The notes under the pieces were generated by a model. The model ran no database searches and was not told the DNA's origin. It saw only the letters and a list, made by a program, of their open reading frames with translations. 64,000 nucleotides of DNA, from positions 119,426 through 183,425 of the forward strand of contig JAHFNC010000002.1 of the NCBI GenBank assembly GCA_023267535.1, given 5' to 3'. Below, piece by piece: positions 1-64,000 of the stretch. How positions within the stretch are numbered: the stretch's first letter is position 1; each line of letters begins with the position of its first letter. The DNA comes from a bacterium (GTDB lineage: Bacteria; Patescibacteriota; Minisyncoccia; Phycocordibacterales; UBA5272). The position numbers and the translations under genes were made by a program.

Positions 1-1073
1 GTGGAAGAGTGATGTTCCCAATCAGAAATGTTTCTGGAGCCACGGTAGGATTTTCTGGAAGAATTCTTCCAGCCTTTGTTGATCCAACTAAAGAGGCTGG
101 AAAATATGTAAACACTCCCGAGACTCCGCTTTATCACAAATCAAAAATTTTATTCGGTTACGACACTGCTAAAAAAGGAATGCATGAAAAGAAAGAAGTA
201 GTTGTCGTTGAGGGGCAAATGGATTTGTGTATGAGTTATCAAGCAGGTGTCTATAACACCGTTGCTGTTTCCGGAACTGCTTTTACTGATGAACATATAA
301 ATTTGGTAAAAAGATTTTGTGATAAAGTAATTCTTTCTTTTGATACTGACAATGCTGGACAAAATGCTTTGAAAAAAACTGCTTTAATGTGTTTGTTTGG
401 TGGGCTTGATGTCTATGTGGTAGATGATATTGGAACCAAAGATCCGGCGGATTTAATTTTACAAAATAAAGATTTGTGGATTAAAGCCATTGAAAACAGA
501 AAACATATTATAGAATTTATAACTAAAAAAGTTTTGTCCGAAAACAAAGACGAAAGGGAAGCTGGAAGAAAAATTGTTCTTGAGGTTTTACCTTTTATTC
601 GTGCTGTGCAATCTCCAGTTGATAGAAATTATTTTATAAAATTAGTTTCTAACAAATCAAAAATAAATGAACAAACTTTGTTGGAAGAACTTTCTAGAGG
701 AATTTCTCTAAGAGAGGAGGTGGAAGAAATAACAAACACTGCCCCTAAAATGAAATCAAAAGAAAAATTAGCCAGAGAGTTAATGGCTTTTATACATTGG
801 AAAAATTTATTTGACGATGAAATGATAAAGGATTTAAATATCGATAAAAACCAATTTCCAGATGCAGTAATACAGGAAGAAATTTTTGTGCTTGAAGAAA
901 AGCTTATTGGCAATCATAATTCTTATATAAAAGACTTAATTAGAAACTATAAAAAGGAAATGTATAAAGAGGAATTGGAAATATTGAAAAGTAAATTAAA
1001 AGACGAGGACGTTAATAGTGATGAGATTCTAAAAGAGATATACACAATAGCCACACTATACAAAAATATGTAA
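1..1073 (+). CDS. dnaG: DNA primase DnaG, C-terminal portion (5' end lies outside the window)
   Basis: TOPRIM motifs VVVVEGQMDLCMSYQAG...SFDTDNAGQNA; immediately upstream of rpoD, the classic dnaG-rpoD arrangement. Confidence 0.85.
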   Translation, partial: GRVMFPIRNVSGATVGFSGRILPAFVDPTKEAGKYVNTPETPLYHKSKILFGYDTAKKGMHEKKEVVVVEGQMDLCMSYQAGVYNTVAVSGTAFTDEHINLVKRFCDKVILSFDTDNAGQNALKKTALMCLFGGLDVYVVDDIGTKDPADLILQNKDLWIKAIENRKHIIEFITKKVLSENKDEREAGRKIVLEVLPFIRAVQSPVDRNYFIKLVSNKSKINEQTLLEELSRGISLREEVEEITNTAPKMKSKEKLARELMAFIHWKNLFDDEMIKDLNIDKNQFPDAVIQEEIFVLEEKLIGNHNSYIKDLIRNYKKEMYKEELEILKSKLKDEDVNSDEILKEIYTIATLYKNM

Positions 1074-1101
1074 GCGTGATACAATACGCGCTACGCATTT
1101 T

Positions 1102-2550
1102 ATGGCGAAAAAAGTGTCTTTAAAAAAGAAGAGCGTGAGGAGATCACCTACAAAAAAAGTAAGTAGATCAAAGAAAAATACGGCTAAAACCGTATCAAAA
1201 AAAGTAAACACTAAAAAATCTGTTACTAAAAAATCAAAAAAAGTACAGACTAAAAAGAATTCTGCGAAGACAAAGAATAAGCCATCTCTAAAAAAGAAGA
1301 CTGTAAAGAAATCAGTAAAAGTAAAGAAAGCCTTCAAAAAGGCTTCTGTTAAGCGTCTCCCTAAAAAAGTTTCTACTAAAAAAACTAAAGTAACTAAAGT
1401 TAAAAAAACAAAAGAAAATAAATATAAGCCAAAAGCTTTTACTATTAAAACAGGGCCAACAAAGGCGCGTGTTGAGACTAAACCAAAAAAAATAAGTACC
1501 CGCGAACAAAACGAGCAAGAGCTTTTACAAAAAGGAAAAGAAAGAGGCTTCATTACTTATGATGAAATCATCAAATATTTCCCAACTATAGAAAATGACA
1601 TTATATATTTGGAAGAATTGTATGAAAAGTTAAGCAAAGCTGGCGTTGACGTCTTAGAAGGTGGAAACATTTTGGATATGGATGATGATATTGCCAAGCT
1701 TGGGAAAGAAGATGGTTCACACGATAGTATTCAAATGTATCTACGCGAAATCGGACAATATCCGCTTATTTCAGGTGATGATGAAAAAGAATTAGCTCAA
1801 AGAATTGAAAGGGGAGATATGGAAGCTAAAAATGTTTTAGCTAAGGCTAACCTTCGTCTGGTGGTCTCTATCGCTAAAAAGTATGTCGGCCGATCGTCAG
1901 ACCTTACTTTACTTGATCTTATCCAAGAAGGAAACTTGGGTTTGTTCAAAGCGGTTGAGAAATTTGATTGGAATAAAGGTTATAAGTTTTCTACTTATGC
2001 TACTTGGTGGATAAGACAAGCCATCACTAGAGCTTTAGCCGATCAATCAAGGACTATTCGTATTCCTGTTCACATGGTAGAAACTATTGCTAAATACAAG
2101 CAAGTTGTTCGTAGATTGTCTCAAGATTTGGGTCGCGATCCACTTGCCGAAGAAATTGCTACTGAAATGAATGTTGATGTGGAAAAAATTCACATTATTG
2201 AAAACATTAATCAAGAAACAATTTCTTTGGAAAAACCGATTGGAGATGATGATGACAAATCAACTCTTGGTGAATTTATTGCTGATGATAAAATATTATC
2301 GCCAGACCAAGAGTCATCTAGGAGAATTCTAGCAGATCAAATTAATGAAATATTAGGAGATTTGTCTGACAAAGAAAGAAGAATTGTTGAAATGAGAAAT
2401 GGATTAGGAGATTATGACGGAGTGATGCATACCCTTGAAGAAGTGGGAGCAGAATTTGGTGTTACTCGCGAAAGAATTCGTCAGATTGAAGCTAAGGTTC
2501 ATGAGAAAATCCGTTCACATGATAAAGCAGAGCGTCTTCGCAACTACTAG
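1102..2550 (+). CDS. rpoD: RNA polymerase sigma-70 factor RpoD with a roughly 140 aa Lys/Ala/Thr-rich histone-H1-like N-terminal extension
   Basis: Sigma-70 regions 2 to 4 (DLIQEGNLGLFKAVEKFD, STYATWWIRQAITRA, region 4 HTH); the N-terminus is KKxSxK repeats. Confidence 0.9.
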   Translation: MAKKVSLKKKSVRRSPTKKVSRSKKNTAKTVSKKVNTKKSVTKKSKKVQTKKNSAKTKNKPSLKKKTVKKSVKVKKAFKKASVKRLPKKVSTKKTKVTKVKKTKENKYKPKAFTIKTGPTKARVETKPKKISTREQNEQELLQKGKERGFITYDEIIKYFPTIENDIIYLEELYEKLSKAGVDVLEGGNILDMDDDIAKLGKEDGSHDSIQMYLREIGQYPLISGDDEKELAQRIERGDMEAKNVLAKANLRLVVSIAKKYVGRSSDLTLLDLIQEGNLGLFKAVEKFDWNKGYKFSTYATWWIRQAITRALADQSRTIRIPVHMVETIAKYKQVVRRLSQDLGRDPLAEEIATEMNVDVEKIHIIENINQETISLEKPIGDDDDKSTLGEFIADDKILSPDQESSRRILADQINEILGDLSDKERRIVEMRNGLGDYDGVMHTLEEVGAEFGVTRERIRQIEAKVHEKIRSHDKAERLRNY

Positions 2551-2672
2551 AAACAAATAAAATCACTTCATCTGCTTTGTTAAAAGAAATTTTTATTTCG
2601 TCACTGTACATTTAAGTACACATCCTTATAAAAATTTCTTTTGCCTCGCATCTAAAACAATTTTATTTGTTT
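2551..2672. repeat. Intergenic structured repeat family 1, copy A (conserved TCATCTGCTTTGTT ... CCTCGCATCTA core inside a 13 bp covarying outer stem)
   Basis: Outer arms aaacaaataaaat / attttatttgttt; inner stem agaaatttttat / ataaaaatttct; hairpin tgtac-attta-agtaca; homologous to the copies at 9310, 11806, 25506 and 61302. Confidence 0.7.
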
Positions 2673-2716
2673 CTATTGTGCCTACGGTTTGGATTTTGTA
2701 ATTAATTATAATTAAA

Positions 2717-2750
2717 AAAGAAAAGCGCGCCCTTAGGGCGCGCTTTTCTA
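2717..2750. terminator. Bidirectional intrinsic terminator between the convergent rpoD and Y/N-rich protein genes
   Basis: GC hairpin agcgcgccc-tta-gggcgcgct with an A-run before and a T-run after. Confidence 0.7.
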
Positions 2751-2773
2751 CGAGCTACTGACTATAAGCTAAC

Positions 2774-3328
2774 CTAGTATCCAGAATAGAAATATGAGCC
2801 ATTACACGATGAAGTGTAAATGAAATTTCCCCAAGAGTCGTAATAGCCACAAGAACTGGAATTGTTATTGTAGCTATTATAATTGCTGTAAGAATTTGAA
2901 TATGAATTATATGGATATGAATAATTGGATCCATAATCATCATAGTCGTTATCATAATCATTATGATAATTCATCATTGTTGGATAAGTGTAGTTGTTGT
3001 AATTATTGTTGTAATTATACGGATATGGTTGTATTTGTCGCGTATAATTGTTGCAGGTATAAACAGTATTTACTAAGACACGAGTGTAAGAATTGTAATA
3101 ATAGGTATAGCAACCGTTGCTGTAAGTATAGGTACTATTGTAATTCATATTAGAGTAAGAATTATTATAAGTCGGTGTGTACATGGTTGAAGTGTACATA
3201 CTTGGCATATACATATAGTTGTTATACCCGTAAGAATAAGCAGCAGAAACTAACCCTGTTCCAAGAACTAAAAACATTGATCCAAACACGATTGTAAAAA
3301 ATATTTTTTTCATAGTATTTATAATCAA
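2774..3328 (-). CDS. Secreted Tyr/Asn/Ser-rich low-complexity protein with 4 Cys
   Basis: Signal peptide MKKIFFTIVFGSMFLVLGTGLVSAAYS, then YNNxYN-type low complexity. The overlapping + ORF 2896-3153 is a frame artefact. Confidence 0.5.
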   Translation of the reverse strand: MIINTMKKIFFTIVFGSMFLVLGTGLVSAAYSYGYNNYMYMPSMYTSTMYTPTYNNSYSNMNYNSTYTYSNGCYTYYYNSYTRVLVNTVYTCNNYTRQIQPYPYNYNNNYNNYTYPTMMNYHNDYDNDYDDYGSNYSYPYNSYSNSYSNYNSYNNNSSSCGYYDSWGNFIYTSSCNGSYFYSGY

Positions 3329-3449
3329 TTACCTTATATACTCTCGTTATATTCCTTTTTTGTTTTCTAGTCAAGACCCATCAATTATTTACCATAAAAT
3401 AAGGAAAATAAAAGTGCTGACAACCTTACGATTATCAGCACTATTCTAA

Positions 3450-4187
3450 TTACACTTGTGGCATAAGCCAAGATATTAGCCACATTGGTGGTTCTTTCTT
3501 ATTACCTATATTTTTTGCTTTAAACATTAGTCTCCGTCCGTACCTCAGTTGCTCCATCTCATCAAATTTTTGTAGGTCCTCGAATCTACAAATAAAGACG
3601 GGTTCAATTGTTCCGCCAAGTTCATCCATTAATTTTTTTAGAAGTCCTGAATGTTCTTTTGATATACCTGAAGTTTCCTCTTCAGCTATATTGGATATTC
3701 TAGAAGCAATAGCTTCAATTTTTTTTGAATGATAACCCATAAACTCTTCTTTTGTTTCTAGTCTCATTTCGTAAAAACCAAACCTACAGCCCATCAGCAA
3801 AGAGAGTATTACAAAAAATTCTTTGTTCTCTTCACCACCATTAACTAATTTTTCAGGCAACTTATCTTTCTTAGCCAATTGTTCCAATACTTGCTTGTGG
3901 TCTCTCCACTCAATAAAAGACAGACCTTCTCTAATAAGAAGTTTTTCCGAAAGGTTTTTCGTGGATTCCTCCGCATCTTCGTTTGTAATGTTTTTTGTAG
4001 CTATTTTTATAAGAGCTATAGGAAGCATTAAGATTGTAACAAACAAGACCACAACTGAAGCAACAAAATCAGATACTTTTGAATGCGGAGGTTTTTCACC
4101 AACGTGTAAGTTTTTTCTACTAGTAATGGCTGAAGAAATTCTGACAGCAGTATGTATATAGGTAATTATAAGGAACAGTTCACGCAT
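3450..4187 (-). CDS. Hypothetical protein with an N-terminal transmembrane helix
   Basis: ORF with a hydrophobic segment VASVVVLFVTILMLPIALI; divergent from obg. Confidence 0.4.
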   Translation of the reverse strand: MRELFLIITYIHTAVRISSAITSRKNLHVGEKPPHSKVSDFVASVVVLFVTILMLPIALIKIATKNITNEDAEESTKNLSEKLLIREGLSFIEWRDHKQVLEQLAKKDKLPEKLVNGGEENKEFFVILSLLMGCRFGFYEMRLETKEEFMGYHSKKIEAIASRISNIAEEETSGISKEHSGLLKKLMDELGGTIEPVFICRFEDLQKFDEMEQLRYGRRLMFKAKNIGNKKEPPMWLISWLMPQV

Positions 4188-4280
4188 AGTTCTCTCCTTG
4201 AGAATTTTGTAAAGCCTGCACCTGATTCTACAACAAAAATATCTTTTGTAAATAAAGCTAATTTATGTTAGATTATATCA

Positions 4281-5261
4281 ATGTTAATTGACCATATCAC
4301 ATTAAATGTAAAGGCCGGAAAGGGAGGGGACGGCGTAGTCAGATGGCGCCGTGAGAAAGGAATTCCATACGGAGGACCAGCGGGCGGTGACGGAGGAAAA
4401 GGCGGAAACGTTTATCTTCGCGTTGTTCGTGATATCGAAGCTCTTTCGGTTTATAAACACAAAACTGAGTGGGATGCTCCAGAGGGAGAGTCAGGACAAA
4501 AAAGAAGTATGCACGGAAAGGGTGCTGAAGATTTATATTTGAATGTTCCGATTGGCTCAGTTATTTATAATCGCGAATACGATATCAAGTACGAGTGCAT
4601 GGAAGAAGGAGAAGAGATTCTTGTTCTTAAGGGTGGAAAAGGTGGACTTGGAAATGAAAATTTTAAATCTGCTACCAACAGAGCACCAATGGAATTTACC
4701 AAAGGTCAGATTGGAGAGTTCGCGACATTTGATGTTGAACTTGAACTAATTGCTGACGCTGGAATAATTGGTCTACCAAACGCCGGAAAATCATCACTAC
4801 TGAATTCTTTAACTAGAGCTGGAGCCAAAGTTGGCGATTATCAATTCACCACTCTTGAGCCAAACTTAGGCGCTTATTATAAATACGTTTTAGCCGACAT
4901 CCCAGGACTCATAGAAGGTGCGAGTGAAGGAAAAGGGCTCGGTCACAAATTTTTAAAGCACATCAGAAGAACAAGAGAATTAGTTCACTTAGTGTCAGCT
5001 GAAAATGAAGACATCAAGCAAGCTTACAAAACTATTCGCGAAGAACTTGGAAAATTTGATAAAGAACTTTTGAAAAAAGAAGAAATGGTGGTGTTGTCAA
5101 AATCAGATACTGTATCAGAAAAAGATTTAGAGAAGAAGAGAAAAGATTTGGAGAAAGTAAGTAAAAGAGAAGTAACCGTCTTATCTTTATTTGAAGACAA
5201 ATCCGTAAAAGAATTTGGTGATAGATTTATTAAGTCTATGGAAAAGGGGATGTTGGAATAA
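4281..5261 (+). CDS. obg: GTPase Obg/CgtA
   Basis: Obg fold N-domain (KAGKGGDGVVRWRREKGIPYGGPAGGDGGKGGNVYL), G1 GLPNAGKSSLLN, DIPGLIEGA. Confidence 0.9.
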   Translation: MLIDHITLNVKAGKGGDGVVRWRREKGIPYGGPAGGDGGKGGNVYLRVVRDIEALSVYKHKTEWDAPEGESGQKRSMHGKGAEDLYLNVPIGSVIYNREYDIKYECMEEGEEILVLKGGKGGLGNENFKSATNRAPMEFTKGQIGEFATFDVELELIADAGIIGLPNAGKSSLLNSLTRAGAKVGDYQFTTLEPNLGAYYKYVLADIPGLIEGASEGKGLGHKFLKHIRRTRELVHLVSAENEDIKQAYKTIREELGKFDKELLKKEEMVVLSKSDTVSEKDLEKKRKDLEKVSKREVTVLSLFEDKSVKEFGDRFIKSMEKGMLE

Positions 5262-5334
5262 TTTGCCAAATATTTAATTTTGTGTTAATGTAATGTCTGT
5301 TGCACTTTTTTGACATTAAACAAGGGATTGGTTT

Positions 5335-5667
5335 ATGAAAAGTTCCGTGAGAGCTAGAGCTGTTGTTGTTGAAGCCCCTGTGAAAATTCGCGTCGAAACA
5401 GATGATTCTGGGGAGATTTTCCGTTTTTGTACTAAAGAGGACGGGAGAATTGTTTTCGAAATCATCAGGATAAAAATGACGGTTGATGGTCTGGGGGTTT
5501 ACCAAAAGGGAAGAAATACTGCTTTGCTAGAAGCATGTCGGCTTGCCGTTGATGTGGTTCGTGCGCGTGGTAAGTCAATCTATCTTATTTTCAAAGACAG
5601 AGAGAGAAGGTATCTCGTCGAAGCCGAGTCGTCTCCCTTTGAAATCGAACACTTTTTGTTGAGTTGA
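5335..5667 (+). CDS. Small hypothetical protein on a GC-rich patch
   Basis: 110 aa ORF, noticeably GC-richer than its neighbours, followed by a hairpin terminator at about 5676-5705. Confidence 0.35.
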   Translation: MKSSVRARAVVVEAPVKIRVETDDSGEIFRFCTKEDGRIVFEIIRIKMTVDGLGVYQKGRNTALLEACRLAVDVVRARGKSIYLIFKDRERRYLVEAESSPFEIEHFLLS

Positions 5668-5711
5668 TTTTGCAAACACAGTCCATGTACGGGCTGTGTT
5701 TTATTTTTCCT

Positions 5712-6296
5712 TTACTTGGACAACAAATTTTTCCTTTCTCCAGGAGTTATCAATCCTATGTGTTTATCATTAATGCCCATACAAAAGGATAATGTAGAAG
5801 AGACAGAATTTGAATTCTCTGTTTGTCCGTTTAATGCAAAACCATAAGGTGGGTAATTAATAGTTTTCTTATTTATTTCCTCTTTGCAGTTCTCAGCTTT
5901 ACTCCAAAGATTTTCCATATCTGCCTCCGTTCCTTGAGCAAGTACAATCCCAGGATATGTTTTTTCTAAAGCAGGATTTCTTGGACCATCAAATTCCCAA
6001 ACTTTTAATAGGTCACTGTATTTTGTTCCGATATATTTCCAAGTGTTAGTGTTACTGTCAGTAGCTAACCCATGCAACTCTTTTACTATTTGATTATTTT
6101 CATCACGAAGAACTAAAAAATTATGTCCAGTAAAACCAAATACAAGAGGGTGTTGCATTTTTTCTATACTCCACATTCCAAGTACTAATTTTGGTGTCGG
6201 CTTAACTATTGGATTATGAGTAATCAAATATAAAAACACTAAAATAAATAAACTTAAGATAGAGTCTTTTCTAAATTGTGGAGTAAAGATATTCAT
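5712..6296 (-). CDS. Hypothetical secreted or membrane-anchored protein
   Basis: N-terminal hydrophobic segment ILSLFILVFLYLITH; no recognisable domain. Confidence 0.4.
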   Translation of the reverse strand: MNIFTPQFRKDSILSLFILVFLYLITHNPIVKPTPKLVLGMWSIEKMQHPLVFGFTGHNFLVLRDENNQIVKELHGLATDSNTNTWKYIGTKYSDLLKVWEFDGPRNPALEKTYPGIVLAQGTEADMENLWSKAENCKEEINKKTINYPPYGFALNGQTENSNSVSSTLSFCMGINDKHIGLITPGERKNLLSK

Positions 6297-6313
6297 AATT
6301 TTAAGTTACACAA

Positions 6314-7723
6314 TTAAAATTGTTTGATTATTTCTTGAAACATTTGTGGATTTCCACTTCCTTTACTTTCTTTCATACACTGACCGACAAAAAACATTAA
6401 TAGCTTTTCATTACCACCCTTAAATTCATTCCACTGTGTTTCGTTTGCTTTTGCTACAGTTTCTACAATTTTCTTTAATGCTTCAATATCATTCTTCTGG
6501 ATTAATCCTAATTCTTCAGCCTTTTTCTTAACATCTAAATTTTTATCAGTTAGCATAAAAGGAAGTAAATCCTTTGCTCCGCGAGAGGATAATTCATTTG
6601 CAACAATCATATCAATTAATTCTCTAAAAGATTCTATTGATGGGAAATTAGAAGAGATAAGTTCCTTACTATCTTTTTTAAGAAGACCAAAAATATCTGC
6701 CACTAAATAGTTTGATGCTAGATTAGCATAATCATTATTTTTTCCTTCAATTACTTTTTCAAAATAATCTGCAGTAGACATATCGTTTAGAATTATTTCT
6801 ACGGCTTCATCTTTAAGTGATAATGATTTATATTTTTCTCGTCTTTCTTTTGGAAGTTCTGGAAGTTCTTTTTTCAATTCTTCAATATCAAAAAGTTCTG
6901 ACAAATAAAGTTTTGGAAGATCGGGGTCAGGGAAATAACGATAATCATGAGCATTTTCTTTTTTGCGTTGACTGAAAGTTATTTGTTTGGTTTCATCCCA
7001 TCCGCGAGTTTCTTGAACAATTACACCTCCTTCATTTAAAACTTCAATATGTCGCGCGATTTCAAATTTTATTGCTTCTTCTACTGAGCGAAACGAGTTT
7101 AAATTTTTTACTTCAACTTTTGTGCCGAATTTTGAATCTTTTGAAACAGAAATATTTGCTTCCACTCTCATTTGTCCCATTTCCATATTGGCTTCGGATG
7201 CTCCCACATAACGAAGTATCCTTTGAAGTTCTCTGGCGAAATTTCCAGCGTCTTCAGCATTGTGAATAACTGGCTCAGTAACAAGCTCCATAAGAGGAAC
7301 TCCTGCGCGATTAAAATCAATCAAAGTGTAACCGTCGTTATCATGACCAGACTTGGCAGTATCTTCTTCCAAATGAATACGAGTAAGAGCAATACCTTTT
7401 ATTTCTCCATTTGATACGATAGGGAGCTTGTATTGTGATAACTGATAACCTTTTGGAATATCTGGGTAAAAATAATTTTTTCTATCAAATTCTGTAAAGT
7501 CGGCAATATCTGCACCAACTGACAATCCAACTTTTATTACTTTTCTTATAGCTTCTTTATTTGGAACGGGGAGTGTTCCAGGGTGTGCCATACACACTTC
7601 ACAAATATTTGTATTTGGCTTCTCTGCATTTGGGTCATTCTTACAACCACACCACATTTTGGAATTGGTGTGTAATTCGGCGTGTATTTCAAGACCTATG
7701 GTTGGAGTGTATTCGTTAGACAT
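6314..7723 (-). CDS. gatB: Asp-tRNA(Asn)/Glu-tRNA(Gln) amidotransferase subunit B
   Basis: N-terminus MSNEYTPTIGLEIHAELHTNSKMWCGC...CEVCMAHPGTLPV is typical GatB. Confidence 0.9.
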   Translation of the reverse strand: MSNEYTPTIGLEIHAELHTNSKMWCGCKNDPNAEKPNTNICEVCMAHPGTLPVPNKEAIRKVIKVGLSVGADIADFTEFDRKNYFYPDIPKGYQLSQYKLPIVSNGEIKGIALTRIHLEEDTAKSGHDNDGYTLIDFNRAGVPLMELVTEPVIHNAEDAGNFARELQRILRYVGASEANMEMGQMRVEANISVSKDSKFGTKVEVKNLNSFRSVEEAIKFEIARHIEVLNEGGVIVQETRGWDETKQITFSQRKKENAHDYRYFPDPDLPKLYLSELFDIEELKKELPELPKERREKYKSLSLKDEAVEIILNDMSTADYFEKVIEGKNNDYANLASNYLVADIFGLLKKDSKELISSNFPSIESFRELIDMIVANELSSRGAKDLLPFMLTDKNLDVKKKAEELGLIQKNDIEALKKIVETVAKANETQWNEFKGGNEKLLMFFVGQCMKESKGSGNPQMFQEIIKQF

Positions 7724-7767
7724 TTGTAAATTGTATCAAAAAATGTCTATTTTTTAAAGCCCGTTAT

Positions 7768-8628
7768 TTATTTAATTATCTCGGCGATTTCTTTGTATTT
7801 TGCATTCCAAGTCTGTTGGCGTTTTGCATATTGCATACTTTTGTTAATTATTTCTTCCTTCATTTCATTTTCACTAATTTCTCCTTCCAAATATTTTCCA
7901 ATGTATTTATATTCCAAACCAAACCTTTTCATCTCGTCAGAGTTATATCCTTTTTTCATTATTTTTTTGACTTCATCAATCATTCCCAGTTTTAATCTTT
8001 TTTCTAATCTTTTGGTTATTCTTTCTTTTAATATTTCACGAGTTGGATTTAGTAAATATATTTTTGTTTTAAAACGAAGAGATGGTGTTTCTTGTGTTGG
8101 CACTTCACCCAACTCTTCTATTATTTCAAGAGCTCGAACAAGTCGGACACGATTGTATTTATCTATATCTTTTCCACGACGAGAATCTTTTTTTAATAAT
8201 TCTTCAAACAGCTCTTCTGTTTTTTTATTTTCCAAAATATCTCGTAATTTTTTATTTGGCTCTACTTTTGGAATTTCTTGATCAAAAATAATTGAGTCAA
8301 TATATTGTCCTGTGCCACCACAGATGATTGGAGTTTTACCACGAGAAAAAATATCTTCAATTATTGGAAGTGCTAAGCGCTTGTATTCGGCTACAGAAAA
8401 TTCTGTAGGAATATCTGCGACATCAAGCATATAATGCTTTACTCCTTTCATTTCTTTTTTTGTGATTTTGCCAGTGCCTAAATCAAGCCCTTTAAATATT
8501 TGCCGACTATCAGCACTTATTATCTCGCCATTATTTTTCAAAGCTAAATCAACAGCGAAATCTGATTTTCCACTGGCTGTTGGGCCAACCACCACGATTA
8601 TTTCCTTTTCAGTTTGATTTTTCGTCAT
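7768..8628 (-). CDS. miaA: tRNA dimethylallyltransferase
   Basis: P-loop VVVGPTASGKS; SADSRQIFKGLDLGTGKIT. Confidence 0.85.
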   Translation of the reverse strand: MTKNQTEKEIIVVVGPTASGKSDFAVDLALKNNGEIISADSRQIFKGLDLGTGKITKKEMKGVKHYMLDVADIPTEFSVAEYKRLALPIIEDIFSRGKTPIICGGTGQYIDSIIFDQEIPKVEPNKKLRDILENKKTEELFEELLKKDSRRGKDIDKYNRVRLVRALEIIEELGEVPTQETPSLRFKTKIYLLNPTREILKERITKRLEKRLKLGMIDEVKKIMKKGYNSDEMKRFGLEYKYIGKYLEGEISENEMKEEIINKSMQYAKRQQTWNAKYKEIAEIIK

Positions 8629-8696
8629 TTAGTTTTATTATGTATTTATACAATCCTTTTACCAAATTATCAACTTATTAAATTAATAAAATAAAT

Positions 8697-9305
8697 ATGA
8701 CAAATACAAATGATTTTTCTTATGATTCGTTAGAATATGAAGTTCCGATTGTTGGAACCAAGATTCCTGATTTTTCTATGCAAGCTCTTATTGATGGAAA
8801 AATAAAAAAAGTTTCTTTATCAGATTACAATGGCAAGTGGTTTGTTTTGTTTTTCTATCCAGCCAATTTTACTTTTGTCTGTCCGACAGAACTTGAGGAA
8901 CTTGCCAAGATGTATCCAAATTTTCAAAAAATAAATTGCGAAATACTTTCCGTTTCTACCGACACCGCTTACGCACACAAAGCTTGGAGGGATGTTTCTC
9001 CAGCTATTAAGCAAGTTAATTATCCAATGCTATCGGACGCCAGTCACGAGTTATCAACTTACTGTAATGTTTTGCTTCCAGAAGAAGGAGTAACACTTAG
9101 GGGGACATTTATTGTTGATCCAGATGGAATTATAAAAGGAATAGAAGTTAATGATAATTCAATCGGTAGATCAGCTAAAGAACTTTTGAGAAAAGTTAAG
9201 GCAGGACAATTTGTTCGTGAACACGGTGATCAGGTTTGCCCAGCTTCTTGGGAGGAAGGGGATTCTACTTTAACTCCAAGTTCCGAACTAGTCGGAAAAA
9301 TATAG
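8697..9305 (+). CDS. 2-Cys peroxiredoxin (AhpC/Tsa family)
   Basis: FTFVCPTE peroxidatic cysteine motif; C-terminal resolving Cys. Confidence 0.85.
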   Translation: MTNTNDFSYDSLEYEVPIVGTKIPDFSMQALIDGKIKKVSLSDYNGKWFVLFFYPANFTFVCPTELEELAKMYPNFQKINCEILSVSTDTAYAHKAWRDVSPAIKQVNYPMLSDASHELSTYCNVLLPEEGVTLRGTFIVDPDGIIKGIEVNDNSIGRSAKELLRKVKAGQFVREHGDQVCPASWEEGDSTLTPSSELVGKI

Positions 9306-9309
9306 TCAT

Positions 9310-9426
9310 ACACGAAAAATTACTTCATCTGCTTTGTTGTAACTTCATTTTTGTCGGTCGTCGTACTAGTTGTACGCCTTTTTCCAAAAATTCGTTACGC
9401 CTCGCATATAAAGTAATTTTTCGTGT
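9310..9426. repeat. Intergenic structured repeat family 1, copy B
   Basis: Perfect 16 bp outer arms acacgaaaaattactt / aagtaatttttcgtgt; core TCATCTGCTTTGTTG ... cgtac-tagtt-gtacg ... CCTCGCATATA. Confidence 0.7.
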
Positions 9427-9442
9427 ATTTGGGTTTAGAAAA

Positions 9443-9480
9443 AATAAAGGGCGACACCTTCGGTGTCGCCCTTTATTTTG
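9443..9480 (+). terminator. Intrinsic terminator
   Basis: aaagggcgacacc-ttcg-gtgtcgcccttt followed by a T-run. Confidence 0.7.
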
Positions 9481-9493
9481 CTATAATATTTCT

Positions 9494-9730
9494 ATGATTA
9501 TTATATATACAATGGATAACTCTCCAGATTGTGAAAAAGTTAAAGATTCTTTTTTAGGAAAGATGTCAGGATTTGAAGAAAGAAATATTTCTCATAATGA
9601 ACAATATAAAAAAGAATTAATTGGAAAAGGAGGAAAACAACAAGTGCCATTTATGGTGGACACTATGGCTAATGTCATGATGTATGATACTGATGATATT
9701 TTAGACTATCTAAACGAAGGGGTGTTTTAA
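9494..9730 (+). CDS. Glutaredoxin/NrdH-like small thioredoxin-fold protein
   Basis: YTMDNSPDCEKVK ... QVPFMVD matches the glutaredoxin pattern. The start is uncertain between 9494 and 9512; the ORF track N-terminal extension is rejected. Confidence 0.55.
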   Translation: MIIIYTMDNSPDCEKVKDSFLGKMSGFEERNISHNEQYKKELIGKGGKQQVPFMVDTMANVMMYDTDDILDYLNEGVF

Positions 9731-9745
9731 AATGTTTGTATTACA

Positions 9746-9781
9746 AAAGCGCGCCCTTCGGGCGCGCTTGTTTTGTTTTTA
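9746..9781 (+). terminator. Intrinsic terminator
   Basis: aaagcgcgccc-ttcg-ggcgcgctt followed by a T-run. Confidence 0.7.
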
Positions 9782-9793
9782 TACTTTTTGTGT

Positions 9794-10027
9794 TCATGAG
9801 CGATGTCTCCGTGTTCTTTGTTGTTTCGCTACATACATAGCAAAGATGTGCATTGAAGCAGATAACACCCAACCGTAAATCAGAAGTGATATCGTTTTTT
9901 CAATCATTTTTTGGTCGAGTCCAATATATATCGTCAAAGGAAAACTTAAGACGCAAATAATCATTGCAAAGAATATTATGTTTGACACGAAAGTGAAAAA
10001 ATTGGCAATTTTCTTGGCCATATGCAA
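9794..10027 (-). CDS. Small membrane protein (2 TM)
   Basis: 77 aa hydrophobic ORF. Confidence 0.3.
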   Translation of the reverse strand: MHMAKKIANFFTFVSNIIFFAMIICVLSFPLTIYIGLDQKMIEKTISLLIYGWVLSASMHIFAMYVAKQQRTRRHRS

Positions 10028-10152
10028 CCTCCGTAAAGTTCAACTGGTTGAAAATACTATGCTGATACTACAATAGTTTAAATGAAATGTAAATGATAGA
10101 GTATTTATCTACTATTTTAAATTGATTTTTAAAATGTTAGAATCACTAAATT

Positions 10153-10235
10153 GCCGGAGTGGCGGAATGGTAGACGCGCACGACTCAAAATCGTGTATCG
10201 TAAGGTGTGAGAGTTCGAGTCTCTCCTCCGGCACA
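10153..10235 (+). tRNA. tRNA-Leu (anticodon CAA), type II with a long variable arm
   Basis: Acceptor gccggag/ctccggc, anticodon loop cuCAAaa, T-arm gagttcgagtctc. Confidence 0.85.
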
Positions 10236-10238
10236 ATT

Positions 10239-10685
10239 ATGAAGAAACATTTAACATCAAAAGAATTTAAGTCTATTTATTCTAAAGTTCCCAGAATATG
10301 TGTAGAAGTATTAATACAAACTCCAAAAGGGGTTTTGTTGTCTCTAAGAACTTTGCCTTCTTGGAATAATATGTGGCACTTGCCTGGTGGTAGCGTGTTA
10401 TATAAAGAGACTTTAGAGCAAGCTGTAAATAGGGTTTCTTTAAATGAAATTGGTGTAAAAGCAAATATAATAGAGCTACTTGGCTACATTGAATATCCAA
10501 GCGAAGAAAAAGAAAGAGGATTTGGATGGTCTATTGGAATTGTACTTTTATGTAAAACCAAAACAACGAAATTTAAACCAAACAAAGATGCAAGTGAAAT
10601 AGAATTTTTTTCAAAATTACCAGAACGAATGGTTGTTGAACAAAAAAAGTTTTTAAAAAAATACTTGTTGAATACCTCTAAATAA
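10239..10685 (+). CDS. NUDIX hydrolase
   Basis: Nudix box WHLPGGSVLYKETLEQAVNRVSLNEIGV. The ORF track N-terminus overlaps the tRNA, so the ATG at 10239 was used. Confidence 0.7.
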   Translation: MKKHLTSKEFKSIYSKVPRICVEVLIQTPKGVLLSLRTLPSWNNMWHLPGGSVLYKETLEQAVNRVSLNEIGVKANIIELLGYIEYPSEEKERGFGWSIGIVLLCKTKTTKFKPNKDASEIEFFSKLPERMVVEQKKFLKKYLLNTSK

Positions 10686-10734
10686 GTACTTAATTGAAAA
10701 TTATCGGTATCTAGAATATACTAAGAGTAATTTT

Positions 10735-11811
10735 ATGGCAGGACAATTAGAGAGTGCTATTTTTTGGATAGAGACAGAGAAAATTTTACCAAACCCTTAT
10801 CAACCAAGGCGTGAATTTGACGACGGAAGATTAAAGGAACTTTCTGAAAGTATTCGTCAATACGGAGTTCTTCAACCACTCGTTGTAACTAGAAAAGAGA
10901 CAATGCTTAATGATGGTGGAATAAAAGTAGAATATGAACTGATTGCAGGTGAAAGAAGACTTCGTGCTTCAAAATTAGCTGGCCTTTCACAAGTGCCAGT
11001 GGTAGTAAGAACAGGAGATGATAATCGCTCAAAGTTGGAATTAGCGATTATTGAAAATTTACAAAGAGAAGATTTAAATCCAGTAGAAAGAGGAAGGTCA
11101 TTCCAACAACTGGCTGATGAATTTAAATTGTCTTGGGTTGATATTGGAAAGAAAATTGGAAAGAGTCGTGAGTATGTGTCTAACACTGTTCGTATTTTGA
11201 TGCTCCCACAAGAGATGCTTGATGCTTTGTCTTCCAAAAAAATAACCGAGGGACACACGAGACCGCTTCTTATGCTTATTGATAGACCAGCTGAGCAAAC
11301 AACTTTGTTTAAGGAAATGATGATTCGTAAAATGACTGTCAGAGAAGCAGAAGCCTTGGCGCGTAGAATTGCTTTTGAAAAAATAAGAAAGAAAGATTTG
11401 TTTATGTCACCAGAAGTAATTGATATGGAAGAAAAATTAGCTGAGACATTAGGCACCCGTGTTCAGATTGAACCAAAAGAAAAAGGTGGAAGAATTTTTA
11501 TTGAATATTTTTCACATGAAGAATTGTTAGCACTTTCAATGCTACTTAGAACAGCTGGAGAAAGTAAAACTCACAGGGGAATGTTTGATAGATTAAGAGA
11601 GGAAGATTTAGACACATTAGGGAAAGTTGATAATTCAAATCTAGAAACTATGTTTGCTAATGTTGATAAAGAAATAAAACATAATCCAATGATTGCAGAA
11701 GAGGTGATTGAAGAAATAAATGACACTGATGATAGGTCAATTGATGAAATAAAAACTCACGAAGAAGAGAGTGATGACGACCTCTACTCCATCAAGAATT
11801 TCTCACTTTAA
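10735..11811 (+). CDS. parB: Chromosome partitioning protein ParB/Spo0J with a long acidic C-terminal tail
   Basis: ParB box IAGERRLRASKLAGLSQVPVVVR. Confidence 0.85.
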   Translation: MAGQLESAIFWIETEKILPNPYQPRREFDDGRLKELSESIRQYGVLQPLVVTRKETMLNDGGIKVEYELIAGERRLRASKLAGLSQVPVVVRTGDDNRSKLELAIIENLQREDLNPVERGRSFQQLADEFKLSWVDIGKKIGKSREYVSNTVRILMLPQEMLDALSSKKITEGHTRPLLMLIDRPAEQTTLFKEMMIRKMTVREAEALARRIAFEKIRKKDLFMSPEVIDMEEKLAETLGTRVQIEPKEKGGRIFIEYFSHEELLALSMLLRTAGESKTHRGMFDRLREEDLDTLGKVDNSNLETMFANVDKEIKHNPMIAEEVIEEINDTDDRSIDEIKTHEEESDDDLYSIKNFSL

Positions 11812-11930
11812 TCAAAAATTTAATTCATCTACTTTGTCGCTACAAAATTTGACTCGGTCAAAGTAGTGGTCTACATTTCTCTCGCAAAATTTCTAGACTC
11901 CTCGTATCTAAATCAAATTTTTGATTAAAG
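11806..11930. repeat. Intergenic structured repeat family 1, copy C (overlaps the parB stop codon)
   Basis: Outer arms ctttaatcaaaaatttaatt / aatcaaatttttgattaaag (19 of 20); core TCATCTACTTTGTCG ... gtag-tggt-ctac ... CCTCGTATCTA. Confidence 0.7.
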
Positions 11931-12004
11931 AATTTTGATTGAAATATAAGGGTTAAAAGATAATTTTGTCTCTCTAATATAATTATGATATAGTTTTTTG
12001 TAGC

Positions 12005-12529
12005 TTGTTCATTACCAAGGGGATTAAGATGACTGAAGCTACTATTAGATACAAAGCGCCAGAATTTGAAATACCACCACAATTTTCTTTGTTTGGAGGT
12101 GATTGTCGCATAAAAGGTATTGCTCTTTGTGTGACTGGTATCATAGAGCCACCACTCTGGTATGTAGTTTTTAAAGAGACAGTACTAGAGGAGGATTGTA
12201 ATATCAGAAAAGCCTATGTTGCTGTCAAATTTCCAGACGCGGTTAAATTGTTGGAAGGAAAAAAAATATTTGATCGGATGATTATAGACAACAATTCTTT
12301 TTCTTTTAACGGTGTTTCTTCGGAACATGGTACTTACCAACATTTTAAGGGAAATAGATACAAGGTAGAAGCTATTTGTTTTTGCCCAACGAGCGATGAA
12401 TGGTTTGTTTATTATCGTCCTTGTTACGAAAGGGCTATAGCAGAATCGTTTGTGCGAACTGTCCACGATTTCAAAAGTCCCGTTATCTTTAATAATACAG
12501 ATCATCCAAGATTTGTTCGCGTCGAGTGA
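12005..12529 (+). CDS. DUF1653-like hypothetical protein
   Basis: HGTYQHFKGNRYKVEAICFCPTSDEWFVYYRP resembles the DUF1653 signature. Confidence 0.45.
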   Translation: MFITKGIKMTEATIRYKAPEFEIPPQFSLFGGDCRIKGIALCVTGIIEPPLWYVVFKETVLEEDCNIRKAYVAVKFPDAVKLLEGKKIFDRMIIDNNSFSFNGVSSEHGTYQHFKGNRYKVEAICFCPTSDEWFVYYRPCYERAIAESFVRTVHDFKSPVIFNNTDHPRFVRVE

Positions 12530-12609
12530 ACAACATAAGCGAAGCGCCCTCTTGTGAGGTTTTGGCTTCGCTTTTTAATTTTCACTATTTTCTTTTTTCT
12601 ATATTTATA

Positions 12610-14112
12610 TTATCTAGTCAAAAACTTATCAATCAATCCTCCGTGTTCTTTTACATATTGGCGAATTTTTCTTTTAGCCATATTTGTTTTTGCTAAATCA
12701 ATCCATTTTCTTTTCGGAGAAGACGACCCCTTCACTTCTATTTCAACAATATCTCGATTTTGTAGCTTTGTATCAAGGTTTGCTAATTTTCCATTTATTT
12801 TTGCTCCAGCCATATGGTCACCAATGTCAGAATGTACAGCATAAGCAAAATCAACAGGAGTGGAGCCTTCTGGTAAATCAATCACATCTCCTTTTGGTGT
12901 AAAAATAAAAACTCTGTTATGAAAAAAATCAGTTTGGAGATTTTTCATAAAGTCCTTGTGACGATTTTCAGTGTTTTGCCACTCAAGAAGTTCTTTGGTC
13001 CAACCAATCTTCTTTTGCATTCTTTCTATTTCTTCCGCTTTTAAATTTTTCCCAATTTCTTTATAGGAAAGGTGAGATGCAATACCGAACTCGGCTTCCT
13101 GATGCATCTCTTTTGTTCTTATTTGTATCTCAAGAATGCTTCCATCACCAGAAAAGATGGTGGTATGAAGCGATCTGTAACCATTTGCTTTGGGAACAGC
13201 AATATAATCCTTAAATCTTCCAGGTAAAGGACGATACAGTCCATGAATTACACCAAGAGCTTGATAGCAATCAGCGACTGTTGGTACAAGAATACGTAAG
13301 GCTACTATGTCGTACACTTTACTGATATCTTTTCCATATCTTTTTAATTTTTGCCACAGAGAATATAAATGTTTTACTCGCGAGTCTATTCTTTCAATGT
13401 GAACATCAAATATTTCCAGTTCATCATTTAATTTTGAAACTACTCTTTCTAGTTGTTGGTCGGAAATCGGTTTTACTTCTTTAAAAATTTCAACAGTCTC
13501 TTTATATTCTTTTGGGTAAACAAAAGGGAAGGCGGCATCTTCTAATTCTGCTTTTAATCGTCCCATTCCCAAACGGTCTGCCAAGCGAGCGTGGATTTCT
13601 AAAGTCTCAAGAGCGATACGTTTTTGTTTTTCTGGAGAAACATATTGAAGAGTTCTAATGTTGTGTAATCTGTCTGCCAGCTTTATCACGACCACACGGA
13701 TATCGTCGGCCATAGCGATGAAGAATTTGCGAAGTGACTCAACGTGTCGTTCTACCCCAGAATATTTAACCTTGCCCAGTTTTGTGACTCCTGAGACCAG
13801 TTTTACAATGTGTTCTCCAAATTCTGCCTTTAATTCTGCTTCGGTAACTTTTGTATCTTCTAATACGTCGTGCAAGATTCCGGCCGAAACTGTGTCTACG
13901 TCCATTTTTATATCAGCCAAATTAAGACCAGTTGCAAAGACGTGATTATAATAAGGTTCGCCAGATTTTCGTAGCTGTCCTTTATGCGCCACCTTTGCAA
14001 ACTCACAAGCGTGAATTATCAAGTCCTTATCCTTCTGCTTTAGCTTTGGAAGCAAAGCGAAAATCCTTTCTGGTGAAGTATCCATTTTTATATAATACAT
14101 TATAATTTTCAA
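12610..14112 (-). CDS. rel: Bifunctional (p)ppGpp synthetase/hydrolase Rel/SpoT, short form without the ACT domain
   Basis: HD domain (HDVLEDT), synthetase (GYRSLHTTIF...EIQIRTKEMH), TGS (VFIFTPKGDVIDLPEGSTPVDFAY); only 500 aa. Confidence 0.85.
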   Translation of the reverse strand: MKIIMYYIKMDTSPERIFALLPKLKQKDKDLIIHACEFAKVAHKGQLRKSGEPYYNHVFATGLNLADIKMDVDTVSAGILHDVLEDTKVTEAELKAEFGEHIVKLVSGVTKLGKVKYSGVERHVESLRKFFIAMADDIRVVVIKLADRLHNIRTLQYVSPEKQKRIALETLEIHARLADRLGMGRLKAELEDAAFPFVYPKEYKETVEIFKEVKPISDQQLERVVSKLNDELEIFDVHIERIDSRVKHLYSLWQKLKRYGKDISKVYDIVALRILVPTVADCYQALGVIHGLYRPLPGRFKDYIAVPKANGYRSLHTTIFSGDGSILEIQIRTKEMHQEAEFGIASHLSYKEIGKNLKAEEIERMQKKIGWTKELLEWQNTENRHKDFMKNLQTDFFHNRVFIFTPKGDVIDLPEGSTPVDFAYAVHSDIGDHMAGAKINGKLANLDTKLQNRDIVEIEVKGSSSPKRKWIDLAKTNMAKRKIRQYVKEHGGLIDKFLTR

Positions 14113-14176
14113 TTATCAATTTTGGGGAAAAAAGAAAAATCCCCGACGTTTTAGGGTCAGGAATTTATTGGTGGTT

Positions 14177-14518
14177 TTATTTTTTCGGAATAATTATTGA
14201 AGCGATGGGCGATTCATGGTCGGGTATATAAGCAAGCATTGTTTGTCGAAAGATTTTTATTGAATCATTGTCTTGTTTTGCCATAAATTCTTTCAATGCC
14301 AGGAAAAAATTTTTTTCATTAGGTGTGTTGTCACAACTATCAAAATCAATCGGCAATTCCTGAGCGATAAACGCCAGACGTTGCATGGCATACCTTGATG
14401 TCATATTTTTCTTCATCATTCCTCTTGCTATTCTGGCTAGTCTGTCCCAATAAGATGATTGAGATTCGGTTGGCATACATCTTAAAGGTGAGTGCTTGCT
14501 TATAACGATTTTATACAT
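14177..14518 (-). CDS. Hypothetical protein
   Basis: 113 aa ORF, no recognisable domain. Confidence 0.35.
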   Translation of the reverse strand: MYKIVISKHSPLRCMPTESQSSYWDRLARIARGMMKKNMTSRYAMQRLAFIAQELPIDFDSCDNTPNEKNFFLALKEFMAKQDNDSIKIFRQTMLAYIPDHESPIASIIIPKK

Positions 14519-14606
14519 CCCTTACTCCTTTTTTGTGAAAGATTCTACATAGATACTAACTTTATTTATATAAAAGTCAAACATCTTATGTTGTCTGCAA
14601 TCAAAT

Positions 14607-14640
14607 AAAAGAGCGACGCCGTAGGCGTCGCTCTTCTTCT
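14607..14640 (-). terminator. Intrinsic terminator downstream of topA
   Basis: aaaagagcgacgcc-gta-ggcgtcgctctt; a T-run follows on the minus strand. Confidence 0.7.
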
Positions 14641-16860
14641 TTATTTTTTGACTGTTTTCTTAACTACTTTTTTATCTTCTATTTTATGTGGGTTGTGATT
14701 TATACAATTTTTATCTGAGCATCTTTCAGGAATAGTTTTTGTTCCTTCCATCATTAATTCTCCACAAAGTTTACATTTATTTCCAGTTGGTTTTGCTTTG
14801 ATAGCGTGTTTACAATCTGGATAATTTGAACAAGCATAAAATGTTCCAAATCTTCCACGACGTTCTTCAAGAACTCCATCTTTACATTTTCCACAAGAGA
14901 CACCGGTTGATTTATTTTTCTTTTCTTCTTCACTCTCCTCTATATATTTACATTTTGGATAATTTGAACAAGCGACGAACTTTCCGTATCTTCCTTCTCT
15001 TTCCATTAAATCTCCTTTTTCACATTTTGGACACTTCTTACCAAGTAACTTTGGTCCCTCCATTATAGTGCCATCTATTTTTCTGGCGCCCATACATGTT
15101 GGGTATTTAGAACAAGAATAAAATTTTCCATTTTTAGCAAGTTTGATAACCATATGAGATTTACAAAGTGGACAAAGTAAATCCTCCGGTGCATCACCTA
15201 GGTTAGTTGCCTTCTCTAATTTTTCTTTACTCTTAACATCTTTTGAAAATGGTCCGTAAAAATCTTTTAGAGTTTTTAGATAAGTTGCTTTTCCTTCAGC
15301 GATTTTGTCTAGCTTATCTTCCATATCAGCAGTAAAAGTATCTGATATATATGAATCAAAATTTTTCTCCAAAAATGTAATTACTACTTCGCCAGTGTCG
15401 GTTGGAATTAACGCCTTGTTTATTTTATCTACGTAACCTCTATCTTCAATAGTAGAAATAATAGAAGCATAAGTTGAAGGTCTTCCAATACCTCTCTTTT
15501 CAAGTTCTTTAATTAATCCAGCTTCAGTGTAGCGATTTGGCGGTTCGGTTTGCTTTTCGTTAGCGCTCATTGAAAGCAAGTTTATATTTTCTCCAACAGA
15601 TAAATTTGGCAATTGTTGGTCTTCTCCACGAGAACGAGGGTCGGCAAGTAGCCAACCTTCTTTTACAATAACTGATCCAGTAGTAGAAAAATCAGGAATC
15701 TTTTCTTTTCTATTTTCAATATTAGCAACAATTTTTGTTCTCTTTAATTTCGCATCTTTCATTTGACTAGAGATTGTTCTTTCCCAAATCAAAGTGTAAA
15801 GTTTTTTCTCATCATCACTATTTCCAGCAAATCTAGCAGAAGCGTGAGTCGGTCTTATTGCCTCGTGAGCCTCTTGAGCGTTTTTTGATTTTGTTTTATA
15901 AGTTCTAACTTGTAAATTATCTTTTCCGAAAGTTGTCTCTATGGTATTAGAAATTTCACCAAGCGCCTGATTAGATAGGGTGGTGGAGTCAGTACGCATA
16001 TAGGTTATCAAACCTTTTTCGTAAAGCTTCTGAGCAATCATCATTGTACGAGATGGAGAAAATCCTAATCTTGAAGAGGCTGTTTGTTGAATGGTTGATG
16101 TAGTAAACGGTGCTTTTGGTGATCTAGAAACATCGGTTGATTCCACATCTTTTATTATCCAAGAACTTTCTTTAGAAACTCTAACAATTCTTTTTGCTTC
16201 ATCTTTTTCTTTTACTCTTTCTTCACATTCTAAAAGAATAGAATATTTTTTACTTTCTTTAGCGCGGCCAATAGTTTTCCATTCGCCATTTATTATGAAA
16301 AATGTTTCTGGAATAAAAGCTCTAATTTCTCTTTCTCTTTCCATCACAATACGAAGCGCAGGAGATTGCACACGACCAGCAGATAACCCATAACGAACTT
16401 TTTTCCAAATAATTCCAGACAAATCATAACCCACTAGTCTGTCTAGAACGCGACGAGCTTCTTGTGCTTCTTTTAAATCCATATCAATTTCTCGTGGATG
16501 CTTTATAGCTTCTTTAATAGCGCTCTCTGTAATTTCGTGAAAAGTTACTCTTTTGGCTTTCTTTAATCCGCAGGCTTCTCTTATGTGCCAAGCGATTGCT
16601 TCTCCTTCGCGGTCGGGGTCGGTTGCTAGAAGTATTTCGGTTGCTTTCTTTGATAAAGTTTTTATCTCGCTTACAACTTTTTCTTTACCAACAGAGATTT
16701 CATAATTTGGAATAAATCCACCTTCAATATCAATTGCTTTCTTATTTGATTTTGGTAAATCACGAATATGCCCGATTGATGCGCGGACTTCATATTCTTT
16801 GCCGAGATATTTATTTATTGTTTTGGCTTTTGAGGGAGACTCGACAATCAGTAATTTCAT
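14641..16860 (-). CDS. topA: DNA topoisomerase I with C-terminal zinc-ribbon repeats
   Basis: TOPRIM N-terminus MKLLIVESPSKAKTINKYLG; repeated CxxC...CxxC fingers at the C-terminus. Confidence 0.9.
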   Translation of the reverse strand: MKLLIVESPSKAKTINKYLGKEYEVRASIGHIRDLPKSNKKAIDIEGGFIPNYEISVGKEKVVSEIKTLSKKATEILLATDPDREGEAIAWHIREACGLKKAKRVTFHEITESAIKEAIKHPREIDMDLKEAQEARRVLDRLVGYDLSGIIWKKVRYGLSAGRVQSPALRIVMEREREIRAFIPETFFIINGEWKTIGRAKESKKYSILLECEERVKEKDEAKRIVRVSKESSWIIKDVESTDVSRSPKAPFTTSTIQQTASSRLGFSPSRTMMIAQKLYEKGLITYMRTDSTTLSNQALGEISNTIETTFGKDNLQVRTYKTKSKNAQEAHEAIRPTHASARFAGNSDDEKKLYTLIWERTISSQMKDAKLKRTKIVANIENRKEKIPDFSTTGSVIVKEGWLLADPRSRGEDQQLPNLSVGENINLLSMSANEKQTEPPNRYTEAGLIKELEKRGIGRPSTYASIISTIEDRGYVDKINKALIPTDTGEVVITFLEKNFDSYISDTFTADMEDKLDKIAEGKATYLKTLKDFYGPFSKDVKSKEKLEKATNLGDAPEDLLCPLCKSHMVIKLAKNGKFYSCSKYPTCMGARKIDGTIMEGPKLLGKKCPKCEKGDLMEREGRYGKFVACSNYPKCKYIEESEEEKKNKSTGVSCGKCKDGVLEERRGRFGTFYACSNYPDCKHAIKAKPTGNKCKLCGELMMEGTKTIPERCSDKNCINHNPHKIEDKKVVKKTVKK

Positions 16861-16921
16861 ATAGTATAGAAAAGGTTAACACATTATTTATTTTTTTGGA
16901 AATCTCATGTTCGACATTTGT

Positions 16922-17815
16922 CTATTTTATTTTTCTTATTTCTCCAAATGATTCTTCTACAAAACCATTTATTTCTAAATTAGATATTGCAATTAAAAAA
17001 TCTTTTTGCGAGAGGTTGCTTCTTATTAATAATTCATCTTTTGAAAAATCATCCACGAGCAAATCAAAAATTATTTTTTCATTTTCATTTAAATTTATCT
17101 CTATATTATTTTCTTCTTTTTTCAATTTAAGAAGTTCAAACAGGTCGTTAGAGTTTGTAATTGGCATCGCTCCATCTTTAATTAAAGAATTTGTTCCTAT
17201 AGAATTCGGGGAAAATATAGATCCAGGGACAGCGCCAATTTCTTTGCCAAGTTCTAAAGATTGTCTGGCAGTTATTAGAGTTCCAGATTTTTCCTCGGCT
17301 TCTATTATTAGGACAGCATCAGATAGCGCTGCCATAATTCTGTTTCTGGCTGGAAATGTCCACTGAGCAGCAGTTTCGTTTTCTTCAAATTCAGAAAGCA
17401 GAGCTCCGCCATTTTCTAAAATTTCTTTAGCTAAATTTCTATGAGCACTTGGATAAATTATTTTGTCCCCAAGTCCGCTTCCTGGAATGGCTATAGTTTT
17501 TATTTTATTTTTAAGTGCGGTTTTGTGAGCAAGTCCATCAATGCCTAACGCAAGACCACTTAATATAATTACATTTTTATTTTTTAGAGATGATAAAAGA
17601 TTTTCAATGACATCTTTTCCGTAAAAAGAGTTTTTCCTACTACCGACTACCGTTAAAATTCTTGGAGTGAATAATCCATATTCATCAACTGTAAATTCTG
17701 GAAGAGTTCCTTTGATGTAAATTTGTTTCGGAATATCGTGAAGTGTGAGCAAGCGAGAAAGAAGAAGGGAATCTTTAAAATTTTCCTTTGTAATTTTAGT
17801 CACGAGGACTGACAT
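16922..17815 (-). CDS. dprA: DNA processing protein DprA/Smf
   Basis: Rossmann-like core VVGSRKNSFYGKDV...LSGLALGIDGLAHKTAL. Confidence 0.8.
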   Translation of the reverse strand: MSVLVTKITKENFKDSLLLSRLLTLHDIPKQIYIKGTLPEFTVDEYGLFTPRILTVVGSRKNSFYGKDVIENLLSSLKNKNVIILSGLALGIDGLAHKTALKNKIKTIAIPGSGLGDKIIYPSAHRNLAKEILENGGALLSEFEENETAAQWTFPARNRIMAALSDAVLIIEAEEKSGTLITARQSLELGKEIGAVPGSIFSPNSIGTNSLIKDGAMPITNSNDLFELLKLKKEENNIEINLNENEKIIFDLLVDDFSKDELLIRSNLSQKDFLIAISNLEINGFVEESFGEIRKIK

Positions 17816-17937
17816 CTAATTATGATAACTTAAATATGCAAAATAAAAAGGCTTCTCGTTCGCGGACATCATCGCGAAAACGAGATGATGTACACGAAAA
17901 GAAGCCTCGTGTAGTTTTTTAGAGCGGTACTGTCCGC

Positions 17938-18234
17938 TTAATATTTTATCCTGAGGAGGGCAACCACAATGATTATGATTGCTACAAGTTGAAAAAGTTC
18001 ATTTTTCCCCATTCGGAAATTGACTCCGAAGTTTGCCACTCCACTTCCTATGGCAGTAAGAAAAGCACGAATGCCTTCTCCTCCCAAGAAAAGTCCGAAA
18101 ATGACAACAACAAGTAATATGGCCGCTAATTCTCCAGCCGTTTTTGGTTTCATAACCTTTACCTCCATTTTTTGCAGCAGGTTTTTTGCTTCAGGTTTTG
18201 CTTCGGGTTTTGCAGCCGTTTTTTCGTCGCTCAC
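17938..18234 (-). CDS. Small 2-TM membrane protein with a KPEAKPEAK N-terminus
   Basis: ORF with two hydrophobic helices; GC-richer than the genome background. Confidence 0.4.
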   Translation of the reverse strand: MSDEKTAAKPEAKPEAKNLLQKMEVKVMKPKTAGELAAILLVVVIFGLFLGGEGIRAFLTAIGSGVANFGVNFRMGKNELFQLVAIIIIVVALLRIKY

Positions 18235-18236
18235 AA

Positions 18237-18512
18237 TTAGTCACTCCTTTTATCTGTCGGAAACGGCGAAGGGACAACAATTGTGGTCAATTGATTCTTG
18301 ATGTCAGGCTCTTTTGCCTTAGCTTCAATCTCCGCAATATTCTGTTTGATTTTCATCTGGGCGGTGTCTTCTTTTTTCAATTTGACAGCGTCAGACTCAA
18401 TCAGATTTGAATAAGCGTAAAGGATAAGACTAACTGAGCTCATTATTCCAAAAATAGCCCAGACCACGTTTGCAAAAATTTTGTTGCCATCTATCTTTTT
18501 TTCTTCTGCCAT
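18237..18512 (-). CDS. Small single-TM membrane protein
   Basis: ORF 4 bp downstream of the next gene; one TM helix. Confidence 0.4.
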   Translation of the reverse strand: MAEEKKIDGNKIFANVVWAIFGIMSSVSLILYAYSNLIESDAVKLKKEDTAQMKIKQNIAEIEAKAKEPDIKNQLTTIVVPSPFPTDKRSD

Positions 18513-18523
18513 AATCCTTTCTC

Positions 18524-19423
18524 CTATCTATTAAAGACAGTGGCATTGGTAATGAAGAACTTAACTGGCTCTCCGGGGCAGACACCGACTTTTAGCACTG
18601 TCGGGAAACTCATGCTCCCCATAACCGCAATGCAGTCAGCACCTTTACAAAGAAATTCTTTTGGATGTTTCATCAAATAGTATTTCCCGTAAATGTCGTG
18701 CCTTCTATAAAAGGTCATGCTACCAGAGTCGGCTCTTCTTCCTGTGTGGTTGATAAGTCCGACGCAATTTTTTCCTGACCTGTCCGCTGTTCTGATAGCG
18801 CTTTCAAATTCGCTATAGCTTCCGTAAGTGGTTTCGGAAACATCGTAGCAATCAGAGTTCCTTTCTTTTTCAAACTGACTGATTGGAACGACCGGCGGAA
18901 AGTTACAAAATTGATCTTCGTCAGCAACAATCATCTCCTGAGATGCCTGCTGTCTAGAATTCGAATTCAATCCAGATGATGGATTTCCTTCCTGACGCTT
19001 GGAAAAATTTTCCTCGACATCAAATCCGAGATGCGACAGTTTTTGCGAAGAGTCCACTCTCGGTTGTGCTTCAACTCTAACTACGGGTTGGGGAGCGACA
19101 ACAACAAGTGGGGCAGGTTGCGGAACAACTACGGGAGCTTGAGCAACCGGAGTCGGAACGGAAACAGGAACCTGAACAATTTTTTCGACTACTGTTTTTT
19201 CGATTACTTGCTTGTCTTGAAAGAAAGCAATTTTGAACAGAAGTAAGGTGACGATGATGACGAAGGCAAACATACTGAGGATTATCGCCCATCTCCACGG
19301 ACTAGCCCTTTTGGGCATTCTAAGTCTTTCTCCGTGAATGTGAACTCGTTCGTCCTCAACTATGCTTGATTCTCCGTTTATGATTAAAGAGCCTTTCCTT
19401 GGGTCCCTTGGGACAATGTTCAT
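18524..19423 (-). CDS. Membrane-anchored protein with a Pro/Val-rich linker and a Cys-rich C-terminal ectodomain
   Basis: TM helix WAIILSMFAFVIIVTLLLF, linker PVSVPTPVAQAPVVVPQPAPLVVVAPQPVV, six Cys in the C-terminal 150 aa; elevated GC. Confidence 0.45.
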   Translation of the reverse strand: MNIVPRDPRKGSLIINGESSIVEDERVHIHGERLRMPKRASPWRWAIILSMFAFVIIVTLLLFKIAFFQDKQVIEKTVVEKIVQVPVSVPTPVAQAPVVVPQPAPLVVVAPQPVVRVEAQPRVDSSQKLSHLGFDVEENFSKRQEGNPSSGLNSNSRQQASQEMIVADEDQFCNFPPVVPISQFEKERNSDCYDVSETTYGSYSEFESAIRTADRSGKNCVGLINHTGRRADSGSMTFYRRHDIYGKYYLMKHPKEFLCKGADCIAVMGSMSFPTVLKVGVCPGEPVKFFITNATVFNR

Positions 19424-19558
19424 AACTTGTACTCCTTATATTGTGAAAGTGCTAAGCTATTTTAAATACTACATCTTTTTTGAATATTGTCAAATATTAG
19501 GAGTTTGGGTTTAAAAGAAAAAAGCGCTTGGTTTTGCGGAGCAAAACCAAGCGCTTTG

Positions 19559-19840
19559 TCAGTATTTCGTATACTTTATGTAAGTAGCAAGAATCACAAA
19601 GATGACCACCAAAATGTAACCGATTCCTTGAAGTGGTTTATCCTCGGTGTTTTTTTCAAGAAGTACTTTTAATCCATAAAAAGTCTTTATCACTATTCCG
19701 ACAAAAATTGTTAGGACTAAAAATTCAAGAAATTCTTGAAACCAGTGTTTTCCTTTTGTGTATTCGCTCATAATAATCTCTCCAATAGTGAAGAAGACCA
19801 TCTCTATTTCAGATACTAATATAAAATAATATAAATTCAA
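19559..19840 (-). CDS. Small membrane protein
   Basis: 93 aa hydrophobic ORF. Confidence 0.3.
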   Translation of the reverse strand: MNLYYFILVSEIEMVFFTIGEIIMSEYTKGKHWFQEFLEFLVLTIFVGIVIKTFYGLKVLLEKNTEDKPLQGIGYILVVIFVILATYIKYTKY

Positions 19841-19957
19841 AATGTAAATATTAAAACTTTGAAAATTTTTGGTTTTTGACTTTATATCTCTACTGTGGAA
19901 GAATGCGAAATTAGATAGGTACTTTCACAAATCAACCACATTAATTAGGAGGGGATT

Positions 19958-20791
19958 ATGTCTTCTCAAGCTATCACTTTAAGAGAGGAGCTAAACACTC
20001 CTTTGATGCAAGCGATATTTGTTTTGTTCTCAGCATCGGTTTTATTTTTACTGACTTGGTTCACTTTCATAAATCACTGGTGGCTGGGATTATTCCCGAG
20101 CATAGCCTCCATATGTTTATCCTTTCGGCGCGTCAAAACATATCATCAAGCCCCACTTGAATTTTTCGGAAAATTAACTGGCAACAGTTTTCCAAATGGT
20201 TACTATTTGGTTGCTGGTATTCCAATCGTCGGAGGATTCTTTCAGTTCTTTGGAATATTTCCTTTTTGGACTTTAGGTGAACAAGTTTCAATCAAGTCTA
20301 GATCATTTGCGATTGATTCTTGCATTGGGAGAACCAAAGACGGAGTCTTAGTTATTGCTAGCGCTAAGGGTTCACTTGAAATAACCGAAGTCTCGCGGTT
20401 CAACCTCTTCTCTGACTCGATAGAAAATGTCGTCACCGGAAAAGTTTTAGGGAGAATGCTTAAGACATTAAGAGATAACACCAGAGGTGAACTTTTTGGT
20501 CACAGCTTCAGATATCCAGCTACTGGTGAGCTTATGGATATGTCTGGAAATAAAACTGGATCAAAAGCTGGGTTTGTCATCACTTCTGTCAGAGAATTCA
20601 CCGAGTCTATTCAGTCTCTTTACGATACCGTCGCCTCATCAGGCGGAAGGCGAGAAATGCTCGAGCAGTTTTCGAAAGAGATTGATAAGCTAAAGAGAGA
20701 TCATCCAAATTCTTCGGACCAGCAAATTCTTTCTCTTTACCTTGCTTCAATCGGCAAAGACTCATCTCTGTACTCTATTAAGTTTGAATAA
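19958..20791 (+). CDS. Hypothetical protein with N-terminal TM helices and a soluble C-terminal domain
   Basis: 277 aa ORF with an RBS-like aggaggggatt before the ATG. Confidence 0.45.
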   Translation: MSSQAITLREELNTPLMQAIFVLFSASVLFLLTWFTFINHWWLGLFPSIASICLSFRRVKTYHQAPLEFFGKLTGNSFPNGYYLVAGIPIVGGFFQFFGIFPFWTLGEQVSIKSRSFAIDSCIGRTKDGVLVIASAKGSLEITEVSRFNLFSDSIENVVTGKVLGRMLKTLRDNTRGELFGHSFRYPATGELMDMSGNKTGSKAGFVITSVREFTESIQSLYDTVASSGGRREMLEQFSKEIDKLKRDHPNSSDQQILSLYLASIGKDSSLYSIKFE

Positions 20792-20883
20792 TGTGGTTTG
20801 TTTTCTTTGAAGCCACATACAAAACTTACACGAGTATTACTGTGTATTTTTAAAATCAATATTGTATGTGGTTTTTCTATTTG

Positions 20884-20965
20884 TGCCCAAGGCGGGACTC
20901 GAACCCGCACGCGCTATGCGCCGAGGATTTTAAGTCCTCTATGTCTACCATTCCATCACCCGGGC
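20884..20965 (-). tRNA. tRNA-Leu (anticodon TAA), type II
   Basis: Reverse complement gives gcccggg...ggacuUAAaauc...gggttcgagtccc...cttgggc. Confidence 0.8.
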
Positions 20966-21016
20966 AGGTGTAACAAAATACAATATAACAAATTTTTTCA
21001 ATAAACAAAAAGAATA

Positions 21017-21166
21017 CTTCGTGAGACGCAGGCGGGAGAATCGGTCACGAATAATTTTTTCGCCGTCGCTCAAAAATTTTCTCGACCCCGTCTTGCTCGT
21101 TTTGCTTGCTAGCAAAACATAGCTCCGACCTTCGACTCCCGACAAAAGCCAAACTATTGGCTTTTT
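21017..21166 (-). repeat. tRNA-associated conserved element, tRNA-Cys copy (terminator hairpin, inverted copy of the tRNA-Cys T-arm/3' end, GGGGTCGAGAAAA...GCGACGGCGAA core, 22 bp direct repeat of the tRNA-Cys 3' end)
   Basis: 21017-21038 cttcgtgagacgcaggcgggag equals 21177-21198; 21125-21143 is the reverse complement of cgggagtcgaacc; the core resembles the copies at 34663 and 62737. Confidence 0.6.
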
Positions 21167-21183
21167 CCTTCTCTCACTTCGTG

Positions 21184-21258
21184 AGACGCAGGCGGGAGTC
21201 GAACCCGCGAATGGCGGTTTTGCAAACCGCAGCGTTAGGCCACTTCGCCACTGCGTCT
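21184..21258 (-). tRNA. tRNA-Cys (anticodon GCA)
   Basis: Reverse complement gives agacgca...gcggtuuGCAaaaccgc...cgggttcgactcccg...tgcgtct. Confidence 0.85.
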
Positions 21259-21289
21259 TATTTACTTATTTTATTTTTAATTAATAAAT

Positions 21290-21383
21290 TGCGAACTTTC
21301 TTTATAAACGCTGCGGTTTTAACCGCAGAGATATTTTTAAAATTCGCTTACGCTTATGGACCACTCGCCACTGCGTCTTATTT
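21290..21383 (-). pseudogene. Degenerate partial second copy of tRNA-Cys (5' half plus an anticodon-arm-like hairpin)
   Basis: 18-mer cgccactgcgtcttattt at 21366-21383 equals 21246-21263; acgctgcggttttaaccgcag resembles the anticodon arm; no T-arm or 3' end. Confidence 0.5.
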
Positions 21384-21461
21384 TAATAAGTAGCTTACAA
21401 TGAAATATATTATCACATCTAGAAATATATTTCATTGCGTGATATAGTATTTGTCATTAAT

Positions 21462-21537
21462 GCCCTTATAGCTCAGCTGGTAGAGCAGCTGCCTCTTAAG
21501 CAGACGGTCGTAGGTTCGATCCCTACTGAGGGCACCA
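21462..21537 (+). tRNA. tRNA-Lys (anticodon CTT), CCA encoded
   Basis: gccctta...gctcagctggtagagc...cuCUUaa...ggttcgatccc...tgagggcacca. Confidence 0.85.
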
Positions 21538-21562
21538 ATTCGTGCTAGCACGAGAAACAAAA

Positions 21563-22090
21563 ATGAATAGACATCTTATTAAACTTCTAAAAGATAAAAA
21601 TATTCTTAAATCTGGGAATTTTATTTTAAGAAGTGGAAAACAGTCAGATTATTATTGTGATATTAAAGAAGCACTTGGATATCCAGAAGTTTTAAATATG
21701 TTGGTGACTGAATTAATAAAATTAGTGCCAACTAACGCTACGTGTATTGCGGGTTGTGGATACGGAGGAATAACTTTAGCTTCATTAGTTGCTTACAAAA
21801 AGAAAATACCGTTAGTACTGGTGAGGGATAAAATTAAAAACCACGGTACTAAAAAAATAATTGACGGATACACTCCAAACAAAAAAGATGTTGTTTGTAT
21901 CATTGATGACGTGTTTACAACTGGAAGCAGCATTAAAGATACTAAAGAAAAACTGGCGTATTTAAAATCAAAATTCACTAAGCCTGTAGTTGTTTTAAAC
22001 AGATCAAGAAAATCAGTAGTTATAAGTATTTTGACTGACAAAAATTTATCTGGGAAAAACACCTCACTGAGAACACAAATTAAATATTAA
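21563..22090 (+). CDS. pyrE: Type I phosphoribosyltransferase, orotate phosphoribosyltransferase-like
   Basis: PRPP-binding motif VVCIIDDVFTTGSS; about 175 aa; the start was moved to MNRHLIK. Confidence 0.6.
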   Translation: MNRHLIKLLKDKNILKSGNFILRSGKQSDYYCDIKEALGYPEVLNMLVTELIKLVPTNATCIAGCGYGGITLASLVAYKKKIPLVLVRDKIKNHGTKKIIDGYTPNKKDVVCIIDDVFTTGSSIKDTKEKLAYLKSKFTKPVVVLNRSRKSVVISILTDKNLSGKNTSLRTQIKY

Positions 22091-22760
22091 ATTCTTTTGG
22101 TATTTCTGTTTCTATTAAATATTTTTTATCATTCAAGATAAATTCTATCTTTTGAGCATGGAGCATTAATCTCTGATTATCAATTATTGTTCCGTAAATT
22201 TTATCTCCAATTATAGGGTGTTTAATATATTTCATATGAGCTCTTAATTGATGAGTTCTTCCAGTTATCGGATTTAGTTCTACTAGAGTATTTCCATTTT
22301 TATTTCCTAAAACTTTTACATTGGTTATTGCTTCTCTTAATTCACCTCTTAAATTTGTCGGATTTGCAACTTGTCTATAATTTTTCTTTTCTCTTCCGAG
22401 TGGTGCGTTTATTACAAATTCATTATCATTTATAATTCCTTCAACTAGAGCTATGTAAGTCTTTTTTATTTGTCTTTCTTTAAAAAAACTTTTAAGACTA
22501 TCAAAAGTTTTTTGATTTTTTGCAACTAAAATTATACCGCTAGTATCCCTGTCTAATTTATGAACTAATCCTCCAAGATTTATTATTCTTCCATCTTGTA
22601 ATTTCTTTTCATTACTAATATCAAAAGTTTGTGGATATTTTTCTTTTAGATAATCGAGAAGTGTTTCTTCGCTAGAATAATCAAAAGGATGAACAACTAA
22701 ACCGGCAGGTTTGTTGAAAGCTACGACGTTGTCATCTTCAAAAGAAATGGGTAAATTCAT
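22080..22760 (-). CDS. RluA-family pseudouridine synthase
   Basis: Catalytic motif HKLDRDTSGIILVAKN. Confidence 0.8.
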   Translation of the reverse strand: MNLPISFEDDNVVAFNKPAGLVVHPFDYSSEETLLDYLKEKYPQTFDISNEKKLQDGRIINLGGLVHKLDRDTSGIILVAKNQKTFDSLKSFFKERQIKKTYIALVEGIINDNEFVINAPLGREKKNYRQVANPTNLRGELREAITNVKVLGNKNGNTLVELNPITGRTHQLRAHMKYIKHPIIGDKIYGTIIDNQRLMLHAQKIEFILNDKKYLIETEIPKEFNI

Positions 22761-22807
22761 ACTCGCACTTTATCATATTTTGATGTATAATCTCTAGACA
22801 TAAATAA

Positions 22808-22870
22808 GCCCAGGTGGCGAAATTGGCAAGAAGACAACTGTGCACTTGCCGTAGCAAGTAAGTTGTCTTC
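22808..22870 (+). pseudogene. Decayed partial copy of tRNA-Leu-TAG fused to a terminator-like hairpin
   Basis: gcccaggtggcgaaattgg (22808-22826) is identical to the first 19 nt of the tRNA at 22920; followed by cacttgccgtagcaagt (anticodon-arm-like) inside the hairpin gaagacaact...agttgtcttc plus a T-run. Confidence 0.5.
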
Positions 22871-22919
22871 TTTTTAAAATCAGTCAACTGTGTTAGTTTA
22901 AAATAAAAAATAAATACAA

Positions 22920-23001
22920 GCCCAGGTGGCGAAATTGGTAGACGCACTTGCCTTAGGAGCAAGCGCCGTAAGGCATGAAGGTTCAAGTCCTTTCCTGGGC
23001 A
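22920..23001 (+). tRNA. tRNA-Leu (anticodon TAG), type II
   Basis: gcccagg...cttgccuUAGgagcaag...long variable arm...ggttcaagtcc...cctgggca. Confidence 0.85.
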
Positions 23002-23233
23002 CATCAATAGAAAAATACAGACTTTCCAGTCTGTGTTTTTCTATTGACTGTGTCTCTGTAGAAGAAAGCCAACTGCTTGGCTTTCGTAAGGACTTGAATA
23101 CGGGGTCGCGAAACTACTTCGAGCGGAGCGAGGAGTTTCGTGACCAAGCCATTTCGAAAAGATTCCTTTCCTAAAATAAAAAGATATGTTTCGTGACTAA
23201 GTCTTTAGTATATATCTTTAATAAGAAAAGAAA

Positions 23234-23262
23234 AAAGCGGAACCGCATGCGGTCCCGCTTTG
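23234..23262 (-). terminator. Intrinsic terminator of the GC-rich island gene
   Basis: Minus strand reads aaagcgggaccgcatgcggttccgc followed by a T-run. Confidence 0.6.
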
Positions 23263-23298
23263 TATTTGTGTGTCGCATTGCACGACACGAAAGAACTG

Positions 23299-24954
23299 TT
23301 AGGCCGAAGCCTGTTGTGTGATTGAAGGAAGATCACCAATCTCACGGAGCTTAGCGCGAAGATATTCGCGTAGCTCTTTTCCGGGTAGACCAGTCTCTTC
23401 CATCTTCAGATGGCCGAGCTTGATGAACGGCCGGTAATTGCTAAGCGCGTGACCTTCTGGTGCCGAGACCACTTTGGCAAACCAAATGGAATCATGCGAC
23501 CAACACTTGAACACCACGCCGTCGTTACACTTCCAGTGGCCGTAACTTGCGGTCAGGAAGCCCTTGGCGAGTGGCTTCTCCTTGAGATAGGCGATTTTGT
23601 CAATCCTTTCTCCGTCACTTGCTACGAGCGTAAGGCGAGGAGACTTGCCATATTGCGGTGCAGCAATGTTGTGATGCACTGGCGTTAAGGCAGGAGTTGA
23701 TGCTTTCTTGAAGGACTTCACCACTCCGTTCGCTATGAGCTTGGATTGGATATGTCCGACCAGCGCAACAATCTTGCCGTAGTCTTTGCTACGTTGCAAG
23801 GAAGTTATGTCATCGGCTACCCATTTGGATAAAATGGAAAAACCAGATTCGACTCCGTGTTTCTTGAGATCGTGGTCGACTTCAATTTTCACGACTTCGA
23901 TTTGCTGATTGCCGAGAGAACCGAACAACTTCACAATTACGCCACCAAGGTCGTAAAAACCAATCTGGCTGTGAAGCATGTCGCTAAGCGGGCGATATTT
24001 GTATCCGGTTTCCACCGGTTCATATTTCCTTGTCGGCTTCTCTTCCGACTTAGTCGGCTCTTTTTTGGCAGATAAGCCTTCATCGTCAGCTACCTTGCGG
24101 AGAAACGTCCACAAGGTTTGCTGAGCTTTCTTGCTCACGCCCTCGAGTTTGGATTCGAAGCCTTGATTGCGGAGCTGTCCAATGGTGAGATAGACGCCTG
24201 ATACTTCCGCGTCCATCAGTCCGCTCTCCATCGGGGCGCTACGCACCTTAACGGCTGTAGTAACTCCTGTGCCGACTTTTCTTTCGCAAACTTCGAAAGT
24301 GACACCACGAACTTCGACGAGTCCCAGTCGACTGCCTTCCCAAATGATTCGGGGGGCAGTTGAAGGTTCACGTTCAATCGCTTCTTCGACGGCCGGAATT
24401 TCTTCGAGCATCGTCGTGGTGGCTGTCGTGATTTCGATGGGTTGCCCCATCATTTGTTCACCGTAAATCACCGGCGGCGCGGTCACCAATGCGTTCCGCA
24501 AAAACTTCCAGAAGGCTTCGATTGCGTCTTTCATGTCTTCATCCTTCATTTTGGAAGCGAAGTAGTTCCTTCCGATATGGAAAGAGGGGATTCTGACCCC
24601 CGCTCTCACTCCGGCCAAAGCCAGCGGATGAAACTCAGGAATCCCGTCGGCGACAATGAAGAGAGAATCCTCGGTAGCCTCCTTGAAAAGAGGAAACATA
24701 CCTTTGGAAATCTCCACCCCGTCGACGACATACAGCTCCTTGTCGTAAAGGTTGTTGAAGAGTTGGCCGATGTCATGGCAAAGGTATTCGCCTTTGCGAT
24801 TTTCGGCTCGTTCGCCTTTGGGCGTGTAATCCGGCTTGGGGCCGGCGACGCGCACCTTTTTTTCCTTTTTGACTGGCTTGGGTTTGTCGGTCCCCTTGGT
24901 AGTCTTTGGTTGACCACCACCGTTCTTGGCGCTATCCTTGTATGTTTTTCCCAC
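23299..24954 (-). CDS. Hypothetical 551 aa protein encoded on a GC-rich island (about 55% GC); basic K/P-rich N-terminal tail, then an unrecognised domain
   Basis: Long ORF with a GTG start after ttaggagaaaacc; codon usage and GC are clearly foreign to the flanks; N-terminus MGKTYKDSAKNGGGQPKTTKGTDKPKPVKKEKKVRVAGPKP. Confidence 0.5.
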   Translation of the reverse strand: MGKTYKDSAKNGGGQPKTTKGTDKPKPVKKEKKVRVAGPKPDYTPKGERAENRKGEYLCHDIGQLFNNLYDKELYVVDGVEISKGMFPLFKEATEDSLFIVADGIPEFHPLALAGVRAGVRIPSFHIGRNYFASKMKDEDMKDAIEAFWKFLRNALVTAPPVIYGEQMMGQPIEITTATTTMLEEIPAVEEAIEREPSTAPRIIWEGSRLGLVEVRGVTFEVCERKVGTGVTTAVKVRSAPMESGLMDAEVSGVYLTIGQLRNQGFESKLEGVSKKAQQTLWTFLRKVADDEGLSAKKEPTKSEEKPTRKYEPVETGYKYRPLSDMLHSQIGFYDLGGVIVKLFGSLGNQQIEVVKIEVDHDLKKHGVESGFSILSKWVADDITSLQRSKDYGKIVALVGHIQSKLIANGVVKSFKKASTPALTPVHHNIAAPQYGKSPRLTLVASDGERIDKIAYLKEKPLAKGFLTASYGHWKCNDGVVFKCWSHDSIWFAKVVSAPEGHALSNYRPFIKLGHLKMEETGLPGKELREYLRAKLREIGDLPSITQQASA

Positions 24955-25128
24955 GGTTTTCTCCTAAATTAATGGGTTTATTTCAAAGAACTCACAGTCT
25001 TTGCAAATAGGAAGAGATTTTTTAATTGTTCCCCAGCCTTTATGAAAGATAAATAATATTATACACGAAAACAGCATTTTGTCAAGCAATAAACCATAAT
25101 AAAATAAGGCTTTTTGAGCCCCATTTAT

Positions 25129-25503
25129 CTATTTTTCTCCCTCTTTATCTTTATTTTGTTCCCCAGCCTTACGAAAGATTTCATCCATATATTGTCTCTT
25201 CTTTTCTCCATAATCTAGCTCAACTTCAATGTGTGGTATAACTTTTGTTTCCAGTCTCTTTTTTATAACGTCACGAAGTTCTGAACGCATTCTTTTTGCA
25301 AATGATAAAGCCATCTCTTCTTTATTTTCTGGTAAGACACTTATGAAAAAGGTTGCTCTTCTTAAGTCAGGAGATACTTCGGCATTAGTCACAGTGATAA
25401 GTGAAGCACCAGAAGATTCGCGCTGGAAAAAAGTTTGAGCTACTGATTTTAGCTCAAGAGATACTTGTATCTGTCTTTTGGTTAATGGTTTATTTGCGTC
25501 CAT
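25129..25503 (-). CDS. rbfA: Ribosome-binding factor A
   Basis: About 120 aa and immediately downstream of infB (the nusA-infB-rbfA arrangement); the sequence is consistent with the RbfA KH-like fold. Confidence 0.75.
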   Translation of the reverse strand: MDANKPLTKRQIQVSLELKSVAQTFFQRESSGASLITVTNAEVSPDLRRATFFISVLPENKEEMALSFAKRMRSELRDVIKKRLETKVIPHIEVELDYGEKKRQYMDEIFRKAGEQNKDKEGEK

Positions 25504-25505
25504 GA

Positions 25506-25630
25506 TTTTTGTAATTAAATTGTGTCATCTACTTTGTTGCAGAATCTTACTTGCGCAGTCATCGTACTACGTGTACGACTCCTTTGCAAGTTTTCCGCGC
25601 CTCGTATCTGATACAATTTAATTACAAAAA
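25506..25630. repeat. Intergenic structured repeat family 1, copy D (between infB and rbfA, + orientation while both genes are on the minus strand)
   Basis: Perfect 18 bp outer arms tttttgtaattaaattgt / acaatttaattacaaaaa; core TCATCTACTTTGTTG ... cgtac-tacgt-gtacg ... CCTCGTATCTG. Confidence 0.7.
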
Positions 25631-25647
25631 AGATACTTGGCGTATTA

Positions 25648-27195
25648 TTAAATCTTTAATCTTTCCACCACAAAAGCCTCAAGCATATCTCCTGGAATCA
25701 TTTCGAATTTACTTTCAATAGAAATACCACATTCATTTCCTTCTAAAACTTCTTGAGTTTTTATTTTTTGTGACTGAAGTTCAATTATTTTTCCACGTCC
25801 TAAGTCAGTCCCACGACGAATTATTTTTATGTTTGCTCCATTTTGTATCTTTCCAGACTCAACACGGCCTCCGACAACATGAATTTCTTTTTGAATACTA
25901 AAAGTTTTTAATATTTTAAGAACACCAATAGTAAGCTCTTTTTCTTCAAAAGGTAGACGAGAGTCAACTAAAGTATCAAACCATTCTGTTAATTTGTAAA
26001 TTATATCAAAAATTTGTGGTTCAATTTTAAATCTATCAGCCTGATCTCTAGCCTTGCTCTCCATTTTGATAGCGAATCCTAAGATGACAGCTTTTTCATC
26101 AGATGAGGCGAGCATTATATCTCCCTCAGAAATATTTCCAACGCCTTCGCTAATTATTTTTATTTTAATATCATCGGTTTCCGTTTTCTTTATTTCTCTT
26201 TTTATAGCATCTAATGAACCCAAAGAGTCTGTTTTTATTACAACAGGAATTACAACTTTTGCATTTCTATAAATCTTTGGATCAACAACTTCTTTAACTT
26301 GTTCATTTTTTGTTTCTTGTTGAAGACGTTCTATTTCCTTTTTGTCAGAAGATGATATGAATATTGTTCCAGCAGGTGGTATAACATCAAAGCCAGTTAC
26401 CTTTATAGCTTGTCCACGATGCGCTCCCTTGATTGGTCTTCCAGCAAAATCTTCAATAATACGAATAGGGGACATTGATACTCCAGCCAAAATTGCACCA
26501 GAGCTAGCCAGTGTTCCATCTTTTATAACAAGCGTTGCCGAAACTCCTCTTTTACTGTCAACAAAACTTTCAAGTACATAACCTGTGGCATCAGCTTTTT
26601 CATTTGATTTAATATCGCTCATTTCTGCCAAGATAAGAAGAGTTTCAATTAAGTTATCAATTCCAGTTCCGACTTTGGCAGAAATTTCTACGCAAGGAAT
26701 GTCTCCGCCGTAACCTTCAATATAAATCCCATTTTCTACGAGAGAGTTTTTAGTTTTTTGTATGTCAGCATTTGGTTTATCAATTTTATTGATAGCCACA
26801 ATAAATGGAATTTTTCTTTCGCTTATAGTTTTAAAGCTTTCAATGGTTTGCTCCTTCACTGCATCTTCGGCAGAAACAATTAAAATGGCGATGTCGGCAA
26901 TTTCTGCCCCTCTTTCACGCATTGATTGAAAAGCCTCATGGCCTGGAGTATCTAGAAAAGTTATTTTTTTAATTTCGCCAGTTGGTGTTTTATGAGCCAC
27001 TTCATAAGCGCTTATACATTGAGTGATGCCACCAGCTTCTCCGTCAACTACATTTGACTTACGAATAAAATCAAGAAGAGAAGACTTTCCGTGATCAACA
27101 TGACCTAAAACAGCCACGACCGGTTGGACTTCTTCTGTAGAAACTATTTTATTTTCTACTTCTTTTGACATAAAATAATTACACCATGATACCAC
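25648..27195 (-). CDS. infB: Translation initiation factor IF-2 (short form lacking the long N-terminal region)
   Basis: G-domain AVLGHVDHGKSSLLD, DTPGHEAF, NKID; a C-terminal beta-barrel domain follows. Confidence 0.9.
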   Translation of the reverse strand: MVSWCNYFMSKEVENKIVSTEEVQPVVAVLGHVDHGKSSLLDFIRKSNVVDGEAGGITQCISAYEVAHKTPTGEIKKITFLDTPGHEAFQSMRERGAEIADIAILIVSAEDAVKEQTIESFKTISERKIPFIVAINKIDKPNADIQKTKNSLVENGIYIEGYGGDIPCVEISAKVGTGIDNLIETLLILAEMSDIKSNEKADATGYVLESFVDSKRGVSATLVIKDGTLASSGAILAGVSMSPIRIIEDFAGRPIKGAHRGQAIKVTGFDVIPPAGTIFISSSDKKEIERLQQETKNEQVKEVVDPKIYRNAKVVIPVVIKTDSLGSLDAIKREIKKTETDDIKIKIISEGVGNISEGDIMLASSDEKAVILGFAIKMESKARDQADRFKIEPQIFDIIYKLTEWFDTLVDSRLPFEEKELTIGVLKILKTFSIQKEIHVVGGRVESGKIQNGANIKIIRRGTDLGRGKIIELQSQKIKTQEVLEGNECGISIESKFEMIPGDMLEAFVVERLKI

Positions 27196-27264
27196 GAAAA
27201 TCAGTCTTTAGCTATTGCCAGCAAGATAAAAGGTGCTAAAAATAATTATTTTATTAACGACTGT

Positions 27265-27765
27265 TTAATGTTTCGCGACTGAAGATTTTTTGCTTTCGGT
27301 TTTACTTTTTTCTATAACTTCTTTTTCTTCGTCTGTTAAGTCGTATTCCGATGTAAATTTATTTATTGGTTTTGCAAAGACGCTGATTCTATCTCTGTTG
27401 TGAAGGGAAGAAATAACAACACCGTCACCTTTCTCGTTTATAAATGAAGTTGAGAAACTTTGGTTGGAGCTTCCACTTTCAAAAGCTTTGTATCTAATGG
27501 TTGAAGTATTTCTAATACTTTCAGAAACTCTTTCTTCAAGAGAAATAGAATGCTTGGCGATAAGTTCATTTTTTTCTTTCAATTCTTCTACCTGTTTTAT
27601 ACAGTTGTGAATTATATCTTCTAAACTTTTAGCATCTTGTCCTTTTGTAAATTTACTAATTTTGTTCCACAAGAAAATATTTATGATAAGAAGGATTATA
27701 GTTAGAAAAAATACAAAAGCCAGAGTGAATGGATTAGTTTCTAGTGATAAGAATAATTGCATCAA
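27265..27765 (-). CDS. DUF4446-like membrane-anchored protein
   Basis: N-terminal TM; IRYKAFESGSSNQSFSTSFINEKGDGVVISSLHNRDRISVFAKPI resembles the DUF4446 signature. Confidence 0.45.
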   Translation of the reverse strand: MMQLFLSLETNPFTLAFVFFLTIILLIINIFLWNKISKFTKGQDAKSLEDIIHNCIKQVEELKEKNELIAKHSISLEERVSESIRNTSTIRYKAFESGSSNQSFSTSFINEKGDGVVISSLHNRDRISVFAKPINKFTSEYDLTDEEKEVIEKSKTESKKSSVAKH

Positions 27766-27879
27766 ATAATTTTAACACAAGAATTAAATAGGGGTGTTGG
27801 TAAGTTATTACTTGTAATCCGTCGCACCTATGATAGGATGAAGTCTTTCTTTATTAACCTTCATTAAGGAGACATAACG

Positions 27880-28047
27880 TATGCATTTTGTTCACCAAGA
27901 AAGTCACAGTCCTAGCAGTCTCAGGCATAGATATCTTAGGCAAGTTGCTCTTGATAGAGCGCAGGCGACAAAAGGAAAAAATGAGGAAGAAAATGCTCTT
28001 TCTGGGGAAATATCCGAAAATAAGGAAATTATTACCGAAAAGGAATA
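27880..28047 (+). CDS. Possible small hydrophilic protein (55 aa), below the ORF-track cutoff
   Basis: Strong SD taaggag 8 nt before the ATG at 27880; ends before the palindrome aaagcgcgcttttttt. Confidence 0.25.
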
Positions 28048-28113
28048 GTTTTTTAGGAAGTATTAAAGGCGTAGCTTGAAAAGCGCGCTTTTTTTGTTGT
28101 GTATAACTGACAC

Positions 28114-28141
28114 TTGACAAAAACCAAGTATCTGCTACAAT
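28114..28141 (+). promoter_or_regulatory. Near-consensus sigma-70 promoter (TTGACA, 16 nt spacer, TACAAT)
   Basis: ttgacaaaaaccaagtatctgctacaat read directly from the sequence. Confidence 0.6.
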
Positions 28142-28147
28142 GTAGTT

Positions 28148-28695
28148 CGTAACACTTTCGTTACTGTTCTTTGAGGAGAAAAAGAAGATGAAGAAGCGCC
28201 AACTCGCGACTTTGGATAACAGCCATTCGATCATCGCCATCACCGCGGCCATCGGCACCAGCTGAACCGGCGCCGGCCAGTAGCATGTTCTTCGTCATCA
28301 TCGTCAGGTCCATCGCAGATGTCCTGCGTAGCGCAAGCTTCGCAATGCCCGCAAGCGTAATCGCCGTTTGGCACGAGCAATCGTCGCCGGTCGGCTTCGC
28401 ATCCGGGCCCGAGGAATCTGTGGCGGATGAAGTCATCGCCTCATGGCGTAGGCACACCGAAAAGGCCGGTGGTTAGCCCGCCCATCGAGCTCTCAGAGCT
28501 CTTCGGCGATTTCAGAATCAGCGCCCAACGATAAGGAGGTCAAAACCAGAAACCCAAAAGTAAATCCCAAAAGTTACAGGGACCGCTGCTTGCGGGCTGG
28601 TACACAAATACAATCTTCGCCTCAACAACCAAGTCGGTACATCCGACACCCACTAACGCCCCAAGAACTTCGCTGTTCTGGGGCTTTATTTTTTA
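28148..28695 (+). ncRNA. Candidate structured RNA or leader unit of about 550 nt, GC-rich (roughly 55% GC in a roughly 33% GC genome), running from the promoter to an intrinsic terminator; contains a 25-codon SD-preceded ORF (28188-28265, MKKRQLATLDNSHSIIAITAAIGTS)
   Basis: Promoter at 28114-28141; terminator gccccaagaac-ttcgct-gttctggggc plus a T-run at 28658-28695; all six frames are open across this region, so the ORF-track entries 28161-28457 and 28285-28476 are not trusted. Confidence 0.35.
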
Positions 28696-28710
28696 TGCTA
28701 GAGTATTTAT

Positions 28711-29937
28711 ATGTTTTCTTTTTTAAATAAAAATAAATCAAATTCAAAAAGAATTTATCTGGATAATGCCGGTAGTACACCAACAAGCAAGCTCGCAACG
28801 AGTGAGTTTTCGCGCGTATCTTCTATTTTTGGAAATCCTTCCGCTATTTATAAAGAAGGAGTGGAAGCAAAAAATATTTTAAATGAAGCTAAAGAAAAAA
28901 TAGGAAAAATAATAAATGCACGAACTCATGAAATATATTTTACAGGCTCGGGAACCGAGAGTTGTAACTTAGCCATACTTGGAACTTACAAACAATGGAA
29001 AAAAGAAAATGAATATTCAAATAAATTACCTCACATAATTATTTCTTCTATTGAACATCCAAGCGTTATGGAATTGGTAAACTATTTATCAATAAACAGT
29101 TTAATAAATGTAACTTATCTTCCAGTTTACGAAGACGGATTAATAAAAGTTGAAGATATAAGAAAAGCGATTACCGAAGATACGATTTTAGTTTCGGTTA
29201 TGTATGCTAACAATGAAATCGGAACTGTGGAACCAATAAAAGAAATTGGAAGAATGATACAGGAAATTAAAAGTCAAAAGTCAAAAGTCAAAACTACAAA
29301 CCATCCTTACTTTCATACTGATGCTTGTCAGGCAGGAAATTATTTAAATTTAGATACTTATCGTTTAAGAGTAGATATGATGACTGTAAACAGTAGCAAA
29401 GTCTACGGTCCAAAGGGTGTGGCTATTTTATATAAAAAAGAAGGAATAGATATCGAGCCAGTTTCGTTTGGTGGTGGACAAGAAAGAGGGTTAAGAAGTG
29501 GAACAGAAAATGTCGCCGGAGCATATTCATTTGCTTGTGCTTTGGAAGAATCACAAGAGTTAAGAGAAAAAGAAAGCGAGAGGTTAAAAGAAATTCGTGA
29601 TGATTTTAAAAATAAATTAGAAAAGAAAATACCAGAGGTGACTTTTTATGGTGTGTGGGGAGAAGATAGATTGCCTAATAATATAAATTGTAGAATTCCA
29701 AATATCGGAAGTGATGAGATGATTATTAGATTAGATAATTTGGGTTTTGCGGTGTCACATAAATCAGCTTGTGCCTCACAAGTAGATGATGGTAGTTATG
29801 TAATTAAAGCACTTGGTGCGACAGACAATGAAGCTAAAGAAAATATTAGAATAACAATGGGGAGAGACACTACAAAAGAAGATATGAATAAATTAGTCGA
29901 AGCCATATTTCAAATTTATTCAAAGTTTGCAAAATAA
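28711..29937 (+). CDS. Cysteine desulfurase (class V aminotransferase, NifS/IscS-like)
   Basis: PLP lysine region NSSKVYGPKGVAILY; active-site Cys motif HKSACASQ. Confidence 0.8.
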   Translation: MFSFLNKNKSNSKRIYLDNAGSTPTSKLATSEFSRVSSIFGNPSAIYKEGVEAKNILNEAKEKIGKIINARTHEIYFTGSGTESCNLAILGTYKQWKKENEYSNKLPHIIISSIEHPSVMELVNYLSINSLINVTYLPVYEDGLIKVEDIRKAITEDTILVSVMYANNEIGTVEPIKEIGRMIQEIKSQKSKVKTTNHPYFHTDACQAGNYLNLDTYRLRVDMMTVNSSKVYGPKGVAILYKKEGIDIEPVSFGGGQERGLRSGTENVAGAYSFACALEESQELREKESERLKEIRDDFKNKLEKKIPEVTFYGVWGEDRLPNNINCRIPNIGSDEMIIRLDNLGFAVSHKSACASQVDDGSYVIKALGATDNEAKENIRITMGRDTTKEDMNKLVEAIFQIYSKFAK

Positions 29938-29938
29938 A

Positions 29939-29978
29939 AACGCGCAAGCATTGGCTTGCGCGTTAAGTTTTTGTTTTT
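29939..29978 (+). terminator. Intrinsic terminator
   Basis: cgcgcaagc-attg-gcttgcgcg followed by a T-run. Confidence 0.7.
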
Positions 29979-30366
29979 ATTCTTCGTAGAGGAATCTTTG
30001 CCCCTTCACGACTCCGGGGTAAAAGAAGGGGATGCCGATTTTGTTTACGGCCTCCGTTACTTCAATAACCACGCCACCTTTGTCTTCTTCATACGAGGCA
30101 TGAAATATGACCGAGAAAAATCCAGCGCCATATTTGAAAGAAAGAACATCTCTCTCGACACTTTTGGCACCGAGAAAGGTAATATCATTTTCATTCGGTG
30201 CTATTCCTCGCCGAGCAAGTTTCTGCTTCATGACAAGAAGTATAGCTTTTGGCGCCACTTCCCTTATTGTTCTTATTCGTTCATTGTGCATTTTCTGCAG
30301 AAGCAGTTTTTGACGCAATTCTTCAAGAGGCGAGAACGGACAAGCGAGAAAGAGTGAAGCACTCAT
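29977..30366 (-). CDS. Hypothetical protein (GC-richer patch)
   Basis: 129 aa ORF; no recognisable domain. Confidence 0.3.
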   Translation of the reverse strand: MSASLFLACPFSPLEELRQKLLLQKMHNERIRTIREVAPKAILLVMKQKLARRGIAPNENDITFLGAKSVERDVLSFKYGAGFFSVIFHASYEEDKGGVVIEVTEAVNKIGIPFFYPGVVKGQRFLYEE

Positions 30367-30489
30367 AATTTCTCCTTATTATTAACGAATTATTGAAATG
30401 TCCAAAACTTTTACTATAATAACATATATTTAGAATTTGTAAAGAGTTTTCTGTAATTTGTTTTTATAAAATATGATATAGTTTTACAT

Positions 30490-31059
30490 ATGTACGAAAC
30501 AAAAAATTTTTCAAACTTGTTGGGCTTAGAAGGTTTTAGTGACACATTATTAAATAATCATTTTACTCTTTACTCGGGTTATGTAACCAATGTGAATAAG
30601 CTGGTTGATTTGATGAAAACTAAAGAAGTTGGAACTCCTGAATACACAGAACTTCACAGAAGATTCGGTTGGGAATGGAATGGAATGAGATTACACGAAT
30701 TATATTTTGAAAATATGAAATCGGGCGGAGTCGCAATTTCTTCAGATGGAGAATTAAAAAAAGTTTTTGATTATCTTTGGGGATCGTTTGAAAATTGGCA
30801 AAAGGATTTTGTGGGAATTGGAACAATGCGTGGAATTGGTTGGGCGGTGCTAGCTTATGATTCTGAAAAGAAAATGATATTCAATACTTGGGTAGATGAA
30901 CACAATACTGGAAATTTAGTAGGAGCTATACCACTTCTTGTTATGGATGTTTTTGAACATTCTTATATGACTGATTATGGAACCAAGCGCGCCGATTATA
31001 TAAATGCATTTATGAAAGCAATTGATTGGAGTGTTGTAGAAAAAAGATTGGGCGCTTAA
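30490..31059 (+). CDS. Fe/Mn superoxide dismutase family protein (divergent)
   Basis: C-terminal DVFEHSYMTDYG resembles the SOD DVWEHAYY motif; candidate His ligands present (NNHF, RLHELY). Confidence 0.55.
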   Translation: MYETKNFSNLLGLEGFSDTLLNNHFTLYSGYVTNVNKLVDLMKTKEVGTPEYTELHRRFGWEWNGMRLHELYFENMKSGGVAISSDGELKKVFDYLWGSFENWQKDFVGIGTMRGIGWAVLAYDSEKKMIFNTWVDEHNTGNLVGAIPLLVMDVFEHSYMTDYGTKRADYINAFMKAIDWSVVEKRLGA

Positions 31060-31216
31060 ATAGTTGACACTTGTTTCATTTTTATATATAAAAAAGATAT
31101 ACTGTAATTATCCGAACGGCTGACACGTCTGTATATATGAATCCCTGAATTTATTAATTTATTTGAAATTTACTAATGAGTCATTTATTAACTATTTTAA
31201 CTAACTAATACATCAT

Positions 31217-33910
31217 ATGCCCCCAGCATTTAATAATTTCACAACCAAAGCTAAAGAAGTAATTCGTCGTTCACACGAAATTGCTATTGAACGTGGGCAA
31301 AATCAAGTGACTCCACTTCATTTGCTCGGCGCTCTTTTGACGCAAGAAGATTCAATTATTCACGCTATTTTAGAAAAAATGGAAATCGACGTGATTCATT
31401 TAACAGACACAGTAGCTGACGCTATTGAAGTTCCTGGCGCATCTTCTACAATGTCACCTTCATATCAGATGTATTTAACTCCAGACTTTGCTTCTGTTTT
31501 AGAAGCTAGCATGCAGATAGCACAGAAGTTAAATGACGAATTTGTTTCTACTGAACATTTATTCTTGGCGGTACTTGAAAGTTCAGGACAAGCGAGAGAG
31601 GTTTTGTCACGTTTTCGTATTGATAAAGATTTAGCATACAAAATATTACAAGATCTTCGCGCACAAAATATTACCGAAGCGCAAGGTCCAAAGAAAAATA
31701 AAGCCATTGTAAAATTCACTCGTAATTTTACTGAGATGGCAAGGCAAGATAAATTAGACCCTGTTATTGGTCGCGATAGTGAAATAATGCGTCTAATGCA
31801 AGTGCTATCTCGTCGCACAAAAAATAATCCAATACTTATCGGGGAGGCAGGAACTGGAAAAACCGCGGTAGTAGAAGGATTAGCTATTCGTATGGCAAAA
31901 AATGATGTGCCAGAGAGCTTGAAAGGAAAGGAGTTAGTTTCTCTTGATTTGGGAATGTTAATTGCTGGAACAAAGTTTAGAGGTGAGTTTGAAGAGAGAC
32001 TAAAAGCGATAATGAAAGAAATTGAAAGAAGCGAGGGAAAGATTATTTTATTTATTGATGAAATACACTCAATCGTTGGAGCGGGAGCTGCTGAAGGTGG
32101 AGCAGACGCGGCCAACCTTTTAAAACCGGCACTGTCTCGTGGGGAATTAAGAGCAATCGGAGCGACTACTCTAAAAGAATATCAAAAGCATATAGAAAAA
32201 GATCCAGCGCTCGCTCGTCGTTTTCAGCCTGTATTTGTGGAAGAGCCGACTCCCGAAGATACAATCGCCATACTTCGCGGATTAAAAGAAAAATACGAAT
32301 TGTTCCACGGTGTTCGTATAACTGATGACGCCATTTTATCGGCAGTTAATTTATCTACTCGTTATATCACTTCAAGATATCTACCAGACAAGGCAATTGA
32401 CTTGATAGACGAAGCGGCGTCGTCTCTAAGAATTTCTTTGGAAAACAAACCACCAGTTCTTGAAGAGGCGCACAGAAAGATAATGCGACTTGAAATTGAG
32501 AAGGAAGCTCTCAATAAAGAAATTATTGCTCATGACGGAAGTGATCATGGTGCCAAGAAAAGAATAAAAGGTATTGAAGAAGAAATTGCTAATGTCAGAG
32601 AAAAGACTCACGAGCTTGAGCTTCGTTTTAAAAATGAAAAAAATATTCTTTTGGAAATAAGTGAGATAAAGAAATCTTTAGAATCACTAAGACTTGAATC
32701 AGAAAATGCCGAGCTCCGTGCTGATTTAACTCGTGTCGCTGAAATTCGTTACGGACAATTACCAGAACTTCAAAATGAATTAAACATTAGACTTGATAAG
32801 TTAAAGAAATTGCAAAAGTCTCGTCGTGTTTTGAAAGAAGAAATAAATGAAGAAGATATTGCAAACGTTGTTGCTCGTTGGACAGGTATTCCTGTTTCTA
32901 GAATGTTGGAAGAAGAACAAGAGAAATTAGCAAACATGGAAGACTATTTGGGAAAGAGAGTTATTGGTCAACACGAAGCCATCAAAAAAGTATCGGATGC
33001 AGTCAGAAGATCTCGTGCTGGAATTGGCGATCCTAATCGTCCGATAGGAAGCTTCTTATTCCTTGGACCAACTGGGGTTGGCAAAACTGAATTAACCAAA
33101 GCTCTTGCTGAATTTATGTTTAACGATGAGAAGGCTTTGATTAAAGTTGATATGAGTGAATATATGGAGAAGCACAGTATTTCAAAATTAATCGGTTCTC
33201 CTCCTGGATATGTCGGACATGATGAGTCAGGACAATTGACCGAAGCTGTTCGTCACCGTCCTTATGCTGTAATTTTATTTGATGAAGTGGAGAAGGCACA
33301 CCCTGAAGTATTTAATTTACTTCTTCAGATGTTAGATGAAGGAAGATTGACCGACAATAAGGGTCGTATCGCCAACTTTAAAAATACAATTATAATAATG
33401 ACTTCAAATATTGGTAGCCAGTATATTCAGAAAATGGAGACTATTGGTTTTACAAATAATGATTCTAGTAGTGAGTATGTGCAAGTAAAAGAGAGAGTGA
33501 TGACAGCGTTAAAAGATTATTTCAAACCAGAATTTCTCAACAGATTAGATGATACTGTTATTTTTGATGTATTGTCATTAGAAGAAATAAAAAGAATTGT
33601 TGATTTACAAATTGTGGACATTAAGAAGAGATTGGTAGACAAAGATATTAGTTTAGCTATTTCAAAAGAAGTAATTGAATATATTTCCAAAAAATCTTAT
33701 GATCCACATTTTGGCGCGCGACCAATAAAGAGATTTATTCAAACAAATATCTTAAATAAAATTGCTCAACTAATGCTTACGAAAAAGTTTAATAAAGGAG
33801 GGGTAGCAGAAGTGACATTAAAGAAAGATGAAATTATTGTAGAAGCAAAAAGAACAGGCAAAATACCAAGCCCTCTTTCTCGAGAGCAAGTAATCGGAAA
33901 CAATAAATAA
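31217..33910 (+). CDS. clpB: AAA+ chaperone ClpB (two AAA modules plus a coiled-coil middle domain)
   Basis: Clp_N repeats; Walker [16 protein letters not shown] and [15 protein letters not shown]; long coiled-coil M-domain between D1 and D2. Confidence 0.9.
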
Positions 33911-34004
33911 TTAATTATCAAATGGAAGGTCAAAAACCTTCCATTTGATTTTTGTTTTTATTTTGTTAGAGTTATTTTAGTTTTCTTTTGCAAGGGGAAA
34001 GAAG

Positions 34005-34472
34005 ATGTCAGCGGACCTATTGATTTATTTTTACGCCGAAAGGCCAGTGTTCTTTTGGCACAGAGTATTGGACTGTTTTATTTGCAATCTTTCGCCGGGG
34101 AATTATGCTCCTTGTTTCAAACCATTGGATTTAAATGGAAAGTGGAGTCAAATTGATCTTATACTTGATAATTCTAGAAATAAAATAATAATAGGCTTTA
34201 ACACTCAGCATTCATTTCCGGCTTCAGAGATAATTCCTAGGCTTTATCAAGTTTCCAAAACAGATACACTTACTATTAAGTTTTGTGTTTCTAGTATGGA
34301 TGAGATTTTCCGGAGTTATCAAAGCCATCGTGGCTTCGGAGATTATGTGGCGTTCTTTTGCAATCATCTTTATAAAGATTTAGCTCTTTCTGTTTGTGAT
34401 GAAGAAAGGAAAAAATTTGTTCCACTCACCAGAGAATTATTCGTAAAAAACGGTGGAAGACTTCTCTCTTAA
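34005..34472 (+). CDS. Hypothetical protein
   Basis: 155 aa ORF; no recognisable domain. Confidence 0.35.
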   Translation: MSADLLIYFYAERPVFFWHRVLDCFICNLSPGNYAPCFKPLDLNGKWSQIDLILDNSRNKIIIGFNTQHSFPASEIIPRLYQVSKTDTLTIKFCVSSMDEIFRSYQSHRGFGDYVAFFCNHLYKDLALSVCDEERKKFVPLTRELFVKNGGRLLS

Positions 34473-34550
34473 GAGAGATTTATACAGAAGGTCTGAAATT
34501 TTTTCAGGCCTTTTAAATTTTATTTATTTTGTGCTATAATTTTTTGACTT

Positions 34551-34634
34551 GCGTAGGTGGTGGAGTGGTCAATCACAACAGACTGTAAATCTGTCGCCCT
34601 TCGGGCTTCGCTGGTTCAAATCCAGCCCTACGCA
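34551..34634 (+). tRNA. tRNA-Tyr (anticodon GTA), type II with a long variable arm, no encoded CCA
   Basis: gcgtagg...acagacuGUAaaucugu...cgcccttcgggcttc...gctggttcaaatccagc...cctacgca; preceded by an extended -10 tgctataat. Confidence 0.85.
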
Positions 34635-34662
34635 CAAATAAAAATCCCGAAAGGGATTTTTT

Positions 34663-34800
34663 GCGTAGGGTTGGATTTGAACGGGAAAGGGGTCGGGAAA
34701 ACGGGAGTTTTCCCGTGGCGGAAGAATGGAAACCGAGGGGTTTCCAAACCGAAGCGATTGATAATGAGCGAAGGTTGTGAAATTACAGCCCTACGCACCA
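34663..34800 (+). repeat. tRNA-associated conserved element, tRNA-Tyr copy (inverted copy of the tRNA-Tyr T-arm/3' end, roughly 100 nt conserved core with two hairpins, direct copy of the tRNA 3' end)
   Basis: Terminator aaaaatcccgaaagggatttttt at 34640-34662; gcgtagggttggatttgaacg at 34663-34683 is the reverse complement of the tRNA 3' region; core GGAAAGGGGTCGGGAAAACGGGAGTTTTCCCGTGGCGGAAGAATGGAAACCGAGGGGTTTCCAAACCGAAG; cagccctacgcacca at 34786-34800. Confidence 0.6.
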
Positions 34801-34854
34801 TTTAGCACAATTAGTAACTCGTGACCAAATCAGAGCCCCTCACCAAAAGATTAA

Positions 34855-35454
34855 TTATTCTCTAGATTTTCGAGTATATAACTTACTAAAAACAAAAATA
34901 ATTACAATAATTGTAAAACCTATACCGATAGGCGTTATAACCGGACTTAAATTTTGCCAGGTGCTTCCTAGAAAATAACCAATCAACCCTAGTCCTACAG
35001 CATAAACAAATTCACCAGCTGAGCCATATATAAAAAATCTTTTAAATGATATTTCTTGTGATAAACCAGCCAGTATATTTACTAACGGCCCAATTTGTCC
35101 GAAAAAACGTGTAACAAAAATAGTCATTCTAGAATTTTTAAAAATGAATTTTTCAATATCAGTATATTTTTTTGATAACATCATTTTTTTTAAACCAATT
35201 TTCATTAAAAATTCTTTTCCATATAATCTTGAGATTATAAAACCCGTTAAGTCGCCTAAAATGTTAGCAAGAAAAGCTACCAACAACACTATGTAGATAT
35301 CCATATATCCTTGACTAGCAAAAGCGCCAGCGGCTAATAAACTTGTATTTGATGGCAGTGGCAATAGTAGAGCGGCTAAATAAGCAATGACAAAAAGAGC
35401 TATGTATTTATAAAACAGAATATAAGATAAGGTGGCAGAAATAATAAGACTCAT
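34855..35454 (-). CDS. DedA/SNARE-associated family membrane protein
   Basis: Multi-TM protein with the GxxxGxxxG-type DedA signature region FLANILGDLTGFIISRLYGK. Confidence 0.65.
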   Translation of the reverse strand: MSLIISATLSYILFYKYIALFVIAYLAALLLPLPSNTSLLAAGAFASQGYMDIYIVLLVAFLANILGDLTGFIISRLYGKEFLMKIGLKKMMLSKKYTDIEKFIFKNSRMTIFVTRFFGQIGPLVNILAGLSQEISFKRFFIYGSAGEFVYAVGLGLIGYFLGSTWQNLSPVITPIGIGFTIIVIIFVFSKLYTRKSRE

Positions 35455-35455
35455 G

Positions 35456-35839
35456 TTATTTTGGGGTAGAAGAAGATAAATATTCTCTCACACTAGTTTT
35501 TATATTTTCTATAAGTGTGTCTACAGGAACTTTTTTTCTTTTGGCGTATTGTCCGACAGTAAGGAAAGGGTATCTATAATCTTGTATGTTAAGAGTTTGT
35601 TCTAAATATGTTTGGGGTAAATTAAATAAATTATTAATGTAATCAAAGGTCATCCACGAAGATATGCGTGATATGTCTTCAATTAAAATCGGTTGACGGC
35701 GGCCATTTAAATGATGTTTCCATATGGAGTAATTATTATTTTTTGCTACATATGAACTAGGTATCATAACTATCAACAACAAAAACACAACGAAAATTAT
35801 TATTGTGATGGTTATTATTTTTTTCAAAACTGATTTCAT
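35456..35839 (-). CDS. Hypothetical membrane-anchored protein
   Basis: N-terminal TM IITITIIIFVVFLLLIVMI; stop and start overlap with the dedA gene. Confidence 0.35.
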   Translation of the reverse strand: MKSVLKKIITITIIIFVVFLLLIVMIPSSYVAKNNNYSIWKHHLNGRRQPILIEDISRISSWMTFDYINNLFNLPQTYLEQTLNIQDYRYPFLTVGQYAKRKKVPVDTLIENIKTSVREYLSSSTPK

Positions 35840-35968
35840 TATTAAATTAATTGTATATCAAAACAAAATTTAGTTCCATTTTTAAAAACTTTGAGATCTT
35901 TATTAAATAAGTAAAAAATTAAGACAAAATTAAAAGCGTGAGTCTTGCTCACGCTTTTGCGCATTCGG

Positions 35969-36352
35969 TTAGTGGAGATTTTTTGGTTTTTGTAGATTTT
36001 TTTCCTTTTGGAAGGAACGCATCATCTTTCTCACAGAAGACTTATGAGTCATCTTACTTCTTATATTGCACTCTACATTCCAGCGAACATTACATCCAGC
36101 AACATAGATTGAAATTATAAAAAAGAAAGGTTTATCTGTACACCAAGATACTCTCGTATGAGATTTTTCGGTCACTTTTACGAGAAGTGTTGGTTGTGGT
36201 TTACACATAGAAAAAATTTCATCACCAACTTGTTTTATTTTTTCTATAATTGCTTCCATACCTTTTTCACATTGTCTTGTTAGAAAAAGGGAACGGTTAA
36301 TTTGCTGTTTGTCACAGACATAACGACGCGATGTGTTACGCTTTGTTTCCAT
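35969..36352 (-). CDS. Hypothetical protein
   Basis: ORF only; a bidirectional hairpin at about 35935-35958 lies near its 3' end. Confidence 0.25.
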   Translation of the reverse strand: METKRNTSRRYVCDKQQINRSLFLTRQCEKGMEAIIEKIKQVGDEIFSMCKPQPTLLVKVTEKSHTRVSWCTDKPFFFIISIYVAGCNVRWNVECNIRSKMTHKSSVRKMMRSFQKEKNLQKPKNLH

Positions 36353-36448
36353 AAATTCCCCTAACTTATTTAACTAACACTAAAAAAGAACACTTGGACA
36401 TTAAATCACGATTTAATTGTTTTGTAAAATAAATGGTAATATTTCTCT

Positions 36449-37012
36449 GTGGAAGATAACTTTAAATTAAAAACTGACGAAGAGTTAATTGAGTTGATTT
36501 CTTTTAATGAAGAAGAGGCAATAATTGAATTATTAAAAAGATATGAAAAAAGTCTGTTTTTGTTTATTAGGAGATTTTCTTTTTCTAATGATGAATCGGC
36601 AGATATTTTGCAAAATATTTTTATAAAGATATGGAAGGGAAGCGGTAAGTTTGATAACAAAAGAGCCGGCGCCAAAACTTTTATTTGGACAATTGCTAGA
36701 AATACAATCTATGACGCATTAAGAAAGAAAAGATTGTTTATAGAAAATGAGTACGACAACGATGAAATGTTAGAGAACGTAACTGATAGCACAAATATAT
36801 TCTCTTCAATTCTTAAGAAGGAGGAGGAAGAAAACGTAAAAAAATTAATCAAGGAATTGAATGCCAATGAACAAACAATCTTTTCTCTTTATTACGGAGA
36901 AGATATGACTTTCAAAGAAATAGGGGAGATTTTAGGAAAATCGGTAAACACAGTTAAGAGTGTACATCTTCGTGCCATTAAGAAATTAAGGACGATGTTG
37001 CACCAAAATTAA
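36449..37012 (+). CDS. ECF-type sigma factor (sigma-70 family, regions 2 and 4)
   Basis: Region 2 FIWTIARNTIYDALRK; region 4 HTH FKEIGEILGKSVNTVKSVHLRAIKKLR. Confidence 0.8.
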   Translation: MEDNFKLKTDEELIELISFNEEEAIIELLKRYEKSLFLFIRRFSFSNDESADILQNIFIKIWKGSGKFDNKRAGAKTFIWTIARNTIYDALRKKRLFIENEYDNDEMLENVTDSTNIFSSILKKEEEENVKKLIKELNANEQTIFSLYYGEDMTFKEIGEILGKSVNTVKSVHLRAIKKLRTMLHQN

Positions 37013-37034
37013 ATATTAATCGTATAATGAAAGT

Positions 37035-37439
37035 ATGGAGAGAGCCTTAAGATCCATTTATAAAGAAAATAAAGATTATTTAGGAGAAAATGATCTAAAC
37101 AAAGTAGAGGGTAAGATATTACTCTCTATTCGTCGTAGGTTATTTTTGGCAAATATTTTTTATTCTTCAACATTTTTAATCTCTGTATTTTCTGCAGGGA
37201 AAATGTTTGTTTATATCTTAGACGATGTAAAGACCAGCGGTCTTATGTCGTTTGTTAACATGATGTTTGATGTAAATGTTTTCCAATCTTTCTCAAAGGA
37301 AATTATTTTATCAATACTTGAATTAACACCATTTATGTTTTTGATTTTGTTATCAATATCACTTATTGTTGTTCTTGTATCTGTTCGTAAAATAATTTTA
37401 AACTTTAATAATCATCTGTTCAGCTTTAATTATAAATAA
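37035..37439 (+). CDS. Putative anti-sigma factor or membrane protein co-located with the ECF sigma
   Basis: Position directly after the ECF sigma; two TM helices. Confidence 0.4.
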   Translation: MERALRSIYKENKDYLGENDLNKVEGKILLSIRRRLFLANIFYSSTFLISVFSAGKMFVYILDDVKTSGLMSFVNMMFDVNVFQSFSKEIILSILELTPFMFLILLSISLIVVLVSVRKIILNFNNHLFSFNYK

Positions 37440-37440
37440 T

Positions 37441-38001
37441 ATGAAGAATTTAAAAGAAGACCTAAAAAAAATTTGTGTTTCAAAATGGTTTCGTGTAAGC
37501 ATTAAAGTACTTGCCTTGATTATAATAATTTCACTTTCTTTTTCTTTAGGAGAATTAGTGGGATTTAAGAAATCTGGATTTGTTGAAGATTGGGGAAGAG
37601 GTTACGGAAAAAATTTTAGAAATGACAGATTTGAAGGCATACTCGGTATGATGGGTGGAGGAATGATGAGAGGTTATTTTAATTCATTTCAAAATTTACG
37701 AGGGGGTATGATGGTATCGTCTCACGGAATTTACGGTCAAGTTATTAGCAACGATGGTTCTTCTTTAATGATTGCTTTAGGAAATAATGTTGAAGATAAA
37801 ATTTTAGTTTCTTCAACTACTCTTTTAAGAAACGAAACTGGCAATGTACAACTATCAGACATAAAAGTCGGTGAATCTGTTGCAATTGTCGGTAATCCAA
37901 ACAATAGTGGAGAAATAGAAGCAAGATTTATTCGGATTATTAATCTAGATAATGGAATAAATACAAATAATAGTGAGCAAGCAAATCCTGTAAACAAATA
38001 A
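37441..38001 (+). CDS. Secreted or membrane-anchored protein with a Gly/Met-rich low-complexity region
   Basis: N-terminal TM, then GMMGGGMMRGYFNSFQNLRGGMMVSS. Confidence 0.45.
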   Translation: MKNLKEDLKKICVSKWFRVSIKVLALIIIISLSFSLGELVGFKKSGFVEDWGRGYGKNFRNDRFEGILGMMGGGMMRGYFNSFQNLRGGMMVSSHGIYGQVISNDGSSLMIALGNNVEDKILVSSTTLLRNETGNVQLSDIKVGESVAIVGNPNNSGEIEARFIRIINLDNGINTNNSEQANPVNK

Positions 38002-38011
38002 TTACCTTAAT

Positions 38012-39823
38012 ATGACTCAATCACATAAAAGTTTAAAAGATAGACTTAGATTTATCTTAAATCATAAAAAGAAAAGTTGGGCCGCTCTGATTATTATTAT
38101 CGGCGTTGTATATCTTTATTTTTTCAAAGGTGGAACAGCACAAGTAACAACTTACCAATACACTTCGGTTAAGAGGGGCTCTATTACGTCTGTTGTTTCT
38201 GGAACTGGGCAAGTGACACCAGATAGTCAGGTTGATTTGAAGCCAAAGGTAAATGCCAATGTAATTGGGGTTTATGTGAAGTCTGGAGACAGAGTAAAAA
38301 CTGGACAAGTTTTGTTTAGACTTGATGCGACCGATGCTTACAAACAAGTACGCGACGCTAAAGCATCTTTAGAAGCAGCGCAACTTGCTCTTGAAAAATT
38401 GAAAAATCCACAGCCGATAGATGTAATGTCGGTAAATAATTCTATCAAACAAGAAGAGGACAATAAAAAAAATGAAGATACAAAAGTGGCTACAGCTTAT
38501 CAGAGTTTATTAAATTCTAATTTACAAGCTGTTCCAGATTCCACTTATAGTGTGGAAACTGCCCCAACTTTATCTGGTAGTTATTTGAAGAATCAAGAGG
38601 GAGAAATTAAAATAAATGTTTCTCAGGGGGGTCCAACAGGTTATAGTTTTAGTGCATCTGGTTTAGCTAATTGTATTGGACAAGTTAGCTCTTTGGTAGC
38701 ACAACCAATTTGTGATACTGGGCTTTATATTAAATGGAATAGTTCAGCCCCTCAAGCAGGCTGGTTAATAGATCTTCCAAATAAGCAATCTAGTAGTTAC
38801 TTATCAAACTATACTTCTTGGCAAACAGCAGTTACAAATAGGAGTATTAATAACGCAGCCTCTGATAGAAATATCGTTAGTTTGAAACAGAAGTTAGCTG
38901 ACCTAACACCGGGGGATGACAATATTGATGTTAGAAGTGCCAACCTTTCAATTGAACAAAGGCAAAATGCTTTAACCGATGCCCAGAATAATTTAGCTAA
39001 TTATGTTATCACCGCACCTTTCGATGGTTTGATGGCGAGCGTCTCGGTAGACATCGGTTCTTCGGCCGTTATGGCTTCAGCAAATAGTAGCTCAGCTTTA
39101 GGTACAATCGTTACCGATAAACAGTTGGCACAAATAACTTTAAATGAATCAGACATTGCTAAAGTTCATCTAGGACAAAGTGCTAAAGTTTCGATCGATG
39201 CTCTCGATGGTCTTTCTTTGGATGGTAATGTTGTAGAGATTACAACTTTGGGAACTGTTACCTCGGGCGTGGTTACTTACAAAGTAAAAGTAGCTTTTGC
39301 AGCTGGTGATTCACAGATTCTTCCAAACATGAGTGTTTCGGCAGACATAATTACAGATAGCAAAGATAATGTTTTGTATCTACCAAATCAAGCAGTGAAG
39401 CATGATACTAATGGTTATTATGTAGAAGAAAATTCTGCTATGGGAACTTCTTCTAGAAGATTTAATAGTGCTTCATCATCTCTATCTTTTGCCTCTAGTA
39501 CTAATTTTGCTTCATCCACACGTCCTAGAAATGGTAATGCTTCTTCCAGTTATAGAAGAGGTAGTGCTGCGACATCTAGTCCCGCTCAGACGAATGTAAT
39601 TCTAACTCGCATACCCGTAACTATAGGTACACAGAGCGACACTTTAACAGAAATTACCGGTGGGCTAAATGAGGGTGACAGAGTTGTACTCAAAAAAACA
39701 ACAACCACTGCTGCTTCAGGTGCTTCCGCTCCTTCAGTAACTTCATTGCTTCGACCACAAGGAGGAGGTGGAGCAAATAGAGCTGCAGGTGCTACTGGTG
39801 GAGCTAATTTTAGAGGGCAATAA
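38012..39823 (+). CDS. HlyD-family periplasmic adaptor (MacA-like) with a Ser/Ala/Gly-rich C-terminal tail
   Basis: N-terminal TM; VDLKPKVNANVIGVYVKSGDRVKTGQVLFRLD biotinyl/lipoyl-like hairpin; coiled coil. Confidence 0.75.
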   Translation: MTQSHKSLKDRLRFILNHKKKSWAALIIIIGVVYLYFFKGGTAQVTTYQYTSVKRGSITSVVSGTGQVTPDSQVDLKPKVNANVIGVYVKSGDRVKTGQVLFRLDATDAYKQVRDAKASLEAAQLALEKLKNPQPIDVMSVNNSIKQEEDNKKNEDTKVATAYQSLLNSNLQAVPDSTYSVETAPTLSGSYLKNQEGEIKINVSQGGPTGYSFSASGLANCIGQVSSLVAQPICDTGLYIKWNSSAPQAGWLIDLPNKQSSSYLSNYTSWQTAVTNRSINNAASDRNIVSLKQKLADLTPGDDNIDVRSANLSIEQRQNALTDAQNNLANYVITAPFDGLMASVSVDIGSSAVMASANSSSALGTIVTDKQLAQITLNESDIAKVHLGQSAKVSIDALDGLSLDGNVVEITTLGTVTSGVVTYKVKVAFAAGDSQILPNMSVSADIITDSKDNVLYLPNQAVKHDTNGYYVEENSAMGTSSRRFNSASSSLSFASSTNFASSTRPRNGNASSSYRRGSAATSSPAQTNVILTRIPVTIGTQSDTLTEITGGLNEGDRVVLKKTTTTAASGASAPSVTSLLRPQGGGGANRAAGATGGANFRGQ

Positions 39824-39824
39824 T

Positions 39825-40496
39825 ATGGATATGATTAGTTGTAAAAATCTTATAAAAGATTATGTGGAAGGAGATAATGTTACTCATGTTTTAAAAAAGG
39901 TTTCTTTTGAAGTTAAAAAAGGAGAGTTCGTAGCAGTTATGGGTCCATCTGGTTCTGGGAAATCTACAATTATGAATATACTTGGTCTGCTTGACGAACC
40001 AACCAGTGGAACTTATTTATTAAATGATAAAGATGTTTCCAAGTTGTCTGATGATCAACAAGCTGATATTCGGGCTGAGAAAATCGGATTTGTGTTTCAG
40101 TCTTTCAATCTATTACCTCGTACTACTGTCCTTAGAAATGTTATGTTACCTCTTACCTATTTAAATTTAACAGTGAAAGACAGAGAAGAAAGAGCAAAGA
40201 GGGCTTTACTTTCGGTCGGGTTTCCAGAAGATAGATGGAATAATATGTCTAATCAATTATCTGGTGGGCAAATACAGCGTGTGGCTATTGCTCGTGCGCT
40301 AGTAAATGACCCTAGTATTATTTTGGCCGATGAACCAACTGGAAACCTTGATACTAAGACTGGAGAAATAGTTTTGGCAACATTTGAAAAACTAAATAAA
40401 GAAGAAGGTCGAACAATTGTACTTATTACTCATGAGCAAGATGTGGCCAATCACGCTGATCGTATTATTCATGTTCGTGATGGAAATATAATTTAA
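39825..40496 (+). CDS. ABC transporter ATP-binding protein (MacB/LolD/FtsE-type)
   Basis: Walker [10 protein letters not shown]; signature [15 protein letters not shown]; Walker [12 protein letters not shown]. Confidence 0.85.
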
Positions 40497-40499
40497 TTT

Positions 40500-41729
40500 A
40501 TGACTATTAAAGATTTAATTGAAGAAACATCTACCGCTATTATTGCAAACCCAGCTAGAACTGGATTAACAGTTTTGGGTATTGTGATTGGTATTGCCTC
40601 TGTAATAGTCATGCTTGCTATTGGTAACGGAGCTCAGGCTTCTATTTCTTCTAGTATAAATGCACTGGGCTCAAATATTTTAACTATCAGTGGTGGAGGC
40701 GGTGGAGGAGGAAATAGAATAGGAGGAGTAAGTCAGGGTAGATCAAACCAACAAACACTCACGCTAGATGACGCAACTGCAATTAAAGAAAGCGTAGCGC
40801 TTGTAAAAGATGTTTCTCCAGAGTTGAGTTCTCGTTCTCAAGTCATTGCAGAAGGGAATAATACGAACACTACAATAGTTGGAGTCGCTCCCGAATATGC
40901 TTCAGCTCATTCCGTGATAGTGGATGATGGTGATTTTATAAGTGATACCCAATATAAAAGTTCAGCGCGCGTTGCCTTACTTGGGCCAACAACAAGAGAT
41001 GATCTTTTTGGCACAGGAACAGAATCTGTTGGCAAAGAAATTAAAATCAACGGAGCAAAATTTACCGTTATTGGGGTTACAAAGTCAAAAGGAGGAACTG
41101 GTTTTGGAAATTTAGATGACAGAGTTTTTATACCGCTAACAACAGCCCAAAGATATGTTTCTGGAGGGCAGTATCTTAGTAGTATTGCTGTAACTACACA
41201 GAATCAGTCAGACTTAACTCAATTGCAATCAGATATAACAGACTTACTGTTAACTAGACACAATAAAAAATCTGTAGCCGAGGCTGACTTTAATATTCTT
41301 AATCAAGCCGATTTAGCCGCAACTGCAAACTCTATTACATCTATATTTACTATGCTTTTATCGTCAGTGGCCGGCATATCTTTACTTGTTGGTGGTATTG
41401 GAATTATGAATATGATGTTAACAAATGTAAGAGAAAGAACTAGAGAGATTGGTTTGCGTAAAGCTATAGGTGCTAGAAGAAGTGATATTAGTAATCAATT
41501 TTTAGCAGAATCAATCGTGGTCACTATTATTGGCGGAGTCATTGGTGTAATTCTTGGTTTGTCAGTATCTTTTGCTATTACTTATTTTGGTATATTACAA
41601 ACCCAAGTTACTTTAACACCAATCCTTCTAGCTTTCGGGGTGTCAGCTTTTATTGGAATTGTTTTTGGCTACTACCCAGCCAAAAAGGCGTCGGAATTAA
41701 ATCCGATTGAGGCCTTAAGATACGAATAA
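40500..41729 (+). CDS. ABC transporter permease (FtsX/MacB-like)
   Basis: N-terminal TM, large extracytoplasmic domain, C-terminal 3-TM FtsX-type bundle; follows the ATPase gene. Confidence 0.8.
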   Translation: MTIKDLIEETSTAIIANPARTGLTVLGIVIGIASVIVMLAIGNGAQASISSSINALGSNILTISGGGGGGGNRIGGVSQGRSNQQTLTLDDATAIKESVALVKDVSPELSSRSQVIAEGNNTNTTIVGVAPEYASAHSVIVDDGDFISDTQYKSSARVALLGPTTRDDLFGTGTESVGKEIKINGAKFTVIGVTKSKGGTGFGNLDDRVFIPLTTAQRYVSGGQYLSSIAVTTQNQSDLTQLQSDITDLLLTRHNKKSVAEADFNILNQADLAATANSITSIFTMLLSSVAGISLLVGGIGIMNMMLTNVRERTREIGLRKAIGARRSDISNQFLAESIVVTIIGGVIGVILGLSVSFAITYFGILQTQVTLTPILLAFGVSAFIGIVFGYYPAKKASELNPIEALRYE

Positions 41730-41827
41730 GAAACTAAGAAGCAAGAAACATGGATTAAGAAGATGGGTGCGACCGAAGGTCACACCCATTCTTGCTTCTT
41801 TATCCTTTATCCATTATTCTTATTTAT

Positions 41828-42211
41828 ATGTCTACAATTTTTTCTAAAATAATAGCTGGAGAAATTCCAAGTTATAAAATTTATGAGGATGAATATGTTT
41901 TTGCTTTTTTAGATATTAATCCAGTTCAAATGGGTCACACTTTACTTGTTCCTAAAAAAGAAGTTGATTATCTTTTTGATTTAGATCAAGAAACTTACGC
42001 TAGAGTTATGGAGAGAGTTCAATTTGTGGAAGAAATTTTACGAGTAAAATTAAGATCAAAAAGAGTTGGGTTGGTTGTTGATGGATATTTAATTCCTCAT
42101 GCTCACATTCATTTAATTCCCACCAATGGTCCACACGAGATAAATGAAAATCTTGCCAAGCCGGCAAGTAAGGAAGAACTGGAAAGAGTTCATAAGCTTA
42201 TAACAGGATAG
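41828..42211 (+). CDS. HIT-family (histidine triad) protein
   Basis: HAHIHLIP histidine triad; N-terminus IIAGEIPSYKIYEDEYVFAFLDINP. Confidence 0.75.
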   Translation: MSTIFSKIIAGEIPSYKIYEDEYVFAFLDINPVQMGHTLLVPKKEVDYLFDLDQETYARVMERVQFVEEILRVKLRSKRVGLVVDGYLIPHAHIHLIPTNGPHEINENLAKPASKEELERVHKLITG

Positions 42212-42230
42212 GTTTTGTTATAATATATTT

Positions 42231-42572
42231 ATGCTTCACATAGTTATTCGCACCATTGCTATAATAGTCACTAGTTATATAACAAAAGTTGGTGTTGTTC
42301 CAGTTACTTTTTCTGTTAAGACTTTTTTCGTAGCTTTTTTGGTTGCAGTTACTTTGGCCATAATCAATCACACCATTAAACCAATTATAAAAATAATATC
42401 TATTCCAATAAATGTTATAACGCTCGGTGCTTTTTCTTTGGTAATAAATGGACTAACTATAGTAATCGCAAGTAGAATCGTAACTGATTTTTATATTCCA
42501 TCTCTGCTTATGGCGATTTGGTTTTCCGTAGTTTTGACAATAGTTAATTTTATTCTTCACGTTGCAGAATAA
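42231..42572 (+). CDS. YvlD/phage-holin-4-like family membrane protein
   Basis: 113 aa, 3-4 TM, pattern typical of the PF04020 family. Confidence 0.5.
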   Translation: MLHIVIRTIAIIVTSYITKVGVVPVTFSVKTFFVAFLVAVTLAIINHTIKPIIKIISIPINVITLGAFSLVINGLTIVIASRIVTDFYIPSLLMAIWFSVVLTIVNFILHVAE

Positions 42573-42622
42573 TTTTTTATTTTTTAATCACTAATTAAAT
42601 CGTGTTATAATGACAATTCGTT

Positions 42623-43015
42623 ATGAAATCTCTTGAAGACATTGCAATATCGTTTACCAAATGGATTGGATCCGTCGGGTCTCTTATTGTGCACACAGTT
42701 CTTTTTATTTGTGCCTTTGTATTAGTTCTTCTTGGTGGGAAGATGGATACCGTATTTCTTGTTCTTACAACAATTGTTTCTCTAGAAGCAATCTATCTTT
42801 CTATATTTATTCAAATGAGCGTCAACAGAAATTCTCAAGCTATTGCTAACGTTGAAAAAGATATTGATGAAATTCAAGAGGACGTTGAGGAGATTGCCGA
42901 GGACGTTGAAGAAATTGCTGAAGATGTGGAGGATATCCAAGAGGCTCACGAAGAGATTCAGGAAGACATTGAAGAGATTCAAGAGGACTTGAAAGAAGGG
43001 GATAAAAAAGAATAA
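42623..43015 (+). CDS. DUF1003-like membrane protein with an acidic EDVEEIAEDVEEI repeat tail
   Basis: 2 TM, then ...IQMSVNRNSQ..., then EDxEEI repeats. Confidence 0.5.
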   Translation: MKSLEDIAISFTKWIGSVGSLIVHTVLFICAFVLVLLGGKMDTVFLVLTTIVSLEAIYLSIFIQMSVNRNSQAIANVEKDIDEIQEDVEEIAEDVEEIAEDVEDIQEAHEEIQEDIEEIQEDLKEGDKKE

Positions 43016-43066
43016 ATCAACTTTGCGTTTTTATTTGTTTTCATATAAAGTTAAAATATAAAAATC

Positions 43067-45481
43067 ATGGCTTCATACAACCACAAAGAAATAGAAAAGA
43101 AATGGCAAGAGAGATGGGACAAGGAAAATCCATACAAAACAAATATAAATAGCGATAAGAAAAAAACTTATCTATTGGTTGAGTTTCCTTATCCGTCAGG
43201 AGCAGGATTACACGTAGGACATGTTAGAAGTTATACCGCTATGGACGTTGTAGCTAGGAAACGACGTCGTGAAGGGTATGAAGTTTTATTTCCGATTGGA
43301 TGGGATGCTTTCGGGTTACCAGCAGAAAATTATGCTATTAAAACAGGAATACATCCATCTATCACAACCAGAGAAAATATTTCTACTTTTCGAAGTCAGT
43401 TAAAAGCTTGTGGTTTTTCTTTTGATTTCGAAAGAGAGGTTGATACTACAGACCCTAAGTATTACAAATGGACACAGTGGATATTTTTGAAGCTTTATGA
43501 AAAAGGTCTGGCTTACAAAAAGAACATGCCGGTAAACTGGTGTCCAAATGACAAGTGTGTTTTAGCTAACGAAGAAGTCCTTGATGGAAAATGTGAGAGA
43601 TGTGGAGCAGAAGTTGAAAAGAAAGACAAAGAGCAATGGATGTTGGCAATTACAAAATACGCCGAAAGACTAGATAAAGATTTAGACGAGACACAATTTT
43701 TAGATAAAATAAAAATCCAACAAAGAAATTGGATTGGAATTTCCGAAGGATCAGAAATTGATTTTAAATTAACAATCGGAGACAGTTTTACAATTTTTAC
43801 AACCAGAGCCGACACATTGTTTGGTTGCACTTATTGTGTCTTTGCCCCAGAACATCCACTTGTTTCTAAATTAATAGCAGAAAATAAAATAACAAATACT
43901 CTTGAAGTTAAAAAATATGTAGTTGAAGCTAGACAAAAGTTAGATATAGACAGATCAGCTGAAGGAAAAGAAAAAACAGGAGTCAAGCTAGAAGGAATAA
44001 TGGCTATCAATCCAGTTAACAAAAAAGAGATACCAGTTTTTATTGCTGATTATGTTTTACCAAACTATGGAACGGGAGCGATTATGGCCGTTCCAGCTCA
44101 CGACGAACGCGATTATGAATTTGCTAAGAAATATAATTTAGAAATAATTAAGGTTATCGATGATGGAACAGAAGGTGATTATAATGTTGGTTATGGTAAA
44201 TTAATAAACTCTGAAAATTTTTCGGGGAGTAGTTCAGAAGAAGCCAAAACAAAAATCACAGAAACACTTCACGGAAGAGTTGTGAAGAAATCAAAACTTC
44301 GTGATTGGGTTTTTGCTCGCCAAAGATATTGGGGAGAACCAATACCAATTGTTTATGATGAGACAGGAAAAATGTATCCAGTGTCTGCGACTAATCTTCC
44401 GATAACTCTACCAAATGTAGAAAAGTATGAACCAACAGACAACGGCGAGTCTCCACTTCATCAAGTTGCTGACTGGGTAAATGTAAAAGGAAAAATTGAT
44501 AATGATGGACATTTTTATTCATCAGATGAAAGTGATGCTAAAAATTTTAAAAGAGAAACAGATACTATGCCTCAATGGGCCGGCTCGTCTTGGTATTTTA
44601 TAAGATACATTGATAACTTAAACGATAGTGCTCTGGGCAATGAATCCTTACTTAAAAAATGGCTTCCAGTTGATTGGTATAACGGAGGAATGGAACACAC
44701 CACTCTTCACCTCTTATATTCTCGTTTTTGGTATAAGTTTTTATTTGATATCGGAGTCGTTCCTACTAGTGAGCCATATTTCAGAAGAACTTCACAAGGA
44801 ATGATTTTAGGTAAAGGAGGGGTTAAGATGAGTAAGAGTTTGGGTAATGTTATTAATCCTGATGAGATTGTAGAAAAAGATGGGGCGGATGTTCTTCGTC
44901 TTTACGAAATGTTTATCGGACCTTTTGATCAAGCGGTAGCTTGGGATGACAAAGCTATAATTGGAGTTAGAAGATTTTTAGAAAAAGTTGATTCACTTTC
45001 TAATAAAGTAGTAGAGGGTGATGAAGTGGAATCAATAACTCACAAAACTATTAAACAAATTGGAGAACAAATTGAAAGTATGAGTTTCAATACTTGTATA
45101 TCACAGCTAATGATTTGTGCCAATGATTATGAAAAAAGAGAAAAAATCTCAAAGAAAGAATTTACAATGTTCGTTCAGGCCATGTCTCCGTTTGCTCCGT
45201 TTCTAGGAGAAGAACTTTGGGAAAAACTTGGTATGAGCGGTTCGGTTCACATAAGTGAGTGGCCAAAATATGACGAAAATAAACTAACAGGGGACGAAGT
45301 CACCATCGCTTTTCAAGTAAATGGAAAATTAAGAGGGACTTTTGTAATCGCAACCAATTCTAGTGATGAAGATATAAAAACACTTGCCAAAAGCTTAGAT
45401 TCTTATAAAAAATATATCGGGGATTTAGTTCCAAAAAAGGAGATTGTAATCAAAAACAAGTTAATAAATGTCGTTATTTGA
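43067..45481 (+). CDS. leuS: Leucyl-tRNA synthetase
   Basis: HIGH motif HVGHVRSY; KMSKS; CP1 editing domain; 804 aa. Confidence 0.9.
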   Translation: MASYNHKEIEKKWQERWDKENPYKTNINSDKKKTYLLVEFPYPSGAGLHVGHVRSYTAMDVVARKRRREGYEVLFPIGWDAFGLPAENYAIKTGIHPSITTRENISTFRSQLKACGFSFDFEREVDTTDPKYYKWTQWIFLKLYEKGLAYKKNMPVNWCPNDKCVLANEEVLDGKCERCGAEVEKKDKEQWMLAITKYAERLDKDLDETQFLDKIKIQQRNWIGISEGSEIDFKLTIGDSFTIFTTRADTLFGCTYCVFAPEHPLVSKLIAENKITNTLEVKKYVVEARQKLDIDRSAEGKEKTGVKLEGIMAINPVNKKEIPVFIADYVLPNYGTGAIMAVPAHDERDYEFAKKYNLEIIKVIDDGTEGDYNVGYGKLINSENFSGSSSEEAKTKITETLHGRVVKKSKLRDWVFARQRYWGEPIPIVYDETGKMYPVSATNLPITLPNVEKYEPTDNGESPLHQVADWVNVKGKIDNDGHFYSSDESDAKNFKRETDTMPQWAGSSWYFIRYIDNLNDSALGNESLLKKWLPVDWYNGGMEHTTLHLLYSRFWYKFLFDIGVVPTSEPYFRRTSQGMILGKGGVKMSKSLGNVINPDEIVEKDGADVLRLYEMFIGPFDQAVAWDDKAIIGVRRFLEKVDSLSNKVVEGDEVESITHKTIKQIGEQIESMSFNTCISQLMICANDYEKREKISKKEFTMFVQAMSPFAPFLGEELWEKLGMSGSVHISEWPKYDENKLTGDEVTIAFQVNGKLRGTFVIATNSSDEDIKTLAKSLDSYKKYIGDLVPKKEIVIKNKLINVVI

Positions 45482-45505
45482 CGCTTTTACGAAAATATAG
45501 TAGTA

Positions 45506-46558
45506 TTGATTAATATTATACATATGTCAGGAATAACCTTTAAACCAAAAGCCGTATCGAAGAAATTACTTGGTGCACTTAACCCAAGAACAAGAGAGAT
45601 TATTGTTAATCGCTATGGACTAGATAGCGGTAAAAGAATGACCCTTGAAGCTATTGGAAAGAATTATGACATTACTCGTGAGAGAGTTAGACAAATAGAA
45701 AATTTTGCACTAGCCACAATCAAGAAGTCAAAAGAGTACAAGGAACACTCTTTCGTTTTTGATGAACTAAGAAAGATAGTAGGAGAATTAGGAGCGGTTG
45801 TTTCTGAAGATCATCTAATGAAAATTATTTCAAAGGATCCAGTTATTCAAAATCATATCAATCTATATCTTGCTCTAGGAGATGGTTTTACCAAGCATAA
45901 GGAAAATGACAACTTTCATCATCATTGGACAATTGATAACAAAATGGCACTTCATGTTCAGGACGCTATAACTAAACTTTATTCTTCAATAAAAGAAGAA
46001 GATTTAATAAAAGAAGAAGAAATCTTTAATAGATTTATGACCCATCTAACAGAAGTTGAGGATGAGTATAAAAACAACAGAGAAATAATTTACAGGTATT
46101 TAACACTTTCTAAACTTATTGGAAAGAATCAATTAAATGAATGGGGAAGAATGTCATCTTCACATATCAAGGCTCGTGGAATAAAAGATTACGCATATTT
46201 AATAATGAGAAGAAAAGGATCTCCTATGCACTTCAAAGAAGTAGCTTCAGAAATAAATAAAACTTTTGATAAAAAAGCTCACACTGCAACTTGCCATAAT
46301 GAACTTATAAAGGATCCAAGATTTGTTTTAGTTGGTCGTGGTATGTACGGTCTTAAGGAATGGGGTCACACAGGAGGAGTAGTAAGAGATGTTATCGCTA
46401 CAGTTCTCAAAGAAGAAAAAAGACCACTATCCAAAGATGAAATTATCAAACTAGTTTTATCAAAGAGAATAGTTAAACCAAACACAATTATCGTCAATCT
46501 TCAGAATTCAAAATTCTTTAAGAAAGACAAGGAGAGTAGATATTCATTCATAGGTTAG
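45506..46558 (+). CDS. Protein with an N-terminal sigma-70 region-4-like HTH and a C-terminal HARE-HTH-like winged helix
   Basis: N-terminus REIIVNRYGLDSGKRMTLEAIGKNYDITRERVRQIENFAL; C-terminus SPMHFKEVASEINKTF...KDPRFVLVGRGMYGLKEWG matches the HARE-HTH pattern. Confidence 0.5.
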   Translation: MINIIHMSGITFKPKAVSKKLLGALNPRTREIIVNRYGLDSGKRMTLEAIGKNYDITRERVRQIENFALATIKKSKEYKEHSFVFDELRKIVGELGAVVSEDHLMKIISKDPVIQNHINLYLALGDGFTKHKENDNFHHHWTIDNKMALHVQDAITKLYSSIKEEDLIKEEEIFNRFMTHLTEVEDEYKNNREIIYRYLTLSKLIGKNQLNEWGRMSSSHIKARGIKDYAYLIMRRKGSPMHFKEVASEINKTFDKKAHTATCHNELIKDPRFVLVGRGMYGLKEWGHTGGVVRDVIATVLKEEKRPLSKDEIIKLVLSKRIVKPNTIIVNLQNSKFFKKDKESRYSFIG

Positions 46559-46623
46559 TTAAAAACGAAGTGAAATTCACTTCGTTTTTAATTTGTGTCT
46601 TTAAATTGTGATATAATTTTATA

Positions 46624-48111
46624 ATGCAGTTTTTCGTTGATATCATATTACTTTTGGTCTACGCAATACCTGTTTTATATATGTGTGCTTTGCTTTGGAG
46701 ATTTTGGATGCTTTATATAAATCAAAAAGCGGTAAACAAGGTGAACAAAGACACCATAATGCTTGAGATTAAACTTCCTCGCGAAATAGACAAATCTCCA
46801 TTTGCTATGGAAATTACCTCTAGAGCTTTTTTACAAGGAGGAGGAATAGGAACTTGGTATCATAGGCAATGGCTTGGTAATTTGCCGATGCAATTTTCTT
46901 TAGAAATTGCTTCCCTCGAAGGAATCGTACACTTTTATATAAGAACACAAAAGAAATTTAAATCTCTTATTGAGTCCAATATATACGCTCAATATCCGGG
47001 TGTAGAAATAGTTGAAGCCGATGACTATACAAAACTAATTAGATATCATCACCTTTCTAAAGATGTTAAATTATGGGGGGCTGCTTTTGTTTTAGGTGCA
47101 AAAAGAAAAGTTGGATTTGATAAAAAAGGAAAAGATTATGAAATGGTAGCCGATTACATTCCTTTAAAAACTTATATTGATTATGGTTTCGATAAAGACC
47201 CAAAAGAGCAATACAAAAATGATCCAATCACTCCACTTCTTGAATTTATGGGATCCGTGGGTAAAGGAGAATATGTTTGGTATCAAATCATCATTCAAGA
47301 CGAAGCTGCTTTCAATGATAAGAAATTTCCAAAATATTATTTCGATAAAGTATTAGGTAAAAGATTGGGGCTTGCTGACTTGGCTGATATGAGAAAGAAA
47401 TTTATAAGAAAATATAAAAAAATTAAAGAAGGCTCTTTAGCTTTTGATCAATTTGGTAATCCTATTCAAAAAACCGTAAGAGGGAGTGATGACAAAGTTG
47501 AATTACAACCAGTGACTTACGCTGACGACAGAGAAACTCAATTGAAAGAAGTTGATTTAACTCCTGAAGAAAAAGATGAAATAGAGCTCATCAATCGTAA
47601 ACTATCAAAACCATTAGCGAAAGTAATTTTAAGGTTAGTTTATCTTGCCAGAGATGACATGAAAGCTTTTAAACCAGATAGAATACAAAATGTTCTAAAT
47701 ATATTAAGACCTTTCCATGGTGTAAATAGTTTTATTCCTAAGCCGTCGGATGGTTACGATTATCCATGGCAAGATTTTATGAAGCGTCGTGTTCCATGGA
47801 GAGGTGAAGAAATGTATGATGAATACGTTCAAAGAGATGGTTTTACTCCATACGCCTCAAAAAGAGATGGTTTAGATAAATTTGAAGATGTTTTCTTTTG
47901 GGGTTTTCCTATGAGAACAAGAAGACTCTGGAGAACATTTTTTGAAACAGTAGCTCATCCATTTTCTTATCCACAGTCAGATTTAGTTTTCACCTTAAAT
48001 GTAGAGGAATTAGCTACCATGTATCACTTCCCAGGACAAACCGCCAACATCCCAACTCTTCCAAGAATTGATAGCACCAAGGGTGTGGCCCCATTTAATT
48101 TACCTCAATAA
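46624..48111 (+). CDS. Hypothetical 495 aa protein with a single N-terminal TM
   Basis: ORF only; no recognised motif. Confidence 0.4.
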   Translation: MQFFVDIILLLVYAIPVLYMCALLWRFWMLYINQKAVNKVNKDTIMLEIKLPREIDKSPFAMEITSRAFLQGGGIGTWYHRQWLGNLPMQFSLEIASLEGIVHFYIRTQKKFKSLIESNIYAQYPGVEIVEADDYTKLIRYHHLSKDVKLWGAAFVLGAKRKVGFDKKGKDYEMVADYIPLKTYIDYGFDKDPKEQYKNDPITPLLEFMGSVGKGEYVWYQIIIQDEAAFNDKKFPKYYFDKVLGKRLGLADLADMRKKFIRKYKKIKEGSLAFDQFGNPIQKTVRGSDDKVELQPVTYADDRETQLKEVDLTPEEKDEIELINRKLSKPLAKVILRLVYLARDDMKAFKPDRIQNVLNILRPFHGVNSFIPKPSDGYDYPWQDFMKRRVPWRGEEMYDEYVQRDGFTPYASKRDGLDKFEDVFFWGFPMRTRRLWRTFFETVAHPFSYPQSDLVFTLNVEELATMYHFPGQTANIPTLPRIDSTKGVAPFNLPQ

Positions 48112-48113
48112 AT

Positions 48114-49007
48114 ATGTTTAGTTTTCGTAATTTTATTTATTTAATAATTTTAATTTCAGTTCTTATAATAGGATATTTCTATAATGTATTTTATACAATA
48201 CCAGGAAATTTTCCGAGAGGTGAAGTCTTTTTAATTGAAGAAGGTGAAAGTTTAAAAAGTGTAAGTGTTAGATTAGAAAATGACCATATTATAAACTCGG
48301 CGCTATGGTTTCGTGCTTTTCTTTCTTTGAAAAGAAAAGATAGAAATATGCAACTTGGATATTATAAATTTGATACACCGATTTCTCTTTCTAATGTGGC
48401 GCAGAAGATTTTCCAAACTGGCCCTGATTTACCGCTTATAAAAGTAACTTTCCCAGAGGGAAGTAATACTGATGAAATTTCAAAAATTTTAAAGGGGGCG
48501 TTGCCAAATTTTTCTGAAGACAAATTTAAATTATTTGTTAAACAGAATTCTTTAAATGGATTTTTATTTCCATCCACCTATTTTTTACTTCCATCGAGTA
48601 ATGAAGAAAGTATCGCTCTTAAAATGAAAAAAGTTTTTGACAAACAGTTTGTTTGGATAGATGTAAACGGAAAACACTTTTTAAATAATGAAAAAGATTT
48701 TGTCATTTTAGCTTCCATCTTGGAAGGGGAGGCAAAAACTGGAGACGACATGAAAATTGTTTCCGGAATTTTACAGAAAAGGTTGGCTAGTAATATGGCT
48801 CTTCAGGTAGATGTTGCTAAAGAAACATACAAAACAAAAGGATTGCCCATAACACCACTTAATAATCCAGGAAGTATTGCCATAGATGCAGCTTATAACC
48901 CAACGGAAACCAATTATTTTTTTTATTTAACAGGCCGTGATGGAAAAATGCATTATGCTAAAACTTTTGCAGAGCATAAAAGTAATATTGCTAAGTATTT
49001 AAAATAA
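48114..49007 (+). CDS. mltG: Endolytic murein transglycosylase MltG (YceG-like)
   Basis: N-terminal TM; YceG-like region LQKRLASNMALQVD and conserved Glu region ASILEGEAK. Confidence 0.8.
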   Translation: MFSFRNFIYLIILISVLIIGYFYNVFYTIPGNFPRGEVFLIEEGESLKSVSVRLENDHIINSALWFRAFLSLKRKDRNMQLGYYKFDTPISLSNVAQKIFQTGPDLPLIKVTFPEGSNTDEISKILKGALPNFSEDKFKLFVKQNSLNGFLFPSTYFLLPSSNEESIALKMKKVFDKQFVWIDVNGKHFLNNEKDFVILASILEGEAKTGDDMKIVSGILQKRLASNMALQVDVAKETYKTKGLPITPLNNPGSIAIDAAYNPTETNYFFYLTGRDGKMHYAKTFAEHKSNIAKYLK

Positions 49008-49123
49008 ATAATTTTTTATGGTAGAGTCAAGAGGTAGATGCTTGTTTAGCTTCTATGAGTGTTACGGCGACTCAGCTAGAAATGGCTTAACTGCCTCAGT
49101 AGTTCTTTCCAAGGAGAAATATC

Positions 49124-49702
49124 GTGGCTGGTTACGATGGTTCTGAGGGTGAATCACCTTGTAGTAGAAACAATTCTGAAGGGTGTGAGAAATGTCGTAG
49201 AGGATGTTTCCCGTACTCTGCTTTAATAGAAACACCCAGTGGTAAGATCCCTATTGGAGATTTAAGAGTAGGGCAAATGGTTCTATCTTATAGCAATACC
49301 GGTATTCTAGTGCCAAGACGTATCACGCGCAAATTATCGTATGGCCCAGCCTCAATTGTTAGAGTTGAGTTTACGCCTAACAAGACACACCTAAACTGTA
49401 CCGAGAGTCACAGTTTCCTGACCGGTAGAGGTTGGCTAGCTGTTAAAAAACTTCACTCAGGTGATAGTATTTTTCAGGCTAAGACCTCCCGCATCAGCCC
49501 AATACAGATTCGCAGAATCACATCAACTGGAAAAATGGAACCGGTGTTCAACCTTTATACGGAAGGTGAACACAATTTCATAGCCGATGATTGCATTGCT
49601 CATAACTTTACATTCCTTAGAGTGTTTAGGATGGCTTTGCACAGAATTTTCTTTGATAATTCTTCCAAGATTATGTTCGGCCAATTGACCGGACAAAACT
49701 AA
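49124..49702 (+). CDS. Stand-alone Hint (intein/bacterial-intein-like) domain protein with a Cys-rich N-terminal peptide and a 31 aa hydrophobic C-terminal tail; GTG start
   Basis: Hint blocks CFPYSALIETPSGKIPIGDLRVGQMV (N-terminal Cys), TESHSF (TxxH), EGEHNFIADDCIAHN (terminal HN); GC-richer patch. Confidence 0.6.
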   Translation: MAGYDGSEGESPCSRNNSEGCEKCRRGCFPYSALIETPSGKIPIGDLRVGQMVLSYSNTGILVPRRITRKLSYGPASIVRVEFTPNKTHLNCTESHSFLTGRGWLAVKKLHSGDSIFQAKTSRISPIQIRRITSTGKMEPVFNLYTEGEHNFIADDCIAHNFTFLRVFRMALHRIFFDNSSKIMFGQLTGQN

Positions 49703-49714
49703 TCGAAATTACTT

Positions 49715-49746
49715 ATAAGCTCACTTGCGTGGGCTTATTTTTTTAT
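49715..49746 (+). terminator. Intrinsic terminator
   Basis: ataagctcac-ttgc-gtgggcttat followed by a T-run. Confidence 0.65.
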
Positions 49747-49778
49747 TAACGACGTAGAGCGAGAGAAGTGGAAAAGTA
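49743..49778 (+). repeat. Post-terminator motif, copy 1 (TTATTRACGACGTARAGCGAGAGAAG.G.AAAAGTA)
   Basis: ttattaacgacgtagagcgagagaagtggaaaagta; compare 57923-57958. Confidence 0.5.
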
Positions 49779-49889
49779 ATCTTTTACACTTCCGAGCCGA
49801 GGAGTTAAAAAGGATGAAATACCTCGTCAGCTTGCTGCTATAATCTTTTATTTTATAAACTCTCATATGTTATAATCTATTATCTAATT

Positions 49890-50441
49890 ATGAAATTACA
49901 CAACCTCGCATTTATCGACACCGAAACAACAGGACTTGATCCAAATAAGCACGAAATAATAGAACTTGCCGTGATTGTTGCAAAACAAATACCACGCGAA
50001 GGCAGAGGCCCTAAGTTAGAAGTTATTGAAGAATATGAATGGAAAATAAAACCTCTTCATATAGAAACTGCTGAAGAACAAGCTCTTCGCGTGAATGGAT
50101 ATAACGAAGTAGATTGGATGTTCGCTCTTGATTTAAAACCCGTCATGGAAGAATTTTCTAAAAAAACTGAAAGCGCAATTTTCGTATCACACAATTTAAC
50201 TTTTGATTATAATTTTTTGATGAAAGCCTTTGAAGAAACAGGAGTAGAAAATAGAATGCATTATGGAAAATTAGACACGATATCAATTGCTTTCGCTAGA
50301 TTATATGACGCACCACTAGCTGAAAGATTTTCTCTAAAGGCAATTGCTGAATTATTAAAAGTAGAAAACACTAAAGCACACACCGCACTTGCCGATACTA
50401 GAGCTTTGTTTGAATCATATCGTAAACTTATGGGGGCTTAG
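49890..50441 (+). CDS. DnaQ-like 3'-5' exonuclease (DEDDh)
   Basis: Exo I AFIDTETTGLD; Exo III HTALADTRAL. Confidence 0.75.
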   Translation: MKLHNLAFIDTETTGLDPNKHEIIELAVIVAKQIPREGRGPKLEVIEEYEWKIKPLHIETAEEQALRVNGYNEVDWMFALDLKPVMEEFSKKTESAIFVSHNLTFDYNFLMKAFEETGVENRMHYGKLDTISIAFARLYDAPLAERFSLKAIAELLKVENTKAHTALADTRALFESYRKLMGA

Positions 50442-50456
50442 TTTATAAATTAATAA

Positions 50457-50486
50457 GCGCAAGCTTTTGGCTTGCGCTCGTTTTTA
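50457..50486. terminator. Bidirectional intrinsic terminator
   Basis: agcgcaagc-ttttg-gcttgcgct followed by a T-run. Confidence 0.65.
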
Positions 50487-50813
50487 TCTCCATATTTGTT
50501 CAATCCAGCAATTGGGGTAAATATGAGGAGTCCCGAATTGGTCATACTGGAGATTGTAGCTATTGCCACACCTGAGTATCTGAATTGGTTGTGGCCTCAT
50601 CTGAGGTGTTTGATACATTGGCATTGGGGCCATATATCCGCCCATATACCCACCCTGGAAACCAAAATACTGGCTACGGGGGGTGTTACCTAAGGATAAG
50701 GCGAAACCGTTACCGGCAATGGAAATGTTCCCGTAAACTCGAGAATTGGCGTTTGCGGGGATTATGGTTACCACCAAAATACAAAGAGCAATTATTGCCA
50801 ACAATCTTTTCAT
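50484..50813 (-). CDS. Small secreted Gly/Tyr/Met/Pro/Gln-rich protein with 3 Cys
   Basis: Signal peptide MKRLLAIIALCILVVTIIPANA; GC-richer patch. Confidence 0.4.
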   Translation of the reverse strand: MKRLLAIIALCILVVTIIPANANSRVYGNISIAGNGFALSLGNTPRSQYFGFQGGYMGGYMAPMPMYQTPQMRPQPIQILRCGNSYNLQYDQFGTPHIYPNCWIEQIWR

Positions 50814-50951
50814 GATTGTCTCCTTTTCATTTAGGATAATCTTATTCTATTCTTCTAAAATTGAATTGTATAGAGTTGACGAAATCAATAATTTTCTCTT
50901 TTTAGTTGTCAATTTTATTGTTAATATTTTTAAATATGTTAGATTCATTTA

Positions 50952-52007
50952 ATGGATAAAGTGAAAGGAAAAAAAATTTTTGTTGGCATGTCTGGCGGAG
51001 TGGACTCATCTGTCTCAGCTCTTCTTCTTAAACAAGAAGGATATGACGTGACCGGTGTGTTTATAAAAGTTTGGCAACCAGATTTTGTAGAATGTACTTG
51101 GAAGGAAGATAGATTAGATGCTATGCGTGTTTGTGCACAATTAGAAATTCCATTTGTTACTCTAGACTTAGAAAAGGAATATAAAAGAGAAGTGATTGAT
51201 TATATGATAGACGAATATAAAGTTGGCCGTACTCCAAATCCAGATGTAATGTGTAATCGTTATGTAAAGTTTGGTGCATTTTGGGATTGGGCAAAAGATA
51301 ATGGTGCCGACTTTATCGCCACTGGTCACTACGCAAATACCGACAATCAGAATTTAATTGTAAGCAAAGATAAAAACAAAGATCAAACTTATTTTCTTTG
51401 GACGTTAAACAAAAACGATTTAGAGCATATTTTATTTCCGATTGGAAATATGGAAAAAAGCAAAGTTAGAAAAATTGCTGAAAAAAACAATATATATACA
51501 AGTCATAAAAAAGATAGCCAAGGATTGTGTTTTATTGGAACAATTGATATTAAAGATTTTTTGAAGTCGCAAATAGAAAGTCAAAAGGGAAATATTGTAA
51601 ATGAAAATGGAAATGTAATTGGTCATCACGAAGGCGTCATATTTTATACCATTGGAGAAAGACACGGATTTACAATTACAGAAAAAAGTACAGAAGAAAA
51701 GCCGTACTTTATTGTTGCTAAAGATTTTGAAAATAATTTACTAGTTGTCTCACATCATAAGCCAGAGGAAAAAGTTGGCGATGAATTTGAAATTGAAAAA
51801 GTAAATTTTGTAAACGATAGAGTTGAGGAAGAAAAAACTTATTCTGCTCGTGCTCGCTACCGTGCACCACTTTCGAAAATAAAAATTAGAAATGAAAATG
51901 GAAAATGGATTGTAAAGAAAGTTGAAGGGGATTTGGTGCCTGTCTCTGGGCAATCGCTGGTAATTTATGATAACGAAAAATGTATTGGTGGTGGAATTAT
52001 ACTATAA
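50952..52007 (+). CDS. mnmA: tRNA-specific 2-thiouridylase MnmA
   Basis: PP-loop VGMSGGVDSSVSALLL; CNRYVKFGAF. Confidence 0.9.
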   Translation: MDKVKGKKIFVGMSGGVDSSVSALLLKQEGYDVTGVFIKVWQPDFVECTWKEDRLDAMRVCAQLEIPFVTLDLEKEYKREVIDYMIDEYKVGRTPNPDVMCNRYVKFGAFWDWAKDNGADFIATGHYANTDNQNLIVSKDKNKDQTYFLWTLNKNDLEHILFPIGNMEKSKVRKIAEKNNIYTSHKKDSQGLCFIGTIDIKDFLKSQIESQKGNIVNENGNVIGHHEGVIFYTIGERHGFTITEKSTEEKPYFIVAKDFENNLLVVSHHKPEEKVGDEFEIEKVNFVNDRVEEEKTYSARARYRAPLSKIKIRNENGKWIVKKVEGDLVPVSGQSLVIYDNEKCIGGGIIL

Positions 52008-52734
52008 ACCCAATTATCAAATACATTAACACTGCTCCTAAAACAGTCGCTACAACTGTGGATATTTTTGATTCATCGCTGTGTGCTTCTGGCAAAATAT
52101 CGGAAGCACTAATGTAAAGTAAAAATCCTCCGAATAGTCCAAGATAAATTAGAGAAAAAGTTTGTGGAATTTGGAAAAACAAAGTTCCAGTGGCTCCAAG
52201 TATTGGGGCGAGCGAATCTATAACCAAAAATATAAAAGCTTTTTTATTTGAATTTTTATGAGCTTTCATTAAAGACACTGTATTTATTCCATCAAAAAAG
52301 TCATGAGCCAGTACTGCAATGGCTACAGAGATTCCAGCTACATTTGAAAATTGAAAAGCAATACCAATACCAACACCGTCTAGAAATGAATGAGCAATCA
52401 AAGCTACGGCTGACCCGACACCAATTGATGGATGATGATGTGAATTATATTCCTTTTCATGAGAATGATGAATTAAAATATATTTTTCAATAATATGAAA
52501 TAGTAAAAACCCAACGATAAAAGGAAGCATAGCTTTACTAAAATTTATATTTAATTTATTAGAGAGCTCAGCTACTTCAGGTAAAATATCAAAGAATACT
52601 ACGGAAATTATGGCTCCAGCGGCAAACCCAAGCAATAAGCGAAGACTTTTGTGAAATTTGAAAGCAACAAAACCGCCCAAAGAGGTGGTGAAAAAAGTGG
52701 CAATTATTAAACCAAATAACCAGTAGTTATGCAT
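51997..52734 (-). CDS. ZIP-family metal (zinc) transporter
   Basis: HSFLDGVGIGIAF and HDFFDGIN motifs; His-rich loop HHSHEKEYNSHHHP. Confidence 0.8.
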   Translation of the reverse strand: MHNYWLFGLIIATFFTTSLGGFVAFKFHKSLRLLLGFAAGAIISVVFFDILPEVAELSNKLNINFSKAMLPFIVGFLLFHIIEKYILIHHSHEKEYNSHHHPSIGVGSAVALIAHSFLDGVGIGIAFQFSNVAGISVAIAVLAHDFFDGINTVSLMKAHKNSNKKAFIFLVIDSLAPILGATGTLFFQIPQTFSLIYLGLFGGFLLYISASDILPEAHSDESKISTVVATVLGAVLMYLIIGFIV

Positions 52735-52820
52735 AATTAGTTAGTTTATTTTATATTTTTTTGTGATTATGTCAAATGCAAATCATTTGCAAAAATAAAA
52801 AGTAAGATTATAATTTAATT

Positions 52821-53249
52821 ATGAAGAAATACACTAATGAAGAAATAGAAAAGATTTTGAAAGATTTAGGACTTAGGGTTACTGATCACAGAGTATTAAT
52901 TTTCAAAACACTTTCCAAATCTAGAAATGGAATGTCTGTAGAAGAAATATTTCAAAAAGTAGACAAGAGAGGAAATATTGATCAAGCCACAGTTTATAGA
53001 AATCTCTCATCTTTGGTTAAAGTGGGACTTATTAGAAAGACTGATTTTAATTTAGGAAAATCTTTTTATGAATTAGAACAAGGTATTGTGGTCTGTCGTT
53101 TTGTTTGTAGCGTGTGTCACCAAATAGAAAAGACGGATAATAAACAAGTTGTTGATAGCTTAAAAAAGATTTACAAAAATAGTAAGAAGTTTAAGAATAC
53201 GACCTTATCTTCTGTTGAGTTTTATGGTGTTTGCAAGAAGTGCGTTTAG
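52821..53249 (+). CDS. Fur-family regulator, probably Zur (divergent from the ZIP transporter)
   Basis: Winged-helix HTH region ATVYRNLSSLVKVGLI; C-terminal CxxC...CxxC. Confidence 0.75.
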   Translation: MKKYTNEEIEKILKDLGLRVTDHRVLIFKTLSKSRNGMSVEEIFQKVDKRGNIDQATVYRNLSSLVKVGLIRKTDFNLGKSFYELEQGIVVCRFVCSVCHQIEKTDNKQVVDSLKKIYKNSKKFKNTTLSSVEFYGVCKKCV

Positions 53250-53263
53250 TTTTTTGAATATTA

Positions 53264-53292
53264 AAAAGAGCGAGCCGTAGGCCCGCTCTTTT
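53264..53292. terminator. Bidirectional intrinsic terminator between the convergent Fur and DsbA-like genes
   Basis: aaaagagcgagcc-gta-ggcccgctctttt. Confidence 0.7.
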
Positions 53293-53305
53293 TACATTAA
53301 CTTAA

Positions 53306-54097
53306 TTATTTGCTTAATGCTTGGTCAACAGCAGCTTTTACAAAATCATAAGGTCTTGCTCCGTCTATCATGGCTACCACTTGATATTCACTACCTTTTT
53401 TAACCAATACAAAAGTTGAAGGTGTTCCCTGAACTCCAGCCTTAACTCCGTCAGCCATAGAATCGTTCACTTCTGTTGCAGTGTCGTTATTATTCATACA
53501 GGAATTAAATTTAGTCATATCTAGCCCAATGCTATTTGCTAAGTCTTCCTTTCCTGTTTTTGTTAGTTGTGTTGTTTGTTTATTAAATTTGTAATCAAAC
53601 AAAGCGTTCATATAATCATAATAACTTTTTGTTCCTCCAATTTTTCCAGCACAGGCAATAGCACGAGATTCATCAAATGCATGTTGATGAATAGAAGTGA
53701 GTGGGAATTGTCTGTATACAAAAGAGATTTTATTACCGTAGTCATTCATCATACTTTTTATTGTTGGATGAAATTGAGCACAGAACGGACATTCTGGATC
53801 AGAATATTCAATCACTGTGACATTACTTTTAGCGTTTCCTAGAACGTAATCTTTAGAATCAATTGCTTTACCAGTAAATTGTGTTGACGGAGCAGAAGGC
53901 GCTTTGTTGTTTAGATTAACTTTTTTACCAGTTAAGTCAGAGAAAAATGCTGACAAAGCAGAAGATTGATCGTCGATTTTCTGGTTAACTGTTTTGCCAA
54001 CTATAATAATACTTCCGCCAATTATAATTGCGCCAATGATAACCGCAATTGGCGTTGTTAGTTTAATATTTTTTAATAGGTGTTTTATTTTTGACAT
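53306..54097 (-). CDS. DsbA-like thiol:disulfide oxidoreductase, membrane-anchored
   Basis: N-terminal TM; thioredoxin-fold CPFC active site (CPFCAQFH). Confidence 0.75.
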   Translation of the reverse strand: MSKIKHLLKNIKLTTPIAVIIGAIIIGGSIIIVGKTVNQKIDDQSSALSAFFSDLTGKKVNLNNKAPSAPSTQFTGKAIDSKDYVLGNAKSNVTVIEYSDPECPFCAQFHPTIKSMMNDYGNKISFVYRQFPLTSIHQHAFDESRAIACAGKIGGTKSYYDYMNALFDYKFNKQTTQLTKTGKEDLANSIGLDMTKFNSCMNNNDTATEVNDSMADGVKAGVQGTPSTFVLVKKGSEYQVVAMIDGARPYDFVKAAVDQALSK

Positions 54098-54153
54098 ATT
54101 TGTTATTATATCTATAAAGATAATAGATGAAATTATATCATTAAATCACCATT

Positions 54154-54729
54154 ATGTTCAAAAAACTAACATTTCCATCTAAAAGAGTCCTGCGTCATGC
54201 CTTTATATCTTTCTTAATTGAGTTTTCTCCAATACTTGTTTTTGTTTTTTCTTATAAATATTTACATATTTATAAAGATACTTTTCTTTTAATGATAATG
54301 ACTATCATATCAACCTTCTTTGCATATATAAAAGAAAAAAGAATTCCTTACGTTGGTCTTTATGTGGCTCTTCTTACTATAATCTTTGGTTATATAACAA
54401 TCGCTTATCGTATTCCTAAATTTATTCAGATAAGAGATACTTTTTATGATTTAACTTTTGCTCTAACACTGGCAGTGGGTCTTTTGTATGGAAAAGTCTT
54501 TTTTAAAGATGCCTTAAATACTTCTATACCAATGCTTAGAGAATCTTGGATAAAAGTAACTCAAGCCTGGGTTGTCTTTTTTATAGCTTGCGCCATAATG
54601 AATGAATTTATTCGTAGGAATTTTTCTATTCACGCTTGGATACAATACAAAATGATTATGATTTTTGTTTCTATTTTATTTGCCTTCATTATTTTAGTTA
54701 GTTTTTATAAACCAGAGCCTAAACATTAG
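54154..54729 (+). CDS. Multi-TM membrane protein, possibly intracellular septation protein A (YciB)-like
   Basis: 191 aa, about 5 TM, overall pattern similar to YciB. Confidence 0.4.
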   Translation: MFKKLTFPSKRVLRHAFISFLIEFSPILVFVFSYKYLHIYKDTFLLMIMTIISTFFAYIKEKRIPYVGLYVALLTIIFGYITIAYRIPKFIQIRDTFYDLTFALTLAVGLLYGKVFFKDALNTSIPMLRESWIKVTQAWVVFFIACAIMNEFIRRNFSIHAWIQYKMIMIFVSILFAFIILVSFYKPEPKH

Positions 54730-54800
54730 AAATGTGTTTTTTTAAAAATAATGGTAGTATCTAGATGCCGTTTTAGTTCTTTAACTGTGGGGGATTAAGA

Positions 54801-55097
54801 ATGCGTATTTTTGAGAGAATAATAATCTGTGGATCAATTAGCCACAGAAACGGGACCTCCAGAATAAGGAGATGTTACATTTTGGTGGAAGGAGTGGAGT
54901 TACCAGAGGAAGATTCTTTTCCTCCTGGGAACCAAAAAGATTATCAAGTTTTTATGGATAATCTCTCGCCCTTTTTAGGGGTAGGAAATTTTCCCTCCGG
55001 AGAAGTTGAGATACCAGTAAGTAAAACCAAAAATCCGAGTCATGTTTTTGAAATAATAACCTTAACCTACCCAAATCTGATTGACAAGTATTGTTAA
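54801..55097 (+). CDS. Hypothetical small protein
   Basis: ORF only. Confidence 0.25.
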   Translation: MRIFERIIICGSISHRNGTSRIRRCYILVEGVELPEEDSFPPGNQKDYQVFMDNLSPFLGVGNFPSGEVEIPVSKTKNPSHVFEIITLTYPNLIDKYC

Positions 55098-55143
55098 TTG
55101 CTAAAATCCAAACCCGAGCCAAGCACTCGGGTTTTCGTTTTTT

Positions 55144-55608
55144 ATGATATTATTTTTAGATATGGATTTACTTATTATATTTTTCGCCAAGTATTTTATT
55201 TTTTTAATTATTATTTTTGTTGGTTTGTTTCTATTAAATCATCACGGACATACGAAGCTTTTTTATAAAAATGCTTTAATTATTTTCTTGTCAGCTTTAT
55301 GCGCTTGGATTGTTGCTTACATTTTAAAAGATATTATTAAACATCCTCGTCCCGACGAAACTCTGGCTCTAATCAAAGACGGCTCATATAGTTTCCCTTC
55401 TGGACACACCACTTTTATTTCAGCATTAGGCATGTCTCTTTCGAATATAAACAAAAAGATTGGTTATAAAATAATATTTTTATCTTTGATTGTTGGTTTC
55501 GCTAGAGTCTTAGCTGGAGTTCACTTTTGGTATGACATATTAGGTGGTCTTGTTTTAGGTATTGTCATTTCTTTTGCTTTGACTAAATTAGTTAGAAAAT
55601 TCATTTAG
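55144..55608 (+). CDS. PAP2-family phosphatase (undecaprenyl-diphosphatase-like)
   Basis: Motifs KHPRPD, SFPSGHT, SRVLAGVHFWYD. Confidence 0.7.
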   Translation: MILFLDMDLLIIFFAKYFIFLIIIFVGLFLLNHHGHTKLFYKNALIIFLSALCAWIVAYILKDIIKHPRPDETLALIKDGSYSFPSGHTTFISALGMSLSNINKKIGYKIIFLSLIVGFARVLAGVHFWYDILGGLVLGIVISFALTKLVRKFI

Positions 55609-55653
55609 TTACCAACAGGAAACTTATTTTTCCCGTGTTAAACTTTATTTAAT

Positions 55654-57888
55654 ATGCGCTTGTCCCAGATTATTGTTCATGGTTTTAAATCTTTTGCTAA
55701 AAAGACGACTATTGATATTACTCATAGCGTAACTGGCGTTGTCGGACCAAATGGGTCAGGTAAATCAAATGTTGCTGAAGCAATACGATTTGTTTTGGGT
55801 GAGCAATCAATGAAATCAATGCGTGGCAAGCTTGGTTCTGATTTAATTTTCAAGGGTTCAGAATTTTTACCTATTGCTAGTCGTGCCTCAGTTTCCATAA
55901 TGATTGATAATCGTGATAAATCAGATTACGCTCACGCCAGTATGGAGATTGCGCCGTTTTTGGCTTATGACGAAATAAGATTAGCCAGAATGATATATTC
56001 TGATGGAACTAGTGATTACACTATAAATGATGCCAAAGTCAGATTAAAAGATGTTCAGGAGTTGTTGTCCTTTGCTGGAATTGGAGCCAGTGCTCACACA
56101 ATTATCAATCAAGGCGAGACTGATAAAATATTACTGTCATCTCCTAAAGAAAAAAAAGAAGCGATAGAAGACGCTCTTTCACTTCGTGTTTATCATATGC
56201 GCATTGATGAAAGTAAAAGAAAATTAGAAAGAGTTAAAGAAAAAGTTAGAGAAGTTGAACTTTTACGAAAAGAAATTGCTCCACACATAACTCATCTTAA
56301 AAAGCAGGTTGATAAAATAGAATCAAAAGAAAAAGAAATAAAAAAATTAAATGGAGTCCTGTCTGTTTTCTTAAAGAGAGAAGAAAAAGAAATAACAACT
56401 CTTAAAAATAATATTGAAGAAAATGGAACATCAGTTTCTTTGGCGATTATTGCTGAGTCTATAAAAAAAGAAATAAGCTCTTCTTTTTTGAACAAAAATG
56501 AAAGTGAAACAAAAGAAGAAAAGACAGTAGATAAAACTTTCAATAATAAAAATAATTTTATTATTGAAATGCGTGAATTAAGAACCAAAAAAGATTCTAT
56601 AACCAAAAATATTGGAAGACTTGAAGCCGAAAGAGCCTTTTTAGAAAGAGAAATAAAGAAAAGTAATGAAAGTGATGAATATAATATTAAATTTTCATAT
56701 TTAAAAGATGTTAAAAATAACATCAAATCATCTTTTGCTAAATTAAAAGTTTTAATTGATGAAAGCAAAAAAGAAGAGGCGCAAGCTGAATTGGTAAATA
56801 CCGAAAATATTTCGGCCGAATTTTTTGATTCTATTTTATCTAATGATCAGTCTGATAAAAAGATAGATTTGGAAGTTGAAGTTAAGAAAAGAAATGCTGA
56901 AATTGTTGATTTAGAAGAAAAAGAAAAGGAAGCAAATAGAGACATATCTTTGCTTCAAGAAAAAATTGATAAAGAAAATGAAGAAGAGAGGAAGGTTATA
57001 GAAGAAAAACACACCGAAGAAAAGAAACATTTGGTATTGGAGGGAAAACTTAAAGAATTTGAAAGTATGATTGCTCTTCGCAGAGAAGAAGAGAGCAGAT
57101 TAAATTTAAAAGAAGAAAGATTCAACTCATTATTAAATGAAGGTATGGTTATTATTGGAAAAGAAATTCTAGGATACAAGGAAGCTAATACAGAAGATAA
57201 TTTTTCTGATACAAAAAACGAGGATTTGCTTCGGGCAATAGAAAGAGCCAAGCTCCGCATCGAAGAAGCTGGAGTGGTTAATGCCTCTGATGTTATAGAA
57301 GAATACAAAACAGTAAACGAAAGAGAAGAATATCTAAAGAAAGAGCTCACTGATATAAAAGAAAGTGAAGAAAAATTATATTTATTGATTGATGATTTAA
57401 CCAAAACTCTAGAACTTAAGTTTGAACATGGGGTAAAACAGATTTCTGATTCATTTGGAAAATATTTCAATGATGTTTTCCCTGGTGGCAAAGCTCGTCT
57501 TACTTCTGTTCCGATTATAAAAATAAATGAAGAAGGGGAAGAAATAAAAGAATTTGGATTAGATATAGATATTTCTTTACCAGCAAAAAAAGTAAAAGAA
57601 TTAGCAATGTTATCCGGCGGAGAAAAAGCTCTTACTTCAATTGCACTTTTATTTGCCATGTCATCACTCACTCCGCCGCCATTTATGGTGTTAGATGAGA
57701 CTGACGCCCCGCTTGATGAACACAATGCTCAGAAATATGGTCTGATGATAAAAGAATTAGCAAAGAAAAGTAAATTACTGGTCATCACTCATAATCGAGA
57801 GACTATGAATTATTGTGATATGTTGTACGGCGTTACCTTGGGTGCCGAAGGTGCAAGTAAATTACTTTCAATAAATCTTAAGGAATAA
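55654..57888 (+). CDS. smc: SMC-family chromosome segregation ATPase (short, 744 aa)
   Basis: N-terminal Walker A GPNGSGKSNVAEAIRFVLGEQS; long coiled coil; C-terminal LSGGEKALTSIALLFA...VLDETDAPLDE. Confidence 0.8.
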   Translation: MRLSQIIVHGFKSFAKKTTIDITHSVTGVVGPNGSGKSNVAEAIRFVLGEQSMKSMRGKLGSDLIFKGSEFLPIASRASVSIMIDNRDKSDYAHASMEIAPFLAYDEIRLARMIYSDGTSDYTINDAKVRLKDVQELLSFAGIGASAHTIINQGETDKILLSSPKEKKEAIEDALSLRVYHMRIDESKRKLERVKEKVREVELLRKEIAPHITHLKKQVDKIESKEKEIKKLNGVLSVFLKREEKEITTLKNNIEENGTSVSLAIIAESIKKEISSSFLNKNESETKEEKTVDKTFNNKNNFIIEMRELRTKKDSITKNIGRLEAERAFLEREIKKSNESDEYNIKFSYLKDVKNNIKSSFAKLKVLIDESKKEEAQAELVNTENISAEFFDSILSNDQSDKKIDLEVEVKKRNAEIVDLEEKEKEANRDISLLQEKIDKENEEERKVIEEKHTEEKKHLVLEGKLKEFESMIALRREEESRLNLKEERFNSLLNEGMVIIGKEILGYKEANTEDNFSDTKNEDLLRAIERAKLRIEEAGVVNASDVIEEYKTVNEREEYLKKELTDIKESEEKLYLLIDDLTKTLELKFEHGVKQISDSFGKYFNDVFPGGKARLTSVPIIKINEEGEEIKEFGLDIDISLPAKKVKELAMLSGGEKALTSIALLFAMSSLTPPPFMVLDETDAPLDEHNAQKYGLMIKELAKKSKLLVITHNRETMNYCDMLYGVTLGAEGASKLLSINLKE

Positions 57889-57924
57889 AAATGCGCGAGT
57901 TAGCCTCGCGCATTTGCTGTTTTT
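57887..57924 (+). terminator. Intrinsic terminator after smc
   Basis: aaaatgcgcgag-ttagc-ctcgcgcattt followed by a T-run. Confidence 0.7.
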
Positions 57925-57958
57925 ATTGACGACGTAAAGCGAGAGAAGAGAAAAAGTA
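57923..57958 (+). repeat. Post-terminator motif, copy 2
   Basis: ttattgacgacgtaaagcgagagaagagaaaaagta, 29 of 36 identical to 49743-49778, at the same position relative to a terminator. Confidence 0.5.
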
Positions 57959-57965
57959 GGAACCC

Positions 57966-64000: not shown

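Follow-up and report, generated by a model that had tools for sequence, protein, structure and literature searches.

Miniature protein-less elements at tRNA and protein gene ends in Patescibacteria: a probable family of integrating elements

Elements behind four tRNA genes of the window

The window, as the whole 64-kb stretch of DNA that was analysed is termed here, contains eight tRNA genes, and four of them (Tyr, Thr, Cys and Leu(tag)) are followed by a short element with a core of type A (Tyr and Thr) or type B (Cys and Leu(tag)). The type A element behind tRNA-Tyr is composed as follows:

34551-34635, + strand: tRNA-Tyr(GTA), the target gene, with no CCA encoded
34618-34635, + strand: proximal repeat X, the last ~16 nt of tRNA-Tyr, from about T-loop position 60 to 1 base past the discriminator
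34640-34661, + strand: GC-poor hairpin T1, AAAAATCCC-GAAA-GGGATTTTT, with a terminator-like look
34663-34682, + strand: inverted copy (IC), GCGTAGGGTTGGATTTGAAC, the 5′ strand of closing helix P1
34684-34776, + strand: type A core, in the order GGAAAGGGGUC, Pa, GUGGCGGAAGAAU, Pb, Pc
34694-34715, + strand: Pa of the core, with the GNRA-type loop GGGA
34728-34745, + strand: Pb of the core
34747-34776, + strand: Pc of the core, which includes GAGCGAAG
34779-34800, + strand: 3′ strand of P1, with pseudo-T-loop GUGAAAUUA, direct copy CAGCCCTACGCAC (34786-34798), then CCA
34818-34845, + strand: decayed leftover of an older type-B-like unit, CTCGTGACC ... CAGAGCCCCTCACCA, recognised by eye against type B 3′ ends

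The layout that the initial annotation described at this locus is present at the stated coordinates: a hairpin, an inverted copy of 20-25 nt, a core of ~95 nt and a direct copy of 13-18 nt ending in CCA. The inverted copy reads as the antisense of the T-loop and of the 3′ strands of both T-stem and acceptor stem of tRNA-Tyr; in the repeat search, positions 34658-34682 were 92% complementary over 25 nt to 34614-34638 of the tRNA. Hairpin T1 is the apex of a long palindrome, the arms of which are the tRNA-Tyr 3′ end and its inverted copy. The direct copy (34781-34798; 89% identity over 18 nt, 13 nt of them exact) ends ...CCTACGCACCA and is interpreted as the original 3′ end of tRNA-Tyr, moved away from the gene. 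The RNA fold of the whole element has a z of -5.25.

The second type A element follows tRNA-Thr:

62625-62700, + strand: tRNA-Thr(GGT), the target gene, with CCA encoded
62688-62717 / 62719-62748, + strand: perfect 30+30 nt palindrome, made of the tRNA-Thr 3′ end and trailer, an AT-rich apex and the inverted copy
62737-62748, + strand: inverted copy, GGAGCCGTTGGC, within the palindrome
62752-62845, + strand: second copy of the type A core
62846-62877, + strand: 3′ strand of P1, which holds the 14-nt direct copy ACGGCTCCAAATAA (62852-62865)

Both type A cores contain the 20-mer TTTTCCCGTGGCGGAAGAAT, which occurs twice in the window vs. 0.01 times expected by chance. The identity of the two copies is no more than about 85-90%, and among their differences is a compensatory change in Pb (AGAAACC/GGTTTCT in Thr, GGAAACC/GGTTTCC in Tyr); they are old paralogues and not recent transpositions. 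The Thr repeat carries on, less well conserved, into a trailer copy (62860-62877, 83% identity), and the RNA fold of this element has a z of -3.27. The tRNAs had also been described as followed by intrinsic terminators; a simple consensus terminator scan calls none, and the hairpin taken for a terminator at Thr, made of A and T alone, is in fact the tip of the palindrome.

The two remaining elements of the window belong to type B:

21184-21257, - strand: tRNA-Cys(GCA), with the proximal repeat copy at 21176-21198
21131-21165, - strand: left arm of the Cys element, with H1, then GT, then the anti-T-loop inverted copy
21144-21165, - strand: H1 of the left arm, AAAAGCCAA tag TTGGCTTTT
21131-21141, - strand: anti-T-loop inverted copy, CGGGAGTCGAA, 11 nt, from the repeat search
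21035-21134, - strand: type B-long core, with P2 containing an internal loop, H2 and the long hairpin P3 with apical GACG
21099-21118, - strand: hairpin H2 of this core, GTTTTGCTAGCAAGCAAAAC
21016-21038, - strand: distal direct copy, 23 nt, 100% identical, covering the tRNA-Cys 3′ end and 8 nt of trailer
22920-23001, + strand: tRNA-Leu(TAG), target of the fourth element
about 23003-23172, + strand: type B element behind tRNA-Leu(TAG), with T1, H1, inverted copy, core hairpin and direct copy
23004-23047, + strand: hairpin T1 of the Leu element
23064-23085, + strand: H1 of the Leu element
23088-23098, + strand: inverted copy, AAGGACTTGAA
23104-23145, + strand: core hairpin, GGTCGCGAAACT...AGTTTCGTGACC
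23164-23172, + strand: direct copy, 9 nt, TCCTTTCCT
23188-23206, + strand: leftover of a further unit, GTTTCGTGACTAAGTCTTT, 84% identical to 23135-23153

The Cys core is matched by R1, the covariance model of type B, with 92.6 bits (E = 1.3e-19). Its direct repeat goes past the mature tRNA end into the trailer (...TCTCACGAAGT), and therefore the repeats exist at the DNA level and are not mimics of the mature tRNA. The initial annotation had recognised a family of three, at Tyr, Thr and Cys, built around one common core. The same layout was indeed found at all three tRNAs, but Leu(tag) makes a fourth copy, and the common core holds for Tyr and Thr only, since Cys carries the different, type B-long core.

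Targets, flanks and structure of the two core types

The type A motif was found at 55 metagenome loci, where 40 of 58 copies lie directly behind a tRNA gene of the same strand, and the type B H2 motif at 57 loci in GTDB genomes, where the named records all belong to CPR lineages, save one 2.4-kb contig binned as Bacteroidia. Together the two cores occur at a minimum of 30 tRNA species (at least), tmRNA, intron-containing tRNAs and two protein genes, rplK and fusA. The elements are 120-250 nt long with no ORF inside (an insertion of ~170 nt behind many tRNA genes), lie on the strand of the tRNA in 74 of the 74 tRNA-linked copies scored, and have terminal repeats of 9-60 nt that differ at every locus and match the adjacent gene end. 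The motif GCGAAGC recurs beside the junction. In minimal forms (L044, L054, L109, L125) there is no hairpin between the tRNA and the IC, and short forms have a closing stem of only 4-6 bp. The same tRNA, e.g., Pro or Cys, may have related left arms in different genomes, which fits long vertical residence together with recombination between resident copies. A broad motif (GGGGTCGNGAAA...YYCGTGRC) gave in viral contigs chance matches in coding DNA only, and the loci L001-L024 were set aside.

The dependence of the flanks on the neighbouring tRNA was tabulated for 37 type A copies (23 kinds of tRNA) and 37 type B copies (22 kinds) against non-cognate tRNAs. The median exact inverted match was 11 nt with the own tRNA vs. 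6 (type A) or 5 nt (type B) with non-cognate ones, and the exact direct match was 15 vs. 6 nt for type A and 9 vs. 6 nt for type B; the earlier observation that the flanks follow the adjacent tRNA while the core is common was in this way upheld. The identity of type A direct copies begins at tRNA position 60 in 12 of 33 cases (positions 56-61 in 23 of 33) and most often stops at positions 74-75. The IC pairs with the T-loop on the left and with the 3′ strand of the T-stem on the right of a putative insertion point, designated c; at rplK of L095 the pairing across c was read by eye. Between type A ICs and their own tRNAs there are 469 Watson-Crick pairs, four G-U pairs and eight mismatches, and an unbiased count of G-U vs. 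A-C oppositions in the helix of the IC with the displaced native end (X_n) did not favour G-U. Perfect complementarity of the IC might also stem from template-switch correction of the palindrome and not from guiding selection. The IC is antisense even to unusual T-loops (Tyr, Asp, tmRNA). A tandem tRNA duplicate with a replaced interior was ruled out, as the IC is antisense to T-loop and trailer, and so was a tRNA-primed retroelement with a primer-binding site, as the inverted copy complements the genomic trailer and not CCA (Tyr, L035).

The structure of the core reads on the tRNA-sense strand and its helices covary. In type B, compensatory changes were found in 13 of 23 predicted pairs, and model R1 retrieves further copies; type A shows A-U/G-C swaps in Pa and Pb and has GNRA-type loops. 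Helix P1 is predicted in 70-77% of copies vs. 19-30% after shuffling of its 5′ strand. In Rfam 15 (gathering threshold, E <= 10) tRNAs alone reach gathering, and below it there are chance matches to hairpin-type miRNA models; T-box, tmRNA, Y RNA, self-cleaving ribozymes, HEARO/omega RNA and ROOL/GOLLD are among the families that gave no match. Hammerhead, HDV-like and other self-cleaving ribozymes were dismissed by eye with no support from Rfam, as were C/D-box or H/ACA-like guides and any resemblance to RNase P, SRP or tmRNA.

At rplK and fusA the core lies at the 5′ end of the gene, between two copies of the gene start, and the element runs antisense to the host gene, an orientation in which it is hard to see how its structured strand would be expressed. 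The proximal copy has the element-side spacer in front of its start codon; from the native start, in the distal copy, the reading frame enters the element. Within a stretch of 20 codons, the two copies at rplK of L107 differ by 12 synonymous and three non-synonymous codons, and those at rplK of L095 by eight synonymous and three non-synonymous ones; if one copy had decayed in place, the pooled binomial probability would be ~1e-6 or lower. Because the copies differ mostly at synonymous sites, one of the rplK gene-end copies is of foreign origin, and on the same ground a target-site duplication at rplK was ruled out.

Evidence for mobility and comparison with known systems

Orthologous tRNA-Tyr loci differ in what they hold: one (L025) is empty, and two others (L026, L028) and the window hold different elements. 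Tandem arrays that mix core types occur at L028, L046, L121 and L133, and the distal repeats of such heterogeneous arrays decay. Judged by presence/absence, mixed arrays, and tmRNA, rplK and fusA as targets, tiny mobile elements aimed at tRNA 3′ ends are the best supported of the three explanations proposed by the initial annotation. A free or circular form of the elements was not seen, which counts against their mobility.

One may ask if the core is rather a resident ncRNA, inherited vertically, co-transcribed with the tRNA (for processing, stability, regulation or as a decoy) and subject to gene conversion without mobility, in which case the closing stem would come from a local duplication of the tRNA end. 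In favour of such an RNA, structure is under strong purifying selection across a phylum, the orientation along the tRNA is invariable, and the same tRNA keeps related left arms across genomes. The minimal forms, with no hairpin between tRNA and IC, imply co-transcription, and no internal promoter was found in the elements by a consensus scan. The Tyr copy, moreover, has at its 3′ end a perfect acceptor stem and then ACCA. However, this explanation leaves unaccounted for the rplK and fusA copies, antisense and with a foreign gene end, the mixed arrays with decaying distal repeats, presence/absence at orthologous loci, and direct repeats that reach into the non-functional trailer, and it is considered unlikely. 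Mimicry of the tRNA is also inconsistent: the suggestion that the closing stem imitates the cognate acceptor stem suits the Tyr copy, which has a tRNA-like minihelix with free discriminator-CCA, but neither the Thr copy, whose closing stem takes in the discriminator and CC, nor the short forms closed by 4-6 bp.

The genes around the elements were searched for an enzyme that could move them. The ~58 ORFs of the 64-kb window match housekeeping Pfam families or none, in agreement with the earlier statement that no integrase, transposase or reverse transcriptase is adjacent, and the recurrent neighbours of 57 loci (ORF clustering, and Pfam for the neighbours of atypical loci) likewise gave housekeeping families or none, with no helper and no autonomous copy. 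In ~0.9 Mb around ~116 copies, XerD and Hin probes, the sequences of which were approximate, matched one Xer-type and one large serine recombinase, both checked with Pfam and each >4 kb off. A gene for the competence protein DprA is present in the window and near other copies. In full-text literature searches no published description of the elements was found; the sole related paper deals with Patescibacteria tRNAs that carry group I introns at position 35/36 (PMC13011429).

The elements may be compared with P4-type elements of tyrosine integrases, in which the repeat also runs from the T-loop to just past the tRNA 3′ end, a new 3′ end is supplied, tmRNA is also targeted, and tandem insertions occur at one gene. 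The direct repeats found here start in the T-loop (13-26 nt, identity from position ~60 to 74-75), and on their own they look exactly like classical integrase att sites. Unlike P4-type elements, those described here are of 120-250 nt, carry no integrase or other gene (no Phage_integrase match was obtained among the ~58 ORFs of the window), combine one core with dozens of targets, and have an interior that folds, shows covariation and includes a stretch antisense to the target. Nor does one lineage keep to one attachment site, as type A cores occur at 23 tRNA species and type B cores at 22, besides tmRNA, rplK and fusA. The rplK and fusA copies resemble SXT at prfC and the dusA-specific islands: the first ~20 codons, with their start codon and a promoter-like spacer, come with the element, and the native 5′ end is displaced. 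Unlike these islands, they are tiny, without integrase, and have a core common to the elements that target tRNAs.

Could the elements be scars or satellites of tyrosine or serine integrase integration, i.e., attL and attR left with ~150 nt of attP-arm DNA after the interior of a prophage, an ICE or a cis-mobilisable remnant of one was deleted? The T-loop sublocation of tRNA-targeting integrases and the insertion of SXT at the prfC 5′ end are classical signatures of site-specific integration, and their counterparts are seen here in the direct repeats from about position 60 to just past the tRNA end, in tmRNA as a target and in the replaced gene ends at rplK and fusA. Against scars speaks the near-identical core at 23 or more tRNA specificities and at two protein genes: since a protein integrase is site-specific, dozens of integrases would be needed for one core. 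There is also no integrase beside any of the ~116 copies, no copy with cargo genes between the repeats among the loci collected, and no type A or B core in 2.9 M viral contigs or in the collections of phages and plasmids. Between the repeats, base pairs covary, which is unlike protein-binding arms. Scars of this kind are regarded as unlikely.

The palindromes turn attention to folded single strands. Like integron attC and CTX attP, the elements have imperfect inverted repeats around a variable structured region that can be read as a folded single strand, and, as in integrons, the newest unit of an array probably lies next to the target. They differ by long, target-derived repeats and by having no R-box, integron integrase or cargo ORF. 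An integrating element of the same kind, whose fold would be a recombination site in ssDNA for a structure-specific tyrosine recombinase such as host Xer, or for a HUH enzyme, with no RNA involved, is in our judgement of low probability. In its favour, long perfect palindromes arise from the tRNA end, hairpin and IC and would be extruded from single-stranded DNA, and the recurrent GCGAAGC lies beside the junction, d(GCGAAGC) being an exceptionally stable DNA mini-hairpin; the likely order of array units is that of integron cassettes, a structured strand with no obvious transcript is what the orientation at rplK and fusA gives, and an Xer-type recombinase exists in these genomes. On the other hand, the junctions read ...GCGACG|TTCGAT... 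or ...GTAGCC|GAATCC..., where R''/R' boxes (RYYYAAC / GTTRRRY) are absent, genes for IntI or a HUH enzyme were not seen, the 7-nt core sites of integrons are far shorter than the repeats of 15-60 nt, and GNRA-type loops and conserved G-U pairs are no less in keeping with RNA.

Two known systems share with the elements a segment complementary to the target. The bridge RNA or seekRNA of IS110/IS1111 is likewise a structured ncRNA of ~150-200 nt with target-complementary sequence, the specificity of which could be reprogrammed. Here, however, there is no DEDD recombinase gene (no DEDD/RuvC-like recombinase was found beside an element, the neighbours being housekeeping genes), a two-loop target/donor architecture could not be made out, and one complementary segment seems to serve both copies of the target; repeat lengths are 15-60 nt vs. 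a 2-nt core, and the complementary segments 10-22 vs. 4-7 nt. Group I introns and IStrons have, as the elements do, a 5′-side segment that can pair with the intact target on both sides of the insertion point, and Patescibacteria are rich in ORF-less group I introns (PMC13011429). The pairing of the IC across c corresponds to the guide sequence of such introns, a resemblance in logic only: the core is of ~95-110 nt, the gene is kept by duplication of its end and not by splicing, and the element is antisense at rplK and fusA. The group I catalytic core (RF00028, P3-P9) gave no match at E <= 10 on the element, and the same model finds true introns in neighbouring tRNAs of L088, L098, L138 and L139. 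A splicing intron as the general explanation was ruled out, given that the unspliced tRNA is complete and the element antisense at rplK and fusA.

Casposons, too, are directed to tRNA 3′ ends and to the gene of an elongation factor; they have terminal inverted repeats and a target-site duplication of ~15 bp (14-15 bp), and encode a Cas1 integrase and a family B polymerase. Here neither enzyme is encoded, target sequence makes up the terminal repeats, and the rplK copies, which differ synonymously at 12 of 20 codons, are not a duplication made at insertion. With MITEs the elements share being short, non-coding, multi-copy and non-autonomous; in contrast to MITEs, their terminal repeats are those of the local target and not conserved between copies, insertion is site-specific, and no short target-site duplication of fixed length was found.

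No dedicated enzyme might be needed if the elements were hitch-hikers between ultra-conserved flanks, spread by natural transformation and RecA, with the RNA as cargo. The failure to find a recombinase, together with DprA in the window and near other copies, would agree with such passive spread, all targets are among the most conserved bacterial sequences, and the rplK copies show that DNA of another lineage has recombined in. Yet, this leaves unaccounted for the origin of the duplication and of a matching IC at a new target, the sharp junction at about position 60 and the constant use of target sequence in the closing helix; repeats of 15-25 nt are also short for RecA, and plain recombination gives no transmission advantage. 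Hitch-hiking as the whole explanation seems improbable.

Proposed mode of integration and its meaning

The feature is probably a member of a large CPR/Patescibacteria family of protein-less miniature elements that integrate at conserved gene ends. One unit, on the tRNA strand, would consist of X_e, a spacer, the IC and the structured core of type A or B. X_e would be the element's own copy of the target gene end (tRNA positions ~60-75 and the trailer); the spacer would be a terminator-like hairpin at tRNAs and a promoter-like stretch with start codon at rplK and fusA; the IC, of 10-22 nt and often split by hairpin H1, would be antisense to the target. Integration is proposed to occur at the fixed point c, at about tRNA position 59/60 in the T-loop, and the target gene would stay intact because the gene body is joined to X_e. 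The native end X_n would then be moved to the far side of the core, where it may pair with the IC as P1 and so close the core. The units probably travel as a whole (X_e-spacer-IC-core), and insertion into the restored gene is likely to be serial, with the newest unit nearest the gene. Movement would require an activity supplied in trans, such as a recombinase, a reverse transcriptase or host recombination after natural transformation. The IC, complementary to the uninterrupted target across c, probably helps to choose the site, and the core would probably work as an RNA read through from the tRNA promoter, or possibly as a folded top-strand DNA.

A more far-reaching version of the proposal, which we hold as possible though rather doubtful, is that the elements form a class of protein-less mobile elements with target choice in the nucleic acid itself, where the antisense guide and the target copy, as the two strands of the closing helix, swap partners with the strands of the target DNA at an unoccupied conserved gene end and so direct integration. 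The integration step could be performed by the core itself, with a ribozyme-like activity, or by some general enzyme of the host or one supplied in trans. An essential gene would survive because the element carries a spare gene end, and reprogrammable specificity would explain one core at >30 different targets.

If they are integrating elements, they would be, to our knowledge, the smallest site-specific ones that leave the target gene intact, and we know of no others in which a structured RNA-like core, and not an integrase gene, travels with the attachment site. That one scaffold serves many targets would point to a nucleic-acid-programmed choice of site, and would open to direct test the question of RNA-guided integration by elements that encode no protein for it. 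In the window, every second tRNA locus is occupied, in a streamlined genome of ~1 Mb, and the elements recur across a hard-to-cultivate phylum; if the proposal is true, there would be a hidden layer of CPR genome dynamics, including recombination between dispersed cores (L102) and foreign rplK ends. The two cores would represent two new structured RNA families, absent from Rfam, and the elements also account for breaks in assemblies and for small ORFs wrongly annotated behind tRNAs in metagenome-assembled CPR genomes.

Elements behind tRNA genes of the window

Eight tRNA genes were found in the window with ARAGORN and Rfam, and four of them are followed by a protein-less insertion flanked by an inverted copy (IC) and a direct copy (X) of the end of the tRNA; of the other four tRNAs, most have a same-strand gene immediately downstream.

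Features of the tRNA-Tyr and tRNA-Leu(tag) loci (window positions)
34551-34635, tRNA-Tyr
34640-34661, small hairpin after tRNA-Tyr
34658-34682, inverted copy of 20-25 nt, with 92% complementarity to the T-loop of the tRNA and to the 3' strands of its T-stem and acceptor
34684-34776, core of the Tyr element, ~95 nt, type A
34781-34798, direct copy of the tRNA 3' end, 18 nt (13 nt exact), then CCA
22920-23206, tRNA-Leu(tag) with the type B element behind it and the repeat beyond
23188-23206, partial repeat of the Leu element 3' end, beyond that element

The tRNA-Thr(GGT) element starts with a perfect 30+30 nt palindrome, which is followed by the Tyr-type core and, at the end, a 14-nt direct copy. 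The 20-mers common to the Tyr and Thr cores have 2 occurrences, against 0.01 expected by chance, and as RNA both elements give a closed multi-helix fold (z = -5.25 and -3.27, respectively) with an outer helix, P1, made of the IC and the direct copy. The initial annotation had listed three copies (Tyr, Thr and Cys) with one core; this holds for Tyr and Thr, whereas the tRNA-Cys copy has the same layout around a different core (B-long, i.e., type B with an additional hairpin, H2), and the fourth element, at tRNA-Leu(tag), had been missed.

Weak traces of older units lie beyond the Tyr and Leu elements. At 34818-34845 the sequence CTCGTGACC...CAGAGCCCCTCACCA resembles what an older type B unit would leave at its 3' end, together with a tRNA-Tyr end copy in decay. 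The palindrome CGTGCTAGCACG (21541-21556), found after tRNA-Lys and also after a displaced tRNA-Lys end in another genome (locus L048), appears to be the native tRNA-Lys trailer. Encoded CCA is present in three of the eight window tRNAs (Lys and both Thr) and absent from five (10153, 20883, 22920, 34551 and 21183), where 'CA' directly follows the discriminator; in many related loci the identity of the direct repeats stops just past this CA.

Range, cognate flanks and structure of the family

The arrangement seen in the window is real and far more general than could be seen from the window alone. The 20-nt H2 hairpin, identical in the window and in the related locus L028, was found at 57 loci of GTDB species genomes, the named records all being CPR lineages, barring one short contig binned as Bacteroidia, and the type A motif at 55 metagenomic loci; both motifs were absent from 2.9 M viral contigs, phage and plasmid collections. 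In 40/58 type A and ~40/58 type B copies the motif lies 7-190 nt (mostly within ~130 nt) downstream of the end of a tRNA on the same strand. Other copies follow tmRNA (L032, L045, L063), tRNAs holding group I introns (L088, L138, L139) or non-tRNA targets.

It had been proposed that the flanks match the adjacent tRNA, and this was borne out in 74 copies, where matches to the own tRNA are clearly longer than those to other tRNAs; the type A copies among them stand behind 23 kinds of tRNA and the type B copies behind 22. The median longest exact inverted match is 11 nt vs 6 nt for type A and 11 nt vs 5 nt for type B, and the direct one 15 nt vs 6 nt and 9 nt vs 6 nt, respectively. The IC also tracks unusual T-loops, i.e., those of tRNA-Asp (GTCAGCA), tRNA-Tyr (TTCAAAT) and tmRNA. 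Across 37 type A loci, IC and own tRNA form 469 Watson-Crick pairs, 4 G-U pairs and 8 mismatches, and behind three tRNA-Gly isoacceptor genes of one genome the spacers and cores are near-identical, while the ICs differ exactly at the T-arm differences. Such a perfect match would fit an IC that reads its target, yet template-switch correction, a known mutational process, could equally maintain it by acting on the long palindrome, with tolerance limited to changes on the IC side.

Read along the tRNA strand, a locus consists of gene body, X, a spacer (often with hairpin T1), an optional antisense-acceptor segment with hairpin H1 (loop CUGC), IC', the core and X again. X spans from about T-loop position 60 to 1-2 bases beyond the discriminator, at times further, and IC', antisense to the T-loop and T-stem 3' strand, adjoins the core. 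In minimal forms there is no hairpin and IC' directly follows the tRNA (L044, L054, L109, L125, L127, L135), and in 'short' type B forms the pairing is 4-6 nt only. The identity of type A direct copies most commonly starts at position 60 (12/33 copies; positions 56-61 in 23/33) and ends at tRNA positions 74-75. The few bases to the left of this start are an element-owned pseudo-T-loop (GUUCGA, GUUUGA or GUGAGA), of which GUGAGA would form tandem G-A pairs with UCGAAC.

For type B (42 sequences), RNAalifold predicted 23 pairs, 13 of them with compensatory changes, in a fold comprising helix P2, which has a conserved internal loop, hairpin H2, whose loop is AGCA, and P3, a long hairpin capped by G(A/G)CG. 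R1, the covariance model built from this alignment, recovers the window Cys copy with 92.6 bits and also detects copies without exact H2, including units right after type A units (L121, L133). Type A is more conserved in sequence than type B, in part because its copies were motif-selected; it shows A-U/G-C swaps in its stems Pa and Pb and GNRA-type loops, and a compensatory change in Pb separates the Tyr and Thr copies of the window. P1 was predicted in 70-77% of copies vs 19-30% when its 5' strand was shuffled. Conserved G-U pairs in the modelled folds place the putative structured strand on the tRNA-sense strand, and any element RNA would arise by read-through, since the sole promoter-like site found lies upstream of the tRNA. 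Neither core matched an Rfam family, even at E <= 10.

Group I introns lie within tRNA genes of related CPR genomes (L088 11083-11320, L098 3811-4050, L138 822-1126, L139 916-1113), which ARAGORN misses because of these interruptions, and type A elements stand behind the 3' exon in three of the four. In L047 a 'tRNA-Stop' with anticodon TTA (ARAGORN, sub-window 568-641), which may be a suppressor or reassignment tRNA, precedes a short type B element (H2 hairpin at 4838-4857). Near contig starts, a type B element (L053 ~150-240) and a type A element (L098 ~60-140) follow the same non-tRNA sequence, ...GGTTCGAGCAAAGTGTATAATTACAGCACA, to which no Rfam family matches.

Protein-gene targets, arrays and turnover

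The type A core is also found antisense at the 5' end of rplK (L095/L116, L107) and of an EF-G gene (L113), flanked by two copies of the first ~20 codons. The gene-body copy has its own start codon with a short element-side spacer before it, and the outer copy keeps another start, from which a truncated ORF runs into the element. The two EF-G copies have 53 identical bases in common. Among 20 codons, the rplK copies of L107 have 5 identical, 12 synonymously different and 3 non-synonymously different ones, and those of L095 have 9, 8 and 3, respectively. Under in-place decay of one copy this synonymous excess has a pooled probability of ~1e-6 or lower, therefore both copies evolved in working rplK genes of different lineages. 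A target-site duplication was ruled out at the rplK loci, as the copies diverged mostly synonymously. One copy arrived with the element and, as judged from comparison of the copies, these loci show that a replacement gene end is carried by the element. By analogy, the element would have supplied the gene-adjacent 3' end and hairpin at tRNAs, with the distal copy as the native end that it displaced; at the Tyr locus CCA stands on the distal copy only. The IC is complementary to the start of X and, at tRNAs and L095 (the latter read by eye), also to the bases on the left side of the junction, and thus matches the uninterrupted target across the insertion point.

Tandem arrays of 2-3 units, often of mixed core types, occur at tRNA-Tyr (L028), at tRNA-Cys (L046) and in L091, L121, L122 and L133. 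Every internal X runs on without a break into the spacer of the neighbouring unit on its distal side, and decay is strongest in the outermost X, a pattern that repeated insertion into a restored gene, with the newest unit nearest to it, would produce. At L102/L090 the distal copy (GTTCGAGTCCTGGCGGGCGCACA) does not derive from tRNA-Gln, which lies upstream, but from another tRNA, and there is a ~55-nt insertion in Pb; the mismatch at L102 suggests that dispersed cores have recombined. Many copies have long been resident, since related left arms stand at the same tRNA across genomes and the two type A copies of the window are ~85-90% identical, and cores may be exchanged between resident copies. 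In L137 (1-260), at a contig end and without a tRNA, type A units, at least 2.5 of them in tandem, recur with a ~135-nt period by inspection; such repeats probably break assemblies.

The window host was placed by ClpB in Paceibacteria/Parcubacteria (CPR), its nearest relatives being ~82% identical in that protein. Their orthologous tRNA-Tyr loci have a terminator only (L025), a type B-related element (L026/L027) or three different tandem elements, all of which end in a tRNA-Tyr 3'-end copy (L028-L030), therefore the locus turns over. In L026/L027, 2.3 kb upstream of ClpB, lies a gene (7385-7741) of the bAvd / 23S_rRNA_IVP family, which codes for an accessory protein of diversity-generating retroelements; components of retroelements are thus present in these genomes.

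Mobility genes, known systems and a putative mechanism

No integrase, transposase, reverse transcriptase or HUH enzyme was found among the ~58 ORFs of the window, in agreement with the initial annotation, which had noted no integrase, transposase or reverse transcriptase gene adjacent; their matches, where there are any, are to housekeeping families, including DnaG, RpoD, Obg, GatB, MiaA, ParB, RelA/SpoT, TopA, DprA, IF-2, ClpB, LeuRS, SMC, RNase R, TrmD and CoaE. Clustering of ORFs around the 57 H2 loci gave only syntenic housekeeping genes (YraN, S20, CCA-adding enzyme, HU, RuvA, Ddl, DprA, RNase Y), and the neighbours of atypical loci are metabolic genes. XerD and Hin probes detected in all ORFs of ~0.9 Mb (window and 118 loci) one Xer-type and one large serine recombinase, both confirmed by Pfam and both >4 kb from an element. 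The latter, with Resolvase, Recombinase and Zn_ribbon_recom domains (L076 6464-7999), adjoins another tRNA at a distance of 4.3 kb from a type B element.

On comparative sequence evidence, on which their mobility rests, these are best described as a family of protein-less integrating elements that give the gene they enter a replacement end and contain a new structured core. The unit of element-borne gene end (X_e), spacer, IC and core sits inside the end of a conserved gene, X_e keeping the gene intact and the native end lying past the core. Such units would integrate at a fixed point, c, by recombination of X_e with the chromosomal X, through an activity that would act in trans. A single scaffold serves >30 targets, with X_e and IC as the only target-specific parts. 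The simplest reading, a tentative one, is that site choice may be written in nucleic acid; P1 would then open, the IC annealing to one strand of the target and X to the opposite strand.

The elements resemble classical integrase att sites in their repeats and in gene-end replacement, but they lack an integrase and one lineage uses many sites. In its logic, their complementary segment is comparable to a group I intron guide or a bridge-RNA guide; however, they have no intron core (Rfam detects true introns nearby and none here), no DEDD recombinase, and their repeats are long. With integron attC sites, casposons and MITEs they have one or two traits in common in each case, and differ in others. 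Full-text literature searches found no published description of these elements; the nearest paper (PMC13011429) describes group I introns without ORFs in tRNAs of Patescibacteria and reports that the phylum has no group II introns. The mechanism of the elements has a substantial chance of being categorically new.

Elsewhere in the window, a 192-aa ORF (49124-49702), whose sole match is a C-terminal Intein_splicing domain (residues 126-161), is followed by an RNase_T/DnaQ-like exonuclease gene (49890-50441), and this may represent a split or degenerate intein.

Follow-up and report, generated by a model that had tools for sequence, protein, structure and literature searches.

Hint domains are known from selfish inteins, from pretoxin processors and from the autoprocessing domain of Hedgehog. 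In the window, the 64,000-nucleotide stretch of DNA analysed here, a candidate-phyla-radiation-type bacterium carries a small single gene that codes for a Hint protein, set within the housekeeping gene content usual for a small-genome bacterium (Table 1).

A mini-Hint domain and its conserved tail

Table 1. Features of the Hint locus, its neighbours in the window, and the N-flank peptide types shared with CFI-box proteins
Feature	Position	Strand	Description
LeuRS	43067-45481		window gene
YceG/MltG	48114-49007		directly upstream neighbour of the cassette
Single-gene cassette	49008-49889	+	from YceG/MltG stop to RNase T-like start; intergenic span 882 bp
5' region and leader	49008-49123	+	SD AAGGAG at 49111-49116, GTTCTTT before the SD
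Hint-protein ORF	49124-49702	+	192 aa, GTG start, stop at 49700-49702
N-flank, residues 1-27	49124-49204	+	MAGYDGSEGESPCSRNNSEGCEKCRRG; acidic, Gly/Ser-rich, 3 Cys, predicted disordered
Hint core, residues 28-161	49205-49606	+	Cys28-Phe-Pro (Cys28 = tgt, 49205-49207), T93xxH96, N143, H150, H160-N161 (cat aac, 49601-49606; next residue Phe162); pLDDT >90
Conserved tail, residues 162-178	49607-49657	+	FTFLRVFRMALHRIFFD; family motif, predicted helix
Variable C-terminal end, residues 179-192	49658-49699	+	11% identity among relatives
Intrinsic terminator-like hairpin and T-run	49715-49748	+	hairpin 49715-49738, then T-run
RNase T-like exonuclease	49890-50441		downstream neighbour of the cassette
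Sigma70_r4/HARE-HTH protein; 495-aa protein of no known kind; MnmA; ZIP; Fur; DsbA-like			further window genes
Shared N-flank type 1			'MGKHSDGCPD...GGSSCSLNNCPGCEKC'; includes window N-flank, E=3e-7
Shared N-flank type 2			'...C.DSHDY.D.SS.DYWGGPD'
Shared N-flank type 3			'WGTA.D.RS.EDQ.EWE'

The start codon lies seven bases downstream of the Shine-Dalgarno sequence. GC content is 43-46% in the parts of the ORF that code for the N-flank and the Hint domain, compared with 35% in the whole window, 30% in the YceG neighbour and 35.5% in the RNase T neighbour, in agreement with the GTG start, ribosome-binding site and GC-richer patch pointed out in an earlier, sequence-only reading of this DNA. 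The leader has no significant fold (z=-0.49) and no Rfam match. A structured leader RNA or riboswitch was considered and rejected on that fold score, on an Rfam search blank for both the window and a second Hint locus (L013), and on a lack of covariation among four sequences.

Profile searches and structure prediction confirm that the window protein is a complete, stand-alone mini-Hint domain. Pfam Intein_splicing matches at 36.3 bits (cut-off 35.8) and NCBIfam intein_Cterm at 18.1 bits (cut-off 15.6); the Pfam models Hint_2, Hint and PT-HINT match below their cut-offs. PT-HINT (PF07591) gives 16.7 bits against a gathering threshold of 27.7, a threshold that some family members pass (P0043 at 43.3 bits, P0090 at 46.4), and the Hedgehog-type Hint model (PF01079) gives 18.7 bits against 29.7, over residues 26-65 only. 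phmmer finds DnaB mini-inteins in the PDB at E~1e-4. AF2 predicts the protein with a pLDDT of 81.5 from 25 sequences and 85.9 from 98, and Foldseek matches it to the NpuDnaB and Ssp DnaB mini-inteins (E 6e-11 to 9e-12; TM 0.88, target-normalised) as well as to a Clostridium thermocellum BIL, the Tetrahymena BUBL BIL2, Hedgehog 1at0 and PDB 3nzm. Together with this horseshoe-like, all-beta fold, the Cys28 nucleophile and a block B of T93-E-S-H96 place the protein in the HINT superfamily. The Hint match is far beyond chance, with 273 representative clusters at E<=1e-30. The full signature claimed from the letters alone (an initial Cys, a TxxH block and a His-Asn end), lying outside any host protein, is therefore borne out.

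Although a canonical class 1 intein would likewise end in His-Asn (here H160-N161), it would be followed by Cys, Ser or Thr, whereas position +1 is Phe in 155 of 158 aligned sequences. Nor does the protein look like an insertion into a host with intein-less alleles, the N-flank being 11% identical among relatives and the Hint domain 53%. A canonical intein was rejected on the +1 Phe, the missing host protein and the lack of an intein-less allele.

The window protein belongs to a new family, Hint + FTxhRxhRTxhHRhFxD tail, which is defined in this analysis by a CFP start, an HNF[T/S] junction and an RxxRTxxHR...D tail. The corresponding window residues are C28-F-P, H160-N-F-T, R166, R169, H173 and D178, and the window ORF reaches 31.8 bits with the tail profile. 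With an optional extension, the tail motif reads F-[TS]-x-h-R-x-h-R-T-x-h-H-R-h-F-x-D(-P). The family has no curated Pfam or NCBIfam model, and no description of it was found in the searchable literature.

Conservation was counted over the 158 aligned sequences, 154 of which extend to the N-terminus; all 154 have Cys1. The Hint core is nearly uniform at F29 (152), T93 (151 of 158), H96 (155), N143 (153), H150 (150), H160 (157) and N161 (153), and conservation continues into the tail at F162 (155), R166 (142), R169 (154), H173 (131) and D178 (127). The residue before Cys1 is small (G 54, S 45, A 18, T 11, N 9). Residues expected to serve thioester formation and Asn cyclisation are thus kept in about 150 homologues, and the catalytic decay that the sequence-only reading had set against its own proposal is not seen.

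Compared pairwise, the 25 closest relatives are on average 11% identical in the N-flank, 53% in the Hint domain, 61% in the 17-residue tail and 11% in the last 14 residues, which makes the tail the most conserved stretch of the protein. The expectation that the flanks would vary around a conserved core consequently holds for the N-flank and fails for the first 17 residues of the C-flank, which are its only conserved portion. The flanks themselves had been described as 28 residues with four Cys and as an amphipathic C-terminal 31-mer. The N-flank does contain Cys, but in 27 residues there are three (C13, C21 and C24), since what had been counted as a fourth belongs to the Hint domain as its Cys1. 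The C-flank is indeed 31 residues long, but its hydrophobic moment of 0.35 does not rise above permutations (p=0.36); an amphipathic membrane-targeting tail was rejected on that result.

With 98 sequences, AF2 predicts the tail as a single helix (residues 165-191), with block-mean pLDDT falling from 72-80 in residues 161-180 to 60-66 further along, and R166, R169, T170 and H173 lie on one face of the modelled helix. The tail profile finds nothing among PDB sequences at E<=10. Five members have Ser or Thr in place of the terminal Asn, yet they keep both the +1 Phe and the tail, which argues that the role of the tail is independent of its release. Being conserved above all other stretches, and kept even by members without the Asn, the tail is probably an integral accessory of the Hint module and not a payload. 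The idea that the protein liberates one or two short peptides accordingly fits the N-flank; the C-terminal 31-mer does not behave as a variable payload.

Family range and a dynamic genomic site

A word-index search returned 24 relatives of 188-252 residues, all stand-alone. Two of the 24 carry NCBI names, as Minisyncoccia and Pacebacteria MAG proteins. Minisyncoccia falls within the phylum Minisyncoccota, which corresponds to CPR/Patescibacteria. In a HMMER profile scan of 1.84 billion representatives (clusters at 50% identity), the family comprises at least 273 clusters at E<=1e-30, and the scan gives 3,275 proteins at E<=1e-10; most of the 273 clusters are 180-260 residues long with the Hint domain at the C-terminal end. 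Across 152 members the N-flank spans 16-344 residues (median 47), the core 124-141 (about 133) and the C-flank a median of 33. Long N-flanks bear zinc ribbons, SAM/TPR, an L7/L12-CTD-like segment, multi-TM regions or an M91-like metallopeptidase motif. At least one CxxC pair occurs in 50 of the 152 N-flanks, and 65 have no Cys at all. Other close matches are proteins of about 1,000 residues with 3-5 tandem Hint copies that run from Cys1 to Asn only, the tail being absent.

One family member comes from a Myxococcales MAG, so the family is not confined to CPR. The taxonomy rests on few MAG names, and the taxonomic range is thinly sampled, because exact peptide patterns matched only one locus among GTDB species-representative genomes. 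Carriage by phages or plasmids was considered and rejected: a scan of viral contigs returned no relatives, PADLOC was blank, PHROGs matched only in a helicase-intein region, and tblastn against plasmids gave only PT-HINT domains of RHS-type proteins, 23-35% identical.

The breadth of the family bears on whether the gene could be the degenerate remnant of an intein, or a pseudogene left by a larger disrupted gene, which the sequence-only reading had named as the outcome that would speak against it. Nothing beyond the missing host protein favours such a remnant. The ORF is intact with its Shine-Dalgarno sequence and terminator, the architecture is constant over 273 clusters, catalytic residues are near-invariant, and syntenic orthologues at 44-58% identity are intact as well. 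This explanation deserves almost no credence and is effectively refuted.

The gene order YceG-Hint-RNase T is found in the window and in three other lineages, four loci in all. Hint proteins of the syntenic lineages are 44-58% identical to the window protein and the neighbouring RNase T proteins 75-80% identical to that of the window; other family members occupy unrelated genomic contexts. The cassette at one locus (L001) is bracketed by a 144-nt direct repeat at 96% identity, and no flanking repeats were found around the window cassette.

Searching metagenomes with the RNase T neighbour gave 52 loci, of which 36 have YceG together with an RNase T 70-83% identical to that of the window. None of these 36 syntenic loci has a Hint gene by tblastn (0 of 36), and the YceG-RNase T gap is 14-150 bp in most of them compared with 882 bp in the window. 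Neighbour joining on RNase T DNA, with no bootstrap, places the four Hint loci at scattered positions between the empty ones. Gain or loss is seen at close range in two loci whose flanking genes are 95.5% and 93.9% identical in nucleotide sequence: L044 carries a cassette of 760 bp, against 52 bp at the corresponding place in L045. At a further locus, L046, the promoter and leader of L044 recur in front of an unrelated ORF of 117 residues. The site is a dynamic single-gene hotspot with a cassette that is gained, lost and swapped.

Presence/absence variation and cassette swapping are typical of conflict loci, and the weak PT-HINT similarity of the window protein, above cut-off in relatives, adds to the appeal of a polymorphic-toxin or pretoxin-HINT cassette that would release a toxic peptide against a cognate immunity gene. 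No such partner is present. The adjacent immunity-like gene that the sequence-only reading had suggested looking for was not found; the cassette has one gene, and the RNase T gene is also present at empty sites. No toxin domain was found, PADLOC gave no match, the cassette protein has no secretion or trafficking domain, and plasmid matches are confined to the distant PT-HINT domains of RHS-type proteins noted above. Where a polymorphic toxin would have a variable toxin downstream of Hint, the C-flank consists of a conserved 17-residue motif and about 14 variable residues. The toxin analogy fails because toxin domain, immunity gene and PADLOC match are all lacking and the C-flank is conserved, and a toxin cassette is very improbable here.

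Module exchange and a candidate mechanism

The site also shows a swap of the C-terminal module. The cassette protein of L044 is 119 residues long, and its first 46 residues are near-identical to the N-flank of the L013 Hint protein (P0015). After ...Ser-Cys-Phe, however, it runs on as CFIATAVYGDPMAFEVVTLRHFRD..., and its C-terminal module is NCBIfam CFI_box_CTERM (NF041770), at 96.6 bits in L044 and 92.6 bits in L042 (cut-off 40), with no Pfam match. The DNA of L013 and L044 is 86-89% identical over YceG, promoter, leader and N-flank; homology stops exactly after TGC TTC and resumes about 120 bp before the RNase T start codon. At least three types of N-flank peptide are common to Hint and CFI-box proteins, and one of them includes the window N-flank (Table 1). 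In a module census, a query of concatenated N-flanks matched P0177 only, missing even P0015. CFI-box proteins likewise consist of diverse N-regions that lead through a small residue into Cys-Phe.

NF041770 does not match the window protein, and no CFI-box was found anywhere in the window. A Hint inserted as an intein within a CFI-box, hinted at by the likeness of the tail 'TxLRxLRT' to the CFI 'TLRxFRD', was rejected: hhalign gives a probability of 0.7% for the tail profile against the CFI profile, hence no detectable homology. The CFI-box profile finds nothing among PDB sequences at E<=10, and no literature on the CFI-box was found in the searchable library. Because the swap falls exactly at the Cys and N-flank families persist across modules, the N-peptide would be the payload and the C-terminal module the maturation device. 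Hint+tail and the unrelated CFI-box would then be interchangeable C-terminal maturation modules for the same peptide families.

The window ORF is best explained, with a probability of about 0.5, as a BIL-A-like autoprocessing protein composed of a variable N-peptide, a mini-Hint and a conserved helical tail. An N-S acyl shift at Gly27|Cys28, aided by T93 and H96, would produce a thioester, and water or a thiol would resolve it to give the free N-peptide (27 residues, acidic and Cys-rich). No branched intermediate would be possible, because +1 is the invariant Phe. In most members, Asn161 would also cyclise with help from H160 and H150, cutting before Phe162, and the tail might serve the module as a docking, positioning or partner-binding element. 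Type A BILs combine Cys1 and His-Asn with the lack of a +1 nucleophile; they form a thioester at their N-terminal end and cut at Asn, most of the product is cleaved, and aminolysis can lead to ligation (PMC4031507, PMC7765530).

It is the conserved residues that point to autocleavage at Gly27|Cys28, since all those required for the BIL-A steps are present and the +1 Phe is non-nucleophilic. The BIL analogy drawn earlier holds in this mechanistic sense, as judged from Cys1, TxxH, His-Asn and the missing +1 nucleophile. Release of the N-peptide is favoured, its transfer seeming less likely. Counting against this explanation, the window protein stays under the cut-offs of PT-HINT and Hint_2, and AF2 confidence in the tail is only 60-80. 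A common function of the payloads is not evident, as most of the flanks defy alignment and Cys is missing from 65 of the 152 N-flanks. Plain hydrolysis also leaves the conservation of the +1 Phe and of the R166/R169/T170/H173 face unexplained. The invariance of the Phe and of this polar face suggests a role more specific than simple hydrolysis, which leaves room for a splicing or Hedgehog-like variant.

In a BIL-A-type splicing reaction, Asn161 cyclisation would free the amine of Phe162 to attack the Cys28 thioester, excising Hint and joining N-flank to tail in a 58-residue product. Both junction sets (Cys1, TxxH, H150, H160 and N161) are conserved, type A BILs without a +1 nucleophile are documented to splice (PMC4031507), and an invariant +1 Phe with a conserved tail would make sense as parts of a mature product. 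In type A BILs, however, cleavage products outweigh splicing (PMC4031507), and the five members with Ser or Thr for Asn retain the tail nonetheless. No Hint-less allele of N-flank plus tail was seen either, the alternatives being a site left empty and a CFI-box that replaces Hint+tail, and a Hint core far better conserved than the N-extein is the opposite of what a selfish insert would show. Splicing is considered unlikely.

The retention of the tail where Asn is lost would fit a Hedgehog-like transfer, in which the tail would act like an adduct-recognition region and bring in a nucleophile (lipid, phospho-compound or protein amine) to resolve the thioester, and the N-peptide would leave with a covalently modified C-terminus. 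The order of cargo, small residue|Cys-Phe-Pro Hint and C-terminal helix parallels Hedge-Hint-SRR, the conserved R166, R169, T170 and H173 share one helical face, and Foldseek matches include Hedgehog 1at0 and the ubiquitin-like-conjugating BIL2 of the Tetrahymena BUBL locus. Yet His-Asn is kept in 97% of members, unlike in Hog domains, and the conserved tail amounts to just about 17 residues with a profile that matches no PDB sequence. The subthreshold Pfam Hint score over residues 26-65 and the lack of a partner gene in the cassette weigh in the same direction, and a transfer of this kind can be entertained only tentatively, at low odds.

Zinc and disulfide traps can block inteins. Hint+tail might be a stable binding or regulatory domain that does no processing, for example a zinc or redox sensor using the N-flank Cys and Cys28. 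CxxC pairs lie near Cys1 in many N-flanks (at least one in 50 of 152), the window residues C13, C21 and C24 could make a Cys4 site with Cys28, and PDB 3nzm is among the Foldseek matches. On the other side stand the N-flanks without Cys (65 of 152) and the near-invariance of TxxH, H150, H160 and N161, catalytic residues for which no binding role is known. That the swap falls exactly at the Cys further argues that the junction itself is the functional point, and a non-processing domain is quite improbable.

A more speculative reading takes the module swap and the tail together. The Hint thioester might go to a specific acceptor or cyclise onto the peptide itself, giving a thiolactone or lactam, with the conserved basic face of the tail as guide; Hint+tail and the CFI-box would then act as swappable 'follower' modules that mature short ribosomal peptides at small-residue|Cys-Phe. 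This is a minority view, doubtful in its present form. If true, bacteria, CPR among them, would use a new route of peptide maturation and have their own equivalent of the Hint-driven conjugation of the Hedgehog/BUBL type, and the CFI-box would gain its first functional hypothesis.

Comparison with known Hint systems

The Hint+tail family appears to be a fourth, widespread Hint arrangement, with at least 273 clusters in Minisyncoccota/CPR and a Myxococcales MAG, in which Hint and tail form the constant part and the upstream peptide or domain the variable part. The exact swap ties together two uncharacterised modules, Hint+tail and CFI-box, both of which are open to cleavage assays. For CPR biology, the locus draws attention to a single-gene hotspot that codes for short acidic, often Cys/His-rich peptides. 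If cleavage is efficient, the mini-Hints of about 133 residues with a +1 Phe could serve as self-removing tags or thioester generators.

Sequence and structure searches alike give class 1 mini-inteins (Npu/Ssp DnaB, Mtu RecA) as the best matches (26-27% identity, at the target-normalised TM of 0.88). All splicing-block residues are common to these and the window protein, including the block F His and block G His-Asn. In contrast to the mini-inteins, the window protein has a +1 Phe, no conserved host and no homing endonuclease; no intein-less allele was seen, and its Hint domain is better conserved than its N-flank.

The Hedgehog/Hog arrangement is similar in placing cargo and a small residue before Cys-Phe-Pro, and in following Hint with a conserved, non-cargo C-terminal helical region. 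The window protein differs in keeping the intein His-Asn, and its tail is much shorter and has no detectable sequence relation to anything. The Tetrahymena BUBL BIL (PDB 6y75/6tmm) offers a structural match at E~1e-10 and a Hint thioester that acts on an upstream polypeptide, but this BIL comes from a eukaryote, lies beside a ubiquitin-like domain and lacks a conserved tail motif.

CFI-box-CTERM is a parallel in position. It follows the same N-flank families at the same place, starts with Cys-Phe behind a small residue, and occupies the same chromosomal site, with the same promoter and leader, in an 86-89% identical genome. Unlike Hint+tail, it is 69 residues long, has no Hint motifs and is not homologous to Hint or tail.

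The nearest mechanistic relatives are the type A BIL/PT-HINT domains, described by Amitai 2003 and Dassa 2004 as relayed in PMC4031507 and PMC7765530. Like the window protein, these have Cys1, a block B TxxH, a C-terminal His-Asn and no +1 nucleophile, and they adjoin hypervariable sequence in non-conserved proteins. By analogy, N- and C-terminal autocleavage with possible aminolytic ligation would be expected of the window protein too. It departs from them in standing alone at about 200 residues, in contrast to a domain within a large secreted toxin, and in lacking a toxin/immunity pair; its variable part is N-terminal, and in the C-flank it has a conserved motif of 17 residues in which the +1 Phe is invariant. 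The window protein, to judge by its residues and its site, is a Hint domain resembling BIL-A, its conserved tail is novel, and the cassette that carries it can be gained, lost or swapped, with the CFI-box as exchange partner.

A shared promoter-like sequence and leader at the hotspot

A promoter-like sequence, TTGACA...TGTTAGnGT, and the leader of about 100 nt that follows it are shared at 82% identity by four loci compared here (L013, L044, L006 and L046; see table), and across these loci the leader is more conserved than the coding sequences. Directly 5' of the start codon lies GTTCTTT(N2-4)AAGGAG, a motif also found in the window and in three further loci (L015, L001 and L003). The leader has no Rfam match, and no covariation was found in the alignment of the four sequences. 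The ORF behind the L046 leader has no Hint domain, CFI-box (NF041770) or NCBIfam match and constitutes a third type of content at the YceG/RNase T hotspot. In L001, a contig of a Minisyncoccia MAG, promoter, leader and Hint gene are flanked by two copies of a 144-nt direct repeat (96% identical), suggesting that the cassette was inserted or duplicated.

Features in the window and related loci
Feature	Location	Strand	Context
495-aa protein gene	window 46624-48111	+	5' of YceG
Counterpart of leader region	window 49008-49123
109-aa ORF	window 50484-50813	-	between RNase T and MnmA
Promoter/leader	L013:5600-5736		Hint ORF downstream
Promoter/leader	L044:2235-2373		CFI-box ORF downstream
Promoter/leader	L006:5870-6003		Hint ORF downstream
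Promoter/leader	L046:2345-2482		ORF of unrelated 117-aa protein downstream
117-aa ORF, W/E/D/K-rich	L046:2480-2833	+	YceG/RNase T hotspot; leader as in Hint/CFI-box loci
Direct repeat copies	L001:5665-5808 and 6980-7123
Hint-family gene with M91-like metallopeptidase N-region (HELxH), then PKD-domain protein gene	L017:66-3802
Same arrangement	L019:598-4096

Genes neighbouring the window cassette

The 495-aa protein has a hydrophobic N-terminal segment and no Pfam match, and its gene keeps its place 5' of YceG in each of the related loci compared (L006, L011, L013 and L015). The 109-aa ORF lies on a second GC-rich patch (46-47% GC) and encodes a signal-peptide-like N-terminus and a body rich in Gly, Met, Pro, Tyr and Gln. 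It is present in locus L010; the RNase T-MnmA spacer of L013 is 283 bp shorter than this ORF.

Domain contexts of CFI-box and Hint proteins

The N-regions of the CFI-box proteins P0185 and P0188-P0190 consist of a cold-shock domain and a zinc ribbon, so the CFI-box follows cytoplasmic-type nucleic-acid-binding domains and not just short peptides. In P0196, the CFI-box sits between an InlB-B-repeat-like domain on its N-terminal side and a TM segment with an Arg-rich anchor on its C-terminal side. Among Hint proteins, P0051 extends beyond the tail at its C-terminal end, and L019 has a separate 176-aa ORF homologous to this extension. The nearest relatives of the Hint-plus-tail family among non-members are the Hint cores of P0027, P0028, P0029, P0034 and P0036, proteins of 579-1,132 aa with three to five Hint domains in tandem. 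In P0027, linkers of 2-4 residues (HN-KG-C, HN-KGGG-C) connect the copies, and C-terminal to them lie a TM segment and a Tim44-like domain.
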